Shown here: positions 1-64,000 of the stretch, piece after piece
Numbering within the stretch: the stretch's first letter is position 1
How the letters are laid out: the number at the start of each line of letters is the position of its first letter
NCBI GenBank assembly: GCA_031409275.1
Contig: JANNXA010000022.1
Span: 96,001 to 160,000, forward strand
DNA from: Planctomycetota bacterium
Lineage (GTDB): Bacteria; Planctomycetota; B15-G4; SIAN01
DNA: 64,000 nt
Reading direction: 5' to 3'
Notes under the pieces: model-generated
Databases searched by the model: none
The model's input: the letters and a program-made list of their open reading frames with translations, nothing else
What the model was told of the DNA's origin: nothing
Made by a program: the position numbers and the translations under genes

Positions 1-1007
1 TCGTCCTCCACCACGACGACGCGGCGATTCTCGATCATCTCGGGCGGCGGCGGCGGCGCCGGCGGACGCTCGGGAAGGGTCACGCCGGCCGTGACCGGAA
101 GTGACACCCGCATCGAGGCGCCCGGTGGCCGGCGCCGTGCCGCCCGGATCTCGCCGCCGTGGTCGTGCAGGATCTCGCGGCACAGCGTCAACCCGAGTCC
201 CGTCCCCGAGCCGTCGCTGCGCGAGGTGAAGAACGGGTCGAAGATGCGTTCGCGGATCTGCTCCGGAATGCCCGGGCCATCGTCGCTGACGTCGATGACG
301 ATCCGCCGGCGAGTGGAGCGGGCCTTCACGACGACGTTGCCGTGGTCCTTCATCGAGCTGATGCCCTGCTGGGCATTGGTGAGCAGGTTGATGAAGACCT
401 GCGAGAGGAGCGCATCGTCGGCCTCGAACGGCGGCAGGCTCGGCGCGATGTCGAGCTCGAGCTTGATCGAGCGCAATGCGAAGTCGCGCCGCTTGAGTTC
501 GACGCAGCGCAACAACAGCTCATCCATGCGAACCACGACCCGTTCGCCGCGACCGCTGCGACTGAAACGCAGCAGATTCTGCGCGACGCGCGCGGTTCGG
601 AGCGCCTCCTCGTGGATGCGCTGCAGGTCACGTCGCGCATCGTCGGCGAGCGGCTGCGCCAGCAGGAACTGCGCGTAGCCGACGATTCCCGACAGCGCGT
701 TGTTGATCTCGTGGACGACGACGGCGACGAGGCGCCCCGCGGAGGCGAGACGAGACAGGTGGTAGACCTGCTGCTGCAACCGCTCGACGAGACTCTGGTC
801 GGAGTAGAGGAGCAGAACCCCGTCGGCGAGCGGGATGGACGTCGTCGGGCGGAGGAGTCGTCCGTGCGTGCCGTGCTCGATCGACTTGCCGACGATCTCG
901 GAGGCGGAGCGATCGAGGAGCTTCAGCGCGAGTCGGTTGGCTTCGACAACGAGGCCATCTGCGCCAAGGCGCAGGGCCGGCAACGGAATGGAGTCGACCC
1001 AGGACAT
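1..1007 (-). CDS. Hybrid sensor histidine kinase (PAS-like + HisKA + HATPase + start of receiver domain), truncated at window edge
   Basis: Not in the ORF track because it runs off the edge. Minus strand reads MSWVDSIPLPALRLGADGLVVEAN..., H-box GRLVAVVVHEINNALSGIVGYAQ, G-boxes DDGPGIP...FDPFFT...GTGLGL, then receiver start RRVVVVED. Confidence 0.9.
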   Translation of the reverse strand, partial: MSWVDSIPLPALRLGADGLVVEANRLALKLLDRSASEIVGKSIEHGTHGRLLRPTTSIPLADGVLLLYSDQSLVERLQQQVYHLSRLASAGRLVAVVVHEINNALSGIVGYAQFLLAQPLADDARRDLQRIHEEALRTARVAQNLLRFSRSGRGERVVVRMDELLLRCVELKRRDFALRSIKLELDIAPSLPPFEADDALLSQVFINLLTNAQQGISSMKDHGNVVVKARSTRRRIVIDVSDDGPGIPEQIRERIFDPFFTSRSDGSGTGLGLTLCREILHDHGGEIRAARRRPPGASMRVSLPVTAGVTLPERPPAPPPPPEMIENRRVVVVED

Positions 1008-1259
1008 TGCCGAGCTTCCCCTCGCAATCCCGCCCGGTCAGACGACCGCGATTCAGGCGGCAGATTGTAGGGGCGGCGATGGAGCGACCGCAATCGAGGG
1101 AATGACCGAAAACGGTCGGAAAAGAGCTCCTGAAGCAGTGCGACGACCGGACGAACGGCATCGCGAACAGGCGCCGGCGCCGGTTGCCTCCCGAAATCGA
1201 CTTCAAGTCATGAGCGCGCCGCGTCGATGGATCCCCTTCGGTAGGGGAGCGCACTGGAA

Positions 1260-2054
1260 ATGGCGACCGACTCGTTCAGCGACGTCCGCAGCGAGCTGCA
1301 ATCACGCTCGACACGGACCACCATCGACGAACTCAAGAAGAAGGGCCTCGACCAGGTCCGCGTGATCCGTTCGAGCCAGATCCTCGAGCTGATCGAGAAG
1401 GCGGTCGATCGCGCACTCGCGCGCCGCGGCGTTCCCGAGAATCCGGCCGAGCGCCAGGAACTCCTCACGGATTCGACGGCCATCTTCCGCGACATGCTGC
1501 GCACCGAGATGCAGCAGCAGCAAGGCACAGCTCAGCGCAACTTCGAGGAACTGAAAGCACGGCTCGAGCAGGACGCCGTCGAGATGCAGGCGCTCGAGCA
1601 GCGGTTGTCGCAGCGCGACACTCAGCTCTCCGAGGCGCTCGCGCGGCAGGCCGAACTCGACGCGGAGCTGCGCGTGCTTCGCCAGCGCTCGCAGGCCGGT
1701 TCGCCGCAGGATCTGCTCGAGGAGCTCCGATCGCTGCGCAAGGAGATCGCCCGTCCGCCGGCGCCGGTCGCGATCGCCGCGCCGCCGGTGGCGCCGGCCG
1801 CGAACGGGGCGCTCGAGAAGAGCATCCAGTCGCTCGGGGCCGAGCTCGCCTCGCAGATCGAGCGCATCGGCCGCAAGGTCGGCGTCTCGAGCGCGGCGGA
1901 AGAGTCTCAGGCGGAGCTGTCCGGACTGTTCCAGTCGATCCCAGAGCTCGAGGGCAACCTCGACGCCGTCGAAGCCAAGGAGCGCAAGGCCAGCGACGTC
2001 TCCGATGCGCTGGCTCGCATGAAGTCCCTACGCGGAAGCAAGGGCGGCACTTGA
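1260..2054 (+). CDS. Coiled-coil protein of unknown function, upstream of actin-like gene
   Basis: 264 aa with strong codon bias, a central E/Q/L/R-rich heptad region, a Pro/Ala linker and a short C-terminal helix (VSDALARMKSLRG). GGGGAG upstream. Confidence 0.85.
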   Translation: MATDSFSDVRSELQSRSTRTTIDELKKKGLDQVRVIRSSQILELIEKAVDRALARRGVPENPAERQELLTDSTAIFRDMLRTEMQQQQGTAQRNFEELKARLEQDAVEMQALEQRLSQRDTQLSEALARQAELDAELRVLRQRSQAGSPQDLLEELRSLRKEIARPPAPVAIAAPPVAPAANGALEKSIQSLGAELASQIERIGRKVGVSSAAEESQAELSGLFQSIPELEGNLDAVEAKERKASDVSDALARMKSLRGSKGGT

Positions 2055-2126
2055 GGTCGAGCCCTTTGCATGCCGATCGGAGTGGGTCCTTAGTCCCTTC
2101 AAACACTGACGAGGCAGGAACGCGAC

Positions 2127-3206
2127 ATGGGTAGCGCAGATCAAGGCAACCACGAGAACGGCACGCGTCCGGCGGTCGGCACCACCGGCGTCGCAGAGCG
2201 CCCGTCGAGCGTCGCCAAGATGGCGGGCAAAGGCCTCGACATCGGCACGGCGAACATCCTCGCCGCGGTGCGCGACCAGAAGGGCGGCATCGTCGTCCGC
2301 TGCGAGCGCAACGCCTTCCTCGACATCCAAGGTGACGTGCACAGCCGCTCGATGCTGACTCGGCTGAACGTCCCCTACGTGGTGCACGAGAATTCGCTGA
2401 TCGTGCTCGGCGGTTCCGCCTTCGAGCTCGCCAACGTCTTCGGCCGGCCGACGCGCCGACCGATGAAGGACGGCCTCATCTCCTCGCTGGAGAAGGAGGC
2501 GCTCCCGATGATGCAGATGATCATCAAGAAGGTGCTCGGTGACCCGGCGCAGCCGAACGAGCCGTGCTTCTTCTCCGTGCCGGCCGAGTCGGTCGACAAG
2601 GAGAACAACATCGTCTACCACCAGGGCCTCTTCGCCGGGATGCTCCAGAAGCTGGGCTACAACGCCACGCCGATGAACGAGGGCCACGCGGTGACGTTCG
2701 CCGAGCTCGCAGCCGAGGATTTCACCGGCATCGGCATCAGCTTCGGCGGCGGCATGGTCAACGTCTGCGTCGCCTACAAGACGATCCCGGCGCTCACCTT
2801 CTCGGTGGCGCGCGGCGGCGACTGGATCGACGACAACGCCTCGAAGGTGCTGGGCCTGCCGTCCTCGAAGGTGACGTACATCAAGGAGAGCGGCATGGAC
2901 ATCCGCTCGCCGAAGGGACGCGAGCAGGAAGCGATCGCGATCTACTACCGCAACCTCATCTCCTACACGCTCCAGAACATCCGCAACCGCCTCAACATGG
3001 GGCGTGACCTGCCGAGCTTCACCGATCCGGTCGAGATCGTCTGCGCCGGTGGCACGTCGATGATCCACGGCTTCATCGAGGTGTTCCGCGAAGAGGTGCA
3101 GAAGATCAAGTTCCCGATCGCCATCAAGGGCGTGCGGCTGGGCAAGGAGCCGCTCAACTCCGTCTCGCAGGGCTGCCTCGTCGCCGCCGTCTCGTCGATG
3201 GAATGA
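2127..3206 (+). CDS. Actin-superfamily ATPase, volactin-like (alternative start 2220)
   Basis: Phosphate-1 GLDIGTANI, connect-1 PMNEGHAV, phosphate-2 GISFGGGMVN, adenosine motif VCAGGTS, connect-2 EPLNSVSQG. Also RRPMKDG and FSVARGGDWID blocks. Confidence 0.9.
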   Translation: MGSADQGNHENGTRPAVGTTGVAERPSSVAKMAGKGLDIGTANILAAVRDQKGGIVVRCERNAFLDIQGDVHSRSMLTRLNVPYVVHENSLIVLGGSAFELANVFGRPTRRPMKDGLISSLEKEALPMMQMIIKKVLGDPAQPNEPCFFSVPAESVDKENNIVYHQGLFAGMLQKLGYNATPMNEGHAVTFAELAAEDFTGIGISFGGGMVNVCVAYKTIPALTFSVARGGDWIDDNASKVLGLPSSKVTYIKESGMDIRSPKGREQEAIAIYYRNLISYTLQNIRNRLNMGRDLPSFTDPVEIVCAGGTSMIHGFIEVFREEVQKIKFPIAIKGVRLGKEPLNSVSQGCLVAAVSSME

Positions 3207-3278
3207 GCGAACCGCGGATCGGAGGCGACGCTGCGCGTCACATGACGAGCGGCGTCGCCTCCGCCCGCGTTCCAGCCA

Positions 3279-6275
3279 TCAGTCGAAACGAGATCGCGGC
3301 GGCAACGCCGCGCGCGCGCCATTCGCGAGGTCGCCGAGCAGGAACTCGTGGTTCGTCGTCGCGCCACCGACGAGTTCTCCGCGCCACTGCTGCGACTGCG
3401 TTCCGTCGTCGACCTCGAGGTCGATCGGGCCAGGGTGCAGCGCCGGCAGCGTGACCACCGGCTGGATCGGGACTTCGAACGGCGCGCTCTCCGACGGATG
3501 GACGCGCACCGTCCCGGACAGCGTCGCACCGTCGCTCCGAGCGAACGTCAGGCGCAGCGCGCACGGGCGCTGCAGGTCGACGAAGCCGCTGCCGCGCGCG
3601 ATGCCGACCGATGCATCGACGCGTGTCCGCAGATGACCATCGGCGTCGGCCTGCAGCCACCAGCCATTCGGCGCGGGTGTGCCGCAACACTCGAAGAGCC
3701 CGGCGTCCGAGGTCTCGATGCGGGCGAAGGGCGGCCCATCCCCACAGTGGAGCTCGATCGTTCCTGCCGCGACGGGAGCGGAGGAGGCCATGTCGCGCAG
3801 CTGAATGGAGCTGATGTCGGCGCCGGCGTCGAGCTCCATCGGGGGCATCTCCACGCCGCTTACGACGCGCGCGACCTTCGATGCCAGCAGCAGCCGATTC
3901 GCGGTCGTCGCAAACGCCGTGATCTCCCAGCTACCGGGTTCCATTCCAAGCAGCACGAAGCGGCCGTCGAGCTCGACCGAGGCGCAGCGCCAGTCCGCGC
4001 GTGCGTCCGAGTCGACGCGGCGCGCGACGACGCGAGCATTCCCCGACGCCACGCGTAGCGACGGCCCGATTCGGCCCTCGACGCGGCTGGCCGACGCCGA
4101 CGCGAATGGCACCTCGACGACCGTTCCGGCCTCCACCGTGACGACGCGCTCCTGAGCGGCGTAGTTGTGCCAGGTCGAGGAGAGCCACTCGTCCAGGAGC
4201 CGCAGTCGCACGCATCCGACCGGCCACTGGGGGATGACGATGTGCGCGTCGGACGAGAATCTCAGCGCCAGCTCGGCGCCGTCCGCGCCGTCGATCAGCA
4301 GATGAAGCGCGGTTGCGCGGCGGGCCAGCGCGTCGTCGAGCGTCACGGAGATCGAACCGACGCGCGGCCAGCGCCAGACAGCGTCTTCGGTCGGTGGAGG
4401 CAATTCGAAGCGGACTGGCGGGTCGCTCCCGCGCTCGCAGATCCAGCTCGAGTCGCTGTCGACGGGGACCTCGAGTCGGAACATTCCGTCGCGATCGCTG
4501 ATCGCGGGCGCGGCGAGCGGATGGGGGAGCCAGCGACCGTGCGCGGCGGGAACGGCTGGCCGAGCGATGACACCGGCGATGGGGAGCGAGTTGCCATCGA
4601 CGAGCTGCACGCGGCGAGGGGTCGCACGTCGCAGCACGATCGTGTCGAGCCCGCCCGTACCTTCCGCCGAGCCGGGACGTCGCTCGAACGCGGCAGCGTC
4701 GAAGCCCTGCGCCGCGATCAGCACGCGATGGGGGATCGGCGCGAGGTCACAGCACGTCGCCTGCCCGCTCGCGTCGGTGACGGTGGCGCGCGGTGCCGAC
4801 TGGTTCCAGTCGATCGACTCGTGCTCACGGATCGCGTGCAGCGGGATTGCGATGACCCGTGCGCCGGCGATCGGCGCGCCGATCGGATCGACGATCCGAA
4901 CGGCGAGATCGGCGAGCCGCTCCAACGGGAGCAGCAGCGAGTCGGCCGGGGCGCGGTAGGGGCCGGCATCGAGTGGAGCGAAACCTGGTGCGCGCACCTC
5001 GACGTGGTAGAGGCGGCCATCGGCGGTCCACGGCAACGCGAAGTTCCCGCGTTCGTCGCTCATGACCCAGCCGACCACGAGATGGTCGGTCAATGAGCCG
5101 ACGATGACTTCGGCCCCTGCGATGGGCCGGGTCTCGGCATCAACGACTCGCCCGTTGAAGCGTGACTCGTGGTCGAGCCGGATCAAGAAGGTCCCGGCGC
5201 GCAACTCGTCGGGCTCGACTTCGCGCCGCGTGGCGGCGAAGCCGTCGCATTGGACCGAGAGGACCACCGCCGCGAGCGGGATCTCGGCGGCGGTGAAGAA
5301 ACCGTCCGCGTCGCTGCGCGACACCTCGCGTTCGTCGACCGGCAGCACTCCGAGACGGCCGCAGCGGATCGACGCGCCGACGATCGGTCGGTCGTCGGCG
5401 GTCACCACTCGGCCGCAAAGCTCGATCGGCCGTGCGAGCTCGAGCTGCAACGGGAGGCGATCGTCGACCGCGGTTCGCTCGCTTGGACAGTAACCCGTGG
5501 ATTCGCATTCGACCGACCAGGGTGGCGGAAAGTCCGGGCGCAACGAGAAGGCGCCGTCGACCGCGCACCGAAGCTCCTGGTCGGGCGAACGCTCCGAACG
5601 AACCACGAGCTTCGCTGGCAGCGGTCGCCGCGGCTCATCGAGCTCGCGCACTTGTCCGCGGAGAGTCGCGCGCGCGACGAGGGGCAGGGCAAGACGACCG
5701 CGCGCGACGATGACACCATCGATCTCGACGTGTTGCGTCAGAAGATCGGCGCCGCGAAGCCACAGTTCGTCGCCGACAGCGACCTCGATCGTGAACGGAG
5801 CGACATGTTCATCGAGTCGATGGCGGGCCGACTCCACATTCGCAGCGCTGCGCGCGCCGAGGTTCGCCGCTTTACGGTGCTCCAGCACGTGGTCGGGTGG
5901 AGGCGCCGCCGACGCGTCTCGAACTGCTCGAGTCGATGGTCCGCGGACGAACTCGACGAGGAGGCGGTGCCTTGCGCCGCTCCCCGCTTCGGGCGCAGCT
6001 GGGGGGCTCGCCTCCAGACTTCGAATCGCGCCCGAGCTTGAACTCGAGTCGGGCGCGGAGTTGGCGTCGCCCCGCGCCCCTGCGATCTCGGTGGCGAACT
6101 CGTCCGGTGCCGCAGGCTCACTCGCAACGTCGCGCAGCGCCGGCAGTCGGCTACCGTCGCCATCAGCGCGCTCTCGGTCATTGAGCAAGCCACGGACGGC
6201 GAACCACAACGCGAGCGTTGCGATCGCGACCGCTGCGCGCTGCAGCCATTCATGTCCGCTCCTGCGTGTACTCAC
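3279..6275 (-). CDS. Large membrane-anchored protein with tandem carboxypeptidase-regulatory-like (transthyretin-like beta) domains
   Basis: N-terminal TM (AAVAIATLALWFAV) and repeated GRVV..D.RPIAGA.V...SD..G.F units. GTG start at 6275 overlaps the upstream stop (GTGA); the track start at 6509 is probably too long. Confidence 0.75.
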   Translation of the reverse strand: MSTRRSGHEWLQRAAVAIATLALWFAVRGLLNDRERADGDGSRLPALRDVASEPAAPDEFATEIAGARGDANSAPDSSSSSGAIRSLEASPPAAPEAGSGARHRLLVEFVRGPSTRAVRDASAAPPPDHVLEHRKAANLGARSAANVESARHRLDEHVAPFTIEVAVGDELWLRGADLLTQHVEIDGVIVARGRLALPLVARATLRGQVRELDEPRRPLPAKLVVRSERSPDQELRCAVDGAFSLRPDFPPPWSVECESTGYCPSERTAVDDRLPLQLELARPIELCGRVVTADDRPIVGASIRCGRLGVLPVDEREVSRSDADGFFTAAEIPLAAVVLSVQCDGFAATRREVEPDELRAGTFLIRLDHESRFNGRVVDAETRPIAGAEVIVGSLTDHLVVGWVMSDERGNFALPWTADGRLYHVEVRAPGFAPLDAGPYRAPADSLLLPLERLADLAVRIVDPIGAPIAGARVIAIPLHAIREHESIDWNQSAPRATVTDASGQATCCDLAPIPHRVLIAAQGFDAAAFERRPGSAEGTGGLDTIVLRRATPRRVQLVDGNSLPIAGVIARPAVPAAHGRWLPHPLAAPAISDRDGMFRLEVPVDSDSSWICERGSDPPVRFELPPPTEDAVWRWPRVGSISVTLDDALARRATALHLLIDGADGAELALRFSSDAHIVIPQWPVGCVRLRLLDEWLSSTWHNYAAQERVVTVEAGTVVEVPFASASASRVEGRIGPSLRVASGNARVVARRVDSDARADWRCASVELDGRFVLLGMEPGSWEITAFATTANRLLLASKVARVVSGVEMPPMELDAGADISSIQLRDMASSAPVAAGTIELHCGDGPPFARIETSDAGLFECCGTPAPNGWWLQADADGHLRTRVDASVGIARGSGFVDLQRPCALRLTFARSDGATLSGTVRVHPSESAPFEVPIQPVVTLPALHPGPIDLEVDDGTQSQQWRGELVGGATTNHEFLLGDLANGARAALPPRSRFD

Positions 6276-6502
6276 TGTGCGGGTTGGACGGGCGGGGGCG
6301 GGACGATGGCTGGTGCGGGCGGTGGTGGCGGGAGCGCCCCGCGAGTCACGTCCGTCGTTCCCGTTCCCGTCTGCGGACCGCCACGCGTTGCGGTGGCCGC
6401 GGTGCCGCCGCCGGCGCGTGCCGCCGCCTCCAGGATGCAAAGACCAAGCGCCGAGGCGAGGGCGGCACCAAGGAGCCATCGCCAGTTTCGCGGAGGCTTC
6501 AA
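6272..6502 (-). CDS. Small (76 aa) putative secreted peptide
   Basis: TTG start with GGAG 7 nt upstream. Start overlaps the upstream stop (TTGA) and stop overlaps the downstream start (GTGA). Signal-peptide-like KPPRNWRWLLGAALASALGLCILEAAARA, then Gly/Thr-rich core and poly-Pro tail. Confidence 0.6.
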   Translation of the reverse strand: MKPPRNWRWLLGAALASALGLCILEAAARAGGGTAATATRGGPQTGTGTTDVTRGALPPPPPAPAIVPPPPVQPAQ

Positions 6503-7299
6503 GCGACAACTCCAGAGGAAAGGAGAACGGTGGTTTGAGTCAGCATTCGCGCCGCGATCTGGCGCGCTCGCGCCGGGGCGCCGACGCCGCGATCCGCGAG
6601 AGCGAGGAGCTGGCCTTCGAGCGCGAGGGCCCGCCGGCGCACGTCGTGGGGTGCGCCGACCTGCAGCGCTGCACGGAAATGGAACTCGGCAAGCGCCGGT
6701 CGACGCAGCGACATCGCGTAGACGGCGCACGTCCAATGTGAGGCGAGCTGCCGCGGATCGAGCGAGGTGGCGCGCTCCAGCAATTGCACGGCGTCCTCGA
6801 CGCGCGCGTCGTCCGCTTGAAGGATGGCTCGATGCAGCAGCGCCCGCGCCGCCGCGCCGCGCGCCCGAGCCGATGCGAACGCCTGGGCGAATCCTCGATC
6901 GGCGGCGTCGTTGTGTCCTTCCAACCAATCGAGCTGGGCCATCGCGAGATGAGCCGACGAGGCGTGATCACTCATCTGTGCCGCTGCGCGGAGGAGATCG
7001 CGCGCCAGCGCGGCGCGCGAGGGCGTCGTCGGGAGGTGGTCGTTCCTGGCGCAGGGCGCGAGCAGCGCTTCGAGGCGCGAACGCAGGTGGGGCGGCAACC
7101 CGTGCCGAAGGTGCGGATCGGCCAGGCAGTCATGGATGCGCGACTCGAGCGACGCCGATTCGACCGAGTTCGACCGCCGTTCGCACGGAAACGCGTTCCG
7201 AAAGCCGGCGTCGAGCTGCAGCAACTCGACCGCGACGCGAGTCAGTCGATGGGCTGAACGCTGTTCGAGCATCGTGGTGACGTGGGTCGCAACGCTCAT
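6499..7299 (-). CDS. TPR-containing protein
   Basis: ATG 7299 with AAGGAG upstream and ATGA overlap with the upstream gene. Helical repeats such as VEDAVQLLERATSLDP and ALAEFHFRAAL. Confidence 0.7.
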   Translation of the reverse strand: MSVATHVTTMLEQRSAHRLTRVAVELLQLDAGFRNAFPCERRSNSVESASLESRIHDCLADPHLRHGLPPHLRSRLEALLAPCARNDHLPTTPSRAALARDLLRAAAQMSDHASSAHLAMAQLDWLEGHNDAADRGFAQAFASARARGAAARALLHRAILQADDARVEDAVQLLERATSLDPRQLASHWTCAVYAMSLRRPALAEFHFRAALQVGAPHDVRRRALALEGQLLALADRGVGAPARARQIAARMLTQTTVLLSSGVVA

Positions 7300-8102
7300 G
7301 GTTGGCTCCTTCCGTGCGTGAGCGCCGGTCGACGCAGGCAGGCCTGCGCCCACGCCATCGAATGGTCGATCTCGAGTCGATATCGCTCCACCGCGCTCGC
7401 ATGCGAAAGAAGATGTGCGACCGAAGGCGACTGCGGCGAGGTCTCGGGTGCGTGATGGGGCGCGCAATCCTCCAGAAGCATCGAGCGGTCGTGCCGGGAT
7501 AGCTGCAGCAGCGTCTGCGCGGCGACGACGCGCGCCGCGGCGGCCGAGATGTCGCTGCGCGCGAATGCCAGGAGCGATTCAGGAAGCTCAATGCGTTCGG
7601 CGAGCGCCTCGACGAGCAGCTCCGGCGCCTCGTGCTCGTTGAGGATCGGAACGAAACCTCGGCACTCGTCGGTGAACGCGATCATCACGCGGCGGCAGCG
7701 ACGGTGGATCGACTGGTACTCGCGTTCGATGGAACGCGATGCGATCGAGCGCACGGCATCGAGCGTCTCGGCGAGCACTTCAGCCGTGAGCGGCTCGATG
7801 CTCGCAGGCAGCGCTTGTTCATCGGCGATACGACGCAGCTCGTCCGCGACTTCGCGGCGATTGAGCTGGCAGAACAGCAGCAAAAGGTCCGGGTCGTCGC
7901 GCACGCGCAGCCGCTCAAGGAGCGCGATCGACGCGTCGCCGACGGTTTGGCCGGAATCGAGATCCGGACAACTTCGAGCGAGCAGCGCCTGCTCGTCCGT
8001 GGAAATTGGACGCAAGCCGCAGGCGGCTTGACCTTGATCGGTGCGATGGGCGGCCATTCGCTTCGTCCGTGAATGCGCGACCGCCGTGCACGCGCCTTCC
8101 AA
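7296..8102 (-). CDS. Hypothetical protein, possibly divergent ECF sigma-factor-like
   Basis: All-helical. ALLERLRVRDDPDLLLLFCQLNR resembles an ECF N-terminus and LLQLSRHDRSMLL resembles the start of region 4. Start uncertain (TTG 8102 or a later ATG). Confidence 0.45.
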   Translation of the reverse strand: MEGACTAVAHSRTKRMAAHRTDQGQAACGLRPISTDEQALLARSCPDLDSGQTVGDASIALLERLRVRDDPDLLLLFCQLNRREVADELRRIADEQALPASIEPLTAEVLAETLDAVRSIASRSIEREYQSIHRRCRRVMIAFTDECRGFVPILNEHEAPELLVEALAERIELPESLLAFARSDISAAAARVVAAQTLLQLSRHDRSMLLEDCAPHHAPETSPQSPSVAHLLSHASAVERYRLEIDHSMAWAQACLRRPALTHGRSQP

Positions 8103-8358
8103 CCGATCCCTTCCCCGTGGAAGAGAAGTATTGAAGTTGTGGCCAACCTGCGCAACTAGGACAAAGTATGTAATTTGATCGGGTGACTACTCATGGGGTG
8201 GCTGCGGACGGGCGGGCTGGGGCTCTCGATCATCATGGACTTAACGTCTGATAATAAATGTTCTGATGACATTAGCCTGGGGAGCAGCTGGACCTGTTGG
8301 CCCGAACTCGTCCTCGACGTTCGAAACGCGCCTTTGCGAGGCGGCCCGGCCGACTTCG

Positions 8359-9585
8359 CTACGGATTTCGCGCCGGCTTCGACTGGCGTGCGGCCGTGTA
8401 GTCGTGAAGTCGAGCGAGCTGGCGATACAGGTCGTGCTCGTGCGCGTGCATCGGGTTCTTGAAGAACGATGCGAGTTGCGTCATCGGTCCGCTCTCGCCA
8501 CGCGCCAACGCTCCGGCGGCGAAGCGCGCGAGGTCGAGGACGAGCGGTGCCGCCAGGATCGAGTCGCAGCCTTGCCAGGTGAACTGCATCGCCATCGGGT
8601 GGCCGAGGAACCCGCGGAAATGGATGTAGTCCCAGGCCACCTTGCTGTCGCCGAGCGATTCGACGTAGTCGATGCCCACGCGCGTGCGTACCGGCTGGCC
8701 GAGGATGCTGGCGAGGACGCTGTCCTTGGTGGCGATCTTCGAACTTTTGTTCTCGCCCTCGGCCAACACCTGGCCGTCGCGGTTGCCGAGGATGTTGTAG
8801 CCCACCCACGACATCACCTCGAGCTGGCGCGCACGGAACATGGGCGCCAAGCCCGATTTCACCAGCGTTTCGCCGGTTTTGCCGTCGTTCCCCATGTAGG
8901 GAAGTCCGCGCCTCGCGGCGAGCTCCTCGATCGCTCCGCAGAGGCACGACGGTGAGGCCGTGAAATTGATGAACGCCGCACCGCTCGCCATCGCGGCGTA
9001 GGCGTACAGCACGCCGGGACGAAACGCCGAGGCGGGCAGCTGGTCGAGCGCGCGATCGAGTCGATCGAGGTCGGACATGACCTCCGGGTTGGTCGGTGGC
9101 GGTTCGGTCGAGGCGACGTTCACGACGACAAGTGCCGAGAGTCCGCGCCGATTGCGAAAATCGCGAAGGTGCGACGCGAGAGTCTCGATGCACGTCCGGC
9201 CGGTTTCCGATGGGACGAGATGGGTAGGGTCGGCGATCGCCTCGATCGCCCCACCACCGCCGCGGGCCTGGCCGGGCCGGATCTCGCGATCGATCGCCGC
9301 GAGCTCGTCGCCGAGTCGGTCGATCCACTCGCTTCGAATGGAGCCATTCTCGTGGCCGATCAGGCGGGCCGCCTCGGCCAGCGCAACGGGGCGGATGTCG
9401 TGTCCGCCGAACACGAGTTGCGGGAGATCGGGGAGGCCGAGGCTCGCGAATTCCGGCGCGTCGCTGACCAGCGCCGTTCGACCCGCCAGTCCGTTCACGA
9501 TCGCGCGCGCTCCCACGATGGCGGTCGTGGCGAGCGTCCCTCCGGCGCCGACGAGCCAGACGCCGACCGATGGATTCGCACTCAT
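8359..9585 (-). CDS. ino1: myo-Inositol-1-phosphate synthase
   Basis: VGVWLVGAGG, VFGGHDI, VVNVASTE, GNDGKTGETLVK, NILGNRDG, LGDSKVAWD, GCDSILAAPLVLDL, FFKNP. Confidence 0.95.
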   Translation of the reverse strand: MSANPSVGVWLVGAGGTLATTAIVGARAIVNGLAGRTALVSDAPEFASLGLPDLPQLVFGGHDIRPVALAEAARLIGHENGSIRSEWIDRLGDELAAIDREIRPGQARGGGGAIEAIADPTHLVPSETGRTCIETLASHLRDFRNRRGLSALVVVNVASTEPPPTNPEVMSDLDRLDRALDQLPASAFRPGVLYAYAAMASGAAFINFTASPSCLCGAIEELAARRGLPYMGNDGKTGETLVKSGLAPMFRARQLEVMSWVGYNILGNRDGQVLAEGENKSSKIATKDSVLASILGQPVRTRVGIDYVESLGDSKVAWDYIHFRGFLGHPMAMQFTWQGCDSILAAPLVLDLARFAAGALARGESGPMTQLASFFKNPMHAHEHDLYRQLARLHDYTAARQSKPARNP

Positions 9586-9720
9586 AGGTGAGTATTCCGC
9601 GCGCTTCGAGGACCGGAGTGAAGTGGTACCAGTCGTGCTGGTGTCGATCTCAAGGAGAGTAACGCGGCGCAGCGTTTGGAGTTGCGTCGGTTGCCGCCGC
9701 TCGCCACGCAGGGCGTCCTC

Positions 9721-9749
9721 TTGCGCGCTCTACCGGCTGTGTCTAACAT
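9721..9749 (+). promoter_or_regulatory. Putative sigma70 promoter for the 9797 gene
   Basis: TTGCGC-N17-TAACAT, about 50 nt upstream of AAGGAGG-N5-TTG. Confidence 0.5.
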
Positions 9750-9796
9750 CTCCTGAAGCCCAAGCTCTAGTGATCGGGACGAAAAAGGAGGGTCGA

Positions 9797-10138
9797 TTGG
9801 CCGTCACCGCCAAGGAGCGCGAGACGCGTACGTCGCGGAAGAAGCGCTCCCCGAATATCCTTGAGCAACTCGTCGCCGGCTGCGATGCCGATCGCGTCGC
9901 GGTGCAGTTTGTCGACGGACGCACGCTCGAGGGGGCGCTGCTGTTCAACCCCATCAAGCGCAGTGGCAAGCTGATCAACGTCGAGCAGGAGTTCTCGCTC
10001 GACTTCGATCCACTTGAGGTCAAAGAGATCAAGATCGTGGTGGCGCGGCTGCCGTCCGCGCCCGTGGACCGTGTCGAGGCTCGGCCCGAGCGCGAGCCGA
10101 AGTACGTCGAACCGGTGGAAGACGCCGACGACGACTGA
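9797..10138 (+). CDS. Small protein (113 aa), possible Sm/Hfq-like fold
   Basis: Perfect RBS AAGGAGG before TTG; this is the 3' part of track ORF 9077..10138. Strong codon bias. RVAVQFVDGRTLEGAL resembles Sm1. Basic N-terminus, acidic tail. Confidence 0.75.
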   Translation: MAVTAKERETRTSRKKRSPNILEQLVAGCDADRVAVQFVDGRTLEGALLFNPIKRSGKLINVEQEFSLDFDPLEVKEIKIVVARLPSAPVDRVEARPEREPKYVEPVEDADDD

Positions 10139-10243
10139 TTCGGTCGGTCGGCACCGGTCGTCGCCCCCCCACCGGGTTGCCGCTTGAGCGGGTCGCGAGT
10201 CGTAGCGTCGCGGTAACCGAAACGGCCTCGACTCATGGTCAAC

Positions 10244-10273
10244 GCGCCCCCCAGGGCTTTTTCCGGGGGGCGC
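10244..10273 (+). terminator. GC-rich hairpin downstream of the 9797 gene
   Basis: GCGCCCCCC-12 nt-GGGGGGCGC. No clear U-tract directly after it. Confidence 0.35.
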
Positions 10274-10279
10274 CGCCGT

Positions 10280-10308
10280 TTCAAGTGGAATGGCGGTTGC
10301 TTTAGGAT
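10280..10308 (+). promoter_or_regulatory. Putative sigma70 promoter for the HEAT-repeat gene
   Basis: TTCAAG-N17-TAGGAT, about 90 nt upstream of ATG 10400. Confidence 0.45.
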
Positions 10309-10399
10309 TGGATCGTCCTTGTTCTCCCGGCACCTCGGGGGCTTCTCTCCCGAAAGTTCCGGTTCGCTTCTCACTCGTGATTCTTGGAGAGCCACTCCC

Positions 10400-12391
10400 A
10401 TGTCAACGGCTTGGCTGAAGACCGGCCTATCGGCAGCGATCGCGCTGCTCACGTGCGCCCCGGTGTGGGCGCATGGCGGCAACTACAAGGGGCCGACCGA
10501 CACCGTCCCGCCGAACCTTGGCGGTGGCGGTGACACGACCCCACCGGGCAACCCCGGTGGCCCCGGTACGCCCGGGCCTGGCGCTCCGACCACCGGTGGC
10601 CAGAAGGGCCCCGCGACCGGCGGCGTTCCGACCGGGCCGACGGGCGGCGCGGGCGCTGGCATGCGTCCGTCCACCGGCGGCATCGGCAGCAAGCGCGGCG
10701 GCGGCGAAGGATTCGAGCGCTGGGAGTTCTGGTGGGAGCACAACAAGGATCCGTTCCTGGACCTGAAGGCACGCCTTGCGAAGGGCGCGGTCTCTTCGGG
10801 TACCGGCGGCTTCCTCACCGGCCGTACCAAGCTCATCGAAGCGGTCAGCGCCAACCGGCCGACTGCGAGCGAGATCAAGGACAACCTGATTCCGGCGTTC
10901 ATCGAAGCGCTCGGCGAGAAGCATCCTGACATCGTCGACTCCGCGGCCCTCGCCATCGGGCGCACGCTGCGGTTCGAAGACGCGCAGCTCGTGATGCAGA
11001 CGCTGACGGGCGCGCTTGGACACTCGGAGAAGACCGGTCGCGAAGCCGCCACGCTCGCCATGGGCGTGCTCGGTTCGCCGAGCGCGGTCGAGACCTTGCG
11101 CGAATTGCTGAACGACACCAGCAAGGGACGGCAGCTCACCGGCCAGTCGGCGGGCGTCGAGGACATGGTCCGCGGGTTCGCGGCCGCTTCGCTCGGAATG
11201 ATCGGCGAGCCGGGCGCGATCGACGACCTGAAGAAGATCATCTCCGACGAGACGTTGGCATCGAAGCTCGACGTCAAGGCCCTCTCGATCCTCGCGCTGG
11301 GGATGATGAGGGAGCGTCATGAGGAGGTCGCTTCCTTCCTGCTTGGCGTGATGGAAGATCGCTCGCTGAACATCTACGTTCGCGCGCAGGCTCCGATCGC
11401 GCTTGGCCGGCTGAATCGTCAGTCGGACGCCGGATCCCCCGCGGCGCACCTGGTGCTCGCGCCGAAGATCGTGCCGATGTTCCAGGACGACAAGGCCGAC
11501 AACGACCTGCGCCGTTCGCTCGCGATCTGCATCGGCATGCTTGCGACCGTCGAAGACACCGAGTCGATCGAGGCGCTCCTGAACGCGGTCGCCAAGGGCA
11601 GCGATGACCAGACGCGTCACTTCTCGATCATGGCGCTCGCTCAGATCGGCGCGCGCGATGCCGAGCCCGCCAAGCACGAGGATGCGCACACGAAGCTGCG
11701 CGAGTTCTTCCTGCGCGAGCTGACCCAGCCGAAGAAGATCACGCACCAGCCGTTCGGTGCACTCGGCCTCGCGGTCTATGCGCGCAACGAGAAGCTCACG
11801 CCCGAAGTGAAGGCGCAGGCGCAGACCAAGCTGCTCGAAGCCTTCGAGCAGACCAGCAACCCCTCCTATCAGGGCGCGATGGCCATCGGGCTCGGCTTGC
11901 TCGACTACAAGCTCGGCGGCGAGAAGCTGTGGGCGAAGTTCGAGGACTCGAACGATCAGCCGCTCAAGGGCTACATCGCGGTTTCCCTCGGCCTCATGCG
12001 TGTCAATTCGAAGGCGGAGACGCTGCGCAAGCTCATCACGAGCAAGGGCCTCGAGCAGAAGTTCAAGCTGCAGCTGGCGCGGTCGCTCGGCCTCATGGGC
12101 GACACGGCGGCGGTGCAGACGCTGATCGAGTACCTCCAGTCGGCAGAGACGCTGGCGGAGTCGTCCTCGGCGGCGCAGGCCCTCGGCCTGATCGGCGATC
12201 GCAGCGCGGTCGATCCGCTGCTCGCCATCTTGCGCAACAAGTCGAAGCAGCCGCTCCAGCGCGGTTTCGCGGCGGTCGCGCTCGGCATCATCGCCGAGAA
12301 GACGACGCTGCCGTGGAATGCGTGCTTCTCGGTCAACGCGAACTACCGTGCCAAGGTGAACGCGCTGTCCGAGATCCTCGACATCCTCTGA
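10400..12391 (+). CDS. Exported HEAT-repeat (alpha-solenoid) protein
   Basis: Signal peptide ending VWA|HGG, Gly/Pro/Thr linker, WEFWWEHNKDP motif, many AALALG.IG-type HEAT repeats. GGAG upstream of ATG 10400. Confidence 0.9.
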   Translation: MSTAWLKTGLSAAIALLTCAPVWAHGGNYKGPTDTVPPNLGGGGDTTPPGNPGGPGTPGPGAPTTGGQKGPATGGVPTGPTGGAGAGMRPSTGGIGSKRGGGEGFERWEFWWEHNKDPFLDLKARLAKGAVSSGTGGFLTGRTKLIEAVSANRPTASEIKDNLIPAFIEALGEKHPDIVDSAALAIGRTLRFEDAQLVMQTLTGALGHSEKTGREAATLAMGVLGSPSAVETLRELLNDTSKGRQLTGQSAGVEDMVRGFAAASLGMIGEPGAIDDLKKIISDETLASKLDVKALSILALGMMRERHEEVASFLLGVMEDRSLNIYVRAQAPIALGRLNRQSDAGSPAAHLVLAPKIVPMFQDDKADNDLRRSLAICIGMLATVEDTESIEALLNAVAKGSDDQTRHFSIMALAQIGARDAEPAKHEDAHTKLREFFLRELTQPKKITHQPFGALGLAVYARNEKLTPEVKAQAQTKLLEAFEQTSNPSYQGAMAIGLGLLDYKLGGEKLWAKFEDSNDQPLKGYIAVSLGLMRVNSKAETLRKLITSKGLEQKFKLQLARSLGLMGDTAAVQTLIEYLQSAETLAESSSAAQALGLIGDRSAVDPLLAILRNKSKQPLQRGFAAVALGIIAEKTTLPWNACFSVNANYRAKVNALSEILDIL

Positions 12392-12420
12392 GAGTCGACT
12401 CCGGTTCCTGAATGATCCTC

Positions 12421-12453
12421 ACCGGCCCGCCCCGTGACTCGGGGCGGGCCGGT
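12421..12453. terminator. Intrinsic terminator-like hairpin between convergent genes
   Basis: Perfect 14-bp stem ACCGGCCCGCCCCG-TGACT-CGGGGCGGGCCGGT followed by TCATTT. Confidence 0.75.
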
Positions 12454-12506
12454 TCATTTCCAGCGAGCCGGCTCCCGTCCGTTGCGCCGTGGGTCGACGC
12501 CGCCAG

Positions 12507-13022
12507 TCAGCGTCCGGCGCGAGTGGCCCGCCAGCCCAACCACACGGCGCCCGCGAGCAGCAAGACGCTGCCCCACTCGATCGTCGTGAGCATCGTCAGC
12601 TGGCGTGCCACCGGGTCGAGATCGAGCCGCTGCGAGCGGAGCCCGTCGGCATCGGCGCGCGCGCGAATCCTCAGCGGCTCGGCGTCCGCGTTCGAGCGCG
12701 ATTCGATGGTCGCGAAGTCGGCCGCAGCGGCCGCGAGGTCGCCGGCCATCCAGCGGGTGTAGGCGCGCTGCAGCAGGAGTTGCGGCTCGTCGACGTGGCG
12801 CTCGAGCAAATGGGTCAGCGTCCTTTCGCTTGCCTCGAAGTGGCCGCGCTGGCGTTCGAGGAAGGCGCGAAACGTTCCCGCATCGAGGGCGTCCGCAGGC
12901 GCATGGTTCAAGCGCTCGATCGCCGCGTCGAGCTCCCCCGCAGCGACCTCGTTTTCGGCGCTCTCGACGAGCGTGCGGACGGCAGCGTCCTGCGCCTGCT
13001 CGTGCGTGGCCCGCGGATTCAT
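12507..13022 (-). CDS. TPR-like protein with C-terminal TM helix
   Basis: ATGA overlap with the upstream gene. Helical repeats; C-terminal WGSVLLLAGAVWLGW. Confidence 0.65.
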   Translation of the reverse strand: MNPRATHEQAQDAAVRTLVESAENEVAAGELDAAIERLNHAPADALDAGTFRAFLERQRGHFEASERTLTHLLERHVDEPQLLLQRAYTRWMAGDLAAAAADFATIESRSNADAEPLRIRARADADGLRSQRLDLDPVARQLTMLTTIEWGSVLLLAGAVWLGWRATRAGR

Positions 13023-14620
13023 CGCGACGAGTCCGTCTGCGCCGCGAGCAGTCGCTGCGCCCTCTGCGACAGGCGCAGCTCCTGCTCGCGATCGAACCAG
13101 CCGCCGTCGTCGTCGATGACTCGATCGGTCGCCGCGGCGCGCCGCACGAAAAACTGCCCCGGTGCCGTGAGCTGTCGCGCGAGCGCCGCAAGTTCCGCCG
13201 GCCAGCTTTCGACGTCCCAATCGCGCGGGTGACGCGTGGGTTCGCCCTTGCGCGCCCAGATGATCTGGTTGGCGGTGCGCGGCAGCGTGGCGACCACGAC
13301 GCCGTGCTCGAAGAGCGATGCGAGCGTTCCTGCGAGCGCTTCCGTCACGCGATCGGCGGCGCCGTAGCCGAAGGCATTCAGCGCAACCACGCCGCCCGGT
13401 TCGAGCCGCTCGATCAGCGCCTCGAAGAACTCGCGCGACGCGACGTGGGACGGCACGAACGACTGGCGCGCGTAGCAGTCGACGATGATGAGATCGAAGC
13501 GCGAGCGCGAGTGGTCGACGAAGGTGCGAGCGTCGAGGTCGGTCCAGATCACCAGGCGCGGATCTTCGGGGAGCCCGAGGTGCGTGCGGCCGAGCGCCAC
13601 GGCTTCCGGGTCGAGCTCGACTCCTTCGATCCGCAGATCGCAACGCGGACCGACCAGCGCGAGCAGCTGGCGCGCGTGCGTCCCCGCTCCGAGGCCCAAC
13701 ACGGCGACGGCGAGCTTGCCGTCATGGATCGCGTCGAGCGCCAGCAGGTTGAAGTAGTCGTAGTAGAGGCCGCCGGTCAGCACTCCGTTCACCGGCGTGA
13801 GCGATTGGAACGAGTCGTGGCCTTCGTCGATCGCGAGCACGCGTGCGCCGTCGAGGTCGTTGCGCTGCCGGATTTCGAGGTGCTGGTAGCGACTGTCGCG
13901 TGCGGTGACGAGCTCGCCGAGCGCTGCGCCCGGAGTCGCCGAGCGGATGGCGTCGAGCGAGAGGCTCGCGATCGCCAGCGCCCCGATCAGCGCGCCCGCG
14001 AGCGCCGCTTGCTGCCGTCGCGCGGCCCACCAGGCCGGTACCGAGGCCAACGCGACCAGTCCGGCCGCGAGCAACAGGGTGCCCCGGGTGCCGAACGTCG
14101 GCACCAGCCAGTAGCTCGTCGCGAACGAGCCGACGATCGAGCCGGTGGTGGCGCTGCCATAGAGCAGGCCGCTCTTGCGCCCCACGTCCTCCAGTCGCGT
14201 CGCGGCGCATCGGACCAGGAACGGCGGCACGGCGCCGAGCAGGAGCACGGGCGGCACGAAACAGAGCAGCGTTGCGACGAACGAACCGCGCAGCAGGAAC
14301 GGGTAAGCCGCTTCGAGGGGCAACGCGTCCGGCAGCAGAGCGCGCGCCACCGGGCCGGGCAGGAACGCGGCGGCGGCGATCAGCCCCGCAGCGCACAGCA
14401 GCAGTGCACCGAGCCAGGCCGCCGGCCGCGCTTTGCGATCGGCAAGCCGGCCGCCAATCGTGCTGCCGATCGCGAGGCCGGCCAGGACCAGCCCGATGAC
14501 GTTGCACCAGACGAACTGCGCCTGTCCGAACCACGGCGCGAGCGCACGCGTCGCGGTCATCTCGACCACGAGGACGCCGGCGCCGGAGAGGAACGCGGTG
14601 AGCCAGTAGGCGAGCAGCAC
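13019..14620 (-). CDS. Fused membrane domain / spermidine-synthase-like SAM-dependent transferase
   Basis: FLSGAGVLVVEM...LAPWFG TM block, then VLGLGAGT, GVELDP, FDLIIVDCY, LEPGGVVALN. Confidence 0.9.
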   Translation of the reverse strand: MLLAYWLTAFLSGAGVLVVEMTATRALAPWFGQAQFVWCNVIGLVLAGLAIGSTIGGRLADRKARPAAWLGALLLCAAGLIAAAAFLPGPVARALLPDALPLEAAYPFLLRGSFVATLLCFVPPVLLLGAVPPFLVRCAATRLEDVGRKSGLLYGSATTGSIVGSFATSYWLVPTFGTRGTLLLAAGLVALASVPAWWAARRQQAALAGALIGALAIASLSLDAIRSATPGAALGELVTARDSRYQHLEIRQRNDLDGARVLAIDEGHDSFQSLTPVNGVLTGGLYYDYFNLLALDAIHDGKLAVAVLGLGAGTHARQLLALVGPRCDLRIEGVELDPEAVALGRTHLGLPEDPRLVIWTDLDARTFVDHSRSRFDLIIVDCYARQSFVPSHVASREFFEALIERLEPGGVVALNAFGYGAADRVTEALAGTLASLFEHGVVVATLPRTANQIIWARKGEPTRHPRDWDVESWPAELAALARQLTAPGQFFVRRAAATDRVIDDDGGWFDREQELRLSQRAQRLLAAQTDSSR

Positions 14621-14623
14621 CGC

Positions 14624-16072
14624 TCAGCCGAGCTCGACCGAGATCATCGCCACGTAGACCTCACCGGTGTTGCAGAACGGCCGGAACCAGGCCCACTGCA
14701 GCGTCTGCTCGAGGACGCGCTTCACCGTTCCTTCGAAGCGGACGGTCTCCTTCGGCGCCTCCGTCTCCTTGGGCGCTTCGGCTTCGTCGGCAGCCTTCTT
14801 GTCGGCGACCAATCGATGGAGCACTCGCACGGGCTTCGACAGGTCGAGCACCTCGTCGTTCAGGTAGATCTCGAAGCTCGTCACCTTCTCGTTGGACACG
14901 ACGGTGATCTCGTTCTTGGCCGGGTCGACCACGGCGTTGATCTTGAGCGAGAGCTTCTCTTTGGTCGGGTCTTCGCCCGTGACGCGCAACCAGAAGCTCG
15001 AGGCGTAGCGCAGGTCCTGAGTCTCGATCACCAGCTTCTTCGGGGCGAACTGCTTGGGGTGGTCCGCCATCCAGGCGAGCAATGCGGCGTCGTCGAGAAC
15101 GTCCTTCTGCTCGATCACGAAGCCGTCCTTGCCCGTCCACTCGTCGTTGAACTCCTTGGTCTCGGCGCCGACGAAGAGCACCGGGGTGCCGATGCAGTTG
15201 CCGAAGTCGATCTGCTGCGGCGGCGGGCCGCGCACGATCGCGCCGGTCTGCGCGCCCGGGAAGCGCGCGCAGAAGAGCAGCGCCGCCATCGCCCCGGCGC
15301 CGTGTCCGTCGATGAAGATGCGGCGAGAGTCGAAGTTGGCGTTCTTCGAGATGATCTCGGAGAAGCTGCGGAACACCCACAAGGCGCCGTTGTCGCTGTC
15401 CCACCGCGGTCGCGAGAAGGAGACGTTGTCGCTGCCGCGCAGCGCGAGGTCCATGATCGGGCAGATCACGATGGCTTTCGCGAGCAGCTCCTTCGAGTAG
15501 GTCGCCGTCGCCCACGCCTTCACCTTGTCTTCGATCGCCTTGCTCTTGGTCAACTCCTTCAGGGAGCGGACCTCGTCCTCCATCGGATGCAACCCGATGA
15601 TCACCGGGTAGGCCACCTTGGCGAAGTCGGTCGGCAAGGAGACGAACGCCTTCATCCGATTGTCGAACGCACCGCCGAGCTCCTTCTCATCAGAGCCGGT
15701 GTCGATCGGGCACGGGACGTCGACGCGGCGCAGGTCGGTGCGCCACGAAATATTGACGGTCGGCTTCTCGACCGACAGTCCACGTCGGACGATCTCGCGC
15801 CAATCGTCGACGGCGATCAGCGGATCGGTGAACTTCGCCTGCTTGGCGCTCTTCCCGGCATCGTCGAGGAGCTTCAACAACTCCTTGTTCGCCTTGGTCA
15901 GCTCCTCCTTCTCGAAGCTCGCGTAGTAGTTGCGCACGAGCTTGCCGAGCCGTTCGTAGCTGCTCGCCCCGAGGGTCGGCGCTTGCTCCTGAGCGGGCGC
16001 GACCGCAAGCGAACCGGCGAGCGCAACGGCGCCGACGCGAGTGAGCAGCGCGAGGATCGAGGCGCGAATCAT
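14624..16072 (-). CDS. Exported alpha/beta-hydrolase-fold protein, likely inactive
   Basis: Signal peptide; VSLPTDF..VAYPVIIGLH; FDSRRIFIDGHGAGA at the nucleophile-elbow position. GGAG upstream of ATG 16072. Confidence 0.75.
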   Translation of the reverse strand: MIRASILALLTRVGAVALAGSLAVAPAQEQAPTLGASSYERLGKLVRNYYASFEKEELTKANKELLKLLDDAGKSAKQAKFTDPLIAVDDWREIVRRGLSVEKPTVNISWRTDLRRVDVPCPIDTGSDEKELGGAFDNRMKAFVSLPTDFAKVAYPVIIGLHPMEDEVRSLKELTKSKAIEDKVKAWATATYSKELLAKAIVICPIMDLALRGSDNVSFSRPRWDSDNGALWVFRSFSEIISKNANFDSRRIFIDGHGAGAMAALLFCARFPGAQTGAIVRGPPPQQIDFGNCIGTPVLFVGAETKEFNDEWTGKDGFVIEQKDVLDDAALLAWMADHPKQFAPKKLVIETQDLRYASSFWLRVTGEDPTKEKLSLKINAVVDPAKNEITVVSNEKVTSFEIYLNDEVLDLSKPVRVLHRLVADKKAADEAEAPKETEAPKETVRFEGTVKRVLEQTLQWAWFRPFCNTGEVYVAMISVELG

Positions 16073-16211
16073 CGACGTCTCCAGTGGCGCGGTGCGCCGC
16101 TCCGTTCCGAGGGAGAGAGAGCGGACGAGCATCCGCTCTCTTGTCCGCAACGGCGGGCCCATTCGAAGCTTCGGGAAAGATGGCAAAGCCAGACCCATCA
16201 AGGAGTTGCGG

Positions 16212-16240
16212 AGCCTAGGAGGCGCCGCAGGGGGTGTCAA
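16212..16240 (-). promoter_or_regulatory. Sigma70 promoter for the 16072 operon
   Basis: Minus strand TTGACA-N17-TAGGCT. Confidence 0.7.
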
Positions 16241-16305
16241 CGCGCCCACGATCGAGGAGCCCGCCCGAGGCGCAGCCGTTGCACGGCGATCGGTGGCGCG
16301 TGCGC

Positions 16306-17775
16306 TCATGGCGGTGCGTCGGCGAGACAAAGCTCTCGATAGAAGCGCACCCGAGCGCGCGACGGGTCGAGCGCCAGAGTGCGGGCGAAGTACCCGGCCG
16401 CGACTCGCGGATCGTGGTCGTCTTGGAAGGCGAAGATCCCGAGGTTCTCGCCCCCGTCTGCCGAACCGCCCGCGAGCGCCCGCTCGAACAACTGGCGCGC
16501 GCGCGCTCGCTCGCCTTGCGCATGCAAGAGCAGGCCGAAGTCGTTCAGCAGCTGCGGCTCGTCCGGACGCGCCGCGAGCCCAGCTTCATAGGCGGCGATG
16601 GCGCGCTCGACGTTGCCGAGCGACTTGTGGCAGAGCGGTCGCCCGACGTGCGACCAGAAGTTGGTCGGGTCACGGACGAGGACCCGCTCGTAGAGCTCGA
16701 GCGCTTCGGTGAAGCGGCGCGCCCGGGCGCGCGCGACGGCGACGCCGACGATCCCGTCGAGCGCTTCCTGTGTCAGCTCGCCGCGCGTCTTGAGGAGCTC
16801 ATCAAAATGCGGCAACGCGGCTTCGGCCTTACCGGAGGTCAGCAGGGCGCGGCCGAGGTAGGAGCGTGCGCGCGGCCCAAAGCGCGGATCGAGGATGCAG
16901 GGCTCGAGGTCGCTGACGGCGCCGGCTGCATCCCCCATGAGCAGCCGCGTCGCGCCGCGGTAGTAGCGGTAGGCCAGTTCGCTCGGGACGCGTTCGAGCA
17001 GCGCGGAATAGAGGAAGAGCTTCTTTTCGAACTCGCCGTCGCCGCTCGCATTCCACGCGAGGTAGCTCAGCTCGAACGGGTCGGCGCCGTCGGCCGCCGC
17101 CTGCAGCACCGCCGCGTGGAGTCCCTCCCGATCGCCGCGCGCCGCCCGAACGCGCATGCGCTCGATCACGACCTGAGCGTCGTCGAGGTCGTTCGCGGAA
17201 CGGGCCGAGTCGATCACGGCCTGCGCCTCATCGACGCGGTCGCGCAACGCGAGGAAACGGACGAGCTCACCGAGGAGCAGCCTGCGGGTGCTGCGCGCCG
17301 CGGCATCCTCGCAGGGTCTCGCGATTGCATCGCGAAGAGTTGCTTCCGCCTCCTGCTCTCGCTGGAGGAGGACATGGCAGGTCGCAGCGCCGATCGCCGC
17401 GTGGACCCGTTGGGCGACGTCCGTCTCGGCCTCGCGATGGAGCGCGAGCGCCTCTTCGAGGATGCCGCGTCGCAGCGAGCGGCCCAGATCGGACGTTGCT
17501 TCGAGAGCGTTGGCTCGCTCGATCAGCACGTTGCCGAGTGCGACGAGCAGCACGGGATCGCGCTTCGTCGCGACGGCGTCGCGCAGCAGATCCTCGGCTT
17601 CGCCCGCGCGCCCGTTCGCGACCAGCTCGACCGCCTGCGCCGCGGCCTCCGTCTCGCGGCCCGCGGGCACCACCTGCGCCGTCGACGGCGCCGCCAACGG
17701 CCCCATCGATCCAATCGCCACGGCGAGGAGCCACGCCAGCGCGCAGCGGCCCCTGCCTCGCGGTCCCATGTTCAC
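16306..17775 (-). CDS. Exported TPR protein
   Basis: Signal peptide and multiple TPRs (ALELYERVLVRDP, AIAAYEAGLAARPD, LLNDFG). GTGA overlap with the NUDIX gene. Confidence 0.85.
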   Translation of the reverse strand: MNMGPRGRGRCALAWLLAVAIGSMGPLAAPSTAQVVPAGRETEAAAQAVELVANGRAGEAEDLLRDAVATKRDPVLLVALGNVLIERANALEATSDLGRSLRRGILEEALALHREAETDVAQRVHAAIGAATCHVLLQREQEAEATLRDAIARPCEDAAARSTRRLLLGELVRFLALRDRVDEAQAVIDSARSANDLDDAQVVIERMRVRAARGDREGLHAAVLQAAADGADPFELSYLAWNASGDGEFEKKLFLYSALLERVPSELAYRYYRGATRLLMGDAAGAVSDLEPCILDPRFGPRARSYLGRALLTSGKAEAALPHFDELLKTRGELTQEALDGIVGVAVARARARRFTEALELYERVLVRDPTNFWSHVGRPLCHKSLGNVERAIAAYEAGLAARPDEPQLLNDFGLLLHAQGERARARQLFERALAGGSADGGENLGIFAFQDDHDPRVAAGYFARTLALDPSRARVRFYRELCLADAPP

Positions 17776-18299
17776 GTCGGCATCCTCCCGGCTTGCCCCC
17801 GCCGGACGAGTGCTTCGAGCAGGCGGCGATTATTCGCGAAACCGAGCTGTTCCGGCAACTGGTCGAGCCGAAAGAAGCGCGCCTCCTCCGCGTCGTCACC
17901 CGCGCGCAACGTTCCGCTGAGGGGCCGCGCGAGGTAGGCGACCACGAGGCCGCGCCGCCGAGGGTCGTCTTCGTTGCAAAGCACGTCGAGCAGCTCCAGC
18001 ACCTCCACCGTCAACCCGGTCTCTTCGATGACTTCACGCTGCAATGCGGAGGCCGGAGTCTCGTCGATCTCCACATAGCCGGCGGGAAGGGTCCAGTGGC
18101 CCTGGAACGGCGGGATTCGGCGGCGAATCAGCAGGATCTCCGCACCCTGGATGACGGCGGCGACGGCACCGACCGTCGGGTGGAGCCAGACGACGTGGGG
18201 ACAACTCGGGCACGCTCGGCGCAAGCGCCCCTCGATCTCGCGATCGGCGAGCGGCGTGCCGCAGCGTGCGCAGAAGCGTTCGAGCTCGTGGTGCCGCAC
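17772..18299 (-). CDS. NUDIX hydrolase with N-terminal zinc ribbon
   Basis: FCARCG...ACPSC; Nudix box AGYVEIDETPASALQREVIEETGL. Start uncertain. Confidence 0.9.
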   Translation of the reverse strand: MRHHELERFCARCGTPLADREIEGRLRRACPSCPHVVWLHPTVGAVAAVIQGAEILLIRRRIPPFQGHWTLPAGYVEIDETPASALQREVIEETGLTVEVLELLDVLCNEDDPRRRGLVVAYLARPLSGTLRAGDDAEEARFFRLDQLPEQLGFANNRRLLEALVRRGQAGRMPT

Positions 18300-18374
18300 G
18301 TGGAGCGCCTTGACAGGGAAGTTGACGAGCAGAGCCTTCGGACCAGCGCGCAGTCGAACTATCATCCCGCGGCG

Positions 18375-19526
18375 ATGAAGCGCGTCCACCTCCTCGGATC
18401 GACTGGAAGCATCGGGCAGACGTCAGAGCGCGTGCTCGGCGAGTTGGTGGCCACCCACCGCGTCGTCGGGCTCGCGAGCGGACGTGGCGGCCCAGCTTTC
18501 CTGGCGCAAGTCGCGCGGATGATGCCCGAAGCGGTCGCGATCGCCGACGATGATGCCGCGGAGATGGCCGCGCGCGCGCTTCGCGACCAACCGGTCCGGG
18601 TCTTCGGTGGCAACGACTCGGCCGCGCGCATGGTCGAAGCGGTGCCGTCGGAAGTGGTCCTGAACGGGATCACCGGCGCGCGCGGCCTCGCCGCGAGCTT
18701 TGCGGCCGTCCGTCGCGGCGCCGACCTCGCGCTCGCCAACAAGGAGTCGATGGTGATGGCGGGGCCGCTGCTCGCCCGCGCCGCGACCGACCACGGCGCT
18801 CGCATCCTCCCCGTCGACAGCGAACACAGCGCGATCTTCCAGTGCCTGCACCGCGACTCGCTCGCTTCGGTGCGTCGGATCCTGCTCACGGCTTCGGGCG
18901 GTCCGTTCCGCGCGACGCCCGCCGACGAACTCGCGCACGTCACGCCGCAGCAGGCGCTGCGCCACCCCACCTGGTCGATGGGCGCAAAGATCAGCATCGA
19001 CTCGGCGACGTTGCTCAACAAGGCGCTCGAAGTCGTCGAAGCACGCTGGCTCTTCTCGCTGCCGGCGGCGCAGATCGCCGTCGTCGTCCATCCGCAGTCG
19101 ATCGTCCACTCGATGGTCGAGTTCTGCGATGGCTCGATCCTGGCGCAGCTGGGCGTCCCCGACATGGCCGTGCCGATCCGTTTCGCGCTCGCCTATCCGG
19201 AACGCAGCGTGACCAGCGACTCCTACTTCGACCTTGCGCGCTTCCAGACGCTCACGTTCGAGGAGCCTGACCTGGCGCGCTTTCCTGGTCTCGGACTCGG
19301 ATTTCGCGCTGCACGTGCCGGTGGCACGGCAGGCGCCGTCCTCAACGCCGCCAACGAAGTGGCCGTGGCCGCCTTCCTCGAAGGCGGCCTGTCGTTCCAG
19401 CGGATCGCGACGACCGTCGCCGCGGTGCTCGATCAGGTTCCCCACGTCGCCGAACCGACGTTGGAGCAGGTGCTCGCCGCCGACGCGGCCGCGCGTGCGG
19501 AGGCGATTGCATGCTGTTGCTCATGA
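18375..19526 (+). CDS. dxr: 1-deoxy-D-xylulose-5-phosphate reductoisomerase
   Basis: LLGSTGSIG, LALANKES, LPVDSEHSAIFQ, LTASGGPF, HPTWSMGAKISIDSAT, NAANEVAV. Confidence 0.98.
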   Translation: MKRVHLLGSTGSIGQTSERVLGELVATHRVVGLASGRGGPAFLAQVARMMPEAVAIADDDAAEMAARALRDQPVRVFGGNDSAARMVEAVPSEVVLNGITGARGLAASFAAVRRGADLALANKESMVMAGPLLARAATDHGARILPVDSEHSAIFQCLHRDSLASVRRILLTASGGPFRATPADELAHVTPQQALRHPTWSMGAKISIDSATLLNKALEVVEARWLFSLPAAQIAVVVHPQSIVHSMVEFCDGSILAQLGVPDMAVPIRFALAYPERSVTSDSYFDLARFQTLTFEEPDLARFPGLGLGFRAARAGGTAGAVLNAANEVAVAAFLEGGLSFQRIATTVAAVLDQVPHVAEPTLEQVLAADAAARAEAIACCCS

Positions 19527-21421
19527 CGTGGCTTGCGACGATCGGTAGCTGGCTCGCCGACACCGCTGGCAGCGTCGGCTTCTGGCTGCTCGCCATCGGT
19601 GGCATCGGGCTCGTGATCTTCGTCCACGAGCTCGGTCACTTCCTCGTCGCGAAGCGCTGCGGCGTGCGGGTCGAGGCGTTCGCGATCGGCTTCGGTCCGA
19701 AGCTCATCGGATTCCGCCGCGGCGACACCGAGTACCGACTCGGGCTGCTGCCGATCGGCGGCTACGTGAAGATGGCCGGCGACAACCCCGGCGACGCGCT
19801 GCAGGGAGACGGCGGCGATCTGCCGAGCAAGAGCGTCGGGCAGCGTTTCGCGATCTTCTCGGCCGGCGTAGTGATGAACCTCATCTTCGCGCTAGTGGCC
19901 TTGCCCATCGCGCTCTCCGTCGGCGTCCAGTTCCACAGCACTCGCGTGGGCTCGGTACAGGCGGGCGGTCCGGCGTGGAAGTCGGGGCTGGCCAAGGGTG
20001 ACGAGATCGTCGCGGTCGACGCCCACCGCGTCGATGACTTCAACGACATCATCGCCGAGGTCGCCCTCTCCGGTGCCGATGGCGTCGAGATCGAGGTGAT
20101 CCGCGCGGCCGACGTCGAGGGCGCCCGCACCAGCGAGAAGCTCTTCGTGCAGCCGGAGTACGACCGCTCGCAGGGTCGCTACGTCATCGGGATCGGCCCG
20201 TCGCTCGCGGCCACCTTCGAGGTCGTCAAGTCCGGGCCGGCCGAGCGCGCTGGCATCCAGGCGACCGATCGCGTCATCGGCTTCGACGGGCGGCCGGTCG
20301 CCAACGTCGAAGCGTTCGAGCCACTGCGTGCGGAGAATCGCGCGCCGATCGTGACGTTGCGCGTCGCGGCCGCCGATGGTGTCGAGCGCGACGTCGTCGT
20401 CGAGCCGATCCCGTTCGAGCGAGCGAGCTGCGTGGTCGGCATCAAGCCGTTCCTGAACAAGGTCAAGGCAGTGCGCGGCCGCGCGGCGATCGCCGACTTC
20501 CTGCGCCCCGAGGACGAAGTCCTCGCGCTCGGCCGACGCGAAGAAGACGGTCGCGTCACCCCGGTCGTCTCGATCGCCGATGCCGACGAACTCGCCGCCG
20601 CGTTCAAGCAATCGACGGCACTCGGCGCCGCGGCTCGCTTCGTGGTGCGCCGCGGGGAGCAGACGATCGAACTCGCTCCGCCGGCCGGTCTCGACGAGGC
20701 GTTCGCGGCGGACGTCGCGCTCGGCCGCGAACCTCCGGGTCGGCGGATTCGCCTCGTGCCCGATTACCCAGCGGCGCGCGCCGGACTGCCCGATGGCGGC
20801 GAAGTCGTGAAGGTCGATCAGGTTGCGGTCGCCGGATGGGGCGACATCTCCGAGCGCGTGCAGAAGGCGGCCCCGCAGGGGGATGGCGGCCGCGCGTCGC
20901 CGCTGACGTTCACGATGCTGGTCGAAGGCCAGTCGCAGGAAGTCACCGTGGCGCCGCGGGTCGAGCGACCGCCGGTCGACTTCGGTCTGCTGCCCAGCAT
21001 CGCGATGGTCGAGCGCTCCTACCCCTTCTTCGAAGCGGTCGGCGTCGGCGTGTCATCGGCCGGCTACATGATCAAGAACGTCTACCTCACGCTGAAGAAG
21101 ATCCTCGTGCGCGAGGTGAGCGCCAGCAACCTTTCGGGCATCTTCACCATCGCCTATGTCTCGCGCTCGTTCGCCGAATCGGGCATCGCGACCCTCTTTT
21201 TCTTCCTGTCGGTGCTTTCGCTGAACCTCGCCTTCCTGAACCTCCTGCCCATCCCGGTGCTCGACGGTGGGCATCTCTTCTTCCTGCTGGTGGAGAAGGT
21301 CAAGGGTTCGCCGGTCAGCGAGCGAGTCATGGGCTTCTCGCAACTGGTCGGACTAGTCCTGGTGCTTGCCCTGCTCTTGTTCGTGACCTACAACGACCTG
21401 CATCGGTTCTTCTTCCTGTGA
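19511..21421 (+). CDS. rseP: RIP metalloprotease (M50) with multiple PDZ domains
   Basis: HELGH, LPIGGYVKM, NLLPIPVLDGGH; follows dxr. Confidence 0.95.
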   Translation: MLLLMTWLATIGSWLADTAGSVGFWLLAIGGIGLVIFVHELGHFLVAKRCGVRVEAFAIGFGPKLIGFRRGDTEYRLGLLPIGGYVKMAGDNPGDALQGDGGDLPSKSVGQRFAIFSAGVVMNLIFALVALPIALSVGVQFHSTRVGSVQAGGPAWKSGLAKGDEIVAVDAHRVDDFNDIIAEVALSGADGVEIEVIRAADVEGARTSEKLFVQPEYDRSQGRYVIGIGPSLAATFEVVKSGPAERAGIQATDRVIGFDGRPVANVEAFEPLRAENRAPIVTLRVAAADGVERDVVVEPIPFERASCVVGIKPFLNKVKAVRGRAAIADFLRPEDEVLALGRREEDGRVTPVVSIADADELAAAFKQSTALGAAARFVVRRGEQTIELAPPAGLDEAFAADVALGREPPGRRIRLVPDYPAARAGLPDGGEVVKVDQVAVAGWGDISERVQKAAPQGDGGRASPLTFTMLVEGQSQEVTVAPRVERPPVDFGLLPSIAMVERSYPFFEAVGVGVSSAGYMIKNVYLTLKKILVREVSASNLSGIFTIAYVSRSFAESGIATLFFFLSVLSLNLAFLNLLPIPVLDGGHLFFLLVEKVKGSPVSERVMGFSQLVGLVLVLALLLFVTYNDLHRFFFL

Positions 21422-21437
21422 GCGGGTGCACGGCGCG

Positions 21438-22349
21438 ATGAACGCGCGCCTGGCTGCCCTGGCGGCGCTGCTGCGCCTGTCGTTGGCTCCCACCGTCCTC
21501 GCCGACCTCGCGGCAGGCGTGGCGTTGGCGAGTGGTGCGCCTGGCGGAGTGGCGATCGTCGCGCGCCTGGCGGGCGTCTCCTTGCTGCTCTTCTGCGGTG
21601 GCATGGCGCTGAATGGCTTCGTCGATCGCGCTCACGACGCGCTCGTGCGACCCACGCGACCACTGCCGAGCGGGCGCATCTCCCCCGCCGCGGCACTGAC
21701 GCTCGCGCTGTGCGGACTCGGCGGAGCGCCGCTGCTGGCGCTGCTGGTCGGCGGGGATCAGGCGCGACCGACCGCGTGGGCGGCGACGCTGCTGGCGGGA
21801 GTGATCGCGCTCTACCACACGCCGCTCAAACGCCACGGGCTGCTCGGCCCGTTGCTGCTCGGTGCCGTTCGTGCCGGGGATCTGCTGCTAGGCGCGATCG
21901 CCTGCGTCGGCCTCGAGCGCGGGATCGCGGTCGCGTGGCCTTTCGCCATCGTGCATGGGCTCTACGTGGTCGGCGCGTCGCTCGTCGCGCACGAAGAGGA
22001 TCGCGCGCCGCGGATCGGGCGCGCGCGCGCCGGCGCAGCGCTCTGCTTTGCGTCGATCGGCGCCGCCGGTGCGCTGGCTCTGCTCGGGCGCGGAGAGGGC
22101 ATGTCGACGCAGATCGCCTGCATCCTCGCGTTGTGGCAATGCATGACGCTGCGGCGCGCGCTGCTGCTCTTTCGCGCGGGAGCGCCAGGCGACATCCCGC
22201 TCTCCGCGTTCGCTCGCCTGTTCCTCTCGCGCCTGCCGCTGATCCCAGCCGTCGCCTGTTTCGCGGCCGGCGCCGGCGACCTCGGACTGGCGGCGATCGG
22301 CATCTACTGGGTCGTTTTCGTGCTGGTGCGTTTCATCCCACCGACTTGA
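21438..22349 (+). CDS. UbiA-family prenyltransferase (EboC/SCO3242-like)
   Basis: GGMALNGFVDRAHDALVRPTRPLPSGRI; multi-TM. Confidence 0.85.
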   Translation: MNARLAALAALLRLSLAPTVLADLAAGVALASGAPGGVAIVARLAGVSLLLFCGGMALNGFVDRAHDALVRPTRPLPSGRISPAAALTLALCGLGGAPLLALLVGGDQARPTAWAATLLAGVIALYHTPLKRHGLLGPLLLGAVRAGDLLLGAIACVGLERGIAVAWPFAIVHGLYVVGASLVAHEEDRAPRIGRARAGAALCFASIGAAGALALLGRGEGMSTQIACILALWQCMTLRRALLLFRAGAPGDIPLSAFARLFLSRLPLIPAVACFAAGAGDLGLAAIGIYWVVFVLVRFIPPT

Positions 22350-22377
22350 GGGGCTGCTCCTGCGTCACACCATCGTC

Positions 22378-22956
22378 GTGCTGGTGTTCGTTGCGCTCGC
22401 CCTGCTCGGCGTCCGGATCGCCACCGTGGTGGCGAGCGGTGCCGCGCTGCATCAGAGCGAGGTTGCGGGGCGCGAGATGGCGCAGCGGATCGTCGTGGCC
22501 GAGCTGAAGCGCCGCGCGGACGCCCCCGCCGGCGACCCGATCACGCCCTACGCTTTCTTGTCGACGCTGGTCGCGGAGGGGCGGCTCACCGGACTGCTCC
22601 CCGTCGCGCACGGCAAGGAGCGCGACCTCTGGCGCAACGAGAGCTACGTCTTCCACGTTCGCCTGCTGAACAAGCTCGGGCGGCCGCTCACCTCGCGCCC
22701 GGAGCGGCCCGAACTCGAGCCGGGCCTTGGCGCGAACTTCGAGCTGTGGGCCTGGCCTTTCGATCGCAAGCACACGACGCTGTCGCTGTTCTTCGCGAGC
22801 GATGTCGGTGCGCTCCTGCAGGGCGACAACGGCGTGTTCGCCGGCATCGGTGCGCGGCCGGAGGAGGTGCAACCGTTGCCACCGCGCACCTTGGAGAAGG
22901 AACTCGACGGCGCCGGAAAACAGTGGATCGTGGTGAGCGACCACGGAGCTCCCTGA
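22378..22956 (+). CDS. Hypothetical membrane-anchored protein (pilin-like layout)
   Basis: N-terminal hydrophobic helix, then Y.F, FELWAWP and LFFASDVG segments. Start may lie slightly upstream. Confidence 0.6.
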   Translation: MLVFVALALLGVRIATVVASGAALHQSEVAGREMAQRIVVAELKRRADAPAGDPITPYAFLSTLVAEGRLTGLLPVAHGKERDLWRNESYVFHVRLLNKLGRPLTSRPERPELEPGLGANFELWAWPFDRKHTTLSLFFASDVGALLQGDNGVFAGIGARPEEVQPLPPRTLEKELDGAGKQWIVVSDHGAP

Positions 22957-23004
22957 GCCCGATCGAGCGAGGTTCCGCGTGCATGCGCCACGGCGCGTCG
23001 TCGA

Positions 23005-24675
23005 TCAGAAGAACGACGCGAAGAGCTCGACGATGCGGTCGGTGAGCGGCTTGTTTTCCAGCGTCAGTCGCAGCGCATAGAGCTCCGCGCCGAGCGCCAT
23101 GTCGTCGAAGTAGGCGACGGTGTCGACCGCGGCAAGGCGCAGTTCGAGCGCGGCGTCGGCGTCGCGCACGAGCTTGAAGAGCTGCTCGGCGCAGCTTCGC
23201 TGGTCGGGAGCGGACATTCCGCCGAGAACCCCTCGCAACGCGTCGAGCAGCGCGAGCTGCGCGCGCAACGTCGGCGCGCTGGTGAGCGCCGCGGCGAGCA
23301 GCGGTCCCGCGCTCGCTCCGTACTGTTGCACATGAGTCGCCGCGAGCTCGCTCAAGTAGGTGCGTTCGCCGGCGCGCGGGTCCTCGGCGCTGCCGGCGCG
23401 GACGATGCGCGCAACGAAACGCGGGATGTCGCCTGGCTCCGTGAAGCTCTTCAGCCCGGAAAGCAGGTTGCCGAGATCGCTGCCGTCGAGGGGCTCCTGG
23501 TCGAGTCGGCGGCGCAAGAGCGGGACGACGGCGGGATCGCGCAGCCCCTCGCAGAGGAAGCTCACCGCTTCGCGCAGCGCGGTCCCGCGTCCGCGGTCGA
23601 TCGTGTCGCGCCACGACTGCACGACATCGGTGCGGCCGCGCCGAAACAGCGGCTCGGCGGCGGCGCGCGCGACGACCGGATCCGCGTCGGCGGCAAGCCG
23701 GGAAAGCAGCGCGTCGACGGCGTCGTTCGGCGCCTTGCCGAGCCCGGCCCCGAGCGCGATCGCCAGCTGCTTGCGCACCTCGCCGGTCGGATGGTCGACC
23801 AACCGCCGCGCCTGTTCGATCGGCATCAACCGTGCGGCATCGCGCCAGAGCGTGAGCCCTTCGAGGAGGCGCCGCTCGTCGCCGCTCTCGATCTCGGCGA
23901 TCGCCGCGGCGTGGCCGCGCGCGTCATCGTTGGCGAGCAGCGCGAAGATCGCGTTCTGGCGCACGATCGTCGCCGGCGAGTCGAGATGGCGGACGCAGGC
24001 ATCGGCGCAGCCGGCGAGGTGGCGGAAGCCGACTTGTTGCAGGAACGGGATCGCCTCGCCACCGTCGTACTGCACGAGGAAGCTGTTCATCGCTTCGACG
24101 TCGCCGAAGTCCTCGCTGTGAACGATCTCCTGCAGCGCGGCACCGGCGATGGCTCGGCGCGCGTCGCTCGAAAGGCGGATCAGGAGATCCTCAGTCTCGT
24201 CGCTGCGCGGGAACTTGGCCAATGCGCGGATGGCCGCCACCTGCAGGTGCTCGTGCTCGGGCGGGGAGACGGCCGCGATGCGGCGCAGGAATCCGAGCGC
24301 GCTCGGGTCGCCGACGACGGCCAGCGCGTCGATCAGCCGTTGCGCGAGGTAGGCCGATCCGACCACGATCTTCTCGTAGCGCTCCATCAAGCGCGCGGCG
24401 AGCGCGGCGCGGTCCGCCGGCAGGTGCCGCGCGGTCCAATAGAAGACGTCCGGCGGCCCCCACTCGATTCGGGCGGCCACCCGCAAGACCGGATCCGCCA
24501 GCACGTTCGCCGCGAGCGCTTCGAGCGGCGGGTGGATCTCAGGCAGGCGGTTGGCGAATTCGTACGCCTCGAAATCGTTGGGCAGCAGCGTCCGCACGGC
24601 ACGCTTCGGCCACAGCGCGACGGCAACGAGGGCGAGCGCGACCAGGATCACCAGGAATGGCAGGCGTCGTTTCAT
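23005..24675 (-). CDS. Membrane-anchored HEAT-repeat protein
   Basis: MKRRLPFLVILVALALVAVALW; HEAT-like units (VRQNAIFAL, VRKQLAIALG, VARAAAEPL). Confidence 0.8.
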   Translation of the reverse strand: MKRRLPFLVILVALALVAVALWPKRAVRTLLPNDFEAYEFANRLPEIHPPLEALAANVLADPVLRVAARIEWGPPDVFYWTARHLPADRAALAARLMERYEKIVVGSAYLAQRLIDALAVVGDPSALGFLRRIAAVSPPEHEHLQVAAIRALAKFPRSDETEDLLIRLSSDARRAIAGAALQEIVHSEDFGDVEAMNSFLVQYDGGEAIPFLQQVGFRHLAGCADACVRHLDSPATIVRQNAIFALLANDDARGHAAAIAEIESGDERRLLEGLTLWRDAARLMPIEQARRLVDHPTGEVRKQLAIALGAGLGKAPNDAVDALLSRLAADADPVVARAAAEPLFRRGRTDVVQSWRDTIDRGRGTALREAVSFLCEGLRDPAVVPLLRRRLDQEPLDGSDLGNLLSGLKSFTEPGDIPRFVARIVRAGSAEDPRAGERTYLSELAATHVQQYGASAGPLLAAALTSAPTLRAQLALLDALRGVLGGMSAPDQRSCAEQLFKLVRDADAALELRLAAVDTVAYFDDMALGAELYALRLTLENKPLTDRIVELFASFF

Positions 24676-24742
24676 GAGCGGAGGCGCATCGTAGACTGCG
24701 CGCCCGCGCTCGCTTGCTCCCGTCAGTGCTGAGGTCCCGTCC

Positions 24743-25843
24743 ATGTTTGACCACTCCTCTCCTGCCCGCGTCGGTGCCGGATCGCGCCGCGGATCGCGCG
24801 TCGGCGCCCTTGCCGGTGGCTGGCTTCTGATGGCGGCTGCGACGGCGAGCGCTGCAACCGTCGCGCCGCGTTGGCAAGCGGCCCCGCAAGGGACGCCGCC
24901 GCTCCCGCAGACCGCTCCGGCCACTCCATCGGAGGAGGCGACCCCGGCCGAGGTCGAGTGGCAGAAGATCAGCGACGAGCTCACCCCGAAGCTGGTTCGG
25001 CTGCGCGAGCTGCCGCCCGAGGAGCGCAAGCAGGAGAGCTTCCGCGCCGAGCTGGCGCGCATCGGCGAGTTCGTACGCAAGTACCAGAAGAGCGAGCCAG
25101 ACGTCGCGGCGTCGGCGCGCGTCTTCATGGCGACGCAGGTGCTTTGGAAGGGGCTTGGCCGCGATGCGCAGGCGGTCGACGTCTTGCGCGACGTCACCTC
25201 GACCGCGCCCAGCGGCCTCGTGGCAGGCCTTGCAGCGCTGAATGCCGGCGAGATCCTCCTGCGCGCCGGCGACGAACCGGGCCTGCGCCAGCTGTTCGAT
25301 CTCTACGCGAGTCGCGCCGACGCCGAAGCGCTGTTTCGTGACGCTCTCGAGGGGTTGTGTCGGCAAGTGCGGCTGCAACCGGGGCGCCCGTTTCCGGCGA
25401 TCGAACTGCACGATCTGGCCGGGCGGCGGCTCGAAACCGAGGCGCTCCGCGGGAAGCTGGTCGTGCTGCTGGTCTTCAGCGTGGAGGCTCCAGCGGCCCG
25501 CGAGGCGCTGGCGGAAATGGTGCGGACGACGTCAGCGCTCGCTGATCCTGGCCTCGCGCCCGTCGGTCTTTCCCTCGACCTCGATCGCAAGAAGCTGCTG
25601 GCCGTGGTCGAGGAGCTCGGAGCGAAGTTTCCGATCGACTGCAGTGAGAAGGGTTGGGAGTCGGCAGCCATCCAGGAGCTCGGCCTGACCCGGATTCCAG
25701 CCATCATCGTGCTCGACCCCAAGGGGACGATCCTGTTCAACCGAGTCGGCGGGCTCGGCTCCGAGTTGCGGCCGATCCTGGTCGACTTCCTGGAGACCCT
25801 GCGTGCAAGCGGCGAACTGCCGCCGCGACGGCCCGGCGGTTGA
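24743..25843 (+). CDS. Exported TlpA/thioredoxin-fold protein lacking CXXC
   Basis: PGRPFP..ELHDLAG...LRGKLVVLLVFSVEAPAA; GLSLD; IPAIIVLDPKG. Confidence 0.8.
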   Translation: MFDHSSPARVGAGSRRGSRVGALAGGWLLMAAATASAATVAPRWQAAPQGTPPLPQTAPATPSEEATPAEVEWQKISDELTPKLVRLRELPPEERKQESFRAELARIGEFVRKYQKSEPDVAASARVFMATQVLWKGLGRDAQAVDVLRDVTSTAPSGLVAGLAALNAGEILLRAGDEPGLRQLFDLYASRADAEALFRDALEGLCRQVRLQPGRPFPAIELHDLAGRRLETEALRGKLVVLLVFSVEAPAAREALAEMVRTTSALADPGLAPVGLSLDLDRKKLLAVVEELGAKFPIDCSEKGWESAAIQELGLTRIPAIIVLDPKGTILFNRVGGLGSELRPILVDFLETLRASGELPPRRPGG

Positions 25844-25996
25844 GCGCCGCCCGCCACCTGCTCCCTGGAAATCCTCGGCGACCGCGATACCATCCCGCCC
25901 CTTCGTGCTAGAGCCTCGTGCAACGACGGACCGCAGGCCGTGGACGTGCGCTGGTCCGTTGTCGATTCCTCCACCCGCCCCCGGAGCGGCGCCGAC

Positions 25997-26218
25997 ATGA
26001 AGAACGTTCGCAATCTCCTCTGCGCGGTCCTCGCTGCCTCGTCGCTCGCCGCTTGCGGCTCGACGGTGGCCGGCGACAAGCAGTCGTACACCGGGACCTG
26101 GTGGAAGAACAACCTCCGCGGTTACTGGTACGTGCTGAAGCGTGACGCGACCGACATCTATCGCGGCGTCGACCGTCACTTCTTCAACTACGACTGGGAC
26201 GACCCGAACCTCCAGTGA
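25997..26218 (+). CDS. Small lipoprotein (73 aa)
   Basis: Lipobox SLAAC; aromatic-rich mature part ending DRHFFNYDWDDP. Confidence 0.8.
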   Translation: MKNVRNLLCAVLAASSLAACGSTVAGDKQSYTGTWWKNNLRGYWYVLKRDATDIYRGVDRHFFNYDWDDPNLQ

Positions 26219-26304
26219 GGCTGCACTGGCCTGCGCCGGGCCCGCAACGGGCTGGCGCTGCGCCTGCGGTGGCTTGGCTGCGGCTGCGACGATCTCCCCT
26301 CCGC

Positions 26305-26340
26305 TGACCCATCGGGTCACGGCGCTTGACCCATCGGGTC
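26305..26340. repeat. Tandem palindromic direct repeat TGACCCATCGGGTC x2
   Basis: Copies at 26305-26318 and 26327-26340, 22-bp period. Confidence 0.85.
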
Positions 26341-26356
26341 GACGCGCCGGCGAAGG

Positions 26357-27325
26357 TCAAACGGGCGATCGACCGCCGGGTCGTTGAATCATCCGCTCGT
26401 AAACCGCCGTGACGCGGTCGGTCAGTTCGTCGCCAGCGGCGGCCGCGTCGATCCAGGCGATCTCCGGGAACTGCCGGAACCAGTGGTCTTGGCGGCGAAC
26501 GAACGTCGTCGTGTCGCTGATGACTCGCTGCCGGCATTCCGCGAGCGTCCCCTGCCCCTGCAGGAAGTCGACCACCTGGCGGTAGCCGATCGCCAGGCCC
26601 GCGACAGGGCCAAGCCGACCGCTTTCGAGCAGCGCCCGCACTTCGTCGACGAGTCCGTCGCGGAACATCCGGTCCACTCGCGCAGTGACCCGATCGCGCA
26701 GCGCCGCCCTCGACCAGTGGATGCCGACGAGGTGCGGCGTGCCGTCGATGGCGCACCGGGTCGCGCGGCGTTGCCAGACGCTGAGCGCCTCTCCGGTCTG
26801 CGCCGCCACCTCGAGGGCGCGCACGATTCGCTTGCGATCGTTGGGATGGAGCCGCGTGGCGATCTCAGGGTCCTTCACCGCGAGGGTGGCGTGCGCAGCG
26901 GCCAGCCCGTCGCGATCGACCGAGAGCGCCACCGCCGCGCGGACCGCCGGGTCGATGGCGGGCACTTCGAAGAGTCCCCGCACCAGCGCGCGCAGGTAGA
27001 GCCCGGTGCCGCCGACGAAGAGCGGCAGCCGTCCGCGCGCTCGCACCGACGCGACCGCCGCCTGCGCATGACGCACGTAGTCGCCGACCGAGAAGCGCTC
27101 CGTCGGCTCGACGAGGTTGGTCAACGCGAAGCGAGCGGGCGCCTGCTTGTCGGTGCCGCGGTCCATGCCGCGGTAGACCTTCATCGAGTCCAGCGAGAGC
27201 AGTTCGAACGGCAGCCGCGATGCGAGCTGCAGCGCCACCGCCTTCTTGCCCGACGCCGTCGCCCCCACCAGGAAGCAGAGCGCAGCGTCGTGGTCCCCCT
27301 GGCGATCCTCAGTCGTCGTCGCCAT
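26357..27325 (-). CDS. miaA: tRNA dimethylallyltransferase
   Basis: GATASGK, SLDSMKVYRGMDRGTDK, VGGTGLY, LHPNDRKRIVRALEV, AIGY, RRQDHWF. Confidence 0.96.
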   Translation of the reverse strand: MATTTEDRQGDHDAALCFLVGATASGKKAVALQLASRLPFELLSLDSMKVYRGMDRGTDKQAPARFALTNLVEPTERFSVGDYVRHAQAAVASVRARGRLPLFVGGTGLYLRALVRGLFEVPAIDPAVRAAVALSVDRDGLAAAHATLAVKDPEIATRLHPNDRKRIVRALEVAAQTGEALSVWQRRATRCAIDGTPHLVGIHWSRAALRDRVTARVDRMFRDGLVDEVRALLESGRLGPVAGLAIGYRQVVDFLQGQGTLAECRQRVISDTTTFVRRQDHWFRQFPEIAWIDAAAAGDELTDRVTAVYERMIQRPGGRSPV

Positions 27326-28634
27326 CCGCGTCGTCTTCCGCCTCGCCATCATCCTTCGGGATCAGGATCGACACGGCGCTCAGCTCCTCGCGCAGGTGTC
27401 CGTCGAGTCGCGCTGCGAGGTCGGCCGCCGTCAACGACATCGCCGCCTCGATCAAGTCGTCGAGGCTGACGCCGCGGAAATGGCCCGACACGAGCGCACT
27501 TGCCAGCGACTCGGCCGAGTTGAAGGCGCGGACGTAGCGACCGAGGAATCGATTGCGGGCCAGCTCGAAGTCGGCGAGCGCGATTCCCTGCTGGCGTGCG
27601 TTCGCGAGCGTCTGGAACAGCTGCGTCACGAGGCGATCGGGCTCGTCGGTCTCGCCGGCGAGGATGGTGAAGCCGAAGTCGTGCTCGCCCGAGTAGGAGG
27701 CGTCGAACGAGTCGTCGATGAGTCCGCTCTCGTACAGGCGCGCGTGATGGAGCGAACTCGAGGAGAACAGCACGTCGAGCAGCAGCCGGGACGCGAGGTC
27801 GCGCCGCAGCCACGCCTTCGGGGCCACGGGCAGGTCGATGTCCTTGAAGCCGAGCGCGAGTTGCGGTCGCGACACGGCGAACGGCTGTTCGTGGCGCTTG
27901 CGCAGGATGGTCGTCGGCTCGTCGCAGCGCGGGCGCTGCCAGGCGCTGCCCGGTTCGAAGTGCAGCGACTCCATGGTCCGCTGGGCGACTTCGGCGGCGC
28001 GCGCTGCATCGAAGCCGCCGGCCACCGCCAGCACCATGTTGCGCGGGTGATAGAACGATCGGTGGCAGCGGTAGAGCAGCTCCGGAGTGATCTGCTGGAT
28101 CGACTGGACCGTGCCCGCGATGTTGATGCGGACCGGATGGCGCTGGTAGAGCGATTCGAGGAGGTTGAAGAAGACGATCCAGTCGGGATCGTCGTCGTAC
28201 ATCCGGATCTCCTGCTCGATGATCCCCTGCTCCTTCGCGACGCTCTCCTTGGTGAACCACGGGTCGTAGACGAAGCGGATCAGCGTCTCGAGGTTCTCCT
28301 CGAGCTGGCCAGCGCACGAGAAGTGGTACGAGGTCTTGCCGAACTCGGTGCCAGCGTTGCAGCTCGCGCCGCGTTGCGAGAAGCGCAGCGAGACGTCACC
28401 GTGCTGATCCTCGAAGAGCTTGTGCTCGAGGAAGTGGGCGATGCCGTCGGGCACCGCTTCGAGCGCACCGCTGGCGCTCGGCACGCGCGAATCGAGCGAG
28501 CCATAGCGCGTCGCCAGCATCCCGAAGGCTCGCGAGAAACCGGGACGGGGGTTCATCAGAAGCGTGAGGCCGTGCGCGAGCTCCCCGCGCAGCAGCGTTT
28601 CGCCGATCGCGTTGTCGATGGTCGAGAGGTTCAT
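27309..28634 (-). CDS. M16 zinc peptidase, active subunit (YmfH-like)
   Basis: PDGIAHFLEHKLFE, KEQGIIEQEIRMYDD, FYHPRNM. ATGA overlap with the upstream gene. Confidence 0.93.
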   Translation of the reverse strand: MNLSTIDNAIGETLLRGELAHGLTLLMNPRPGFSRAFGMLATRYGSLDSRVPSASGALEAVPDGIAHFLEHKLFEDQHGDVSLRFSQRGASCNAGTEFGKTSYHFSCAGQLEENLETLIRFVYDPWFTKESVAKEQGIIEQEIRMYDDDPDWIVFFNLLESLYQRHPVRINIAGTVQSIQQITPELLYRCHRSFYHPRNMVLAVAGGFDAARAAEVAQRTMESLHFEPGSAWQRPRCDEPTTILRKRHEQPFAVSRPQLALGFKDIDLPVAPKAWLRRDLASRLLLDVLFSSSSLHHARLYESGLIDDSFDASYSGEHDFGFTILAGETDEPDRLVTQLFQTLANARQQGIALADFELARNRFLGRYVRAFNSAESLASALVSGHFRGVSLDDLIEAAMSLTAADLAARLDGHLREELSAVSILIPKDDGEAEDDADGDDD

Positions 28635-29953
28635 GGTGTTCCGGCGCCTTCGGCGTGCGCCTCGCCTTCGAGGCAGAAGATGAGGTCGGGCGGCAGCACG
28701 CGCTGCGCCACCGCCTGGACGTCGGCTGCGGTCACCGCCGCGACCGCCTCGCACACCTGCTCGAGCGTGCGGAGCCGGCCGGTGGCGAGGTTCGCTTCGA
28801 GCGTCTCCACCATGCCGCCCGGCGAATCGAGCATGCTGCGACTGCCGCTGACGATCAGGTTCCGGGTCTGGTCGAGTTCATCGGCGCGCACCGGCGCCTG
28901 CCGCAGCGACTCGATCTCGGCTTCGACGAGCGCGGTCACCTTCTCCCGCGCGGCCGCATCGATCCCGCACGACGTGTAGAGGACGCCGCGCAGTCGATCG
29001 AGCGACGCGGAGGCGAAATAGGCGAGGCTGTGCTTCTCGCGGATCGTCTGGAAGAGCCGCGAGTGGAAGCCGCCGCCGAGGATGCCGGCGTAGACGCGCA
29101 ACGCGTCGAACTCGCGCTCGGTCAGGTTCGCGAGATCGACCCTGCGTCCGGTGACGAGCTTGCTCTGCGACACGGATTCCGATTCGACGAGGACGCGCGG
29201 CGCCGCCGGAGCGCGATGGGGTCGTGCGCCACTCGGAAAGGGCGCCGACGAAGCGGCCGTCGGGACGAGCTCTTCGAGGATGCGCACCACTTCCGCCGGC
29301 TCGAAGTCGCCGACGGCGAAGGCGCGCATCGGCAGGCGCGTGGTGATCTCGCGGTGGGCATCGAGCGCAGTGGCAGCAGTCAGCGCATCGGTCTGCGCGA
29401 CGGTGCCGAGCACCGGGCGACCATATGGATCGTCGCGGAACATCTCGTCGAGCAGTCGTTGGAACGAGTAGGAGAGCTTGTCGTTGAACTGCGCCTCGAT
29501 GTCGCGTCGGTGGTTCAACCGCTCCTGCTCGAAGATCGCCGCCGGGAAGCCGCCGTCGACGAGGAACGGCTCGAAGAGCAGTTCGCGAGCGAGCTTCAGC
29601 GCCGGCCCGAAGATCGGCGGCTTCCCCGGCAGGAATCGCTCCTCCACCGTCTCGAGGCGGAAGGTCAGGATCTGCTCGTCGCCGAGCTTGTACGCCGAGG
29701 ACGACCAGGTCGTCCCGTAGAGGCCTTCCAGCGCGCGCGAGACGGCGACCATGTTGGGCAGGCGCCGCGTGCCGCGTCGCAGCAGATTCGGCACCAGAGC
29801 TCGCGCCGCGTTGCGTTCCGACTGCGGCGCACGGACGTGCAGGCGCAGCAGCTTCGTCTTCCACTTTCGAGTCGGCAGGACGAAAACGTCGAGTCCGGAG
29901 CGGGTGCGCCGATGCTCGAAGTCGCCGGCCTTCTCGGTGTTTCCTGAAGTCAT
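28631..29953 (-). CDS. M16 peptidase, inactive subunit (YmfF-like)
   Basis: ILGGGFHSRLFQTIREKHSLAY; no HxxEH. Confidence 0.9.
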   Translation of the reverse strand: MTSGNTEKAGDFEHRRTRSGLDVFVLPTRKWKTKLLRLHVRAPQSERNAARALVPNLLRRGTRRLPNMVAVSRALEGLYGTTWSSSAYKLGDEQILTFRLETVEERFLPGKPPIFGPALKLARELLFEPFLVDGGFPAAIFEQERLNHRRDIEAQFNDKLSYSFQRLLDEMFRDDPYGRPVLGTVAQTDALTAATALDAHREITTRLPMRAFAVGDFEPAEVVRILEELVPTAASSAPFPSGARPHRAPAAPRVLVESESVSQSKLVTGRRVDLANLTEREFDALRVYAGILGGGFHSRLFQTIREKHSLAYFASASLDRLRGVLYTSCGIDAAAREKVTALVEAEIESLRQAPVRADELDQTRNLIVSGSRSMLDSPGGMVETLEANLATGRLRTLEQVCEAVAAVTAADVQAVAQRVLPPDLIFCLEGEAHAEGAGTP

Positions 29954-30058
29954 CGGGAAGGGAGCTTCCTCGGAGAGCGGAAGGCGAGGATCATAGGCAC
30001 CGTTGCGTCGTCGGCCGCGCCTCTTCCGGCGCGTCGCCACGCGCGTCGCGGAGGATCG

Positions 30059-30850
30059 GTGGTGTGGAAGCTCGAACGGGGCCGGCCGCGCTTGATCGGC
30101 ATGGTCCACCTGCTGGCGCTGCCCGGTGCGCCGCGGCCGGCGAACTGGCCGCGCCTGCTCGCGCGCGCCGTCGCCGACGCGCAAGCGTGGGCGCGCGGCG
30201 GCGCCGACGCGGTCCTGATCGAGAACTTCGGTGATCGTCCGTTCCATCCCGAGCGCGTGCCCCCCATCACGATCGCCGCCATGGCGCGAGCCATCGGCGC
30301 GGTGCGCGCGGCGGTCGACCTGCCGCTGGGCGTGAACGTGTTGCGCAACGACGCGCTCGCCGCCATCGCGCTCGCCGCGGCGTTCGAACTCGACTTCGTG
30401 CGCGTCAATGTCCACGCCGGCGTCGCGGTCACCGACCAAGGCGTGCTGGCCGGTCGCGCCGATGAAACGCTGCGATTGCGCGCGACCCTGCGTTCGCGGA
30501 CTCAGATCTGGGCCGACCTGCGCGTCAAGCATGCGCGTCCGCTGGTCGAGCGACCGCTGCTCGACGAAGCGCGCGAACTCTGCGAGCGGGCCGGGGCCGA
30601 TGCGCTGCTGATCACGGGTACCGCCACCGGCGCCTCGCCCGACCTTGCGCCTCTCGCTGGGCTGGTGCGCGCGCTGCCGCGCTGTCCCTTCCTGGTGGCG
30701 AGCGGCGCAGAGCCGAGCCTGATCGCCGCGAGTCGGGACCACCTCGCCGGGGTCATCGCCGGCACCTTCGCCAAAGTCGGGGGACGGCTTGCCGCGCCCG
30801 TCGACGTCGCCCGCGTGCGCGCGCTCGCGGCCGCCTGTCGCCGCCGTTGA
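30059..30850 (+). CDS. BtpA/SgcQ family TIM-barrel protein
   Basis: LIGMVHLLALPG, IENFGDRPF, GVNVLRND, VKHA, ITGTATG. Confidence 0.92.
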   Translation: MVWKLERGRPRLIGMVHLLALPGAPRPANWPRLLARAVADAQAWARGGADAVLIENFGDRPFHPERVPPITIAAMARAIGAVRAAVDLPLGVNVLRNDALAAIALAAAFELDFVRVNVHAGVAVTDQGVLAGRADETLRLRATLRSRTQIWADLRVKHARPLVERPLLDEARELCERAGADALLITGTATGASPDLAPLAGLVRALPRCPFLVASGAEPSLIAASRDHLAGVIAGTFAKVGGRLAAPVDVARVRALAAACRRR

Positions 30851-30932
30851 CGGCGGCGCTCTCCTTGCGTCGGCCGCGAGAGCGCGGTATTCGAGGCAGT
30901 TTGAACGCCCTCCTGGAACCCCTTCCCCTGTG

Positions 30933-32627
30933 ATGAGCGACGCCGAGCCAGCCATCTTCGACGCCCGCCAAGTCGGAGGCGACGTCTGCGCGATCCTGCC
31001 GACGGCGATCGATCCGGACGCCATGTCGGTCGTTCGGCGCCTGAACGCCTCTGGCCACCGCGCCTATTTCGTCGGCGGTTGCGTGCGCGATCTCCTGCTC
31101 GGCGGCACGCCGAAGGATTTCGACATCGCCACTTCGGCGCGACCGCGCCAGGTGAAGAAGCTCTTCCGCAACGCACGCATCATCGGCCGCCGCTTCCGCC
31201 TCGTGCATGTGCTGTTCCAGGGCAACAAGCAGATCGAAGTGTCGACGTTTCGCCGCGATCCAGGCGACGGCCCCGGCGATGCGGCGCTTGCCGGGTCGGC
31301 CGACGCCGCTGCGCGCGACTTCGGCGACGAGCAGCGCGACGTCCCGCGCGAAGACGAGCCGGAGTTCGCGCGCGACAGCGGGGATGGCGTCGGCGGCGGG
31401 TCGGATGGCGACGCCGACGAGGACCTCCTGATCCGCGAGGACAACGTCTACGGGACCGAGGCGGAGGACGCCGTTCGCCGCGACTTCACCATCAACGGGC
31501 TCTTCTACGACGTCGAACGCGAGCAGGTGATCGACTACGTCGGCGGCGTGCCCGACCTGCGGCGCCGCACGCTGCGCACCATCGGTGATCCGTCGCGCCG
31601 GCTGCGCGAGGACCCGGTCCGAATCCTGCGTGCGGTGAAGTTCGCGACACGGCTCAAGCTCGCGCTCGACCCGCTGCTCGCGTCGGCGATGGCCGACCAT
31701 CACGAAGATCTCACTCGCAGCGCGCCGCCGCGCGTCTTCGAGGAGATCTTGCGCATCCTGGGCGGCGCCGCACCCGATCGCGCGGTCGAGGTGCTCGTCG
31801 GCCTCGGCGTCTTTCGCGTGCTGTTTCCCGAGATGCCTCTGCGCGCGCCTCACGGCGAGCCCGATCCGCGTCTCGCCCGGCTGCTCGGACGGCTGCGCGC
31901 GATGGCGGCGATCGATCGCGGCCGCCGCTCGCTGCCGACCTTCGCCTACATTGCCGTGCTCTTCTGGGACGAGCTCCTCGAGCGCCTGCTCGGCGCCGAC
32001 TCCCCGGCCGAGTCGCATCACGCGCAGCCGAGTCAGTCGCTCGACGATTTCCTGCGCCCGCTCGGCACCCGCTGCCGCATGGCGAAGCGCGACACGGCGC
32101 GGGCGCGCGCGGCGCTCCTGGCGCTGCGCCGCATCGATCCGCGCTTCACCGATCAGGGCGGCAAGAAGCGTCGGCGCCGCGGCGGATCGGGCGACTTCCT
32201 GCGTCGCGAGTTCTTCCACGACGCGTTGCTGCTGATGGAGATCAGCTACCAGGCGGAGTCGCTCGACCTCGCCCCGGTCCTCGAATGGCAACAGAAACGC
32301 GATGAGCTCGGTGGTAGCGGCCCACGCCCAGCCGGCTCGCGCAGTGGCGCCGGCCGCTCGCCCCACGGTGGACGCGGCGCTCCTTCGCGGAGTGCGGCCG
32401 CAGACGGCGACGAGGTCGACGAATCGGACGGCGCGGCCGAGGCGGCACCTGAAATGGGCGGTGACGCGCGCGCTCCGTCGCCGCGATTCGGCGCGCGACC
32501 GGCAGCGACCAACTCGCCGCCGAGCGGGACGGATGGCGATGTGCTGCATCGGCGGCGCCGCCGCCGCCGCCAGCGCAAGAGCCAGCTCTTCGGATCGCCG
32601 CAGCGCGATGAAGGTGACCCGGCCTGA
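30933..32627 (+). CDS. pcnB: Poly(A) polymerase I
   Basis: VGGCVRDLL..PKDFDIAT, PAP signature IIGRRFRLVHV, RRDFTINGL, EDPVRILRA. Confidence 0.92.
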   Translation: MSDAEPAIFDARQVGGDVCAILPTAIDPDAMSVVRRLNASGHRAYFVGGCVRDLLLGGTPKDFDIATSARPRQVKKLFRNARIIGRRFRLVHVLFQGNKQIEVSTFRRDPGDGPGDAALAGSADAAARDFGDEQRDVPREDEPEFARDSGDGVGGGSDGDADEDLLIREDNVYGTEAEDAVRRDFTINGLFYDVEREQVIDYVGGVPDLRRRTLRTIGDPSRRLREDPVRILRAVKFATRLKLALDPLLASAMADHHEDLTRSAPPRVFEEILRILGGAAPDRAVEVLVGLGVFRVLFPEMPLRAPHGEPDPRLARLLGRLRAMAAIDRGRRSLPTFAYIAVLFWDELLERLLGADSPAESHHAQPSQSLDDFLRPLGTRCRMAKRDTARARAALLALRRIDPRFTDQGGKKRRRRGGSGDFLRREFFHDALLLMEISYQAESLDLAPVLEWQQKRDELGGSGPRPAGSRSGAGRSPHGGRGAPSRSAAADGDEVDESDGAAEAAPEMGGDARAPSPRFGARPAATNSPPSGTDGDVLHRRRRRRRQRKSQLFGSPQRDEGDPA

Positions 32628-32658
32628 ACCGTCGCAGCCTTCGGTTCCGGCGTCGCTC

Positions 32659-35274
32659 TCAGCGCCCTTCGCCGGCCGGAACCGGCGATCGCTTCTCCGC
32701 CAGGATCCGGGCCTTCGCGGCCTCGTAGAGCTCGGTCTGCTTGTTCACCAGGCGGACTGGATGACCGGCGATGAACTCGAAGCGCACGTGCGTGCGCAGT
32801 TCGAGCGGGTCGCCGTCGGTCACGATCACGTTCGCGCGCTTGCCGACGTCGAGGCTGCCGAGCTGGTCGCCGAGCCCGAGCATCTCGGCCGGAGCCAACG
32901 TGACCGCGCGCAGTGCGGCGTCACGCGGCAGGCCGAAGGCAGCGGCCATCCCCGCGTGGTGGCCGAGCTGGCGCACGTTCTCCTGTTCCATCGTCACGAT
33001 CGCGATCGTCACGCCGGCCGCATGCAGCCGCCCGGCGTTGTGGTAGGCCGCGTCGTAGCGCTGATCGCCTCCCGGCATCCCCAGCGGTTTCTCGACCAGG
33101 CAGCGCGCACCGTGCTGCTTCAGGAAGTCGGCGACGCGCCACCCTTCACCACACCCGAGCAGCAGGTAGTTCAGCTGGTGCTTCTCGGCGAAGAGAACCG
33201 CCGTGCGCAGCTGATTGGCGCCGTTGGCATCGATCACGAACAGCTGCCTTGGACGCCCCCCTTCGCTGCGAAGGAAGGGCAGCAGCGCTTCGTGGCCGGG
33301 CGCACGCGGGGTGTTCGGGTCGGCGGCGCGCGCCTCGCCGTGCCGCAACGCCGCCGCGAACCAGCCATCGAGCCGCGTGAACTCCTCCCTCTCGAGCGCC
33401 TTCTCGGGTGACTCCTCGTCGCTGACGGAGGGGCATGCGAGGCGCTGCACGAGGCCGTCGGCGACCGTCATCTCCTCCCACGTCGCTCCAGCGAGGTCGA
33501 TCACGCTGCCGCGTCCCGGCAGCGCCCCGCCCGACGGCAGCACCAGAGAGTGAGTGATGCCATCGCAGCGGGTCACGGCGATGTGGCTCGATCCAGGGTG
33601 GATCGAGGCGGTCACGCGCAAGTCGGGCTCGATCCCACCGATCTCGTTTGAGTCCTGGCCGCCGGCCACCGATCCGATCTCGCCGAGGCCGAGGGTGTCG
33701 CCCGCATCGAAGAGGCCGGGATAGACGTGCAGGCCTTCGCAGCGCACGACTTCAGCGTGGTCCGGCACGCGTACGTCGCGACCGACGGCGACGATCTTGC
33801 CGCCCTCGATCAGGACCACGCCCTGCTCGAGCGCCGGGCCGCTCACCGGATGGACGGTCCCGCCGACGAGCGCGTAGATGCCGCCGTTGCCAGGCAACGG
33901 GAGCGCGGAGGGATCGGGGCAGTCGATCGGTCCGAAGGCGGGCCCGGTCGCGTTCAGGGCGCGCGCTTCGCCGGCGCCGAGCTTGCGTTCGAAGTAGCAC
34001 TCGCCATCGACGAAGGTGTACTCGCAGCGCGAGTAGACGCTGAGCGGGTGGCCGTTGAAGATCGCGAGGTCGCCATCCTTGCCGACTTCGAGGCTGCCGA
34101 CGCTGCCGTCGATCCCGAGCTGCCAGGCGGGGTTGATGGTGACCTGCGCCAACGCGTGGGCCTCGTCGAGGTTCCCGTAACGCAGCGTCTTCGCCGCTTC
34201 GTGATAGAGCCGGCGCGTCAGGTCGACCGAGTCGGAATTGACCGAGCAGCGCACGCCGGCGAGTTCGAGCAGCGCGGCGTTGTGCGGGATGCCGTCGTAG
34301 GCCTCGAGCTTGTAGGCCCACCAGTCGCTGAAGGTGGAGGCGCCGGCGCCGTGGCGGGCGATCTCCGGCGCGACTTTGTAGCCCTCCAGCACGTGCTGCA
34401 GCGTCTTGATGCGGAAGCCGAAGTCCTCGGCCACGCGCATCAGCATCAGGATCTCGTCGGCGCGGTAGCAATGGCTGTGGACGAGGATGCGGCCTTCCAT
34501 GATGTCGACCAGCGCATCGAGGCGCAGGTCGCGGCGCGGTTCGAGCGACGGCTCGCCGCGCGCTTCCGCAGAGCGATGGTTCGCCCACTCGCGCCGATAG
34601 TCCTGCGCGCGCGTGAAAGCGCGGCGCAGCGCCGCCTCGACCCCCATCCGCGACCCCGGATAGCGGCGCGATCGGTCGAAGCCGCCGCCGTTGTTGCTCT
34701 GCTTGGGGTTCTCGCCCAACGCGAACTTGACGCCGCGCGGCGCGCCGGCGAAGAGCATCTCGGCAGCGCTCTTGCCCCAACGCATCTTGACGATCGCGTT
34801 CTGGCCGCCGATCACGTTGGCGCTGCCATGCAGCAGGTTCATCGTGGTCGTGCCGCCCGCGAGGGCGAGCCAGATCGACGGATCGCGGTGGTTCACCTCG
34901 TCGAGGATGCGCACTTCGGGGACGATCGAGAGCGTCCCCTCGTTGACGCCGCCCTCGATCGCGGCGTGGCTGTGGCAGTCGATCAGCCCCGGCATCACGA
35001 ACAGGCCCGTTCCGTCGAGGAGCGTCACTCCTGCCGGCGCGACGAGATCGCTGCCGATCGCCGCGATCTTCCCGCCGCGGATCAGCAGGTCACCCAGTTC
35101 GATCGTTCCTTGAGTCACGGTGAGCAGCGTGGCGTCGCGGACGAAGAGGTCGCCTCCCGTCCGCAGCGTCGGCACCCGATCAGCGTCCGTGACGAAGTCG
35201 TCGCTGCCACCCTCGCCGCCGCGCGCCACCGCGGCGCACGCGACCGCCACGAACCCGATGCGCCAGCTCTTCAT
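32659..35274 (-). CDS. Exported two-domain amidohydrolase
   Basis: Signal peptide. Domain 1: PGLIDCHSH, KFALGENPK, HSHCY, QHVLEG, NSD, GSLEVGKDGD. Domain 2: PGLFDAG...GSLDVGKRAN. Confidence 0.92.
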   Translation of the reverse strand: MKSWRIGFVAVACAAVARGGEGGSDDFVTDADRVPTLRTGGDLFVRDATLLTVTQGTIELGDLLIRGGKIAAIGSDLVAPAGVTLLDGTGLFVMPGLIDCHSHAAIEGGVNEGTLSIVPEVRILDEVNHRDPSIWLALAGGTTTMNLLHGSANVIGGQNAIVKMRWGKSAAEMLFAGAPRGVKFALGENPKQSNNGGGFDRSRRYPGSRMGVEAALRRAFTRAQDYRREWANHRSAEARGEPSLEPRRDLRLDALVDIMEGRILVHSHCYRADEILMLMRVAEDFGFRIKTLQHVLEGYKVAPEIARHGAGASTFSDWWAYKLEAYDGIPHNAALLELAGVRCSVNSDSVDLTRRLYHEAAKTLRYGNLDEAHALAQVTINPAWQLGIDGSVGSLEVGKDGDLAIFNGHPLSVYSRCEYTFVDGECYFERKLGAGEARALNATGPAFGPIDCPDPSALPLPGNGGIYALVGGTVHPVSGPALEQGVVLIEGGKIVAVGRDVRVPDHAEVVRCEGLHVYPGLFDAGDTLGLGEIGSVAGGQDSNEIGGIEPDLRVTASIHPGSSHIAVTRCDGITHSLVLPSGGALPGRGSVIDLAGATWEEMTVADGLVQRLACPSVSDEESPEKALEREEFTRLDGWFAAALRHGEARAADPNTPRAPGHEALLPFLRSEGGRPRQLFVIDANGANQLRTAVLFAEKHQLNYLLLGCGEGWRVADFLKQHGARCLVEKPLGMPGGDQRYDAAYHNAGRLHAAGVTIAIVTMEQENVRQLGHHAGMAAAFGLPRDAALRAVTLAPAEMLGLGDQLGSLDVGKRANVIVTDGDPLELRTHVRFEFIAGHPVRLVNKQTELYEAAKARILAEKRSPVPAGEGR

Positions 35275-37235
35275 CGCGAATCCTCCGGATGGGCGCCGCA
35301 ACCGCAGCCCTCCCCATGGTCGTGCGCGTCCAGCAGACCCGGACGCCGTGCCGTGAACGGGCTCGGTTCGCCAAACGGAGTGGCGAACTTGCCGGTGAGC
35401 GATTCCTTGGTCGCCGTGCCCGTCAGCTGGAACTCGAACTTGCGGCCCTGGAACTCGGCGCTGATGGTGAGGGCGAAGGCATCGCCTTCGAGCTTCCCGC
35501 TCGAGATCGCAGCCGTCCCCATCTCGCTCTCGAGCGAGCCGCTGAGAGTTCCTCCCTCCTGCTTCAAGGTCAGTGTCGCCGTGAAGCCGTTGGCGCCATC
35601 GCCCTTCAGTTGCCAGGTGCCGGTGAGGTCGAGCGGCTCCGTGACCGCGGCCGGCGGCGTCGCGCCGCCAACTTGGCTAGGGTCGCCGCTGCTCGCGTCC
35701 TTCTTCGCCTCGGCTTCCTTCTTCTTGACCGGCCCGACGTAGTGGTCGCTCCCGATGAAGACGTGCCGGACGGCTCGCTCTTTGGAGGCGAGGTCGCCCT
35801 CCACCACGATCAAGTTGGCGCGAGCGCCGACCCGGATCGAGCCGAGTTCACGCTCGCTGCCGAAGAGGCGCGCGGGGGTCGTCGTCAACGCCGCGATCGC
35901 CGCGTCCGCGGCGAGCCCATGTTCGAGCGCGACGCGCAGATCGGCGAAGAAATCGCTCGGCCCGCTGCTGCCACGTTGCGACAGGGCGACGTCGACGTGG
36001 GCGGCGAGCAGCCGCTCGACGTTCTCGACCTCGTCGATCCAGGCGGCTTCGCGCTGTTCGAAGAGTTCGAGCGGCTCGGCGAGAAGGGCGTCCTCGACCT
36101 CCCATTCCTGCACGGGCTTCGCGGCGTTCTCCACGGCCGCCACCTCCGCTGGAGCGGTGGCCGGCACCGCCGCGCTCTCCGCGGGAACAGGGGCGGGCGT
36201 CGCCGCGGCTGCCGCCTCCGTCTTCTTGCGCTTGGCGCCGCGCCGTTCCGGGGCGTCGGGGAAGGCGAGGCTCGCGATCACCGGCGTCTTCGTCGCCGCG
36301 AGCTCGGCGGCGCACTTCCACGCCTCCTTGCCACCGACGATCCAGGGGGCGAGCCCGAACTCCTGCGCCAGCGCGAGGGCGCGCCGGATGTCGTTCTCGC
36401 GATCGACGAGGAACGCGACTCGCAGCTTTCCGTTCAGCGCCAATCCAAGCGTCTCGAGGCACTCGTCGTCCGGCGGCCGTTCCACACCGGCCTGCTCACG
36501 ACTCCACGCCTCCTGCCATCGCGTCAGATGGCGTGCGTCGAGGAAGGCCTGGCGCAGGTGAGCGAGCGCACCCATCAACGTGGTCGGGTAGCCGAACTCG
36601 CCGTCGTCCCGCGGGCGGCCGCGTCCGCCGCCCCCACCGCCGCTCGCGCTGCGGTACTTGAGCAACAGCACTCCCGGTTCGCCGATCACGGCGCGGCGCG
36701 GCGGCGCGTCCGAAAGTTCGAGCAGACACGCCTGACCGGGCAACAACCCCTCGAGCGGTGCGAGCAACTGGGCCGTGAAGCCGGCGAAACGCAGCTTGTC
36801 GAGCGCGTCATGGTTCGGAGCGCCAAGCAGCGCCCGCGCCCGCAGCTCGGGCCGCAGGCCGCGGCGGCTCGCTTCGGCGGTCTCAGCGAAGGCCGCCTTC
36901 CCGTAGTCCTGCGCCTCGCCATCGCTCTTCGGGAGCAACGGCAACCCCGACTCCTTGTCGAGGGCGAGTTCGCCGAAACCGTCAATGAAGCCGGGCCACA
37001 CGGTGAGTCCGCTCACGTCGAGGCGCTCGCATCCCGCGGGTAGCGGCAGCTCGGCGCCGATGGCGGCGACGCGGCCGTCGACGATCAGCAGGGTCACCCC
37101 GTCCTGGGTGCCGCTCGCGCTGACCACCCGCGCTTTCTCGAGTGCGATCGACTCTCCCGCCGGCGCGACGGGCGCCAACAGCCAGAGGCCCGACAGCGCC
37201 AAAGCGCGTCCCGGATCGTGTCGCGTGACCCCCAT
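35271..37235 (-). CDS. Exported amidohydrolase-fold protein (metal His motif absent)
   Basis: PGFIDGFG, YPTTLMG, GSIRVGARANL. ATGA overlap with the downstream amidohydrolase. Confidence 0.85.
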   Translation of the reverse strand: MGVTRHDPGRALALSGLWLLAPVAPAGESIALEKARVVSASGTQDGVTLLIVDGRVAAIGAELPLPAGCERLDVSGLTVWPGFIDGFGELALDKESGLPLLPKSDGEAQDYGKAAFAETAEASRRGLRPELRARALLGAPNHDALDKLRFAGFTAQLLAPLEGLLPGQACLLELSDAPPRRAVIGEPGVLLLKYRSASGGGGGGRGRPRDDGEFGYPTTLMGALAHLRQAFLDARHLTRWQEAWSREQAGVERPPDDECLETLGLALNGKLRVAFLVDRENDIRRALALAQEFGLAPWIVGGKEAWKCAAELAATKTPVIASLAFPDAPERRGAKRKKTEAAAAATPAPVPAESAAVPATAPAEVAAVENAAKPVQEWEVEDALLAEPLELFEQREAAWIDEVENVERLLAAHVDVALSQRGSSGPSDFFADLRVALEHGLAADAAIAALTTTPARLFGSERELGSIRVGARANLIVVEGDLASKERAVRHVFIGSDHYVGPVKKKEAEAKKDASSGDPSQVGGATPPAAVTEPLDLTGTWQLKGDGANGFTATLTLKQEGGTLSGSLESEMGTAAISSGKLEGDAFALTISAEFQGRKFEFQLTGTATKESLTGKFATPFGEPSPFTARRPGLLDAHDHGEGCGCGAHPEDSR

Positions 37236-37367
37236 CGCATGCTCCTACGGCCGACGTAGCGCCGGCGATTCGTCAGATTGCCAAGTGCGGTGACGGCGAT
37301 ACAGGCTGCGCACCGCACGAGCGGAGCGCCGTTGAGTTCCGCCTCGCCACCACGGAGACTGCCGCGC

Positions 37368-38327
37368 ATGAATCAAAAAGCCGCCTCCGACCCGTCGAGT
37401 CCCCGGCTCGCCGAGCGGCTGCGTCCACCGCTTTCGCGCGCGCTGCTCGGCAAGCCGGACGCCATCGACGCCCTCCTCACGGCGCTGTTCGCGGGCGGCC
37501 ACCTGCTGCTCGAAGACGTTCCAGGGGTCGGCAAGACGATGCTGGCGAAGGCGCTCGCGCGCTGCCTCGACCTCTCGTTCCACCGCATCCAGTTCACCGC
37601 CGACCTGCTCCCCGCGGACCTGCTCGGGGTCGCGGTGCTGCAACCGGAACGCGGCACGTTCGAATGGAAGCCGGGCCCGATCTTCGCGCACGTCGTGCTC
37701 GCGGACGAACTCAACCGAACCCCGCCACGAACGCAGTCGAGCCTGCTCGAGGCGCTCGAGGACGGCCACGTGAGCGTCGACGGCCAGGTTCACGAGTTGC
37801 CGCAGCCGTTCTTCGTCGTGGCCACGCAGAACCCGGTCGAGTTCGCGGGTACCTATCCGCTCCCGGAGTCGGAGCTCGACCGATTCCTCTTGTGCACCTC
37901 GATCGGCCACCCCGATCGCGCCACCGAGCGGCGCATCCTCGAAGCGCATCGCAGCGGCGCGCCGATCGACTCGCTGCAGCCGGTTGCGACGGCGGCGGAC
38001 GTGCTGGCCGAGCGGGCGGCCGTCGCGAAGGTGCGCATGGACGCAAGCCTCCTCGAGTACCTGCTCGACATCGTGGAAGCGACGCGCCGCGACGGCCGCA
38101 TTCGCCTCGGCGCGAGTCCGCGGGCCGCGATCGCCTTCGAGCGCGCCGCGCGGGCACGGGCGCGCGTGCGCGGGCGCGACTACGTCGTGCCAGAGGACGT
38201 GAAGGAGCTGGCGATTCCGGTGCTCGCTCATCGGATCGTGGTGAGCGGCGCGGGTGGCGAGGGCGGTCGCAGCCACGCGGCGCGTGTGCTCGGCGAACTG
38301 CTCGAGCGGCTCGTCGTGCCCGCGTGA
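37368..38327 (+). CDS. moxR: MoxR-family AAA+ ATPase
   Basis: LLEDVPGVGKT, RIQFTADLLPAD, DELNR, VATQNPVE..GTYPLPESELDRF. Confidence 0.95.
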   Translation: MNQKAASDPSSPRLAERLRPPLSRALLGKPDAIDALLTALFAGGHLLLEDVPGVGKTMLAKALARCLDLSFHRIQFTADLLPADLLGVAVLQPERGTFEWKPGPIFAHVVLADELNRTPPRTQSSLLEALEDGHVSVDGQVHELPQPFFVVATQNPVEFAGTYPLPESELDRFLLCTSIGHPDRATERRILEAHRSGAPIDSLQPVATAADVLAERAAVAKVRMDASLLEYLLDIVEATRRDGRIRLGASPRAAIAFERAARARARVRGRDYVVPEDVKELAIPVLAHRIVVSGAGGEGGRSHAARVLGELLERLVVPA

Positions 38328-38340
38328 CGTTCGCGCGCCG

Positions 38341-39474
38341 ATGAACGTGCGGCGACGCTTCAGTCCGGCCGGCAAGCTCTGCCTGCTCGCGTCGGCGGCG
38401 TTCGGCGTGACGGCGCTGCTCTTCGGTCATCCTTTTCCCGCGCTCGCCGCGGGATTCACGCTCGGTCTGCTGGCGTTCAGTTCGCCGGGTCGCGCCACGT
38501 TCGAGCGCCTGCGTTTCCTGCAGCTGCCGCCGGCGCGTCTCCTCGAAGATGACGAGCGCTGGCTCGAGATCGACTATTCGCTCACCGGAGCGGTGGCGCC
38601 GCTGGCGGTGTCGTTGCGCGCGCATGGACCGGCGGCAGCGCTCGAGGCGGCGACGCCCGCGCTCCTGCCGACGCCGCTCGGCCGGCTGCCGATCCGCGTG
38701 CGTGCCCTCCGCCGTGGCCGGCACGAAAAGCTCGCGTTCGAAGTGCAGCTTCGCGGCGCGTTCGGGCTGCGTTCGCAGATCGCGATGTTCGAGGTACCGA
38801 CCGATCTGTGGGTGCTTCCGCGACCGCGCGTCCTGCGCGAGCGCGTGCTGGAGCAGATGCTGGCGCTGCGCCCGTGGGGTAGCGAGCGACCGCAACCCTC
38901 CGGCCCCGGCGAAGGCGACTTCTACGCGCTGCGTGATTGGCGCGAAGGCGACGCCGAGCACGCGGTTTCGCCGCGCCTCTCGGCCCGGCGCGGCCGCAAG
39001 GTGGTGCGCATCTTTCGCGGCGAAGCGCCGCCGGTGGTCCACGTCGTCGTCGACCTGCGAGTGGCGCGCGGTGGCAAGCGTTTCGGTCAGGTCGACTTCG
39101 ACGAGGCGATGCGCTTTGCGGCGGGGATCGTGAAAGTGCTGCTGCGCCGCGCCGTGCCCGTGTCGCTGACATTGCTCGAAACGGATGGCGCGCGCCTCGC
39201 CGTCGCCGCGAGCTGCCGCGACCTCCATGCCTACCTCGGCGCGCTGGCGCTGGCGCGGCCGCAGCCGTGCCTGACGCCGCCCGACGCTCCGGTCGGGGTC
39301 GCTGCGACGCTCGCGGGTCGCAAGGTATTGCTCCATCTGGGCCAGATCGCGGAGGAGCAGCTGCCGAGTGGCTGGCTCGCCATCCGCGTCGGCGCTCGCC
39401 GCTACTACCAGTTGCTCGACCTGCAGCTCTCGGCGTCGCCCACGCCCGAAGCGGAGGTGCGCGATGAGCGATGA
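38341..39474 (+). CDS. DUF58 protein
   Basis: GDFYALRDWREGD motif, N-terminal TMs, position after moxR. Confidence 0.85.
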   Translation: MNVRRRFSPAGKLCLLASAAFGVTALLFGHPFPALAAGFTLGLLAFSSPGRATFERLRFLQLPPARLLEDDERWLEIDYSLTGAVAPLAVSLRAHGPAAALEAATPALLPTPLGRLPIRVRALRRGRHEKLAFEVQLRGAFGLRSQIAMFEVPTDLWVLPRPRVLRERVLEQMLALRPWGSERPQPSGPGEGDFYALRDWREGDAEHAVSPRLSARRGRKVVRIFRGEAPPVVHVVVDLRVARGGKRFGQVDFDEAMRFAAGIVKVLLRRAVPVSLTLLETDGARLAVAASCRDLHAYLGALALARPQPCLTPPDAPVGVAATLAGRKVLLHLGQIAEEQLPSGWLAIRVGARRYYQLLDLQLSASPTPEAEVRDER

Positions 39475-41542
39475 GGGGGCGTTGCGGCCGCGCTTTCCGT
39501 TGCGCGAGCTCTTCGGCGGGCTGCTGATCGCGCTGGCCGCATCATCGTGCGGAGCGCCGAGCCTCGCGACGGCGCTCGCGCTCGCCGGAACGATCCTGCT
39601 GGCGGCGGCGATCCGAGCCTGGACGATGCGCGGCCGCGACCGCATGGGCACGCTTCGGCGCGCCGCGCTGCCGCTCACACTCGCCCTCGGCGCGGCGCTG
39701 CTCGCGGTGTGGGGCCATTCGCCGGAGCACGCGGCGCCGCGCTTCCAGGTGAGCTGGTGGTTGCTGGTCGGAGTTCCATTCGCGATCTGGGTGGCGCAGG
39801 ATGCGGAAGGCGTGTTGCCGCGCGTTCCGGCGCTCGCCGCCTGTTTCTACTTCGCGTTGATGCTCGGCCTGTTGGGAGCCGAGCCATGGGATCAGCGCGT
39901 CGGCCGGATGTTGGTGGCGGCGCTGGCCGTGGTGGGCGTCGCCGCGGCGGCGCTCGATGCGACGCGCCGGATGCTGCCGCGCGGGGCGCCCGCGCCGTCG
40001 TCGTCGAGCTGGCGCCGCGCGATCGCCACGTGGATCGTGGTTGCGTTGCTGGCGCTGCTGTGTGGAGTCGGACTCGACCTCGCTCTTGGCCCACTCCCGC
40101 GGTCGTGGCTCGAGCCACCGCCGCCGCCGCGCAACGATGCGCTCGGGGCGCGGCTTCCGGCACCGACGGCGGGCGACCCGACGCGAACGCTCGCACTGGT
40201 CCGGTGGCTCGGCGATGGCGCGGCGCCCCCCGCTCGGCTCTATCTGCGCGAGCGAGTGCTCGACGAGCTGATCGAAGGCGACGACCTGCTCTACCTCGGT
40301 GCGCGCATCGGTGCGGCGAGCTGGCGGCGCGACGATGAGGATGGCGTGCTCGACCACCGCGTCGTCGCGCCCGAAGCGGCGTCAGGAGCCGCCGCGACGG
40401 ACGAGGTGGCGTTCCAGGTCACGTTGCTCGGAGCGGCGCCGCGCGTGCTGTTGCGGGTCGATGCGCCGCGCTGGATCGACGGCGAGAGCTTCACGATCGG
40501 GCCCGACCTCGCCTTCGAGCGACCCAACGCTCAATCGGAAGCGTTCAGCTATCGAGTGGGCGCCGCGCTGCCCGACGCGCTGCTGGCCGCGAGCGGGTCA
40601 TGGAGCGCCGCGCCGGATCTGGAAGGCCGGCGATTGCCCGACAAGTTCGACGGCCGCGCGACGTTCGAGGCGCTGCTCGCCAAGCTGGCGGTGCCCGCAG
40701 GCGACGCGCGGTCGCAAGTGCATGCGCTTGTCGAGAACTTGCGCAGCACCGGTCGCATCGACGCTTCGCAACCGTTCCGAAGCTGGACCGACTTCCTCGC
40801 CCTGCGCGCCGGATCGCCGCTCCATTTCGCGCAGAGCGCCGCGTTGCTCGCGCGGCTCGCGCGTTTCCCGGCGCGTGTCGTCGCCGGCTTCGCGACCGAC
40901 CGTTTCGTCGCCGCGGAGCGCAGCTTCGAAGTGCGCGCGAACGACGCGCACTACTGGATCGAGGTGGCGTTCGACGAGCGCGGCTGGGTTGGCTTCGATC
41001 CGTGCCCGCTCCTGGCCGGAGCGTCCGACTCGGAAGTCGCGGAGGCCGCGCTGGAACAGCAGGATCAGGTCGATCGCAAGTCCCTGCGCAACACGTTCGT
41101 GCAGCAGCGGCCGCTGATCGTCGGACTCGCGTTGTTGCTGCTGGTGGCGGCGATCTTCGCCTTCCCGACGCTACGAACGCGGGTCGAGCAGATGCTGCGC
41201 AGCCGCGGCCCGGCCGGCGTCGCGCCGCCCGCTCGCCGCGCGTGGCGCTTCTGGCAGGAACTCATCGAGCGATGCCGACGGCACGGGCTCGCCCCCCATC
41301 CCTCGTGGACGGCGAGCGAGTTCGCCAGCGCACTGGCGGCAGCGTTGCCGTCGCAGCGCGACGGGCTCAGCGACCTTTTGCGTCTCTATCACGAGGGACG
41401 TTTCGGGAACGCGACGCTGGCCGAGGCGGACGAGGCGCGCGTGCGCGAGGTGCTCGATGCGGAGTTGCCGGCGGCGCTGACGATCTGGCAGCGCGAGCGG
41501 AAGGCGGCGACGCCAGACGCTCCGGACCGCAATAGACGTTGA
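39464..41542 (+). CDS. Multi-TM transglutaminase-like protein (catalytic Cys absent)
   Basis: GSPLHFA..PARVVAGF, DAHYWIEV, GWVGFDP; C-terminal TASEFA/YHEGRFG segment. Confidence 0.85.
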   Translation: MSDEGALRPRFPLRELFGGLLIALAASSCGAPSLATALALAGTILLAAAIRAWTMRGRDRMGTLRRAALPLTLALGAALLAVWGHSPEHAAPRFQVSWWLLVGVPFAIWVAQDAEGVLPRVPALAACFYFALMLGLLGAEPWDQRVGRMLVAALAVVGVAAAALDATRRMLPRGAPAPSSSSWRRAIATWIVVALLALLCGVGLDLALGPLPRSWLEPPPPPRNDALGARLPAPTAGDPTRTLALVRWLGDGAAPPARLYLRERVLDELIEGDDLLYLGARIGAASWRRDDEDGVLDHRVVAPEAASGAAATDEVAFQVTLLGAAPRVLLRVDAPRWIDGESFTIGPDLAFERPNAQSEAFSYRVGAALPDALLAASGSWSAAPDLEGRRLPDKFDGRATFEALLAKLAVPAGDARSQVHALVENLRSTGRIDASQPFRSWTDFLALRAGSPLHFAQSAALLARLARFPARVVAGFATDRFVAAERSFEVRANDAHYWIEVAFDERGWVGFDPCPLLAGASDSEVAEAALEQQDQVDRKSLRNTFVQQRPLIVGLALLLLVAAIFAFPTLRTRVEQMLRSRGPAGVAPPARRAWRFWQELIERCRRHGLAPHPSWTASEFASALAAALPSQRDGLSDLLRLYHEGRFGNATLAEADEARVREVLDAELPAALTIWQRERKAATPDAPDRNRR

Positions 41543-42383
41543 GGCGGTCGTCGCGCACGAAGGCGACGAGAGTCTGTCCACCCGCCTGCGCCAGTTCGAC
41601 CGCGAGCGAACTCGGCGCCGAGACTGCGGCGACGATCGGGATGCCGGCGACGCGCGCCTTCTGGACGATCTCGTAGCCGGCGCGACCGCTGACGAAGAGA
41701 AGGGCGTTCGACAGCGGCAACAGGTGGGCGCGCATCGCAGCACCGATCACCTTGTCGACGGCGTTGTGACGGCCAACGTCCTCGCGCAGCGCCACGATCT
41801 TCAGCCCACCTCCGTGCGGCACGCACAACGCCGCCGCATGGAGTCCGCCGGTGCGCGCAAACGCCGGTTGGCGTGCACGTAGCGCGTTCGGCAGCGCCAG
41901 CACCCAATCGGGATCGAGGCGTGGGCCTGGCGCGACTGGCGCCGCGCGAGTCGCCAGATCGTCGATGGTCTGGCGCCCGCAGATGCCGCACGCGCTGCTC
42001 GCCATGAGCCGGCGGCGGGCGCGTGCGAGCGTCGCGCGTGGCGCGCCGCGACGCGTGACGAGCACGACGTTGCCCGCGGCGGCGGCGGGGCTTCCGGATC
42101 GGCAGTGGCCGATCGCCGCGATCTCGGTGGAACTACGAACGAGACCTTCGGCGAGGAGCAGGCCACGCACCAGGTCGAGATCGTCCCCAGGAGTGCGCAT
42201 CAGAACGGCGAGCGGGTGGCCATCGACGCGCAGTTCGAGCGGCTCCTCCACCACGATCTCGTCGTGGTCGGCGGCGAGAGGTCGGGAGCGTCGATGGCGC
42301 CAGACGTTGACGGGGCGGACCAGCGGCCCGAGGTGGGTGGCGAGCGGTTCGGTCGGGGTCACGGGACGGCGCGGCGACGGCAT
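41367..42383 (-). CDS. fdhD: Formate dehydrogenase accessory sulfurtransferase
   Basis: VEEPL, MRTPG, SSACGICG, TGGLHAAA, EDVGRHNAVDK, SGRAGYEIVQK, SAPSSLAV. Confidence 0.95.
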   Translation of the reverse strand: MPSPRRPVTPTEPLATHLGPLVRPVNVWRHRRSRPLAADHDEIVVEEPLELRVDGHPLAVLMRTPGDDLDLVRGLLLAEGLVRSSTEIAAIGHCRSGSPAAAAGNVVLVTRRGAPRATLARARRRLMASSACGICGRQTIDDLATRAAPVAPGPRLDPDWVLALPNALRARQPAFARTGGLHAAALCVPHGGGLKIVALREDVGRHNAVDKVIGAAMRAHLLPLSNALLFVSGRAGYEIVQKARVAGIPIVAAVSAPSSLAVELAQAGGQTLVAFVRDDRLNVYCGPERLASPPSARAARSSAPPATPHRAPRARAPRPPRPASRSRNVPRDRDAKGR

Positions 42384-42449
42384 GCGGGGATCGTAGCGGG
42401 CTGCTCTGCGCGCTCGTGCGCGGACGTCGCGGGCCTGGACGGCCCTGGA

Positions 42450-42620
42450 TCAGTGGCGCAAGGCCACCCAACTGCCGATGGCGAGGGCGACGCCCACCAC
42501 CAGGGCGAACGAGAGCCAGCCAAGTCCGCTGGTGTTGCCGACCGGGTGCTGGATCCCCCCCCACATGCGGTAGCCGCGGTGCGATTGGTAGCTGCTCGAG
42601 GAATCGTCGTCGCGGATCAT
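42450..42620 (-). CDS. Small single-TM protein (56 aa)
   Basis: AAGGA upstream of ATG 42620; C-terminal TM. Confidence 0.55.
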   Translation of the reverse strand: MIRDDDSSSSYQSHRGYRMWGGIQHPVGNTSGLGWLSFALVVGVALAIGSWVALRH

Positions 42621-42787
42621 CGGAGTCCTTTCCGCGGGCGAGCTTGCGCTCCTCCGCTGGAAGCTGCATCGGTTGTTGCCGACCCGTGTTGCGCTTCGCG
42701 GAAGCAATTTCTGCTGCGGCTGAACTCGCGACCGGGTCGAGTTATCGTGCGCGTCCCAATTCCGCACGGACCCGAGGGTGGAAGCCG

Positions 42788-43702
42788 ATGAGCGAACGCG
42801 TTCAACAGATCCTGAGCTGGTACGAGTCGGACAGCCCGGGGACCAAGGCCAACCTCTATCGCCTGCTGATGAGCGGGCGCCTGGCCGGCACCGGCAAGTT
42901 GGTGATCCTCCCGGTCGACCAGGGCTTCGAGCACGGTCCGGCGCGCAGCTTCGCCAAGAATCCGGCCGGCTACGACCCGAACTACCACTTCGAACTCGCG
43001 ATCCAGGCGGGCTGCAATGCGTACGCCGCGCCGCTCGGATTCCTCGAAGCGGGCGCTGGGAAGTACGCCGGCCGCATCCCGCTCATCCTGAAGCTGAACA
43101 ACAGCGATTCGCTCTACAAGGACAAGGATCCTTGCTCGGCGGTGAGCAGCTCGGTGAAGGAAGCGCTGCGGCTCGGGTGCGCGGCGATCGGCTTCACCAT
43201 CTATCCCGGCAGCTCGCTGCGCAACGAGATGTACCAGCAACTGCGTGAGCTCACCGAGGAAGCGAAGCGCAACGGGTTGGCGGTCGTCGTCTGGAGCTAC
43301 CCGCGCGGCACCGGCCTGTCGAAGGCCGGCGAGACCGGGATCGACGTGGTCGCCTACGCGGCGCACATCGCGGCGCAACTCGGCGCGCACATCATCAAGG
43401 TGAAGCCGCCGACGGAGCACCTCGAACAGGACGAGGCGAAGAAGGTCTACCTCGAGCAGAAGATCGCGATCGGGACGCTGGCGGATCGCGTGCGCCACGT
43501 CGTCCAGGCCTCCTTCGGCGGCCGTCGAATCGTGATCTTCTCCGGCGGCGAAGCGAAGGGCACCGACGCGGTGCTCGAAGAGATTCGCGGCATCCATGCG
43601 GGCGGCGGTTTCGGTTCGATCGTCGGCCGCAACAGCTTCCAGCGCCCGCTTCCGGAAGCGATCAAGCTGCTGCAGTCGATCCAGGACATCTATCGCGGTT
43701 GA
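42788..43702 (+). CDS. fbaB: Class I fructose-bisphosphate aldolase (DhnA type)
   Basis: ILPVDQGFEHGP, WSYPRG, AHIIKVKPP, FSGG, GRNSFQR. Confidence 0.95.
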   Translation: MSERVQQILSWYESDSPGTKANLYRLLMSGRLAGTGKLVILPVDQGFEHGPARSFAKNPAGYDPNYHFELAIQAGCNAYAAPLGFLEAGAGKYAGRIPLILKLNNSDSLYKDKDPCSAVSSSVKEALRLGCAAIGFTIYPGSSLRNEMYQQLRELTEEAKRNGLAVVVWSYPRGTGLSKAGETGIDVVAYAAHIAAQLGAHIIKVKPPTEHLEQDEAKKVYLEQKIAIGTLADRVRHVVQASFGGRRIVIFSGGEAKGTDAVLEEIRGIHAGGGFGSIVGRNSFQRPLPEAIKLLQSIQDIYRG

Positions 43703-43758
43703 CCGCCGCTGCGCCGCTGCGCGCATCGGGCCCGCGCCGCTTCGAGGAGGTGGCCTGC

Positions 43759-45474
43759 ATGCGCGACGTCGCCGTTCCCGCGTTCGTAGCGATCGTCCTG
43801 CTCGCGGCAGGTCGCGCCTCGGCGTCGCATCAGGAGGCCGGCGCGCTCGACCTGCGCGCGTCGTACGACGTGCGCGACGTGCGGCTCGACCTCTTCGTCG
43901 ATCCGGCGGCGAAGGTCGTGCGCGGCTGCGGGGTCACGACCGCGACCGTCACGGCAGAGACGTTGTCGACGATCGTGCTCGACCTTGATCGCCGGTTGCT
44001 GGCCCAGGCGGTGCATCGGGTCGATGGCGATCCGTTCCGCAAGCTGCTGCCGGCGGGCGACCCCCTGCTCTTCGATCATGACGGCGACCAGCTGCGCATC
44101 ACCTTGCCGACCCCGCTTGCGCGCGGCGACCGGTTCGGAGTCGCCGTGTGGTACTCGGGCCGACCGGTGCGCCAGGACGACTTCAACGGCTTCCAATGGG
44201 CGACGACCCCCGACGGTCAGCCGTGGATCGCGACCTCGTGCCAGACGATCGGCGAGCACACCTGGTGGCCGTGCAAGGCGGCCTACTACCATCCGGAGGA
44301 CAAGCCGGAGCGGGTGGCCGTCAACGTGACGGTACCGACCCCGCTCGTCGCCGCGAGCAACGGCCGTCTGATCGACGTCGAGCGCGGCGCCGGGGTCACG
44401 ACGTGGCGCTGGCAGCTCGACGACTCGATCCCGAGCTACGCCATCGCCGTCGCGATCGGGCCCTACGAAGTGATCGAGTCGGAGGTCGCGCTGCCCGGTC
44501 TCGCGGCGCCGCTGGCGCTGCGCTACTTCGTCCTGCCGCAGAGCGTCGCGAAGGCGAAGAAGCAGTTCGCGCAGGTTCCCGAGTTGCTGCGGTTCTTCAG
44601 CGAGAAGTTCGGTCCCTTCCCATTCCCCGAAGCGAAGTTCGCGTTGGCCGAGACGCCGATCTGGGGCATGGAGCACGCGACCGTGATCGCGTACGGAAAC
44701 AGCTTCCCCGACGCGATCCGCGGCACCGGCGAAGTGGATCCCTACGAGCTGCGCAACAAGCTCTTCGACTACGTGCTCGTCCACGAGGCCGCGCACGAGT
44801 GGTGGGGCAACTCGGTCACGGCCGGCAGTTGGGGCGACTTCTGGCTGCACGAGGGATTCGCCACCTATGCCGAGGCGCTGTGGGTCGAGCACGTCCACGG
44901 CCTCGACGTGGCGCTCGATTTCATGCAGTCCAAGAAGGCGGGCGTCGCGGAGCTGGCCACCGTCTATCGCCCGCGCCGCACCACCGCGGCGAGCGCCTAT
45001 GACACGCAGATGTACGACAAGGGCGCCTGGCTCCTCCACATGCTGCGCTACGTGATGGGCGATGAGCCGTTCTTTGGCGCGCTGCGCGACTTCGGGACCG
45101 ATCCGCGCTGGAAGCACTCGACCTGCAGCAGCGCCGATTTCCAGGCCGCGTGCGAAGTGCGTCACGGTTCCTCGTTGCGCAGCTTCTTCCAGCCATGGCT
45201 CTATGGGACGCGCTGGCCGAGCTTCACGGTCCGCAAGCCCAAGCTCGAGGGGCACAAGGCGACGTTGTCGGTCGAGTGCAAGAGCAGCGGACAGTTCCGC
45301 TACGAGCTGCCGCTCGACGTCGAGGCGACCTGCGAGGATGGGTCGCGCTTGCGCCAGCGCTTCACCGTCGTCACCGGCAGCAACAGCTTCGAGATGACCG
45401 CAGCCGCGCCGATCGTCTCGGTGCGCTATCCCGGTTTCCGCTGGCTCTTGTGCGACGTGCGCGAGGTGCCTTGA
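43759..45474 (+). CDS. M1 family aminopeptidase, exported
   Basis: GAGGAGG RBS, signal peptide, WGMEH, HEAAHEWWGN...WLHEGFATY, YDKGAW. Confidence 0.93.
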   Translation: MRDVAVPAFVAIVLLAAGRASASHQEAGALDLRASYDVRDVRLDLFVDPAAKVVRGCGVTTATVTAETLSTIVLDLDRRLLAQAVHRVDGDPFRKLLPAGDPLLFDHDGDQLRITLPTPLARGDRFGVAVWYSGRPVRQDDFNGFQWATTPDGQPWIATSCQTIGEHTWWPCKAAYYHPEDKPERVAVNVTVPTPLVAASNGRLIDVERGAGVTTWRWQLDDSIPSYAIAVAIGPYEVIESEVALPGLAAPLALRYFVLPQSVAKAKKQFAQVPELLRFFSEKFGPFPFPEAKFALAETPIWGMEHATVIAYGNSFPDAIRGTGEVDPYELRNKLFDYVLVHEAAHEWWGNSVTAGSWGDFWLHEGFATYAEALWVEHVHGLDVALDFMQSKKAGVAELATVYRPRRTTAASAYDTQMYDKGAWLLHMLRYVMGDEPFFGALRDFGTDPRWKHSTCSSADFQAACEVRHGSSLRSFFQPWLYGTRWPSFTVRKPKLEGHKATLSVECKSSGQFRYELPLDVEATCEDGSRLRQRFTVVTGSNSFEMTAAAPIVSVRYPGFRWLLCDVREVP

Positions 45475-45477
45475 CGC

Positions 45478-45696
45478 GTGGACCTCACTGCCGGTTCGCT
45501 GCTCGCTTCGCTGTTCGCAAGTTCGATCGGCTTCAGCCTCTATCTCTACGGCAAGAAGCAGGCGCGGTCGCCTCAGCTCATCGTCGGCATCGTGCTGATG
45601 GTCTTCCCGTATTTCATCGACGGCACGCTCGAGATCGCCGCAATCGCCGCGGCGCTCGTCGGCGCGATGTGGCTGGCGATCTGCTACGGCTGGTAG
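45478..45696 (+). CDS. Small membrane protein
   Basis: 72 aa, hydrophobic, YGKKQ...LMVFPYF motif. Confidence 0.75.
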   Translation: MDLTAGSLLASLFASSIGFSLYLYGKKQARSPQLIVGIVLMVFPYFIDGTLEIAAIAAALVGAMWLAICYGW

Positions 45697-45730
45697 CGGC
45701 GGACGGAGCGACGCACCGCGAGGATCGCGC

Positions 45731-47515
45731 TCAACGGATCTCGAAGTCGGGGCAGCTCGTGCCACCGCGCCGGCTGGCGCCGGTCAGGACCGTTCCGGTC
45801 GGCCCGTCCGGGCGCGCGCTGTAGAGCTCGAACCGTCCGAGCTCCCGTTCATCGGCCGCGTAGAGCAGCAGCTCGGCGTCATGCCAGCACAGCCGGCAGA
45901 CATCGCCGCCGCTTGGTGCGAGGCTTCCCGAGACGCGCTGCAGCAGGGAGCCGTCGCACAGCGCGGCGAACGCCTCGAAGACGCCGTCGACGTTCTGGTC
46001 GGCCACCCACGCGAGACGCAGGCTGTCGGGCGACCATTGGATCGCGGGATCGATCGCCGTGTAGGCCGGATTCTCCGCATCGGACGCGAACAGCACATCC
46101 GCATGCAGGTCGTTGCGGCTGATCAGGAACAGGTTCGATCCGTCGGCGCGCGCGCAGAGCAGGTCGTAGGTCTGCAACGAGATCTCATTGGCGATGTAGG
46201 CCAGCCGGGACGAGTCGGGCGCCCAGCGAAACCTCTCGACGTTCTGCCCGAGCAGCGGCAGCTCGGTGTTGACGCGCTCGTTCGACCGCGATCTTGCGAG
46301 GGGATCGGCGACGTAGAGCTCGACGATGCCGCGTCGATCGAGGTCGCCGCGGAACGCGACCCGTGAGGAGTCGGGAGCCCACTCGAAGGCATCGGGCTCG
46401 AGGTAGATCACGCCGCCGTCGCGATCGAGCGGCCGCTTCGAGATCGGGGTCGCGTCGACGTCAGGATCGGTCGAGCGCGGATCGATGCTCCACAACTCCA
46501 CCAGGTCGGCCTTGATCCCGTCCGTCGCGTAGACGAGGCGACTGCCGTCGGGGGCCCATGCAAACCGAAGGTCGTCGGGATCGAGGTTGGCCGGGTCGAA
46601 GCGCGCCGAAAGACGGCGGTCGTCGCTGCCATCCGCGGCGACGATGCGCAGCTCCGAACCGGCCGCGGCGCCGCTCGCTTGCGCCACGAGGAACGCGAGA
46701 TGCCCCGCGAGGTCGCCCGCCGGCGCCCATCCGAACGGCAAGTAAGGGCGCTCGAATTCGCGGTCCATCGGCAGTCCGGGCGCCGAGGCGAGCGCGGGAG
46801 CGATGCGAAGCGCGTTGCTTCCGTCGGGAGCGACCACGTAGAGATGGAAGTGGCCCGTGGCAGGGTCCCGGGTCGCGCAAGCGAGATGGCTCGAGTCGGG
46901 GTTCCACTCGAATGCGGCCCGCGTCGCGGCGAAGTCTCGGCTGAGCGGGAACGCGACCGGTCCGGCCGCGTCGGGCGAGACCTGGACGAGGTCGGTGCCG
47001 TTCTCGCGGACGGTGAAGAGCTGGGGCACTCCGGTCGTCACCGCATCGGCGACGTAGGCGATTCGCGACGAGTCGGGCGCCCAGACGAAGTCGCGGACTC
47101 GCTGTCCATCGGCGAGGTCTGGATGCACCTTGAAGGCGGGCGTCGTCGTCCGCAGGTCGACCACCCACAACTCGTCGATGTTGGTGAAGACGCGCGCAGC
47201 GACGAACGCGAGCCGGTTGCGATCGGGGGAGATGCCGATGCGCTTGACGGTCCCGCCGCCGAGTTGCGTCGCCGACAGAGAGATCTGGCTCGATCCGTCG
47301 AGGACGACCGCGAACGCTTCCTTCGTCTGGTTGAAGCGCAGGTCGCTGGCGACGACGACATCGACGGCGAGCTTCACGGTCGGCGAGGAGCCGCCGCCTT
47401 GTCCCGGTTTCGACGCCGCGGTGATCGCGCCGGCGCCGCAGGCCGTGAGCATTCCGGCGGCCGCCGCGGCGAGCGCCGCGCGGCTTCTGGTCGAGGCGTT
47501 CATCAAGGTGTCCAT
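45731..47515 (-). CDS. TolB/PD40-like beta-propeller lipoprotein
   Basis: Lipobox MLTAC; repeated F.W.PDSSR[IL]A[YF] units. Confidence 0.85.
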   Translation of the reverse strand: MDTLMNASTRSRAALAAAAAGMLTACGAGAITAASKPGQGGGSSPTVKLAVDVVVASDLRFNQTKEAFAVVLDGSSQISLSATQLGGGTVKRIGISPDRNRLAFVAARVFTNIDELWVVDLRTTTPAFKVHPDLADGQRVRDFVWAPDSSRIAYVADAVTTGVPQLFTVRENGTDLVQVSPDAAGPVAFPLSRDFAATRAAFEWNPDSSHLACATRDPATGHFHLYVVAPDGSNALRIAPALASAPGLPMDREFERPYLPFGWAPAGDLAGHLAFLVAQASGAAAGSELRIVAADGSDDRRLSARFDPANLDPDDLRFAWAPDGSRLVYATDGIKADLVELWSIDPRSTDPDVDATPISKRPLDRDGGVIYLEPDAFEWAPDSSRVAFRGDLDRRGIVELYVADPLARSRSNERVNTELPLLGQNVERFRWAPDSSRLAYIANEISLQTYDLLCARADGSNLFLISRNDLHADVLFASDAENPAYTAIDPAIQWSPDSLRLAWVADQNVDGVFEAFAALCDGSLLQRVSGSLAPSGGDVCRLCWHDAELLLYAADERELGRFELYSARPDGPTGTVLTGASRRGGTSCPDFEIR

Positions 47516-47571
47516 CGAGCCAATCCAATGAGGGCGCATCTTCGCGCCCGACTGCGGTGCGAAACGAAGCG

Positions 47572-48348
47572 TCAGTCGCCGCCCGCTCCGGTGGGCGACT
47601 CCCACGCGCGGATCCGGGTTGCGACGCCATGCGCGGCGGTGGAGATGACCGCGTCGAGGATCAGTTCAGCGACCGCGTCAGGGTCGTCCTGGTCCATCGC
47701 GGAGACGAAGTGTGGCGGGATCAGGAGGCTCATCACGTACGGCAGCGGCGCTCCGCCGTTTCGATCGATGAAGTCGGACGTGATCGGCTCGTTGCCGACC
47801 TGGAACTTCCCGACGTTCCGATCGCTCCGCGCGACGCCTTCGAACAGCGCGATCTCGATCTCGATCGGCGACGCCTGGTCGTAGTCATCGATGAAGAGCG
47901 AGGGGATCCCGACCAGCAACCACCCCACCGTGCCGGCGATCGCGCCACCCACCTTGCCGCTGCGCTCGGCCTCGCGCCGGATCACCTTCGCCACGATCGC
48001 GAGCTGCGGCGGAGGCTCCTGGTCCCAGGCGTAGTCGAGGTCGTTCGCGAAGGGCCGCGGCAGGAGCGCGACCGCCCCACGTCCGCATTCCTTCTCGATG
48101 GCCGCGTGAAGGCGAAGCGACAAGCGATCGTCGAGACACGGGGCGAGGATGGCCGCCGTCACGGCATCCTTCGTGGTCGGCGCAACCTCGCGCAGCTCCG
48201 ACGCATCGACCCGGAACAGCGCGACGCGCGATCGGATCGCGGCCGGGTGGTCGGACTGCACCGCTTCGGCGCTCGACGACGATTGGCATGCCGCGAGAGT
48301 CGCGAGCAGCGCTACGAGAGCGAGCGGGCGCAACGAGAGGTTCGCCAT
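47572..48348 (-). CDS. Hypothetical lipoprotein
   Basis: MANLSLRPLALVALLATLAAC; GGAG upstream; starts immediately after the kinase stop. Confidence 0.75.
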   Translation of the reverse strand: MANLSLRPLALVALLATLAACQSSSSAEAVQSDHPAAIRSRVALFRVDASELREVAPTTKDAVTAAILAPCLDDRLSLRLHAAIEKECGRGAVALLPRPFANDLDYAWDQEPPPQLAIVAKVIRREAERSGKVGGAIAGTVGWLLVGIPSLFIDDYDQASPIEIEIALFEGVARSDRNVGKFQVGNEPITSDFIDRNGGAPLPYVMSLLIPPHFVSAMDQDDPDAVAELILDAVISTAAHGVATRIRAWESPTGAGGD

Positions 48349-48349
48349 G

Positions 48350-51040
48350 TCAGCGGCTCCTCGCGAGCCGGTAGATCGGACGGAAGCCACGCGACGCCCC
48401 CGGACCATCTTGGAAGAACTCCTGGTTCGCGATCTGGCAACGCGGCGCAGCGCAGTGGCTGCTGCCGCCGCAGAAGGGCCGGATCACCGTCGTCGCGTCG
48501 CTCGACCCCAAGAGTCGGCTCCACTCCTCGTCCTCGCGCAGGCACGCCTCCCAGACGTTGCCTTGGACGTCGAAGAGCCCCAGAGCGTTCGCGGCGCGCG
48601 TCCTCGCCGGCCGCACCTCGCCCTCGGAGTTGTCCTTGAACCATGCCGTTTCCGCGAGCGCGGCGGGCGTTGAAGCAGGGTCCTGCGGAGCGCCACCGAG
48701 CGCGAGGTAGCGCCACTCGGCGCTGTAGGGCAGCTCGAGCCCCATGTCGGCGCAGAAGCGGACGATGTCGCGTCCGCTGACCTGGACCACCGGCAGCGAA
48801 CCGTCTCGCGGCGCCGAATCCTCGAGCGGGCGCCAACGCTGCCAGGCGTCGTTCGTGCATTCGGTCTCCGCGACCAGCAGGACGAAGGGCGAGCTGGTTT
48901 CGGGCGCTGTCGTCGCGAAGCGCGGGATCGTGTTCACCACCGCGAGCGGCAGCTCGACTTCGACGAAGCGCAGGCCGCTCTTCCGGTGGATCCAGACGCG
49001 GCGATCGCTCGCCGTTCGCCCGGCCGGATCGAACGACGCTGCCAGCTCGGCAAGACGGCTCGCGCTCTCGTTCGCTGCCACGATCTCCGCCGTCGGCGTG
49101 GTGGCGGCGGGAGTGGCCACGTCGGGCGCGGCGCACTCGGGCGCCTTCGAATCGACGTCGACTTCGGGTGTCGTGGTCGCCGCCACGATGGGCTCGGTGA
49201 CGGGTTCGGATGGCTCGGGAATCGGTGCGGGGTTCCTCGCTCCCGCATCCGCCACGAGCGGCGCCGCCGCCGCGACGGGCGCCTTCACCTCACGCGCGCC
49301 GAGAAGAGTTCCGTCGAGTCTCCGGAAGGTGACCGTCGCTCGGTCGACGCCGGATGGCAGATCGAGCTCCGCGACGAAGCGTCCGTTCGGCAGCACGGTG
49401 CACTGCGGAGGCACTCCGGTCGAAGAGTCGATCTGCAGGAGGTCGAGTCGTTGCGGCGAGAGCGTCGCTCGAATCGAAGCGCGACGATTCGTCGCTTCCA
49501 GCGGGCCGTTGTCCTCGAAGCTCAGTTCGACGGCGGCAGCCTCGGCAACGAAGTGGGTGATCCGGGCCGCGGTGGCATTCCAATCGTCCATCGCCGGCGA
49601 GGCGAAGACGTCCGTCTTGAACTCGCCGAGCGTCGCTTCCCACGCCGATCGCGAGGCGAGGAACTGGCGCGCACGGGCGTAACCGCTGGCGCCGGAGAGC
49701 GGCCAAGGCACGAGCGGCGCGTTGCGGATCAGTGGCTGGATCGCCGCGCGTCGTTGCGCTTCATTCCTTCGCGGGGCCTCGACCACGGGCGGCAGCTCGA
49801 TGCGCCCCTCCAGCGACTTGGCCAGCGCCGGCGGTGGCGCGATCGGCGAGGCTTCGTCCGTGTGGCGCGGGCGATGAGTCGCACTCCAGGCGTTGAGCGC
49901 CACGATCGCGCCGATCACTCCGATCAGGAGCATCCAACTCTTGACGCGTGTCGTCGTCGGTGCCGGCAGCACGGCGCCCGGGCCGCTCAACGCTGCTGCG
50001 ACCAGGGCGCGCTCCTCGACTCGCGCCGCGGCCACGTCGGGTGGCTGCGATGCCGACGCGACGGCCGCCGTTTCGGGGACGACCGATTCGGGGGCGAGCA
50101 TCGGCGTGTCGCGACGCTCGGCCGCTTCGGCCGGGATCGCGGTCGCTTCAAGAAGCGGCGGCTCGGCGGGCAGCTCCGCCGCGGGCAGCGTCGTCGAGGC
50201 GACCGGCGGCGGCTCGAGCGCAGGAGTCGGAAGGATCGCCTTCTGCATGGCGCCGTGCGGCTCGGCGACGCATGCGTTGCGGATCGCGTTCGCGAAGGCG
50301 CGGCAACTCGGATCGCGTCGCGCGAGATCAGGGTCGAACGCGCGCATGACGGCGGTCGCGACGGCTTCGGAAAGGTCAGGGCGCCATTCGCGGATCGGCC
50401 GCGCGGTCGACGCGCTCGCCCTCGGCGAATGGGGCAATTGGCCAGTGAGCGCCTGGTAGACGACGACGGCCAGTGCATGCCGATCGTCGACCAGGTTGGG
50501 TTCCGGCCAGGCGTCGATCGCAGTCGCCATGCCCACATCGGACAGGAAGGCGTTGCCTCCGGTGTCGAAGAGGATGTTGGCTGGATTCACGGCGCCATGG
50601 TGGACGCCGCGCGCATGGCAGAAGTCGAGTGCCGCCGCGATCTCCGTCAACCAGCCGACGACGCTCATCGGCGCGGGGAGGCGGCGACGATCGTCGCCCG
50701 GCATCCGATCGGCGAGCGAGCCGCCGCTCAGGAAGGGCATCACGAAGAAGGGCGAATCGCGGTGCTGGCCGACGTCGAGGATGCGGACGATGGCGCGGTG
50801 CTCGAGACGATTGACGTTTCGCACCTCGCGTTCGAATCGCTCGCGCGGTTCGGGATCGTCGACGAGTTCGCGATGCGGGAACTTCAGCGCGACGAGCGTA
50901 CCGAGGCGGCGGTCCTCTGCCCGATAGACCGTCGACCGGTTGCCGCGCCCGAGCTCGCCGGTCACGACGTAACGGTCGTTGATCCACTCTCCGACGACTG
51001 CCGATGGAGGAACGCTAGGCACAATCCACCTCTTGCACAC
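48350..51040 (-). CDS. Ser/Thr pseudokinase - TM - FGE-sulfatase-like domain fusion
   Basis: LGRG, VALK, RFEREVR, HHGAVNPANIL, LSDVG; TM; C-terminal ANALGLFDVQGNVWE...GFRP. Start uncertain. Confidence 0.85.
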   Translation of the reverse strand: MCKRWIVPSVPPSAVVGEWINDRYVVTGELGRGNRSTVYRAEDRRLGTLVALKFPHRELVDDPEPRERFEREVRNVNRLEHRAIVRILDVGQHRDSPFFVMPFLSGGSLADRMPGDDRRRLPAPMSVVGWLTEIAAALDFCHARGVHHGAVNPANILFDTGGNAFLSDVGMATAIDAWPEPNLVDDRHALAVVVYQALTGQLPHSPRASASTARPIREWRPDLSEAVATAVMRAFDPDLARRDPSCRAFANAIRNACVAEPHGAMQKAILPTPALEPPPVASTTLPAAELPAEPPLLEATAIPAEAAERRDTPMLAPESVVPETAAVASASQPPDVAAARVEERALVAAALSGPGAVLPAPTTTRVKSWMLLIGVIGAIVALNAWSATHRPRHTDEASPIAPPPALAKSLEGRIELPPVVEAPRRNEAQRRAAIQPLIRNAPLVPWPLSGASGYARARQFLASRSAWEATLGEFKTDVFASPAMDDWNATAARITHFVAEAAAVELSFEDNGPLEATNRRASIRATLSPQRLDLLQIDSSTGVPPQCTVLPNGRFVAELDLPSGVDRATVTFRRLDGTLLGAREVKAPVAAAAPLVADAGARNPAPIPEPSEPVTEPIVAATTTPEVDVDSKAPECAAPDVATPAATTPTAEIVAANESASRLAELAASFDPAGRTASDRRVWIHRKSGLRFVEVELPLAVVNTIPRFATTAPETSSPFVLLVAETECTNDAWQRWRPLEDSAPRDGSLPVVQVSGRDIVRFCADMGLELPYSAEWRYLALGGAPQDPASTPAALAETAWFKDNSEGEVRPARTRAANALGLFDVQGNVWEACLREDEEWSRLLGSSDATTVIRPFCGGSSHCAAPRCQIANQEFFQDGPGASRGFRPIYRLARSR

Positions 51041-51115
51041 GCCGCGCGGGGCGCCAGATCGGCCAGACGCAGTTGAGCGACTGCGTGGGCTCTCGAGACA
51101 CGCCTACTACGCGGC

Positions 51116-51679
51116 TCAGCTGCGATTCTTTTTCTCTTCGAGAAGGGCGCCACGTCCCGCGGCATCCCCCCTCGCGCCGGAGCTCTCCGGCGTGCCGTTG
51201 CTCTGCCGCTGCGAACCGGTCGTGGGATCGGCGCCGACGCGCAGCAACACCAATCGAGGCGTGCCGTCGACCACGATCTCGCGAGCTTCGACCATCTCGA
51301 TCGCCAGGGGACCGAGCAGGTCGGCCGCTCCGTGCAGCGAGTCGGAGAAACGACGCGCGATCAGGACGATGCGCGGATCCGTTCCGAACGTGAGCCCCTT
51401 CTGCGGGAAGAGGCGATCGAGGAGGTGCCACATGCGCCGGACATCGGCGAGGACACAGACGCTTCGGCCAAGCAGCGCCTCGGCTCCGCCGCTGCCTTCG
51501 CCGAGGACCACGACGGGCCGCGCACTGCGGTCGACCATCAGCAGATCGAGCACGACGCCCGGTGTCAGCCGCAGAGCGACGTCGATCAGTTCGAGCCCGG
51601 CCTCGAGCAAGGTGGGGTTCTCGACCAGCGGCTGGAGCGACAGCGGCGCCTCGAGGTTCTGCAGTGCCGGGTTCATCAT
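51116..51679 (-). CDS. Hypothetical protein, NucS/PD-(D/E)xK-like fold
   Basis: LLEAGLELID...LDLLMVD..RPVVV...PRIVLIARRF. Confidence 0.6.
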   Translation of the reverse strand: MMNPALQNLEAPLSLQPLVENPTLLEAGLELIDVALRLTPGVVLDLLMVDRSARPVVVLGEGSGGAEALLGRSVCVLADVRRMWHLLDRLFPQKGLTFGTDPRIVLIARRFSDSLHGAADLLGPLAIEMVEAREIVVDGTPRLVLLRVGADPTTGSQRQSNGTPESSGARGDAAGRGALLEEKKNRS

Positions 51680-51820
51680 GGTGTGCGTCCTTGCGAGAGT
51701 CGGCCCGGGCGGGCCCACGCGGCGAGATCCTAGTCACTCGCCGGGAAATTTCTGCGTCTCCGCGTGTCCGAGGCGCAGGAGCACCCTGAAAAAGGTGCCG
51801 AGTCCCGGCGCGAACGTGCT

Positions 51821-52867
51821 TCAGCTGGCGGGGAGATCGCTTCGCCCGCGTCGCTCGCGCGCCATCGAATAGAGCGATTCAAGGGCGTCGAGTTCGCGCT
51901 GCGGGTCGTGGTGCGCGGCGATCCATGGCGGGCCGCGCGCGGCGACCGCGGCGACAGCGGGCTCGCGGCGCAGTGCCGCGATGCAACGCTGCGCGAATCC
52001 GGGGCGATCGGTGAAGAGCAGCGCTTGCTCGCCGTCGCGCAGCCACTCGCGGTTCCCTGGCACCGCGTGCGCGACGACGGGTCGGCAAAGCGCCAGCGCT
52101 TCCAGCAGCGCGTTGGAGAGCCCTTCGTAGTCGGAGCAATTGAGGACCGCGTCCGCCGCGGCGTAGACGCCGCCCATCGATTCGCCCGGAAGCGGACCGA
52201 GCCACCACGCCCACGGCGTGCAGGCCAATCTCGCGCGAACCTGTCGAGCGTAGTCGGCGTCGATCGCGGCGCCGACCAGCACCAGGCGGGCGCGCGGCTC
52301 GACCGCGACGACATCGGCAAACCAATCGAGCGCGCGCAGGTTGCCTTTCACCGGTCGAATGCCAGCGACCAGCAGCGCGAGACGCTCGTCGCCATGGAGC
52401 GAGAGCCGGCGGCGCAGCGCGAAGTCGCCGCTCGGTGCGACGACCCCCTTCGGCACGACGCGCACGCGTCCACGCAGGCTCGGCCAGGTCGCCTCGACGG
52501 CGGCCTGTTGCTCTGGCAGCGCCACCATCGCCGCGTCCGCGCGCGCGACTTCGTCGGCGATGGTCGCTCGTCGCTCGATCGCCATCGGAAGTCCCGGCAG
52601 ATCGCTGCCGGCGAAGGTGACCACCCGCGCCGGCCGGATCGCACCGACCCCGAAGTCGAGCGGCGTCGCGGCCCGGAAGGCGTGATAGACGTGGACGACG
52701 TCGAATCGGTCCGCTGCGCTTGCCGCTTCGGCCAGCGCCGCGCTGCCAGCATGGAACCGGGTCACGTGGTGGCCGCGCCGCATCAGTCCGGTCGCGAGGC
52801 GACTCACGGTCTGCTCGTTTCCGGTCGCGAGCGCCGGTGGCCGCGGCTCGATCAACGCGATCCTCAC
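51821..52867 (-). CDS. GT4 (GT-B) glycosyltransferase
   Basis: GTGA-coupled start VRIALIEP..TGNEQT; AGIRPVKG; NCSDYEGLSNALLEA; VPGNRE. Confidence 0.9.
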   Translation of the reverse strand: MRIALIEPRPPALATGNEQTVSRLATGLMRRGHHVTRFHAGSAALAEAASAADRFDVVHVYHAFRAATPLDFGVGAIRPARVVTFAGSDLPGLPMAIERRATIADEVARADAAMVALPEQQAAVEATWPSLRGRVRVVPKGVVAPSGDFALRRRLSLHGDERLALLVAGIRPVKGNLRALDWFADVVAVEPRARLVLVGAAIDADYARQVRARLACTPWAWWLGPLPGESMGGVYAAADAVLNCSDYEGLSNALLEALALCRPVVAHAVPGNREWLRDGEQALLFTDRPGFAQRCIAALRREPAVAAVAARGPPWIAAHHDPQRELDALESLYSMARERRGRSDLPAS

Positions 52868-53706
52868 GCGGGGGGCTCTCCGCCTGGCAGGTCCGTTGGA
52901 AGATCGCGCCCCATCGCCTCGAGTGGCTCTTGCGTCGATTGCCGCGCCAGCGCGCGACGGAATCCGACGAACAGGCCGCGTAGCAGGCTGCAATCGGCGT
53001 GTTCGCCCCCACCGCGGTCGAACAGGTCGATGAAGCGACGCACGATCCGACCATGCAGGCCACCGTCGGCGCCGGGCGCGAGGCCGAAACGCGTCAAGGT
53101 GTCGGCGCAATCTGCCCGGAGCGCCGAGCGGTCCTCGGCCGTCGCGCTGCGAGCGCGTGCTCGCGTCGGCAGCGGCGCAAGCGACGTGGCGCGCGCCACC
53201 TCCCAAAGTGCGATCGTCGCGGCGTGCGAGAGGTTCATCACCGGATCGGCACCTGGCACCGGAATCGTCACCAGTTCGTGTGCCAGGTCGACCTCTTCCG
53301 TCGTGAGCCCTTTGTCCTCGCGGCCGAAGAGCAGCGCGGGAGCGGCATCGCGATCGGCGGCGATCTGCTGCGCCGCCGCGGCAAGGTCGCGGCGCGGTTG
53401 ACGGAAGCGGCCGACGCGAGCGCTGAACGCGAAGACACGGCCGCACGCGACGAGCGCGCTCGCGACATCGTCGTGACAGGTCACCTGATCGAGCAGCGCC
53501 GCCCCGTGGCAGGCGCGCGCGCGCGCGTCGGCGTTCAGCAGCTTCTCGCGGCGCGCCGGCGACGCGACGACGAGCCGCAACGAGCGCGCCCCGAAGTTCC
53601 ACATCGAACGGGCGATCGCGCCGACGTTGCCTGGCTCGTTGGGCTCGACGAGCACCAGCGTGACATGGTCGAGCGGCAGCGCTGCCGGCGGCTCCGCACG
53701 TTCCAT
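52864..53706 (-). CDS. trmJ: TrmJ/LasT-type SPOUT RNA methyltransferase
   Basis: VLVEP..PGNVGAIARSMWNFG, LLFGREDKGLT, MNLSHA. Confidence 0.88.
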   Translation of the reverse strand: MERAEPPAALPLDHVTLVLVEPNEPGNVGAIARSMWNFGARSLRLVVASPARREKLLNADARARACHGAALLDQVTCHDDVASALVACGRVFAFSARVGRFRQPRRDLAAAAQQIAADRDAAPALLFGREDKGLTTEEVDLAHELVTIPVPGADPVMNLSHAATIALWEVARATSLAPLPTRARARSATAEDRSALRADCADTLTRFGLAPGADGGLHGRIVRRFIDLFDRGGGEHADCSLLRGLFVGFRRALARQSTQEPLEAMGRDLPTDLPGGEPPA

Positions 53707-53762
53707 CTCGTCTCGCTCTCCTGTCTGGCTCGTTCCGGCCGCAGCAACGCGGAGCACGTTAG

Positions 53763-54722
53763 TCAACGCGCCGCCGCGGCGAGCGTGGCGGCGAGGTCGA
53801 CGTGTGCCTCGCGCGGCCCTTCGCCGTGCCAGCCGGCGGTGAGTTCGAGCCAGAGGACGAGCCCCTGCTGAGTCTGAAATGGCGCGTAGCGCCGCGCGAT
53901 GGCGCGATCGCCAGGCGGCTTGCGACCGGGCGCGCCGAAGAGCTTCGCGAAGCGGGCGCGACACCACGAATCGAGCGCGAGGTCGTCGTGACGACCCAGC
54001 AGTCGCAGGGCTTGGCCGGCTGCGTAGGGACCGAAACCGTCGAGCGCCAGGAGCCGGTCGCGCACGGTGGCGGTCGGCAGCGCTGCCTCCTCGAAGTGGA
54101 CGGCGTCGAGTTCCCCGGTCGCGAAGCGCTCCGCGAGCTTGCGGGCGCTCCGCTCGCGATAGCCGACCCGCACGACCTCGCGCCAGAACGCTCCATTGGC
54201 GCTGGCGCAGACGGTGGCGGAAGGGAAGGCGGCGCGGCCCGACGGCGCCCGCGTCCCGAGCGCTTCGACGAGTCGCTCCACCATCAACCGCGTTGCCGAC
54301 CAGGAGCAGTTCGTCGTGAACAGCAGCTTCAGCAGGTCCTCGAACAACGTCGCGCTGGCGAGCAGACGGCCGCCGCCGCGTCGCGCCACCCACGCGAGGT
54401 GCGGCTCCTTCGCGCAGAGCGACCAGAGCTCGGAGTAGTCGTGGTCGAGCCGCAGGATGCGTCGTACCGCTCTCCTCAGCGCGGCGCGAACGGGCTTCGC
54501 GCCCGCAGCGGCACGCGCGGCGCTTCCGGTCACGGTGAGAAGCTCGCCGCGCGCCGTCACCGCGACGTCGTGCGCCGGTCCGCCGGCGTCCACCACCGTC
54601 TCGAAGCGATCGCGGGTGGCGTCGAAGCGATGCGGCGCCAGGTCGATCCAGCCGTGGCCGAAGAGGACGAGCGGGAGTTCGAACGGGGTTCTGGTCGTGA
54701 GCGCGAGGCGAGTCCTGCTCAA
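53763..54722 (-). CDS. HhH-GPD superfamily DNA glycosylase
   Basis: TTGA-coupled start; FEDLLKLLFTTNCSW, AFPS, VGYR, HhH LLALDGFGPYAA...LALDSW. Confidence 0.85.
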   Translation of the reverse strand: MSRTRLALTTRTPFELPLVLFGHGWIDLAPHRFDATRDRFETVVDAGGPAHDVAVTARGELLTVTGSAARAAAGAKPVRAALRRAVRRILRLDHDYSELWSLCAKEPHLAWVARRGGGRLLASATLFEDLLKLLFTTNCSWSATRLMVERLVEALGTRAPSGRAAFPSATVCASANGAFWREVVRVGYRERSARKLAERFATGELDAVHFEEAALPTATVRDRLLALDGFGPYAAGQALRLLGRHDDLALDSWCRARFAKLFGAPGRKPPGDRAIARRYAPFQTQQGLVLWLELTAGWHGEGPREAHVDLAATLAAAAR

Positions 54723-55810
54723 ACGATGGCCGCTTTCACGCAGGTGATCGGCGGCAGGTTGGCGGCGACGCACTCGAACTCCTCGCCGCCGTCGCGTCCG
54801 CGCCACAACTGTCCCGTCGTCGTGCCGAACCACAGCGACGCGTTCTTGCCGTCGTCGACATCCAGCGAATCGCGCAGCACCGTGAACCACGCCTCCTTCT
54901 TGGGCAGACCGCGGCGCTTGGGCGACCAGGAGTCGCCGCCGTCGTCACTGCGCCAGACGGTCGGCTGCGCGCCAGGACAGGTGCGTGTGGCGGTTTCGAG
55001 TGGCACGACCCAGATCGTGTCGGGCGCATGCGGATGGACGGCGATCGGGAAACCGAAGTCGCTTGGCAACCCCTTGGCGATGCTCTGCCAGCTGCGGCCG
55101 CCGTCGTCGCTGCGCAGCACGCTCAGGTCCTGGCGGTCCTCGGCGCCACCGTGATTCTGCAGGTAGAGACGCTGCGGCCGGCTCGGGTGGACGGCGATCT
55201 TGTGGACGCACTGGCCGAACTCCGGGTCGCGCTTGGGCTGGAAGTGCGCGTCGATGCCGCGATTGTTCGGCTCGAAGGTCTGGCCGCGATCGCGACTGCA
55301 GTAGTGGCCGCCCGCGGAGACGGCGACGTGCATCGAATCGGCGAGCGGCAGGATGGTGTGCAGGATCAAGCCGCCGGCACCCGGGTGCCACTCCTTCGCG
55401 TGCGGATGGTCGTTCAGCGGCGCGACCGATTCGAAGCGCTTGCCGCCGTCCTCGCTGTGGAAGAGCGCGGCCGGCTCCACTCCGCACCACAGGTCGCGCT
55501 TGCCGCGACCCGCTGCGAGCGACCAGATGTTCTTCATGGTGCGACCGTCGTCGGCGGCGAAGGCCGGGACGCCGCCCGTCGGCTTGAAGCGCTTTCCAAG
55601 GTCGGTCGAGAGCTGCAGCGTGGTTCCGAACCAGGGCGACGAGGGCGCGACGTAGACGCGCGGCGCCGCACGCCGATCGATCAGCGCCGCGTTCACTCCC
55701 AGACCGGGGAAGAACGGTCCGCGCACCACCATTCGTTTGCCGCGCGCGGGCCCTTCGAGCATGAAGGTGCCTTTGCGCGTTCCAACGACCACCAGTGCTT
55801 TCTCGGCCAT
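54719..55810 (-). CDS. BNR/Asp-box beta-propeller protein
   Basis: GGAGG RBS; VGTRKG; repeated S.D.G..[WF]; WHPGAGG, GQCVHK, LYLQNHGG, LPSDFGF. Confidence 0.9.
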   Translation of the reverse strand: MAEKALVVVGTRKGTFMLEGPARGKRMVVRGPFFPGLGVNAALIDRRAAPRVYVAPSSPWFGTTLQLSTDLGKRFKPTGGVPAFAADDGRTMKNIWSLAAGRGKRDLWCGVEPAALFHSEDGGKRFESVAPLNDHPHAKEWHPGAGGLILHTILPLADSMHVAVSAGGHYCSRDRGQTFEPNNRGIDAHFQPKRDPEFGQCVHKIAVHPSRPQRLYLQNHGGAEDRQDLSVLRSDDGGRSWQSIAKGLPSDFGFPIAVHPHAPDTIWVVPLETATRTCPGAQPTVWRSDDGGDSWSPKRRGLPKKEAWFTVLRDSLDVDDGKNASLWFGTTTGQLWRGRDGGEEFECVAANLPPITCVKAAIV

Positions 55811-55814
55811 GGCT

Positions 55815-56102
55815 TCAACCTCCGGAGACCGCTGGAAGGATGGTGACCCGATCGCCGGCACGCAACCGCGCCGCGGGGCTGGCGCGCGGCCGGACGAGTT
55901 CGTCGTTCAAGAAGAGCGACAGGTGCGGTCGCAACGCCCCCTGCTCGTCGCACACCATCCGGTACGCCTCGGGCCAGCGCTGCGCGAACGCCGCGAGCAG
56001 AGCGGTCACGTCCGCGGCGACGAGCGCGACGCTGGTGGCACCGCCGCAAGCGGCGCGCACCGCGGCCGGCAGAAGGAGTTCGACTTCGAAGGGCGGCGCC
56101 AT
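55815..56102 (-). CDS. MoaD/ThiS ubiquitin-like protein
   Basis: 95 aa; DEQGALRPH..FLN; C-terminal ILPAVSGG. Confidence 0.92.
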   Translation of the reverse strand: MAPPFEVELLLPAAVRAACGGATSVALVAADVTALLAAFAQRWPEAYRMVCDEQGALRPHLSLFLNDELVRPRASPAARLRAGDRVTILPAVSGG

Positions 56103-56124
56103 CGTCGACGAGGCTCCGGTGCGA

Positions 56125-57432
56125 TCAAGTGCCAGGCGGGATGCGTTCGGGCGGCAGGAGCAGCCGCCCCTCGCTGCGCGCGATCACCAGCGCGCCGACC
56201 AGATCGCCGGTGACGTTGGGAACAGTGCGCGCCATGTCGACCAGCCGATCGACTCCGAGCACCAGCGCCAGCAGCGACGGGTCGATGCCGACCTGCTGCA
56301 GCACGGTGACGATCAGCGGCAACGATCCACCTGGTACTCCCGCCGCGCCCACCGCCGTCAGCACCGACAGGAGCACGACGAGGAGCTGAGTGGAGAGCGG
56401 CAGGTCGAGCCCCGCGACCTGCGCGAGGAAGAGCACGACCACTCCTTCGAAGAGCGCGGTGCCGTTCATGTTGAGCGTCGCGCCGAGCGGGATCACGAAG
56501 CCGGCGATGTCGCGCGGAACGCCGAACTCGTGCTCGGCGGTGGCCAGTGTCGTGGGCAGCGTCGCGTTCGATGAGGAGGTGGAGAACGCCGTCGCCATCA
56601 ATCCGCGCGCGCGCCGGAAGAGGACGCCGGGTGGCACCTTGGCGAAGAGCCAGCACAGCCCGCCCAGCACGACGAACTGCTGGATCGCGAGGCCGCCCAA
56701 CGCCACTGCGAGGTAGGCGGCGAGCGAATGGAGGATCGAGGCGCCAAAGAGCGCCGACTTCTCGAAGACGAGGCCGGCCACGCCAAACGGCGCCAGCTCC
56801 ATCGCCCAGCCGATGATCTTGGTCGACGCGGCCGCGACGGCGTCGAGCACCTGCAGCAGCGGCCGCTTCTGCGCCTCGGGCAGGGTCCCGGCCGCGAGCC
56901 CGAAGAGGAGCGCGAAGAAGATCAGCCCGAGCATGTCGCCGTCGGCGGCCGCCTTGACCGGATTCTTCGGCACGATCGCCAGCAGCATGTCGACCGAGAA
57001 GCCGCCGCTGCCCTGCGCCAGCGCGATCTTCTTCTCCGCCTCGGCGCGCGATGCCGCGACCAGTTCGTCGCGCATCGCCGGCGCCACCGTGTCGCCGGGC
57101 CGGAACAGGTCGACGAGGCCGATGCCAAGCATCGCCGCGAACGCCGTGGTCAGCAGGAACCAACAGATCGTCTTGAAACCGATGCGGCCGACCTTCGAGC
57201 CACCGCCGAGCCCCGCGACCCCGAGCGCCAGCGACGTGAAGACGATCGGCACGACGATCATGAAGAGCAGGCGCATGAACAGCTCGCCGAACTTCGCGGC
57301 GACGTGCGTCGCGAACCAGCGCAGCCGCTCGTGGTCGTGGCCCCAGATCGCGTTGCAGGCGATTCCGGCGCCCACCCCGATGACGAGGCCGAGGAAGATC
57401 CGAGTCGCGCCGCCTTTTCGGGCGCCGCTCAC
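56125..57432 (-). CDS. Dicarboxylate/amino acid:cation symporter (GltP/DctA family)
   Basis: AFSTSSSNATLP, PLGATLNMNGTAL, GVDRLVDMARTVPNVTGD. GTGA overlap. Confidence 0.95.
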   Translation of the reverse strand: MSGARKGGATRIFLGLVIGVGAGIACNAIWGHDHERLRWFATHVAAKFGELFMRLLFMIVVPIVFTSLALGVAGLGGGSKVGRIGFKTICWFLLTTAFAAMLGIGLVDLFRPGDTVAPAMRDELVAASRAEAEKKIALAQGSGGFSVDMLLAIVPKNPVKAAADGDMLGLIFFALLFGLAAGTLPEAQKRPLLQVLDAVAAASTKIIGWAMELAPFGVAGLVFEKSALFGASILHSLAAYLAVALGGLAIQQFVVLGGLCWLFAKVPPGVLFRRARGLMATAFSTSSSNATLPTTLATAEHEFGVPRDIAGFVIPLGATLNMNGTALFEGVVVLFLAQVAGLDLPLSTQLLVVLLSVLTAVGAAGVPGGSLPLIVTVLQQVGIDPSLLALVLGVDRLVDMARTVPNVTGDLVGALVIARSEGRLLLPPERIPPGT

Positions 57433-58865
57433 CGTCCTGCTCCACGGTCGTCGTTCAGCTGCGGGAAGAGGCTCGGCTCCTCCATGACCCGCTCGACGGC
57501 GTCGATCTCCTTGGGCAGCGCCGCGGTCATCACGATGCATCCCTCTTCAGTGACCACGACGTCATCTTCGATGCGCACGCCGATCGAGTGGAAGCGCGCC
57601 TCCACGTTCGGCGACCCCGGCGCGATGTAGCAGCCCGGCTCGATCGTGAGCACCATGCCCGCCGCAAGGCGCACCTCGCCGCGTCCATCCTCGGCGCGAT
57701 AGGGGCAGTCGTCATGGACATCGAGACCGAGCCAGTGGCTGACGCCATGCGGCAGCAGGGCGAGCCCATGGTCGCGCTCCTTCACCACTCCGCTCTGCAC
57801 GAGCGCATCGCCGAGCGCGCGGCGCGCGGCTTGATCGATCGCGCGCAGCGTGGCACCCGGCTTCACTGCCGCGATCGCGGCCTTCTGCGAGTCGAGCACC
57901 GCCTGGTAGACGAGGCGCTGCTCGCGGCTGAAGCGGCCATCCGAGGGCAGCGTGCGCGTCACGTCCGCCGTGTACATGCCGAACTCGGCGCCGACGTCGA
58001 TGACGATCGTGGCGCGCGGCGGGACCCGCTCGCGGTTGCTGTCGTAGTGCAGGATGCACGAGTTGGCGCCGCTGCCGACGATGCTCGAGTAGCCGAGCCG
58101 GCGCGAGCCGAGCAGCGTGTGCGTCGCCTCGATCACCGCCTGCAATTCGTACTCGTAGATCCCCGGCTCGGCATGGCGCATCGCGTTCAGTTGCGCCGCC
58201 GTCGTGATGTCGATGGCGCGTTGCAGGAGGGCGAGTTCGGCGGGCGACTTGATCAGCCGCAGCCGACCGATCGCCTGGCGCAGTTCGCTGCGATCGACGG
58301 AGAGGCCGGCCGGCACCGCGGCGTCGAGCAGCGCGGAATGCTTGGGATCGCCCGATTCGGCGCTGAAGATGCGCTTGGTCGTGGCGAGTTCGCTCTTGAG
58401 CGCCGCCGCGAGCGTGGCGTTCGAACGCGCCTCGTCCGCGAGCGGAGCGGCGCCCTCGACGCCGAGTCGCTTGCCGTCCCACATCTCCGAACCGGGATCG
58501 CGTGGCGGCACGAACAGGGTCGCGTGCGGCTGCCCTTCGCGGGTGGTGAGCAGCAACGCGGCGCCCGGCTCGCCGAATCCGGTGAGGTACCAGAAGTCGC
58601 TCGCGGGCCGATACGGGTGATCGACGTCGTTGTTGCGCGCTTCGACCGGTGCGGTGAAGAGGACCACGACCGCGTCGTCGCCGAGTCGCTCGAGCAGGGC
58701 GGCGCGGCGAGCCGCGAATTGATCGGGCTCGAGCTCCTCGACTCGCGCGGCCCGGATCGCCTCGCCGCGAACGGCGCTCGCCGCCGGGAACGGCGCCGGC
58801 GCGAGCGCCAGCCAACCGGTCACGCAGAGCTCGATCGGCGTGGACCACGTGCTCATGAAGTTCAT
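57429..58865 (-). CDS. pepP: Xaa-Pro aminopeptidase (M24B)
   Basis: SDFWYLTG, RLIKS, LHY, IDVGAE..YTADVTRT, HGVSHWLGLDVHD, TIEPG, GVRIEDD. Confidence 0.93.
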   Translation of the reverse strand: MNFMSTWSTPIELCVTGWLALAPAPFPAASAVRGEAIRAARVEELEPDQFAARRAALLERLGDDAVVVLFTAPVEARNNDVDHPYRPASDFWYLTGFGEPGAALLLTTREGQPHATLFVPPRDPGSEMWDGKRLGVEGAAPLADEARSNATLAAALKSELATTKRIFSAESGDPKHSALLDAAVPAGLSVDRSELRQAIGRLRLIKSPAELALLQRAIDITTAAQLNAMRHAEPGIYEYELQAVIEATHTLLGSRRLGYSSIVGSGANSCILHYDSNRERVPPRATIVIDVGAEFGMYTADVTRTLPSDGRFSREQRLVYQAVLDSQKAAIAAVKPGATLRAIDQAARRALGDALVQSGVVKERDHGLALLPHGVSHWLGLDVHDDCPYRAEDGRGEVRLAAGMVLTIEPGCYIAPGSPNVEARFHSIGVRIEDDVVVTEEGCIVMTAALPKEIDAVERVMEEPSLFPQLNDDRGAGR

Positions 58866-60316
58866 GAAGGAACTCCTGCCGTCGAGCGCAGCAGCGCGGC
58901 GCACTCCTCGCGCAACTGCTCGACCGCTTCGTCGACTCGCTCGACATGGGTCCGGAACGAAAGCACGCAGAGGCGCAGCGCGAAACGGCCGCGCAGCAGC
59001 GTGCCCGACAGGAAGACGCGCTGCCGCGCATTGACTCGTCGAAGCAGTTCACGCGAGAGTTCGTCCCCGGCGGCACCGGCCCGCGCGACGCGGAATGCGA
59101 AGAGGGAAAGGTCGCACCCGCTCGCGAGCTCGAGGCCGGGGATGGTCGCGATCGCGGCGGCCGCGCGCTCCGCGAGTTCGAGCTTCTCCGTGAGCGCGGC
59201 ACGGAACGCGGCGGCGCCGAACGTCTTGAGCGACAGCCAGACGCGCAGGCCGCGGAAGTCGCGCGACAGCTCCGGCGAGGCATCGGTGAAATCCTGCAGC
59301 GCGTCGCCCTGCGCGGTCGGCGGCAGGTAGGCGCTCGCTTGCGCAAAGGGGCGGCGCAGGTCGGCGCCATCGCGGATCAGCACGGCACCCGTTCCGTACG
59401 GCAGGAAGAGTCCCTTGTGGGGATCGATGGTCAGCGAGTCGGCCCGCTCGATGCCGACGAGGCGCGCGCGACCGCGCTCGCACAGCTGGAAGCAGCCGCC
59501 GTACGCGCCGTCGACGTGGAACCAGAGCCGTTCGCGCGCGGCGAGTTCCGCCAACGCCGGCAGCGGATCGACGGCGCCGGTGTGGACCGTGCCCGCGCTC
59601 GCGATCACGATCGCCGGCAACAGGCCCGCCGCCCGATCGGAAGCGATGGCGCGCGCCACGGTGTCGGGGTCGAGGCGACCGTGCTCGTCCGCCGGCAACT
59701 CGCGCAGGTTCGCGTGGCGAAAGCCGACGACGTGCGCCGCTTTGTGGATCGAGTGGTGGGTCTGATCGGAGGTGTAGATCGTGGCGCGCGCGAGCCCCTC
59801 TTCGCCGACCGACTTGTCGCGCGCCGCGGCCAGCGCCACGAGGTTCGCCATCGAGCCGCCCGAGGTGAAGACGGCGCGCGCCGCCGGCGGGAAGCGGAAC
59901 TCGTCGAGCAGCCAACGCAACGTCTGCACTTCGAGCGCCACCAGCAGCGGCGCTGCGGCGGCGATTCCGACGAAGCGATTGGTGAGGCCGGCGACGAGGT
60001 CCGCGAGCGGCGCCGTCGGCAGCCCGCCGCCCGGAATGAACGCCAGGTAGCCGGGCCCCGCCGTCGTGAACGACTTCGGCACCCAGTCGCGGATCAGCCG
60101 CTCGAGCAGCGCGCGCGGGTCGCTCCCCGCTTCGGGAATCGGCTCGGCAATCTCCGCCAGCTCGGCGGCGGTGGGTGCCGGCCCGTGAGCCGGTTGCGTC
60201 GGCAGCTCGGCGACGTGGGTCAGCGCGAGGTCGACGGCCGCATGGAACCAAGCCGCGACCAGCTCGTGCGGCGGTTCGAGCGGCGACAGGGAACTGGCGG
60301 CGCGCGCGGCAGTCAT
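58862..60316 (-). CDS. PLP-dependent group II amino-acid decarboxylase
   Basis: YLAFIPGGG, FTSGGSMAN, QTHHS, AGTVHTGAVD, HVDGAYGG, DSLTIDPHK. True start 60316; the track ORF is extended by an antisense shadow. Confidence 0.93.
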   Translation of the reverse strand: MTAARAASSLSPLEPPHELVAAWFHAAVDLALTHVAELPTQPAHGPAPTAAELAEIAEPIPEAGSDPRALLERLIRDWVPKSFTTAGPGYLAFIPGGGLPTAPLADLVAGLTNRFVGIAAAAPLLVALEVQTLRWLLDEFRFPPAARAVFTSGGSMANLVALAAARDKSVGEEGLARATIYTSDQTHHSIHKAAHVVGFRHANLRELPADEHGRLDPDTVARAIASDRAAGLLPAIVIASAGTVHTGAVDPLPALAELAARERLWFHVDGAYGGCFQLCERGRARLVGIERADSLTIDPHKGLFLPYGTGAVLIRDGADLRRPFAQASAYLPPTAQGDALQDFTDASPELSRDFRGLRVWLSLKTFGAAAFRAALTEKLELAERAAAAIATIPGLELASGCDLSLFAFRVARAGAAGDELSRELLRRVNARQRVFLSGTLLRGRFALRLCVLSFRTHVERVDEAVEQLREECAALLRSTAGVPS

Positions 60317-60406
60317 CGCGGCAGCGTAGCCGCGTCGAAGCCCTTTGCTACCGTGCCGCGCCGACTGCGATTCGATGCGCGGCGCGGTGCCGATGCGTGA
60401 CCGTGC

Positions 60407-62662
60407 GTGACGATGATGAGGAGCGATCCGATGCGAAGCGTGCGCCGCGATTCCCCTGCCAGCGTCGCCTGGGCGGCGTGGGCGGCGTTGCTCCCGCTCC
60501 CGTTGCAGTCGAAGCCGCCGCTCACGATCGAGCAGACGATGGGCGCGGGCCGCGTCTCGTTCACCGCGACGCCGCCCTCGGTCACCTTCGCTCGCGATGG
60601 CCTCTCCCTCGAACGGCAGAAGGACGGCAAGGCGATCTGGGTCGATCCGCGCACGCACGCGGAACGGGAACCGGAGCCGGCCGATGCGACCACGCTCGCC
60701 GCGGCGTCGACGCGCGAGGCGGCGCTGTTGGCCGCGCTCTCGGCGCTGCCGGGCTTCGATGAGGCGGCAGCGAAACGGCTGGCCACGAGCCGCCGCGGCA
60801 GCAGCGCGGACGGACAGTCGCTGCTGCTCGCCGGCGAGAACGACCTCTTCTTCTTTCGATTCGGTGGCGAGCGCGCGCTCCGATTGACCGATGGTCCCGA
60901 AGCGGAAGAGAACTCGCGCTTGTCGCCGGATGGCCGCTTCGTCTCGTTCGTGCGCGGCAACGACCTGTTCGCCGTCGAGACCGATGGCGCACGTGAGCGT
61001 CGCATCACCAAGGACGGCAGCGCGGAGAAGCTGAACGGCAAGCTCGACTGGGTCTATCAGGAGGAGATCTACGGCCGCGGCAACTTCCAGGCGACCTGGT
61101 GGAGCCCCGACAGCCGGCACGTCGCATTCCTCGCGCTCGATCAGAGCGGCGTCCCCCACCACCCGATCGTCGACCACGTTCCCAACCGCGCCGAGCTCGA
61201 GGACACGCGCTACCCGAAGGCGGGTGACCCCAATCCGACGGTTGCACTGGGTGTGGCGCGCGCGCGCGACGCGAAAGTCGTCTGGATCGACCTCGCGAAG
61301 TACGCGAAGGATGAAGCGCTGGTCGTGCGCGTCGGTTGGAGCCCGGACGGCAAACGGCTGATCTACCAGGTGCAGGATCGCGAGCAGCGCTGGCTCGAAC
61401 TGCTGGCCGCCGATCCCGACAGCGGTCAGCCGACGCTGCTTGTGCGCGAAGAGTCCGCCTCCTTCGTCAACGTTCTGGAAGAGCCGCAGTGGCTGGCCGA
61501 TGGCAGCTTCCTCTGGCAATCCGAGCGGACCGGTTTCCGCCACGTCTACCGCTACGCGGCGGATGGCAAGCTGCTCGGCGCGATCACGCGCGGCGATTGG
61601 GAAGTGCGAAGCGTGACCGCGGTCGACGAAGGCAAGCAGCTGCTCTGGTTCACCGCGAGCAAGGATTCCTCGATCGGCTCGAACCTCTATCGCTGCGGAT
61701 TCGATGGCAGCGGTCTGATCCGGCTCACCGATGGCGGCGGCAGCCACAGCGTGGAGTGGAACGCCGACAAGAGCCTGTTCCTCGATCGCGTGTCGGGCCT
61801 CAACTTCCCGCCGGAAGTGCGCCTCTGCGATGGCGCGAGCGGCAAGGTGCTCGAGGTGGTCGCGCGCGCCGAAGTGAAGGCGCTCGCCGACTTCGACTAC
61901 TCGGTGCCGGAACTGCTCAAGATCCCGACGGCCGACGGCTTCGTGATGGATGCGACGCTCGTGAAGCCGATCCCATTCGATCCGGCGAAGAAGTACCCGG
62001 TCTGGCTGCCGACCTATTCGGGTCCCGATGCGCCGTCGGTGTTCGATCGCTGGAACGGCGACCCGTGGCCGCAGTTCCTGGCGCAGCAGGGGTACGTCGT
62101 CCTGCAGGTGAACAACCGGACCTCGAGCCAGCGTGGGCACGTTCATCTGGAGAAGTGCTGGCAGCAGCTCGGTGTCCTGGAGCTCCAGGATCTGGAGGAG
62201 GCGTTGCGCTGGCTCGGAGCGAACCGGCCGTGGCTCGACACGACCCGCGTCGGGATCACCGGATGGAGCTACGGCGGCTTCATGACCGCCTACGCGCTCA
62301 CTCACAGCAAGGCGTTCAAGCTCGGAGTCGCGGGTGCGGGCGTCTACGACTGGCGCCTCTACGATTCGATCTACACCGAGCGCTACATGCGGACGCCGCA
62401 GAACAACGCGGAGGGTTATGCGCGCACTTCGTGCATCGAGGCGGCGAAAGAGCTGTCCGGCTACCTCGTCCTCGCGCATGGAACCATGGACGACAACGTG
62501 CACGTCCAGAACACCGTGCAGCTGGCCGGGGCGCTCCAGAAGGCCGGAATCGACCGCTTCGAAGTGATGGTCTATCCGCGTTCCCGCCACGGGCTCGGCA
62601 GCGTCGAGCAGAACAGCCACTACCGAAGGCTGACGTGGAAGGCGATCCGCGAACGGCTCTAA
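60407..62662 (+). CDS. Dipeptidyl-peptidase IV (S9B)
   Basis: DWVYQEE, YPKAG, GWSYGG, DDNVH, RHG. Start uncertain (60407-60431). Confidence 0.95.
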   Translation: MTMMRSDPMRSVRRDSPASVAWAAWAALLPLPLQSKPPLTIEQTMGAGRVSFTATPPSVTFARDGLSLERQKDGKAIWVDPRTHAEREPEPADATTLAAASTREAALLAALSALPGFDEAAAKRLATSRRGSSADGQSLLLAGENDLFFFRFGGERALRLTDGPEAEENSRLSPDGRFVSFVRGNDLFAVETDGARERRITKDGSAEKLNGKLDWVYQEEIYGRGNFQATWWSPDSRHVAFLALDQSGVPHHPIVDHVPNRAELEDTRYPKAGDPNPTVALGVARARDAKVVWIDLAKYAKDEALVVRVGWSPDGKRLIYQVQDREQRWLELLAADPDSGQPTLLVREESASFVNVLEEPQWLADGSFLWQSERTGFRHVYRYAADGKLLGAITRGDWEVRSVTAVDEGKQLLWFTASKDSSIGSNLYRCGFDGSGLIRLTDGGGSHSVEWNADKSLFLDRVSGLNFPPEVRLCDGASGKVLEVVARAEVKALADFDYSVPELLKIPTADGFVMDATLVKPIPFDPAKKYPVWLPTYSGPDAPSVFDRWNGDPWPQFLAQQGYVVLQVNNRTSSQRGHVHLEKCWQQLGVLELQDLEEALRWLGANRPWLDTTRVGITGWSYGGFMTAYALTHSKAFKLGVAGAGVYDWRLYDSIYTERYMRTPQNNAEGYARTSCIEAAKELSGYLVLAHGTMDDNVHVQNTVQLAGALQKAGIDRFEVMVYPRSRHGLGSVEQNSHYRRLTWKAIRERL

Positions 62663-62694
62663 CACCCATCGCGACGTCCGAAAGCTCGCGCGGC

Positions 62695-63555
62695 TCAGGG
62701 AGACGCGCAGCGCACTCGGACACAGCCGTTGTGGGTCGAAAGGGTGATCGTGCCGGCGGCCGGATCGGGGAAGCGCAGCTCGAAGTCGTCGCCGTTGATC
62801 AAGACCGTGGGCCCGCCGCTGCCGCGCCAGTCGAGGCCGCCGAATTCGCCGTCGCCTTGGATCGTCCCGCGCATGCCGCTTTGAAGGTCGAGCTCGAGGT
62901 CGCCGTGGTGCGACGTCAGCGTCGCGTCGATGGCCGTCGCGCTCGTGCGGAGGCGGACGTCGCCGTGATGGGACGACAAGGCCACTTGCGAGCCGCTCGT
63001 GGCGCAAGCGACCGTGCCGTGATGCGAACTCGCCGCGACGCATCCACGCAGGTCGAGCAGGTCGACGTCGCCGTGGTGGCTCGAGGCGGCGACCGGACCC
63101 GCGAGGCCCGTCACCGAGACGTCGCCGTCGTGCGACGCGAGCGTGACTCCGAAGCGCGCGGGAAGCGTGATCTGGAACGAGACGGTCGCTTCCCAGCGAT
63201 CGGGCGCCTCCTGCAGCCACTCCGCTTGCAAGGTCAGCGTGCGGCCCTCGCCGCGGTGCGCGACCCGAAGTGCGGCGAGCGCGGTGTCGGCGTCGCTCGG
63301 GTCGCGTCCGCCGGCTTGCTTGTGGGCAACGATCGTCACCGAGTCGACGCCCGCCGCCGCCGATTCGACGTGGATCGAGCCGCGATGAGTGGTCACCGCC
63401 AGCGCATCGAAGTCGGCAGCTGCAACGACGATCGTCTCATCGGCAGAGGCGAAGCAGCTCGGATCGCGCCAGTGGCCCAGATGGATCGCACAACCGCCCG
63501 CAAGCAGAAGCGCGGCGGCGGCGGGCAACGTGGCGATGACGGTCGAAAGGCGCAT
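62695..63555 (-). CDS. DUF4097-like beta-strand-repeat lipoprotein
   Basis: GGAG upstream; lipobox-like LAGGC; repeats [ST]H[HDRN]G.[VIL]. Confidence 0.85.
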   Translation of the reverse strand: MRLSTVIATLPAAAALLLAGGCAIHLGHWRDPSCFASADETIVVAAADFDALAVTTHRGSIHVESAAAGVDSVTIVAHKQAGGRDPSDADTALAALRVAHRGEGRTLTLQAEWLQEAPDRWEATVSFQITLPARFGVTLASHDGDVSVTGLAGPVAASSHHGDVDLLDLRGCVAASSHHGTVACATSGSQVALSSHHGDVRLRTSATAIDATLTSHHGDLELDLQSGMRGTIQGDGEFGGLDWRGSGGPTVLINGDDFELRFPDPAAGTITLSTHNGCVRVRCASP

Positions 63556-63634
63556 CGAAGGTCTCCAACTTGCCCGGGAGGAGCCGCCATACTCCGCGAG
63601 GGTTGCAATCGCCCTGCCCACTGTTGGAGTCGTC

Positions 63635-64000
63635 ATGGTCCCGCCCGAACTTCCGCCCGCTGCGCCGCGCCCCTGGCCCCTGCTCCGCACGACGGCCGGT
63701 CCCAGCCTGAAGCTGTTCCAGATCCTGCATGAACGGCGCGAGAACCCGCGCAACGGCCACGCGATCGATGCGGTGGTGCTCGAGTCGGCCGACTGGGTCA
63801 ACGTCGTCCCGATCACCCCCGCCGGCGAGATCGTCTTCGTCCGCCAGTACCGCTTCGGCATCCGGGCGAACACCCTCGAGATCCCGGGCGGGCTGATCAG
63901 TCGCGGCGAGGCGCCGCTGCTCGCCGCCACGCGCGAGCTGCGCGAAGAGACGGGAATGGTGGCGCAGCGCATCACCTCGCTCGGCGCCGTCGAACCCAAC
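63635..64000 (+). CDS. NUDIX hydrolase (ADP-ribose pyrophosphatase-like), truncated at window edge
   Basis: GGAG upstream; ADWVNVV...VRQYRFG..LEIPGG..GEAPLLAATRELREETG. Confidence 0.9.
   Translation, partial: MVPPELPPAAPRPWPLLRTTAGPSLKLFQILHERRENPRNGHAIDAVVLESADWVNVVPITPAGEIVFVRQYRFGIRANTLEIPGGLISRGEAPLLAATRELREETGMVAQRITSLGAVEPN

Follow-up and report, generated by a model that had tools for sequence, protein, structure and literature searches.

What does an actin-like ATPase do in a planctomycete when its gene directly follows that of a coiled-coil protein? To our knowledge, planctomycetes lack FtsZ, and their cell biology is unexplained. Such a gene pair lies near the start of the window, that is, the whole stretch of 64,000 nucleotides analyzed here (contig JANNXA010000022.1, positions 96,001 to 160,000). 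Both frames were found where the original prediction had placed them, on the same strand and 72 nt apart (Table 1), with GC3 values of 0.87 for the partner and 0.93 for the actin. The pair is flanked by a divergent histidine kinase gene and a convergent carboxypeptidase-regulatory-like gene, in agreement with the predicted absence of an mreC, ftsQ, pilN, or parR context. The hairpin behind the actin gene is likely the end of the transcript; a sigma-70 promoter, an Rfam match, or an iteron array was not found at the locus. Among the 44 other window genes, the 22 scanned with Pfam (base 1 to approximately 32,600) proved to be housekeeping and hypothetical genes only, with no magnetosome cluster. 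Elsewhere, the host genome encodes a true MreB (464.5 bits) and a separate MamK-like actin. Among its named relatives, Planctomycetota MAGs are the closest.

Table 1. Features of the gene pair, in window coordinates
Feature	Position	Strand	Remarks
Partner gene, 264 aa	1260..2054	+	Head, coiled coil, Pro/Ala linker, short helix, conserved tail
Head domain, residues 4-86	1269..1517	+	All-helical, medium-confidence model
Coiled-coil spacer, approximately residues 89-164	1524..1751	+	Heptad periodicity
Conserved tail, residues 220-259	1917..2036	+	Includes the predicted groove-binding helix (247-258)
Volactin-family (PF25216) actin-like ATPase, 359 aa	2127..3206	+	Short N-terminal extension, approximately 30 aa
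Hairpin, 21-nt arms	3220..3263		Directly 3' of the actin stop, between convergent genes

Family and distribution of the actin

The actin matched the Pfam family Volactin (PF25216) with 284.3 bits (E 2e-84, cut-off 35) over profile positions 3-321 of 321, compared with 27.5 bits for MreB_Mbl and 20.5 bits for FtsA. The volactin-type identity proposed in preference to MreB, FtsA, or MamK is thereby borne out, and the sequence blocks quoted in its favor are present in the protein. In NCBIfam, the actin remained below every family cut-off, including those of mreB (26 bits, cut-off 365.75), FtsA (12.5, cut-off 175.85), and EutJ (16, cut-off 182), and gave no match to MamK (NF040964) at E ≤ 0.1. The structural model (pLDDT 93.6) shows the expected actin fold, with MreB, MamK, and BeeR as top structural matches at 16-19% identity; a PDB sequence search retrieved no real relative. 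However, the accompanying claim that all nucleotide motifs are intact was too strong. Phosphate-2 reads GISFGGG, with Ser replacing the Asp of MreB and MamK, and connect-1 reads NEGH and lacks Pro. As far as the aligned sequences tell, both changes are family traits of volactin-type actins, and for Mad28 a Ser in place of the phosphate-2 Asp and a connect-1 of the form xExx are likewise reported (Awal 2023, PMC10653835). The phosphate-1, phosphate-2, and adenosine motifs align with those of haloarchaeal members, and identity to five haloarchaeal plasmid records is 41-42%.

In a FastTree phylogeny of 163 sequences and 331 columns, with three haloarchaeal rows other than H. volcanii VolA, a long branch sets the PF25216 family off from MreB and MamK. 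The query actin groups in a branch that is rich in planctomycete sequences and separate from the three haloarchaeal ones; the deep nodes are weak. Another planctomycete paralogue sits closer than the query to the haloarchaeal sequences. The idea of a simple volactin orthologue was not sustained, as another paralogue is nearer to haloarchaea and Mad28 carries the same motifs. Because of the separate branch and the weak deep nodes, we assign the protein, on its sequence, to the volactin family and make orthology to VolA no part of the claim. The family itself is already known, and the query is a further member; one planctomycete protein (P0371) bears the NCBI name 'disk-shape morphogenesis protein volactin'. 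Several proteins of approximately 700-800 aa (P0173, P0174, P0176, and others) have two stretches that each match the actin and are possibly tandem fusions or split domains.

PF25216 exceeded the cut-off in 111 of 301 Planctomycetota genomes. Among close relatives, it did so in 12 of 41 genomes and in six of the seven others of the host's family, and in none of the 12 genomes of one family inside the host's order. On viral contigs, 281 PF25216 stretches were confirmed, and among the best 80 of these, many lie on contigs of 200-530 kb.

The survey yielded further arrangements. Two divergent planctomycete actin subfamilies (L102-L114; L028, L037, and L115-L125) have upstream genes that, judged by eye, share a C-terminal ending particular to each subfamily, and one of the two is present in all 15 genomes of family f8. 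At four loci (L084, L160, L161, L162), volactin-type actins stand in tandem behind a single partner, the second with a long N-terminal extension. Other actins have no adjacent partner and carry long N-terminal arms, which are acidic in most of them (L087, L092, L100, L096). A magnetosome context for the tandem-actin loci, for G022:C185, and for the Omnitrophica-like L246-L247 was considered and dropped because no mam or mad family occurred among the genes scanned. On a Halogeometricum plasmid (L063:10452-12966), a volactin homologue has an SMC-related gene and rdfA approximately 3 kb away; both are Haloferax shape genes by annotation.

The partner protein and its linkage to actins

What is new here is the partner, in which a variable coiled coil connects a conserved head to a conserved tail. 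The literature searched, with few subscription journals among it, holds no description of a planctomycete volactin, the partner, the shared head, or the phage module; the saltatorellin preprint clustered 14,299 actins, which may include the PF25216 family (bioRxiv 10.1101/817700). Neither Pfam nor NCBIfam has a family for the partner, and no transmembrane segment was found in it. Across the phylum, the head measures approximately 80 aa and the tail approximately 40 aa, the coiled coil is very variable in length, and complete partners have between approximately 230 and 1914 residues. In the tail alignment (69 rows), N233 is invariant and L251 is conserved at 97%. Pfam scans of 71 head sequences gave nothing convincing, and a structure search with the head model reached a best Z of 6.9, a value that common helical arrangements also give. 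The ESM Atlas contained no usable match for the partner (best 0.86) or the head, and PHROGs gave nothing convincing for either the partner or the actin gene. The longest partner (1914 aa; L157:6398-12139) comprises head, long repeat region, and tail and is encoded upstream of a second, divergent volactin-type actin.

Linkage was evaluated with profiles trained on 20 loci (head) and 35 loci (tail) and applied to 60 further places. Among held-out main-clade actins, the tail was found upstream in 30 of 36 and the head upstream or fused in 28 of 36; for divergent paralogues, upstream tails or heads occurred in none of 22, and the remaining two of the 60 places gave no actin match. The predicted two-gene module is thus conserved. 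Six of the 36 lacked an adjacent tail gene, among them a head-actin fusion (L093), and for two tail-less actin loci (L100 and L096) the same genome holds an unlinked head gene with a tail match, weak in one case. Including L093, ten head-actin fusions were found (nine of them among 275 database proteins), and the tail matches none of them. Synteny, fusions, and the complex prediction discussed below together support the originally proposed filament-plus-adaptor arrangement.

The head is shared with another actin system. When a head profile built from volactin partners only was run against 54,702 six-frame ORFs of the host genome, a single other match below E 0.5 was obtained (E 0.0024), in the ORF that immediately precedes the MamK-like actin. 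Among distinct MamK-like loci, mostly with 1.5 kb of flank, the head was present upstream in 15 of 32, with E values down to 4e-17. A combined head alignment, whose training rows came from some of the genomes searched, gave 206 matches in 123 of the 301 genomes. Among the 150 of the 206 matches that were listed, 70 precede a PF25216 actin and 47 a MamK-like actin, and the other 33 have neither of the two nearby; 120 of 139 PF25216 places entered this count, the 19 lowest-scoring being left out. Tails, on the other hand, are actin-specific: with duplicate loci and training rows included, the volactin tail was found in 65 of 66 volactin-partner ORFs and the MamK-partner tail in none, while the volactin tail was found in none of the 16 MamK partners. 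The same head with the other tail would tether the MamK-like (saltatorellin-type) actin, and the two actin systems could share an anchor.

The MamK-like gene of the host and its partner gene lie outside the window (L059:581-2517, G000:C55). The MamK-like actin scores 399.6 bits against NF040964; a divergent ParA/BcsQ-like ATPase gene is found upstream, and no magnetosome genes were identified in the surroundings. A saltatorellin identity for the actin of the window was rejected, as the NF040964 score belongs to this separate gene and BLASTP between the two actins gave no significant match (best E 0.33). A primer-derived pattern for the saltatorellin gene was found in none of 42 genomes of the host's class.

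Outside planctomycetes, the tail was followed in the best 80 of the 281 viral loci, of which 62 differed from one another and 48 came with complete flanks. With a planctomycete-only profile, it was recovered at the C-terminal end (last 10 residues) of an upstream ORF on the same strand in 23 of the 48 loci at P<0.01 and in 16 at P<0.001; three control positions, including downstream and opposite-strand ones, gave no tail matches. The search had to extend to 3.5 kb upstream for this signal to emerge; with the adjacent gene alone, P<0.01 was reached in six of 81 loci, viral and archaeal ones together. Aligned with hhalign, the planctomycete and phage tails gave a probability of 83% (E 9e-6), the phage rows being partly chosen by resemblance, and the N-terminal domain of the phage partners differs from the planctomycete head. 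The head alignment itself lacks a block of sufficient conservation for scanning viral contigs. Genome-wide searches of haloarchaea and one phage were not significant (best E 1.1). Five metagenome loci, retrieved with an alignment to which Omnitrophica proteins contributed, have a tail gene immediately downstream of the actin (37-40 bits). Upstream of the actin at three haloarchaeal loci is a gene for a DUF7139 membrane protein of approximately 300 aa, and its C-terminal half resembled the tail above all 300 shuffles in two of the three proteins, not in the third. Because the tail recurs next to this actin in giant phages and, with a weaker signal, in haloarchaea, it is likely the so-far-missing tether of the family.

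Some of these loci have features of their own. The phage contigs (L164-L243, L066) combine a volactin-type actin with a partner gene of approximately 200 aa, often separated by an intervening gene whose ending looks ferritin/Dps-like by eye. Close to one phage actin module (L258), there is a tail-sheath gene. At L246-L249 and L255, two volactin-type actins have genes of two-component and chemotaxis-like type around them, and it is the extended copy that the tail gene follows.

Candidate mechanism and its alternatives

For the complex prediction, actin residues 28-359 and partner residues 199-264 were modeled in three runs with our own alignments as input. The median score was 0.69, against 0.02 for the best of three controls. 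Of 157 solved complexes, 116 attained the score mark applied, as did 2 of 215 mismatches. The runs had at least 50% of contacts in common, with a partner pLDDT of 48-61 (48 in one run), so that the fold of the partner itself is uncertain. In the predicted packing, tail helix 247-258 lies on two actin segments (191-199 and 348-356), with further contacts between tail residues 243-244 and actin residues 55-56; conserved L251 and M254 of the tail would contact F191, A195, F199, and V352 of the actin. Since the site follows connect-1 (E185) and runs along connect-2, it would correspond to the groove between subdomains IA and IIA, an assignment made from motifs and not by superposition. PMC5173319 places the C-terminal helix of an adjacent gene's product in this very groove for both ParR and arcadin-2. 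The prediction supports rather than demonstrates tail-actin binding, and likeness to such solved helix-in-groove complexes may have raised its score in part.

Given family membership, gene linkage, the three-part partner, the actin-specific tails, and the head-actin fusions, we consider it somewhat probable that the actin forms dynamic filaments whose groove is gripped by the partner, with the coiled coil setting the spacing and the head selecting the site. In this mechanism, the actin would assemble into dynamic, ATP-dependent filaments, as suggested by Haloferax volactin and Mad28. The C-terminal helix of the partner is predicted to dock in the hydrophobic groove of the actin, the coiled coil would act as a dimerizing spacer, and the head would fix the filament end to a cellular site. 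By the same two precedents, the role in the cell may be shape or internal organization. In H. volcanii, volactin filaments are reported to be dynamic, bound to the membrane by their tips, and involved in shape (PMC10869688). Mad28 is reported to polymerize with ATP-gamma-S (PMC10653835), and in two-hybrid assays the coiled-coil protein Mad25 is reported as the only one bound among the other proteins tested (PMC10653835, PMC12713370, bioRxiv 10.1101/2025.02.24.639979).

The same groove contact could also make the partner a regulator instead of a tether, with the tail sequestering monomers or depolymerizing filaments. The predicted site is the groove that, according to PMC5173319, arcadin-2 blocks to depolymerize crenactin, and PMC10869688 describes fast depolymerization of volactin, its authors suspecting further binding factors. 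However, head-actin fusions devoid of a tail fit attachment better than inhibition, and the variety of N-terminal modules that carry the tail (planctomycete head, DUF7139 membrane domain, phage domain) is the pattern of a localizing adaptor, so that we regard a regulator as unlikely, though the most serious competitor.

We hold it improbable that the pair is a ParM-ParR-like DNA segregation system, with the basic head on DNA and the tail coupling DNA to the filament end. ParR binds DNA through its N-terminal domain, the head is rich in Lys/Arg, and the family also occurs on large phage contigs. The layout of ParR is the same, with its C-terminal helix in the ParM groove (PMC5173319). Against this, an iteron or centromere-like array was absent beside the genes in the window and in three relatives, the head has neither a Pfam DNA-binding match nor a clear structural match, and the phage partners carry another N-terminal domain.

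A part in an FtsZ-independent division machinery of the host planctomycetes, which the original prediction had entertained, appears slightly less probable still. It would suit the absence of a tubulin/FtsZ match from the host genome (92.9% complete), and in Haloferax the gene beside volA (HVO_2016) is described in PMC12126565 as a homologue of the division anchor CdpA, with a hint of common function. On the other side, volactin is reported to assemble independently of the division site (PMC10869688), and the patchy distribution of PF25216 described above, from the whole phylum to the close relatives and the family devoid of it within the host's order, makes a universal FtsZ substitute unlikely. 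Least probable of all is a tail that binds membrane as an amphipathic helix, the actin being linked via the head or indirectly: the tail helix is amphipathic and basic, and the part found fused to actin is the head rather than the tail, but tail type tracks the actin family while the head is common to both families, and the complex prediction puts the tail on conserved actin residues.

Returning to the tether, a broader and more tentative reading, possible but short of probable in our estimation, is a modular adaptor code in which one head is combined with swappable actin-specific helices, the volactin helix being a universal filament-end binder, in a two-actin cytoskeleton. The volactin helix would then recur joined to a membrane domain in haloarchaea and to yet another domain in jumbo phages, the HVO_2016-type neighbor would be the missing tip anchor of volactin, and non-magnetic planctomycetes would hold a two-actin cytoskeleton like that of MamK plus Mad28 in magnetotactic bacteria. 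PMC10869688 demonstrates no binding partner of volactin and leaves the mode of tip attachment to the membrane open. The tail now offers a defined 40-residue peptide together with a groove and directs attention to the CdpA-like neighbor of volA in the genetically tractable Haloferax. Planctomycetes, in turn, gain an actin system in approximately one-third of the sampled genomes that is tied via the shared head to the saltatorellin-type actin, and an actin-plus-partner module proves common on large phage contigs.

Comparison with known systems

In ParM-ParR and crenactin-arcadin-2, the C-terminal helix of the neighbor sits in the actin groove (PMC5173319), as predicted here; unlike in those systems, the present pair shows no sequence family match to them, and no centromere-like array was found. 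Closest by family is volactin (VolA, HVO_2015, H. volcanii; PMC10869688), which belongs to PF25216 as well, and the haloarchaeal members share the motif pattern of the query. The haloarchaeal and query actins nevertheless occupy separate branches of the family tree, and the haloarchaeal neighbor is a DUF7139 membrane protein (HVO_2016, CdpA-like) where the planctomycete partner has a soluble head and a coiled coil. Saltatorellin of the 'Saltatorellus' clade is likewise a planctomycete actin distinct from MreB, and a driving role in shape change has been proposed for it (bioRxiv 10.1101/817700). It is MamK-like and thus of another actin family than the query, and the partner of the host's own MamK-like gene has the same head with the other tail. 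Mad28 of deep-branching magnetotactic bacteria shows the same phosphate-2 and connect-1 changes as the query, a likeness that rests on motifs, and in contrast to Mad28, no magnetosome genes were identified near the query actin. Mad28 has a coiled-coil two-hybrid partner and coexists with a MamK-type actin, and the host genome likewise has a MamK-like actin.

Follow-up and report, generated by a model that had tools for sequence, protein, structure and literature searches.

Layout and conservation of the cassette

Cytoplasmic TPR peptide receptors have been reported in Bacillota and in the mobile elements of that phylum, and peptide-signal switches of such kind are known mainly from Gram-positive bacteria. 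Could a planctomycete encode one? On the minus strand, at 3279..8102 of the window (the whole stretch of 64,000 nucleotides that was analysed), four ORFs, A, B, C and D, are chained by three overlaps of 4 nt: ATGA at 7296-7299 (A/B), TTGA at 6499-6502 (B/C) and GTGA at 6272-6275 (C/D). The original prediction had read them as a circuit in which a TPR protein sensing a small peptide controls a sigma-like factor and a surface protein. Its descriptive points were borne out: the ORFs and their overlaps are present in the sequence, codon usage is weaker than in the flanks (GC3 0.71-0.81 vs 0.83-0.93 in the four flanking genes) and the upstream region is AT-rich, the GC content of 8120-8269 (0.487) lying below every one of 1277 sampled 150-nt segments of the 64-kb window. 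The entire window also stands unchanged in one public assembly, which may be the source of this DNA.

A -4 overlap is common genome-wide, being possible for 588 of 1832 co-directional gene pairs by a crude count, so three consecutive overlaps are weak evidence alone. The above-chance feature of the junctions is their conservation: orthologous loci have the 4-nt overlap at all three junctions in 7/7 cases, despite protein identity averaging 36-50%. The four-gene cassette recurs within one family of uncultured Planctomycetota; below, type I denotes the copy in the window and its orthologues, and type II nine paralogous cassettes. Type I loci also keep their place beside a volactin gene, which is convergent to ORF D. 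The hairpin between these two genes is, from its predicted folding, likely a shared terminator (Table 1); its single Rfam match was sub-threshold and attributable to chance. Viral contigs yielded no relative, none of 27 pattern matches being confirmed.

Table 1. Features of the cassette and its borders (positions in the window)
Feature	Position	Strand	Remarks
Long hairpin at the border of ORF D and the volactin gene	3200..3285	.	-54.8 kcal/mol; z -5.87; 0/200 shuffles
ORF D	3279..6275	-	998 aa; N-terminal hydrophobic anchor/signal; repeated CarboxypepD_reg beta-sandwich domains
ORF C, predicted signal-peptide precursor	6272..6502	-	76 aa; TTG start
Parts of ORF C			Basic n-region; 16-residue uncharged stretch (residues 9-24); AxA near residues 28-30; Gly/Thr linker; core; Pro-rich tail
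Core GGPQTGTGTTD, candidate active peptide	6350..6382	-	Residues 41-51 of ORF C; invariant 7/7
Shine-Dalgarno GGAG of ORF C	6510..6513	-	Inside ORF B 3' end; 7 nt before start; invariant in 7/7 loci
ORF B, soluble TPR protein	6499..7299	-	266 aa; homologous to ZAS-TPR proteins behind their ZAS domain; ZAS domain absent
ORF A, ECF-sigma-derived protein	7296..8057	-	253 aa; sigma-2 fold at residues ~36-134; sigma-4 degenerate
Sigma70-like promoter, inferred	8127..8155	-	-35 TTGCGC 8150-8155; -10 AATACT 8127-8132; spacer 17 nt
Conserved upstream box	8244..8265	-	Consensus CAGAA.A.T.ATTATCAGACGT; possible promoter element or regulator site

ORF A most likely starts at ATG 8057, which is favoured over TTG 8102 by the alignment; database protein P0006 and six aligned orthologue starts concur. 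The TTG of the putative promoter and its spacing are kept across a 6-locus alignment (read by eye). The upstream box has invariant columns in 6/6 type I upstream regions and a single copy genome-wide when ≤4 mismatches are allowed. It was not found 5' of eight type II loci with ≤6 mismatches, and comparison of these eight upstream regions revealed no motif in common.

Paralogous cassettes and the origin of ORF B

Paralogous sigma-TPR-small ORF cassettes, for which the original prediction proposed a search, do exist. Nine were found, one of them in this genome, where tblastn gave a single weak match and profiles located the paralogue. In this copy (G000:C12) the sigma is truncated by the end of the contig. 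They carry an intact sigma-4, a ZAS–TPR protein and their own GGPxTG-like peptide, and 8/9 include a CarboxypepD-repeat protein. Pfam recognised sigma-4 in 7/9 type II sigmas, sigma-2 being too divergent for Pfam, and these proteins also give weak PhyR-family HMM matches. The protein after the sigma has a C-x~25-HxxxCxxC motif in 9/9.

The TPR fold first assigned to ORF B is supported by its structural model (pLDDT 91.0), which matches TPR proteins, the best being PilF (Z 14.2), and ESM Atlas likewise led to generic TPR clusters. The fold matches include RapH (Z 10.6) and PlcR (Z 11.4, rmsd 4.5, 172 aligned), with generic TPR proteins scoring equal to or above RRNPP members. Three TPRs are recognisable, in register, at residues 114-214, and flanking helices may supply one or two more hairpins. 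With the Pfam TPR HMM (Pfam and NCBIfam being the libraries searched) the best E was 0.066 for ORF B and 1.5e-4 for one orthologue; ORF B does not reach the RRNPP_detector threshold of E<1e-5. Its best 19-residue hydropathy is 1.25.

As to ancestry, the analogy initially drawn with Rap-Phr-type receptors did not hold. hhalign matches ORF B to the type II family (98.6%, E 4.8e-16), and the alignment runs from its first residues onward with the post-ZAS region. The zinc motif C/H-x~25-HxxxCxxC is absent from ORF B and seven orthologues; the ZAS motif is present in 32 of 41 members of the ORF B family, which show no clear membrane helix. Three of its bearers, P0031, P0039 and P0043, fall within the type I clade. 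Judged by these alignments, ORF B stems from a family of soluble ZAS anti-sigma proteins with TPRs, whose ZAS domain it no longer has; it does not descend from a Rap/PlcR-type regulator.

With groove positions defined as 2, 5, 6, 9, 12 and 13 of the repeat (PMC1261162), 7/18 of them are invariant among eight type I ORF B proteins vs 2/33 outer-helix positions (Fisher p 0.006); against all 45 non-structural positions p is 0.028, the proteins compared being kin and not independent. Of the 41 family members, 38 retain W125, 38 have Asn/His at position 156 and 37 have Asn/Thr at position 190. In TPRs a position-6 Asn touches peptide backbones (PMC1261162), and the conserved Asn/His, Asn/Thr and Trp are as expected of a peptide-binding groove. 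They could instead bind protein A or some other protein.

ORF A derives from an ECF sigma factor

The designation of ORF A as a sigma-like factor stood for its fold and ancestry, and the lack of a sigma fold, which the original prediction had named as refuting it, was not observed. The AlphaFold2 model (pLDDT 83.7, pTM 0.80) contains a predicted sigma-2 fold, and in VIA-align the best 26 rows are all sigma factors, with aligned spans of 85-93 residues and Z up to 9.4 (rmsd 2.8, 90 aligned for the top row). Foldseek returned E values of only 0.3-0.5, ESM Atlas a sole lead at 0.78, and Pfam and NCBIfam no match. E93, which we take to be part of the region-2.2 motif, is invariant among type I proteins. 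The ancestry of ORF A is that of an ECF sigma, the profile homology to the type II sigma family being modest (64%, E 6.5e-5).

The correction for the window copy concerns the -35-binding helix-turn-helix. A 12-residue gap falls over that of sigma-4 (turn and recognition-helix start) in 8/8 type I rows vs nine type II rows, and the model has a single helix, 213-241, in this region. By alignment and model, ORF A is without the sigma-4 helix-turn-helix used for -35 recognition by which an ECF sigma (group 4) is defined.

A conserved small gene follows the TPR gene

The original prediction named absence or lack of translation of the small ORF as evidence against itself. A small ORF is found directly behind the TPR gene in 16/16 cassettes, overlapping it by 4-14 nt. 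Across seven orthologues the DNA of the core has eight variable columns, every one at a third codon position, a pattern by which the 76-codon ORF C is a genuine gene under coding constraint. The core is the longest invariant run of the operon (11 residues vs 5, 4 and 4 in B, A and D), and 5/5 metagenome matches to its pattern fall within this cassette.

The small peptides measure 67-86 aa in 15 cassettes and 29 aa in one. A hydrophobic stretch with a basic n-region is present in 15/16 (12-residue mean 1.99-3.58) and a [GS]GP motif in 16/16. The signal peptide of ORF C is a heuristic judgement made without SignalP, and an uncleaved anchor is also possible; Pfam and NCBIfam searches with ORF C returned nothing. 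The type II motif is short and Gly/Pro-rich; in two copies of G006 it has decayed as far as SGP.{2}G. Cassettes of one genome carry different peptides (two in G000, the genome of the window, three in G003 and four in G006), as cognate receptor–peptide pairs would show. In this genome, short signal-plus-motif ORFs were found solely at the two cassettes.

Two other readings of ORF C were rejected. For a B–C frameshift fusion, inspection by eye revealed no conserved slippery site, the conserved letters being the Shine-Dalgarno. In a sortase LPxTG signal the hydrophobic stretch is located after the motif; in ORF C it comes before.

PxTGG words resembling the motif are seen nearby, where a secreted HEAT protein has them in its low-complexity N terminus.

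A proposed peptide-gated switch

We give an even chance to a lineage-specific cassette, derived from a sigma/anti-sigma pair, in which the core of an exported propeptide returns to the cytoplasm, binds the TPR groove and controls the sigma-like protein. The propeptide would be exported via Sec, trimmed on either side of the core, and the core would re-enter through a single Opp/Dpp-type ABC system and bind the groove of B, releasing the sigma. Type II would be the complete switch, its ZAS domain retaining a two-domain sigma until the peptide binds, and D an envelope protein translated with the others, acting as target or co-sensor. Since the cell is diderm, the signal may report its own periplasm rather than neighbours.

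This scheme is favoured by the fixed place, hydrophobic stretch and motif of the small ORF, by the core, better conserved than anything else in the operon and confined to the cassette in metagenomes, by the conserved groove and the ZAS motif of the TPR family, and by the diderm precedent of PatX (see below). It is also favoured by a family-5 peptide-binding protein in 6/6 cassette genomes; as 11/14 control genomes have such proteins too, this carries little weight. In G000 its gene lies in an ABC operon that also encodes a permease and an ATPase; OppC_N was not found in this genome. Against it stand the three recognisable TPRs, RRNPPA receptors having 5-9 (PMC9765709), and the core itself, which lies 32-42 residues before the C terminus of ORF C, flanked by prolines, and would require two cuts; none of the four genes encodes a protease. 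The short, decaying type II motif, the PxTGG words of the HEAT protein and the modest homology of A to type II sigmas also count against it.

In the window copy both the ZAS domain and the helix-turn-helix are lost, which points to A as a peptide-gated decoy occupying an anti-sigma or RNA polymerase, or else to a sigma ignoring the -35. From the sequences we hold the decoy at slightly less than an even chance and the -35-independent sigma as a tentative second choice. The decoy is weakened by G001, one of four genomes with a type I cassette, which gave no type II match. The fullest version of the scheme is doubtful: an RRNPP-like cell-to-cell system would have evolved independently in a diderm phylum, the ZAS anti-sigma being the TPR receptor and an exported GGPxTG peptide switching an ECF sigma directly; paralogues would form orthogonal channels, and the window copy a second layer, with a helix-turn-helix-less sigma decoy gated by its own invariant peptide.

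ORF D and alternative readings

ORF D had been described as a surface protein under control of the circuit. It has an anchor or signal and CarboxypepD repeats (PF13620, E 2.2e-32; no catalytic domain found), and may serve as sensory input instead of controlled output. Eight ORFs of this genome join sigma-2/4 to a membrane helix and CarboxypepD repeats in one protein, which points to D as a periplasmic sensor. The cassette may then be a split version of these common fusions, a trans-envelope ECF relay in which C works outside the cytoplasm, binding D either as a cleaved periplasmic peptide or as a short membrane-anchored protein, and D or C carries the signal over the inner membrane to the soluble TPR anti-sigma. 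D follows C in 15/16 cassettes, with the -4 overlap conserved in type I, and the peptide motif lies on the exported side. The sole peptide without a hydrophobic stretch, that of cassette L047, is also without D; FecR-like anti-sigmas bearing TPRs are known (ECF267; PMC7826278). However, C and D have short N-tails of variable sequence on the cytoplasmic side, where the conserved groove of B would find little to read, and D, with orthologues in 7/7 type I loci, is the least conserved part (mean identity 36%) whereas the core is invariant. L047 moreover keeps the Shine-Dalgarno and a GGPATGT motif after loss of signal and D, a single case and perhaps a remnant. We regard this relay, the chief alternative, as unlikely.

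Still less probable is that C serves as an output or as a structural peptide of the envelope, for instance glycosylated or otherwise modified and assembling with D, while an ordinary soluble sigma/anti-sigma pair is co-transcribed and the partner bound in the TPR groove is the sigma or some other protein of the cytoplasm. A composition rich in Thr, Gly and Pro and the PxTGG repeats of the nearby HEAT protein would suit such a peptide, and a protein partner explains groove conservation equally well; yet a modifying enzyme occurs in 0/16 cassettes read, comparable short ORFs are confined to the two cassettes of this genome, and the place right behind the TPR gene is fixed. Finally, that the window copy is a decaying type II duplicate without regulatory role, as loss of ZAS and helix-turn-helix and the weaker codon bias might suggest, is largely refuted and very improbable, because frames are intact with near-constant lengths (A 248-255, B 264-270 aa; 46% mean identity, seven loci), the deletions are identical in all seven loci, the peptide core and upstream box are invariant and the position beside the volactin gene is conserved.

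Relation to known systems

A literature search returned no description of the cassette, nor of an anti-sigma controlled by a peptide via TPRs. If the peptide binds the TPR protein, this would be a new mode of ECF sigma regulation as well as an instance of peptide signalling among Planctomycetota, and 16 natural receptor–peptide pairs would make specificity testable. Even under the relay, the cassette would be an ECF module of four parts not described before, among them a small protein and a sigma without a -35 reader, both conserved.

The five-point RRNPP(A) signature (PMC10075063) includes a cytoplasmic TPR protein of 250-500 aa and, directly behind its gene, one for 10-100 aa whose N terminus resembles a signal peptide. 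As in Rap-Phr, PlcR-PapR, NprR-NprX and AimR-AimP of Bacillota, a 266-aa TPR protein here adjoins a putative propeptide gene, with propeptides of all 16 cassettes inside that size range. In contrast, the host is a diderm planctomycete, the recognisable TPRs are three, and the place of an HTH or three-helix bundle as output module is taken by a ZAS anti-sigma domain or left empty. The resemblance is one of presumed working rather than of demonstrated membership or sequence relationship.

Like SigR-RsrA, SigW-RsiW and SigE-ChrR, type II cassettes place a ZAS-motif (class I) protein after an ECF sigma (motif as in PMC4598750). Unlike these, the anti-sigma is soluble, ends in a TPR domain and has a peptide gene behind it; the type II sigma-2 is Pfam-divergent, and the window copy has neither ZAS nor helix-turn-helix. 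In PhyR-NepR-EcfG of Alphaproteobacteria, a sigma-like protein binds the anti-sigma rather than DNA (PMC4598750), as ORF A, a putative sigma mimic, would do. However, ORF A has no receiver domain, gating would come from its TPR partner, and one of four type I genomes is without a detected type II partner.

PatX-PatP-HetR of filamentous cyanobacteria involves a Sec-exported precursor from which an internal motif is excised in the periplasm, to bind a regulator in the cytoplasm (PMC12756182). The small precursor predicted here, with its internal motif and diderm host, is alike by description, and HetR is neither a TPR protein nor an anti-sigma. Planctomycete ECF sigmas with C-terminal extensions are discussed in PMC7671368. 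In the eight fusions of this genome CarboxypepD repeats are linked to an ECF sigma, whereas in the cassette the two are separate genes, with the TPR and peptide genes between them.

Organization and distribution of the cassette

The four ORFs of the cassette, encoding a sigma-like protein (A), a TPR protein (B), a small peptide (C) and a CarboxypepD protein (D), form a real and conserved unit that is apparently undescribed. The minus-strand ORFs and their overlaps are present in the sequence as originally noted. The weaker codon usage and AT-rich upstream region noted then were also recovered: GC3 of the cassette lies below that of the flanks, and of the 150-nt windows sampled none is richer in AT than the upstream stretch. 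By a crude whole-genome count, 588 of 1832 co-directional pairs could have a −4 overlap, so that the overlaps are informative only through their conservation.

Coordinates of the cassette, its paralogues and other features
Feature	Location	Strand	Remarks
ORF A	window 7296-8057	-	253 aa
ORF B	window 6499-7299	-	266 aa
ORF C	window 6272-6502	-	76 aa
ORF D	window 3279-6275	-	998 aa
Upstream box	window 8244-8265
myo-Inositol-1-phosphate synthase gene	window 8359-9585	-
Coiled-coil gene	window 1260-2054	+
Volactin gene	window 2127-3206	+	PF25216, E 2e-84
Secreted HEAT-repeat protein	window ~10400-12391	+
Similar HEAT-repeat proteins	G000:C18:41454; C22:35497
Type II cassette, window's genome (G000)	G000:C12:66025-71658 (L020:6026-11659)	-	sigma, ZAS-TPR, 76-aa peptide, CarboxypepD protein
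ECF sigma–membrane helix–CarboxypepD fusion ORFs (eight)	G000, C28:53179, C28:54104, C46:14122, C46:17930, C51:153854, C11:30330, C24:78700, C9:192681		~900-1300 codons
Opp/Dpp-type ABC operon	G000:C36:97912-103774		binding protein, permease, ATPase
Insertion beside type I cassette	L010:3047-7032 (G004:C11)		~4 kb
Type II cassette and following genes	L051:1765-8447 (G006:C22)
Type II small ORF	L047:5159-5248 (G003:C18)		29 aa

Relatives are Planctomycetota MAGs, and the window DNA occurs in freshwater sediment metagenome runs, all from one study. Orthologous cassettes (type I) were found in three of the four other genomes of the genus. Scanning metagenome contigs for the peptide core GGPQTGTGTTD gave five matches, all inside this cassette; one is identical to genome G001 and two have a common peptide, leaving seven distinct type I loci including the window. 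Profile searches for paralogous cassettes, a check proposed with the original prediction, retrieved nine (type II, with a zinc-binding anti-sigma domain, ZAS, on the TPR protein) in five genomes, and three of the four type I genomes carry type II partners. The copy in the window's genome has an intact sigma-4, its sigma gene being cut at the 5′ end by the contig end. Full-length matches were confined to six of the eight genomes of the family, with none in 34 other genomes of the class; across 401 phylum genomes (six candidates scored per genome), only partial generic TPR matches were seen elsewhere (best 6e-13).

The upstream box is invariant in six of six type I loci and occurs once in the genome; one half of it, ATTATCA, is similar to a Fur-type half site. 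The synthase gene is the conserved upstream neighbour of type I cassettes. At L010 the two are separated by an insertion that holds a gene for a ClpP-like SDH protease (PF01972) as well as unknown ORFs, and the box remains with the cassette. Convergent to the cassette lies a conserved actin-like gene pair, made up of the volactin gene (87-94% identity among relatives) and the coiled-coil gene preceding it.

The sigma-like and TPR proteins

ORF A had no HMM match. Its model, built with 17 sequences (pLDDT 83.7), fits sigma region 2, and in a search of 48,161 chains the 26 best rows were all sigma factors. The best match has Z 9.4 and rmsd 2.8 over 90 residues; where the domain is helical, Z values of 8-9 are middling, and Foldseek gave E-values no better than 0.3. 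The predicted sigma fold is retained because of the uniform match list and the type II paralogues, seven of nine of which match Pfam sigma-4, with modest alignment to ORF A. ORF A is thus sigma-derived. It is unlikely to read a -35 element, because 12 residues are missing across the helix-turn-helix turn in all eight type I rows, the model has a single long helix there, and the best sigma-4 match reaches only Z 5.4.

ORF B is modelled as a TPR superhelix (pLDDT 91.0), as predicted. PlcR and Rap appear in the match list, ranked under generic TPRs. ORF B is homologous to the type II proteins, starting just after their ZAS domain (hhalign, 98.6%). The ZAS motif, C-x~25-HxxxCxxC, is invariant in all nine of these. 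It also occurs in 32 of 41 members of a wider family, hand-picked from the 150 matches listed from 1.84 billion representatives: rows with a single stretch and a length of 220-390 aa were taken, and 109 long multi-TPR rows left out. In a quick unrooted tree, three ZAS-bearing proteins nest inside the ZAS-less clade (support 1.0), which is in line with loss of ZAS in the latter. The sigma and TPR trees agree on a fully supported split between the two types and on which loci pair most closely; this agreement does not extend to the deeper forks. In the window's copy both ZAS and the helix-turn-helix have been lost and the remainder is strongly conserved, a pattern that suggests not decay but a decoy or a sigma of atypical kind.

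Repeat registers were set manually, using the Pfam match and consensus glycines instead of model coordinates. On this basis conservation among type I proteins is higher at groove positions (PMC1261162; 7/18) than at outer positions (2/33). The 41-member family keeps Trp125, and at position 6 it has Asn/His in one repeat and Asn/Thr in another.

The small peptide gene

Judged by its conservation, ORF C is a real gene. The prediction hinged on a small translated ORF at homologous loci; ORF C was found in all seven type I loci and a small ORF in all nine type II cassettes. In every type I locus GGAG precedes the start by 7 nt, each end has a −4 overlap, and the core is present, its eight variable DNA columns all being third codon positions. 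No invariant run elsewhere in the operon is as long as these 11 residues (A, 4; B, 5; D, 4). Type II small ORFs overlap the TPR gene by 4-14 nt and carry a [GS]GP motif, without exception (GGPSTG, in the 76-aa peptide of the window's genome, GGPDSG, GGPLTG, GGPETG, GGPTTG, GGPATG, GGPVDL, SGPGSG, SGPGFG). Eight have a hydrophobic stretch; the ninth, L047, lacks it, retains the ribosome site and GGPATGT, and is not followed by a CarboxypepD gene. Scanning the window's genome for short ORFs with hydrophobic stretch and motif gave four: two are the cassettes and two resemble antisense noise. The secreted HEAT-repeat protein in the window has an HGGxY start and a Gly/Pro/Thr N terminus whose PxTGG repeats resemble the peptide motif; two similar proteins are encoded elsewhere in the genome.

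Possible modes of action

The reading we favour, at about an even chance, is that ORF C is an exported propeptide whose core would return, bind the TPR groove of B and switch the sigma protein. The fixed adjacency of TPR and peptide genes, the invariant core, a groove of the peptide type and the different peptides of paralogous cassettes argue for it; against it stand the internal, proline-flanked core, the few TPRs and the low-complexity look-alikes in the neighbouring HEAT protein. The sigma–CarboxypepD fusions also weigh against it. ORF D, present in 15 of 16 cassettes, has an N-terminal hydrophobic stretch followed by CarboxypepD_reg repeats. Eight ORFs of the window's genome combine sigma-2, sigma-4, a hydrophobic stretch and repeats of this kind in one protein; the sensory end of ECF sigmas is thus a common place for such arrays here, which counts against ORF D as simply the controlled output. 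The main rival, a periplasmic relay via ORF D, we consider rather unlikely. At L051, two tandem CarboxypepD-repeat genes of ~1090 codons each follow a type II cassette.

By analogy, the propeptide circuit plausibly works like RRNPP systems (signature, PMC10075063; receptors with 5-9 TPRs, PMC9765709), as originally suggested, but two defining features of these were not found and any membership is putative. Related literature covers ECF groups (PMC7826278), planctomycete ECF sigmas with C-terminal extensions (PMC7671368), ZAS anti-sigmas and PhyR (PMC4598750) and PatX (PMC12756182); PMC12700828 was also consulted. A full-text literature search found no description of a sigma–ZAS-TPR–peptide cassette or of RRNPP-like systems in Planctomycetota; the PMC7826278 supplement, with group-by-group contexts, and a 79-planctomycete study could bear on novelty. 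The Opp/Dpp-type ABC operon of the window's genome is a candidate peptide importer.
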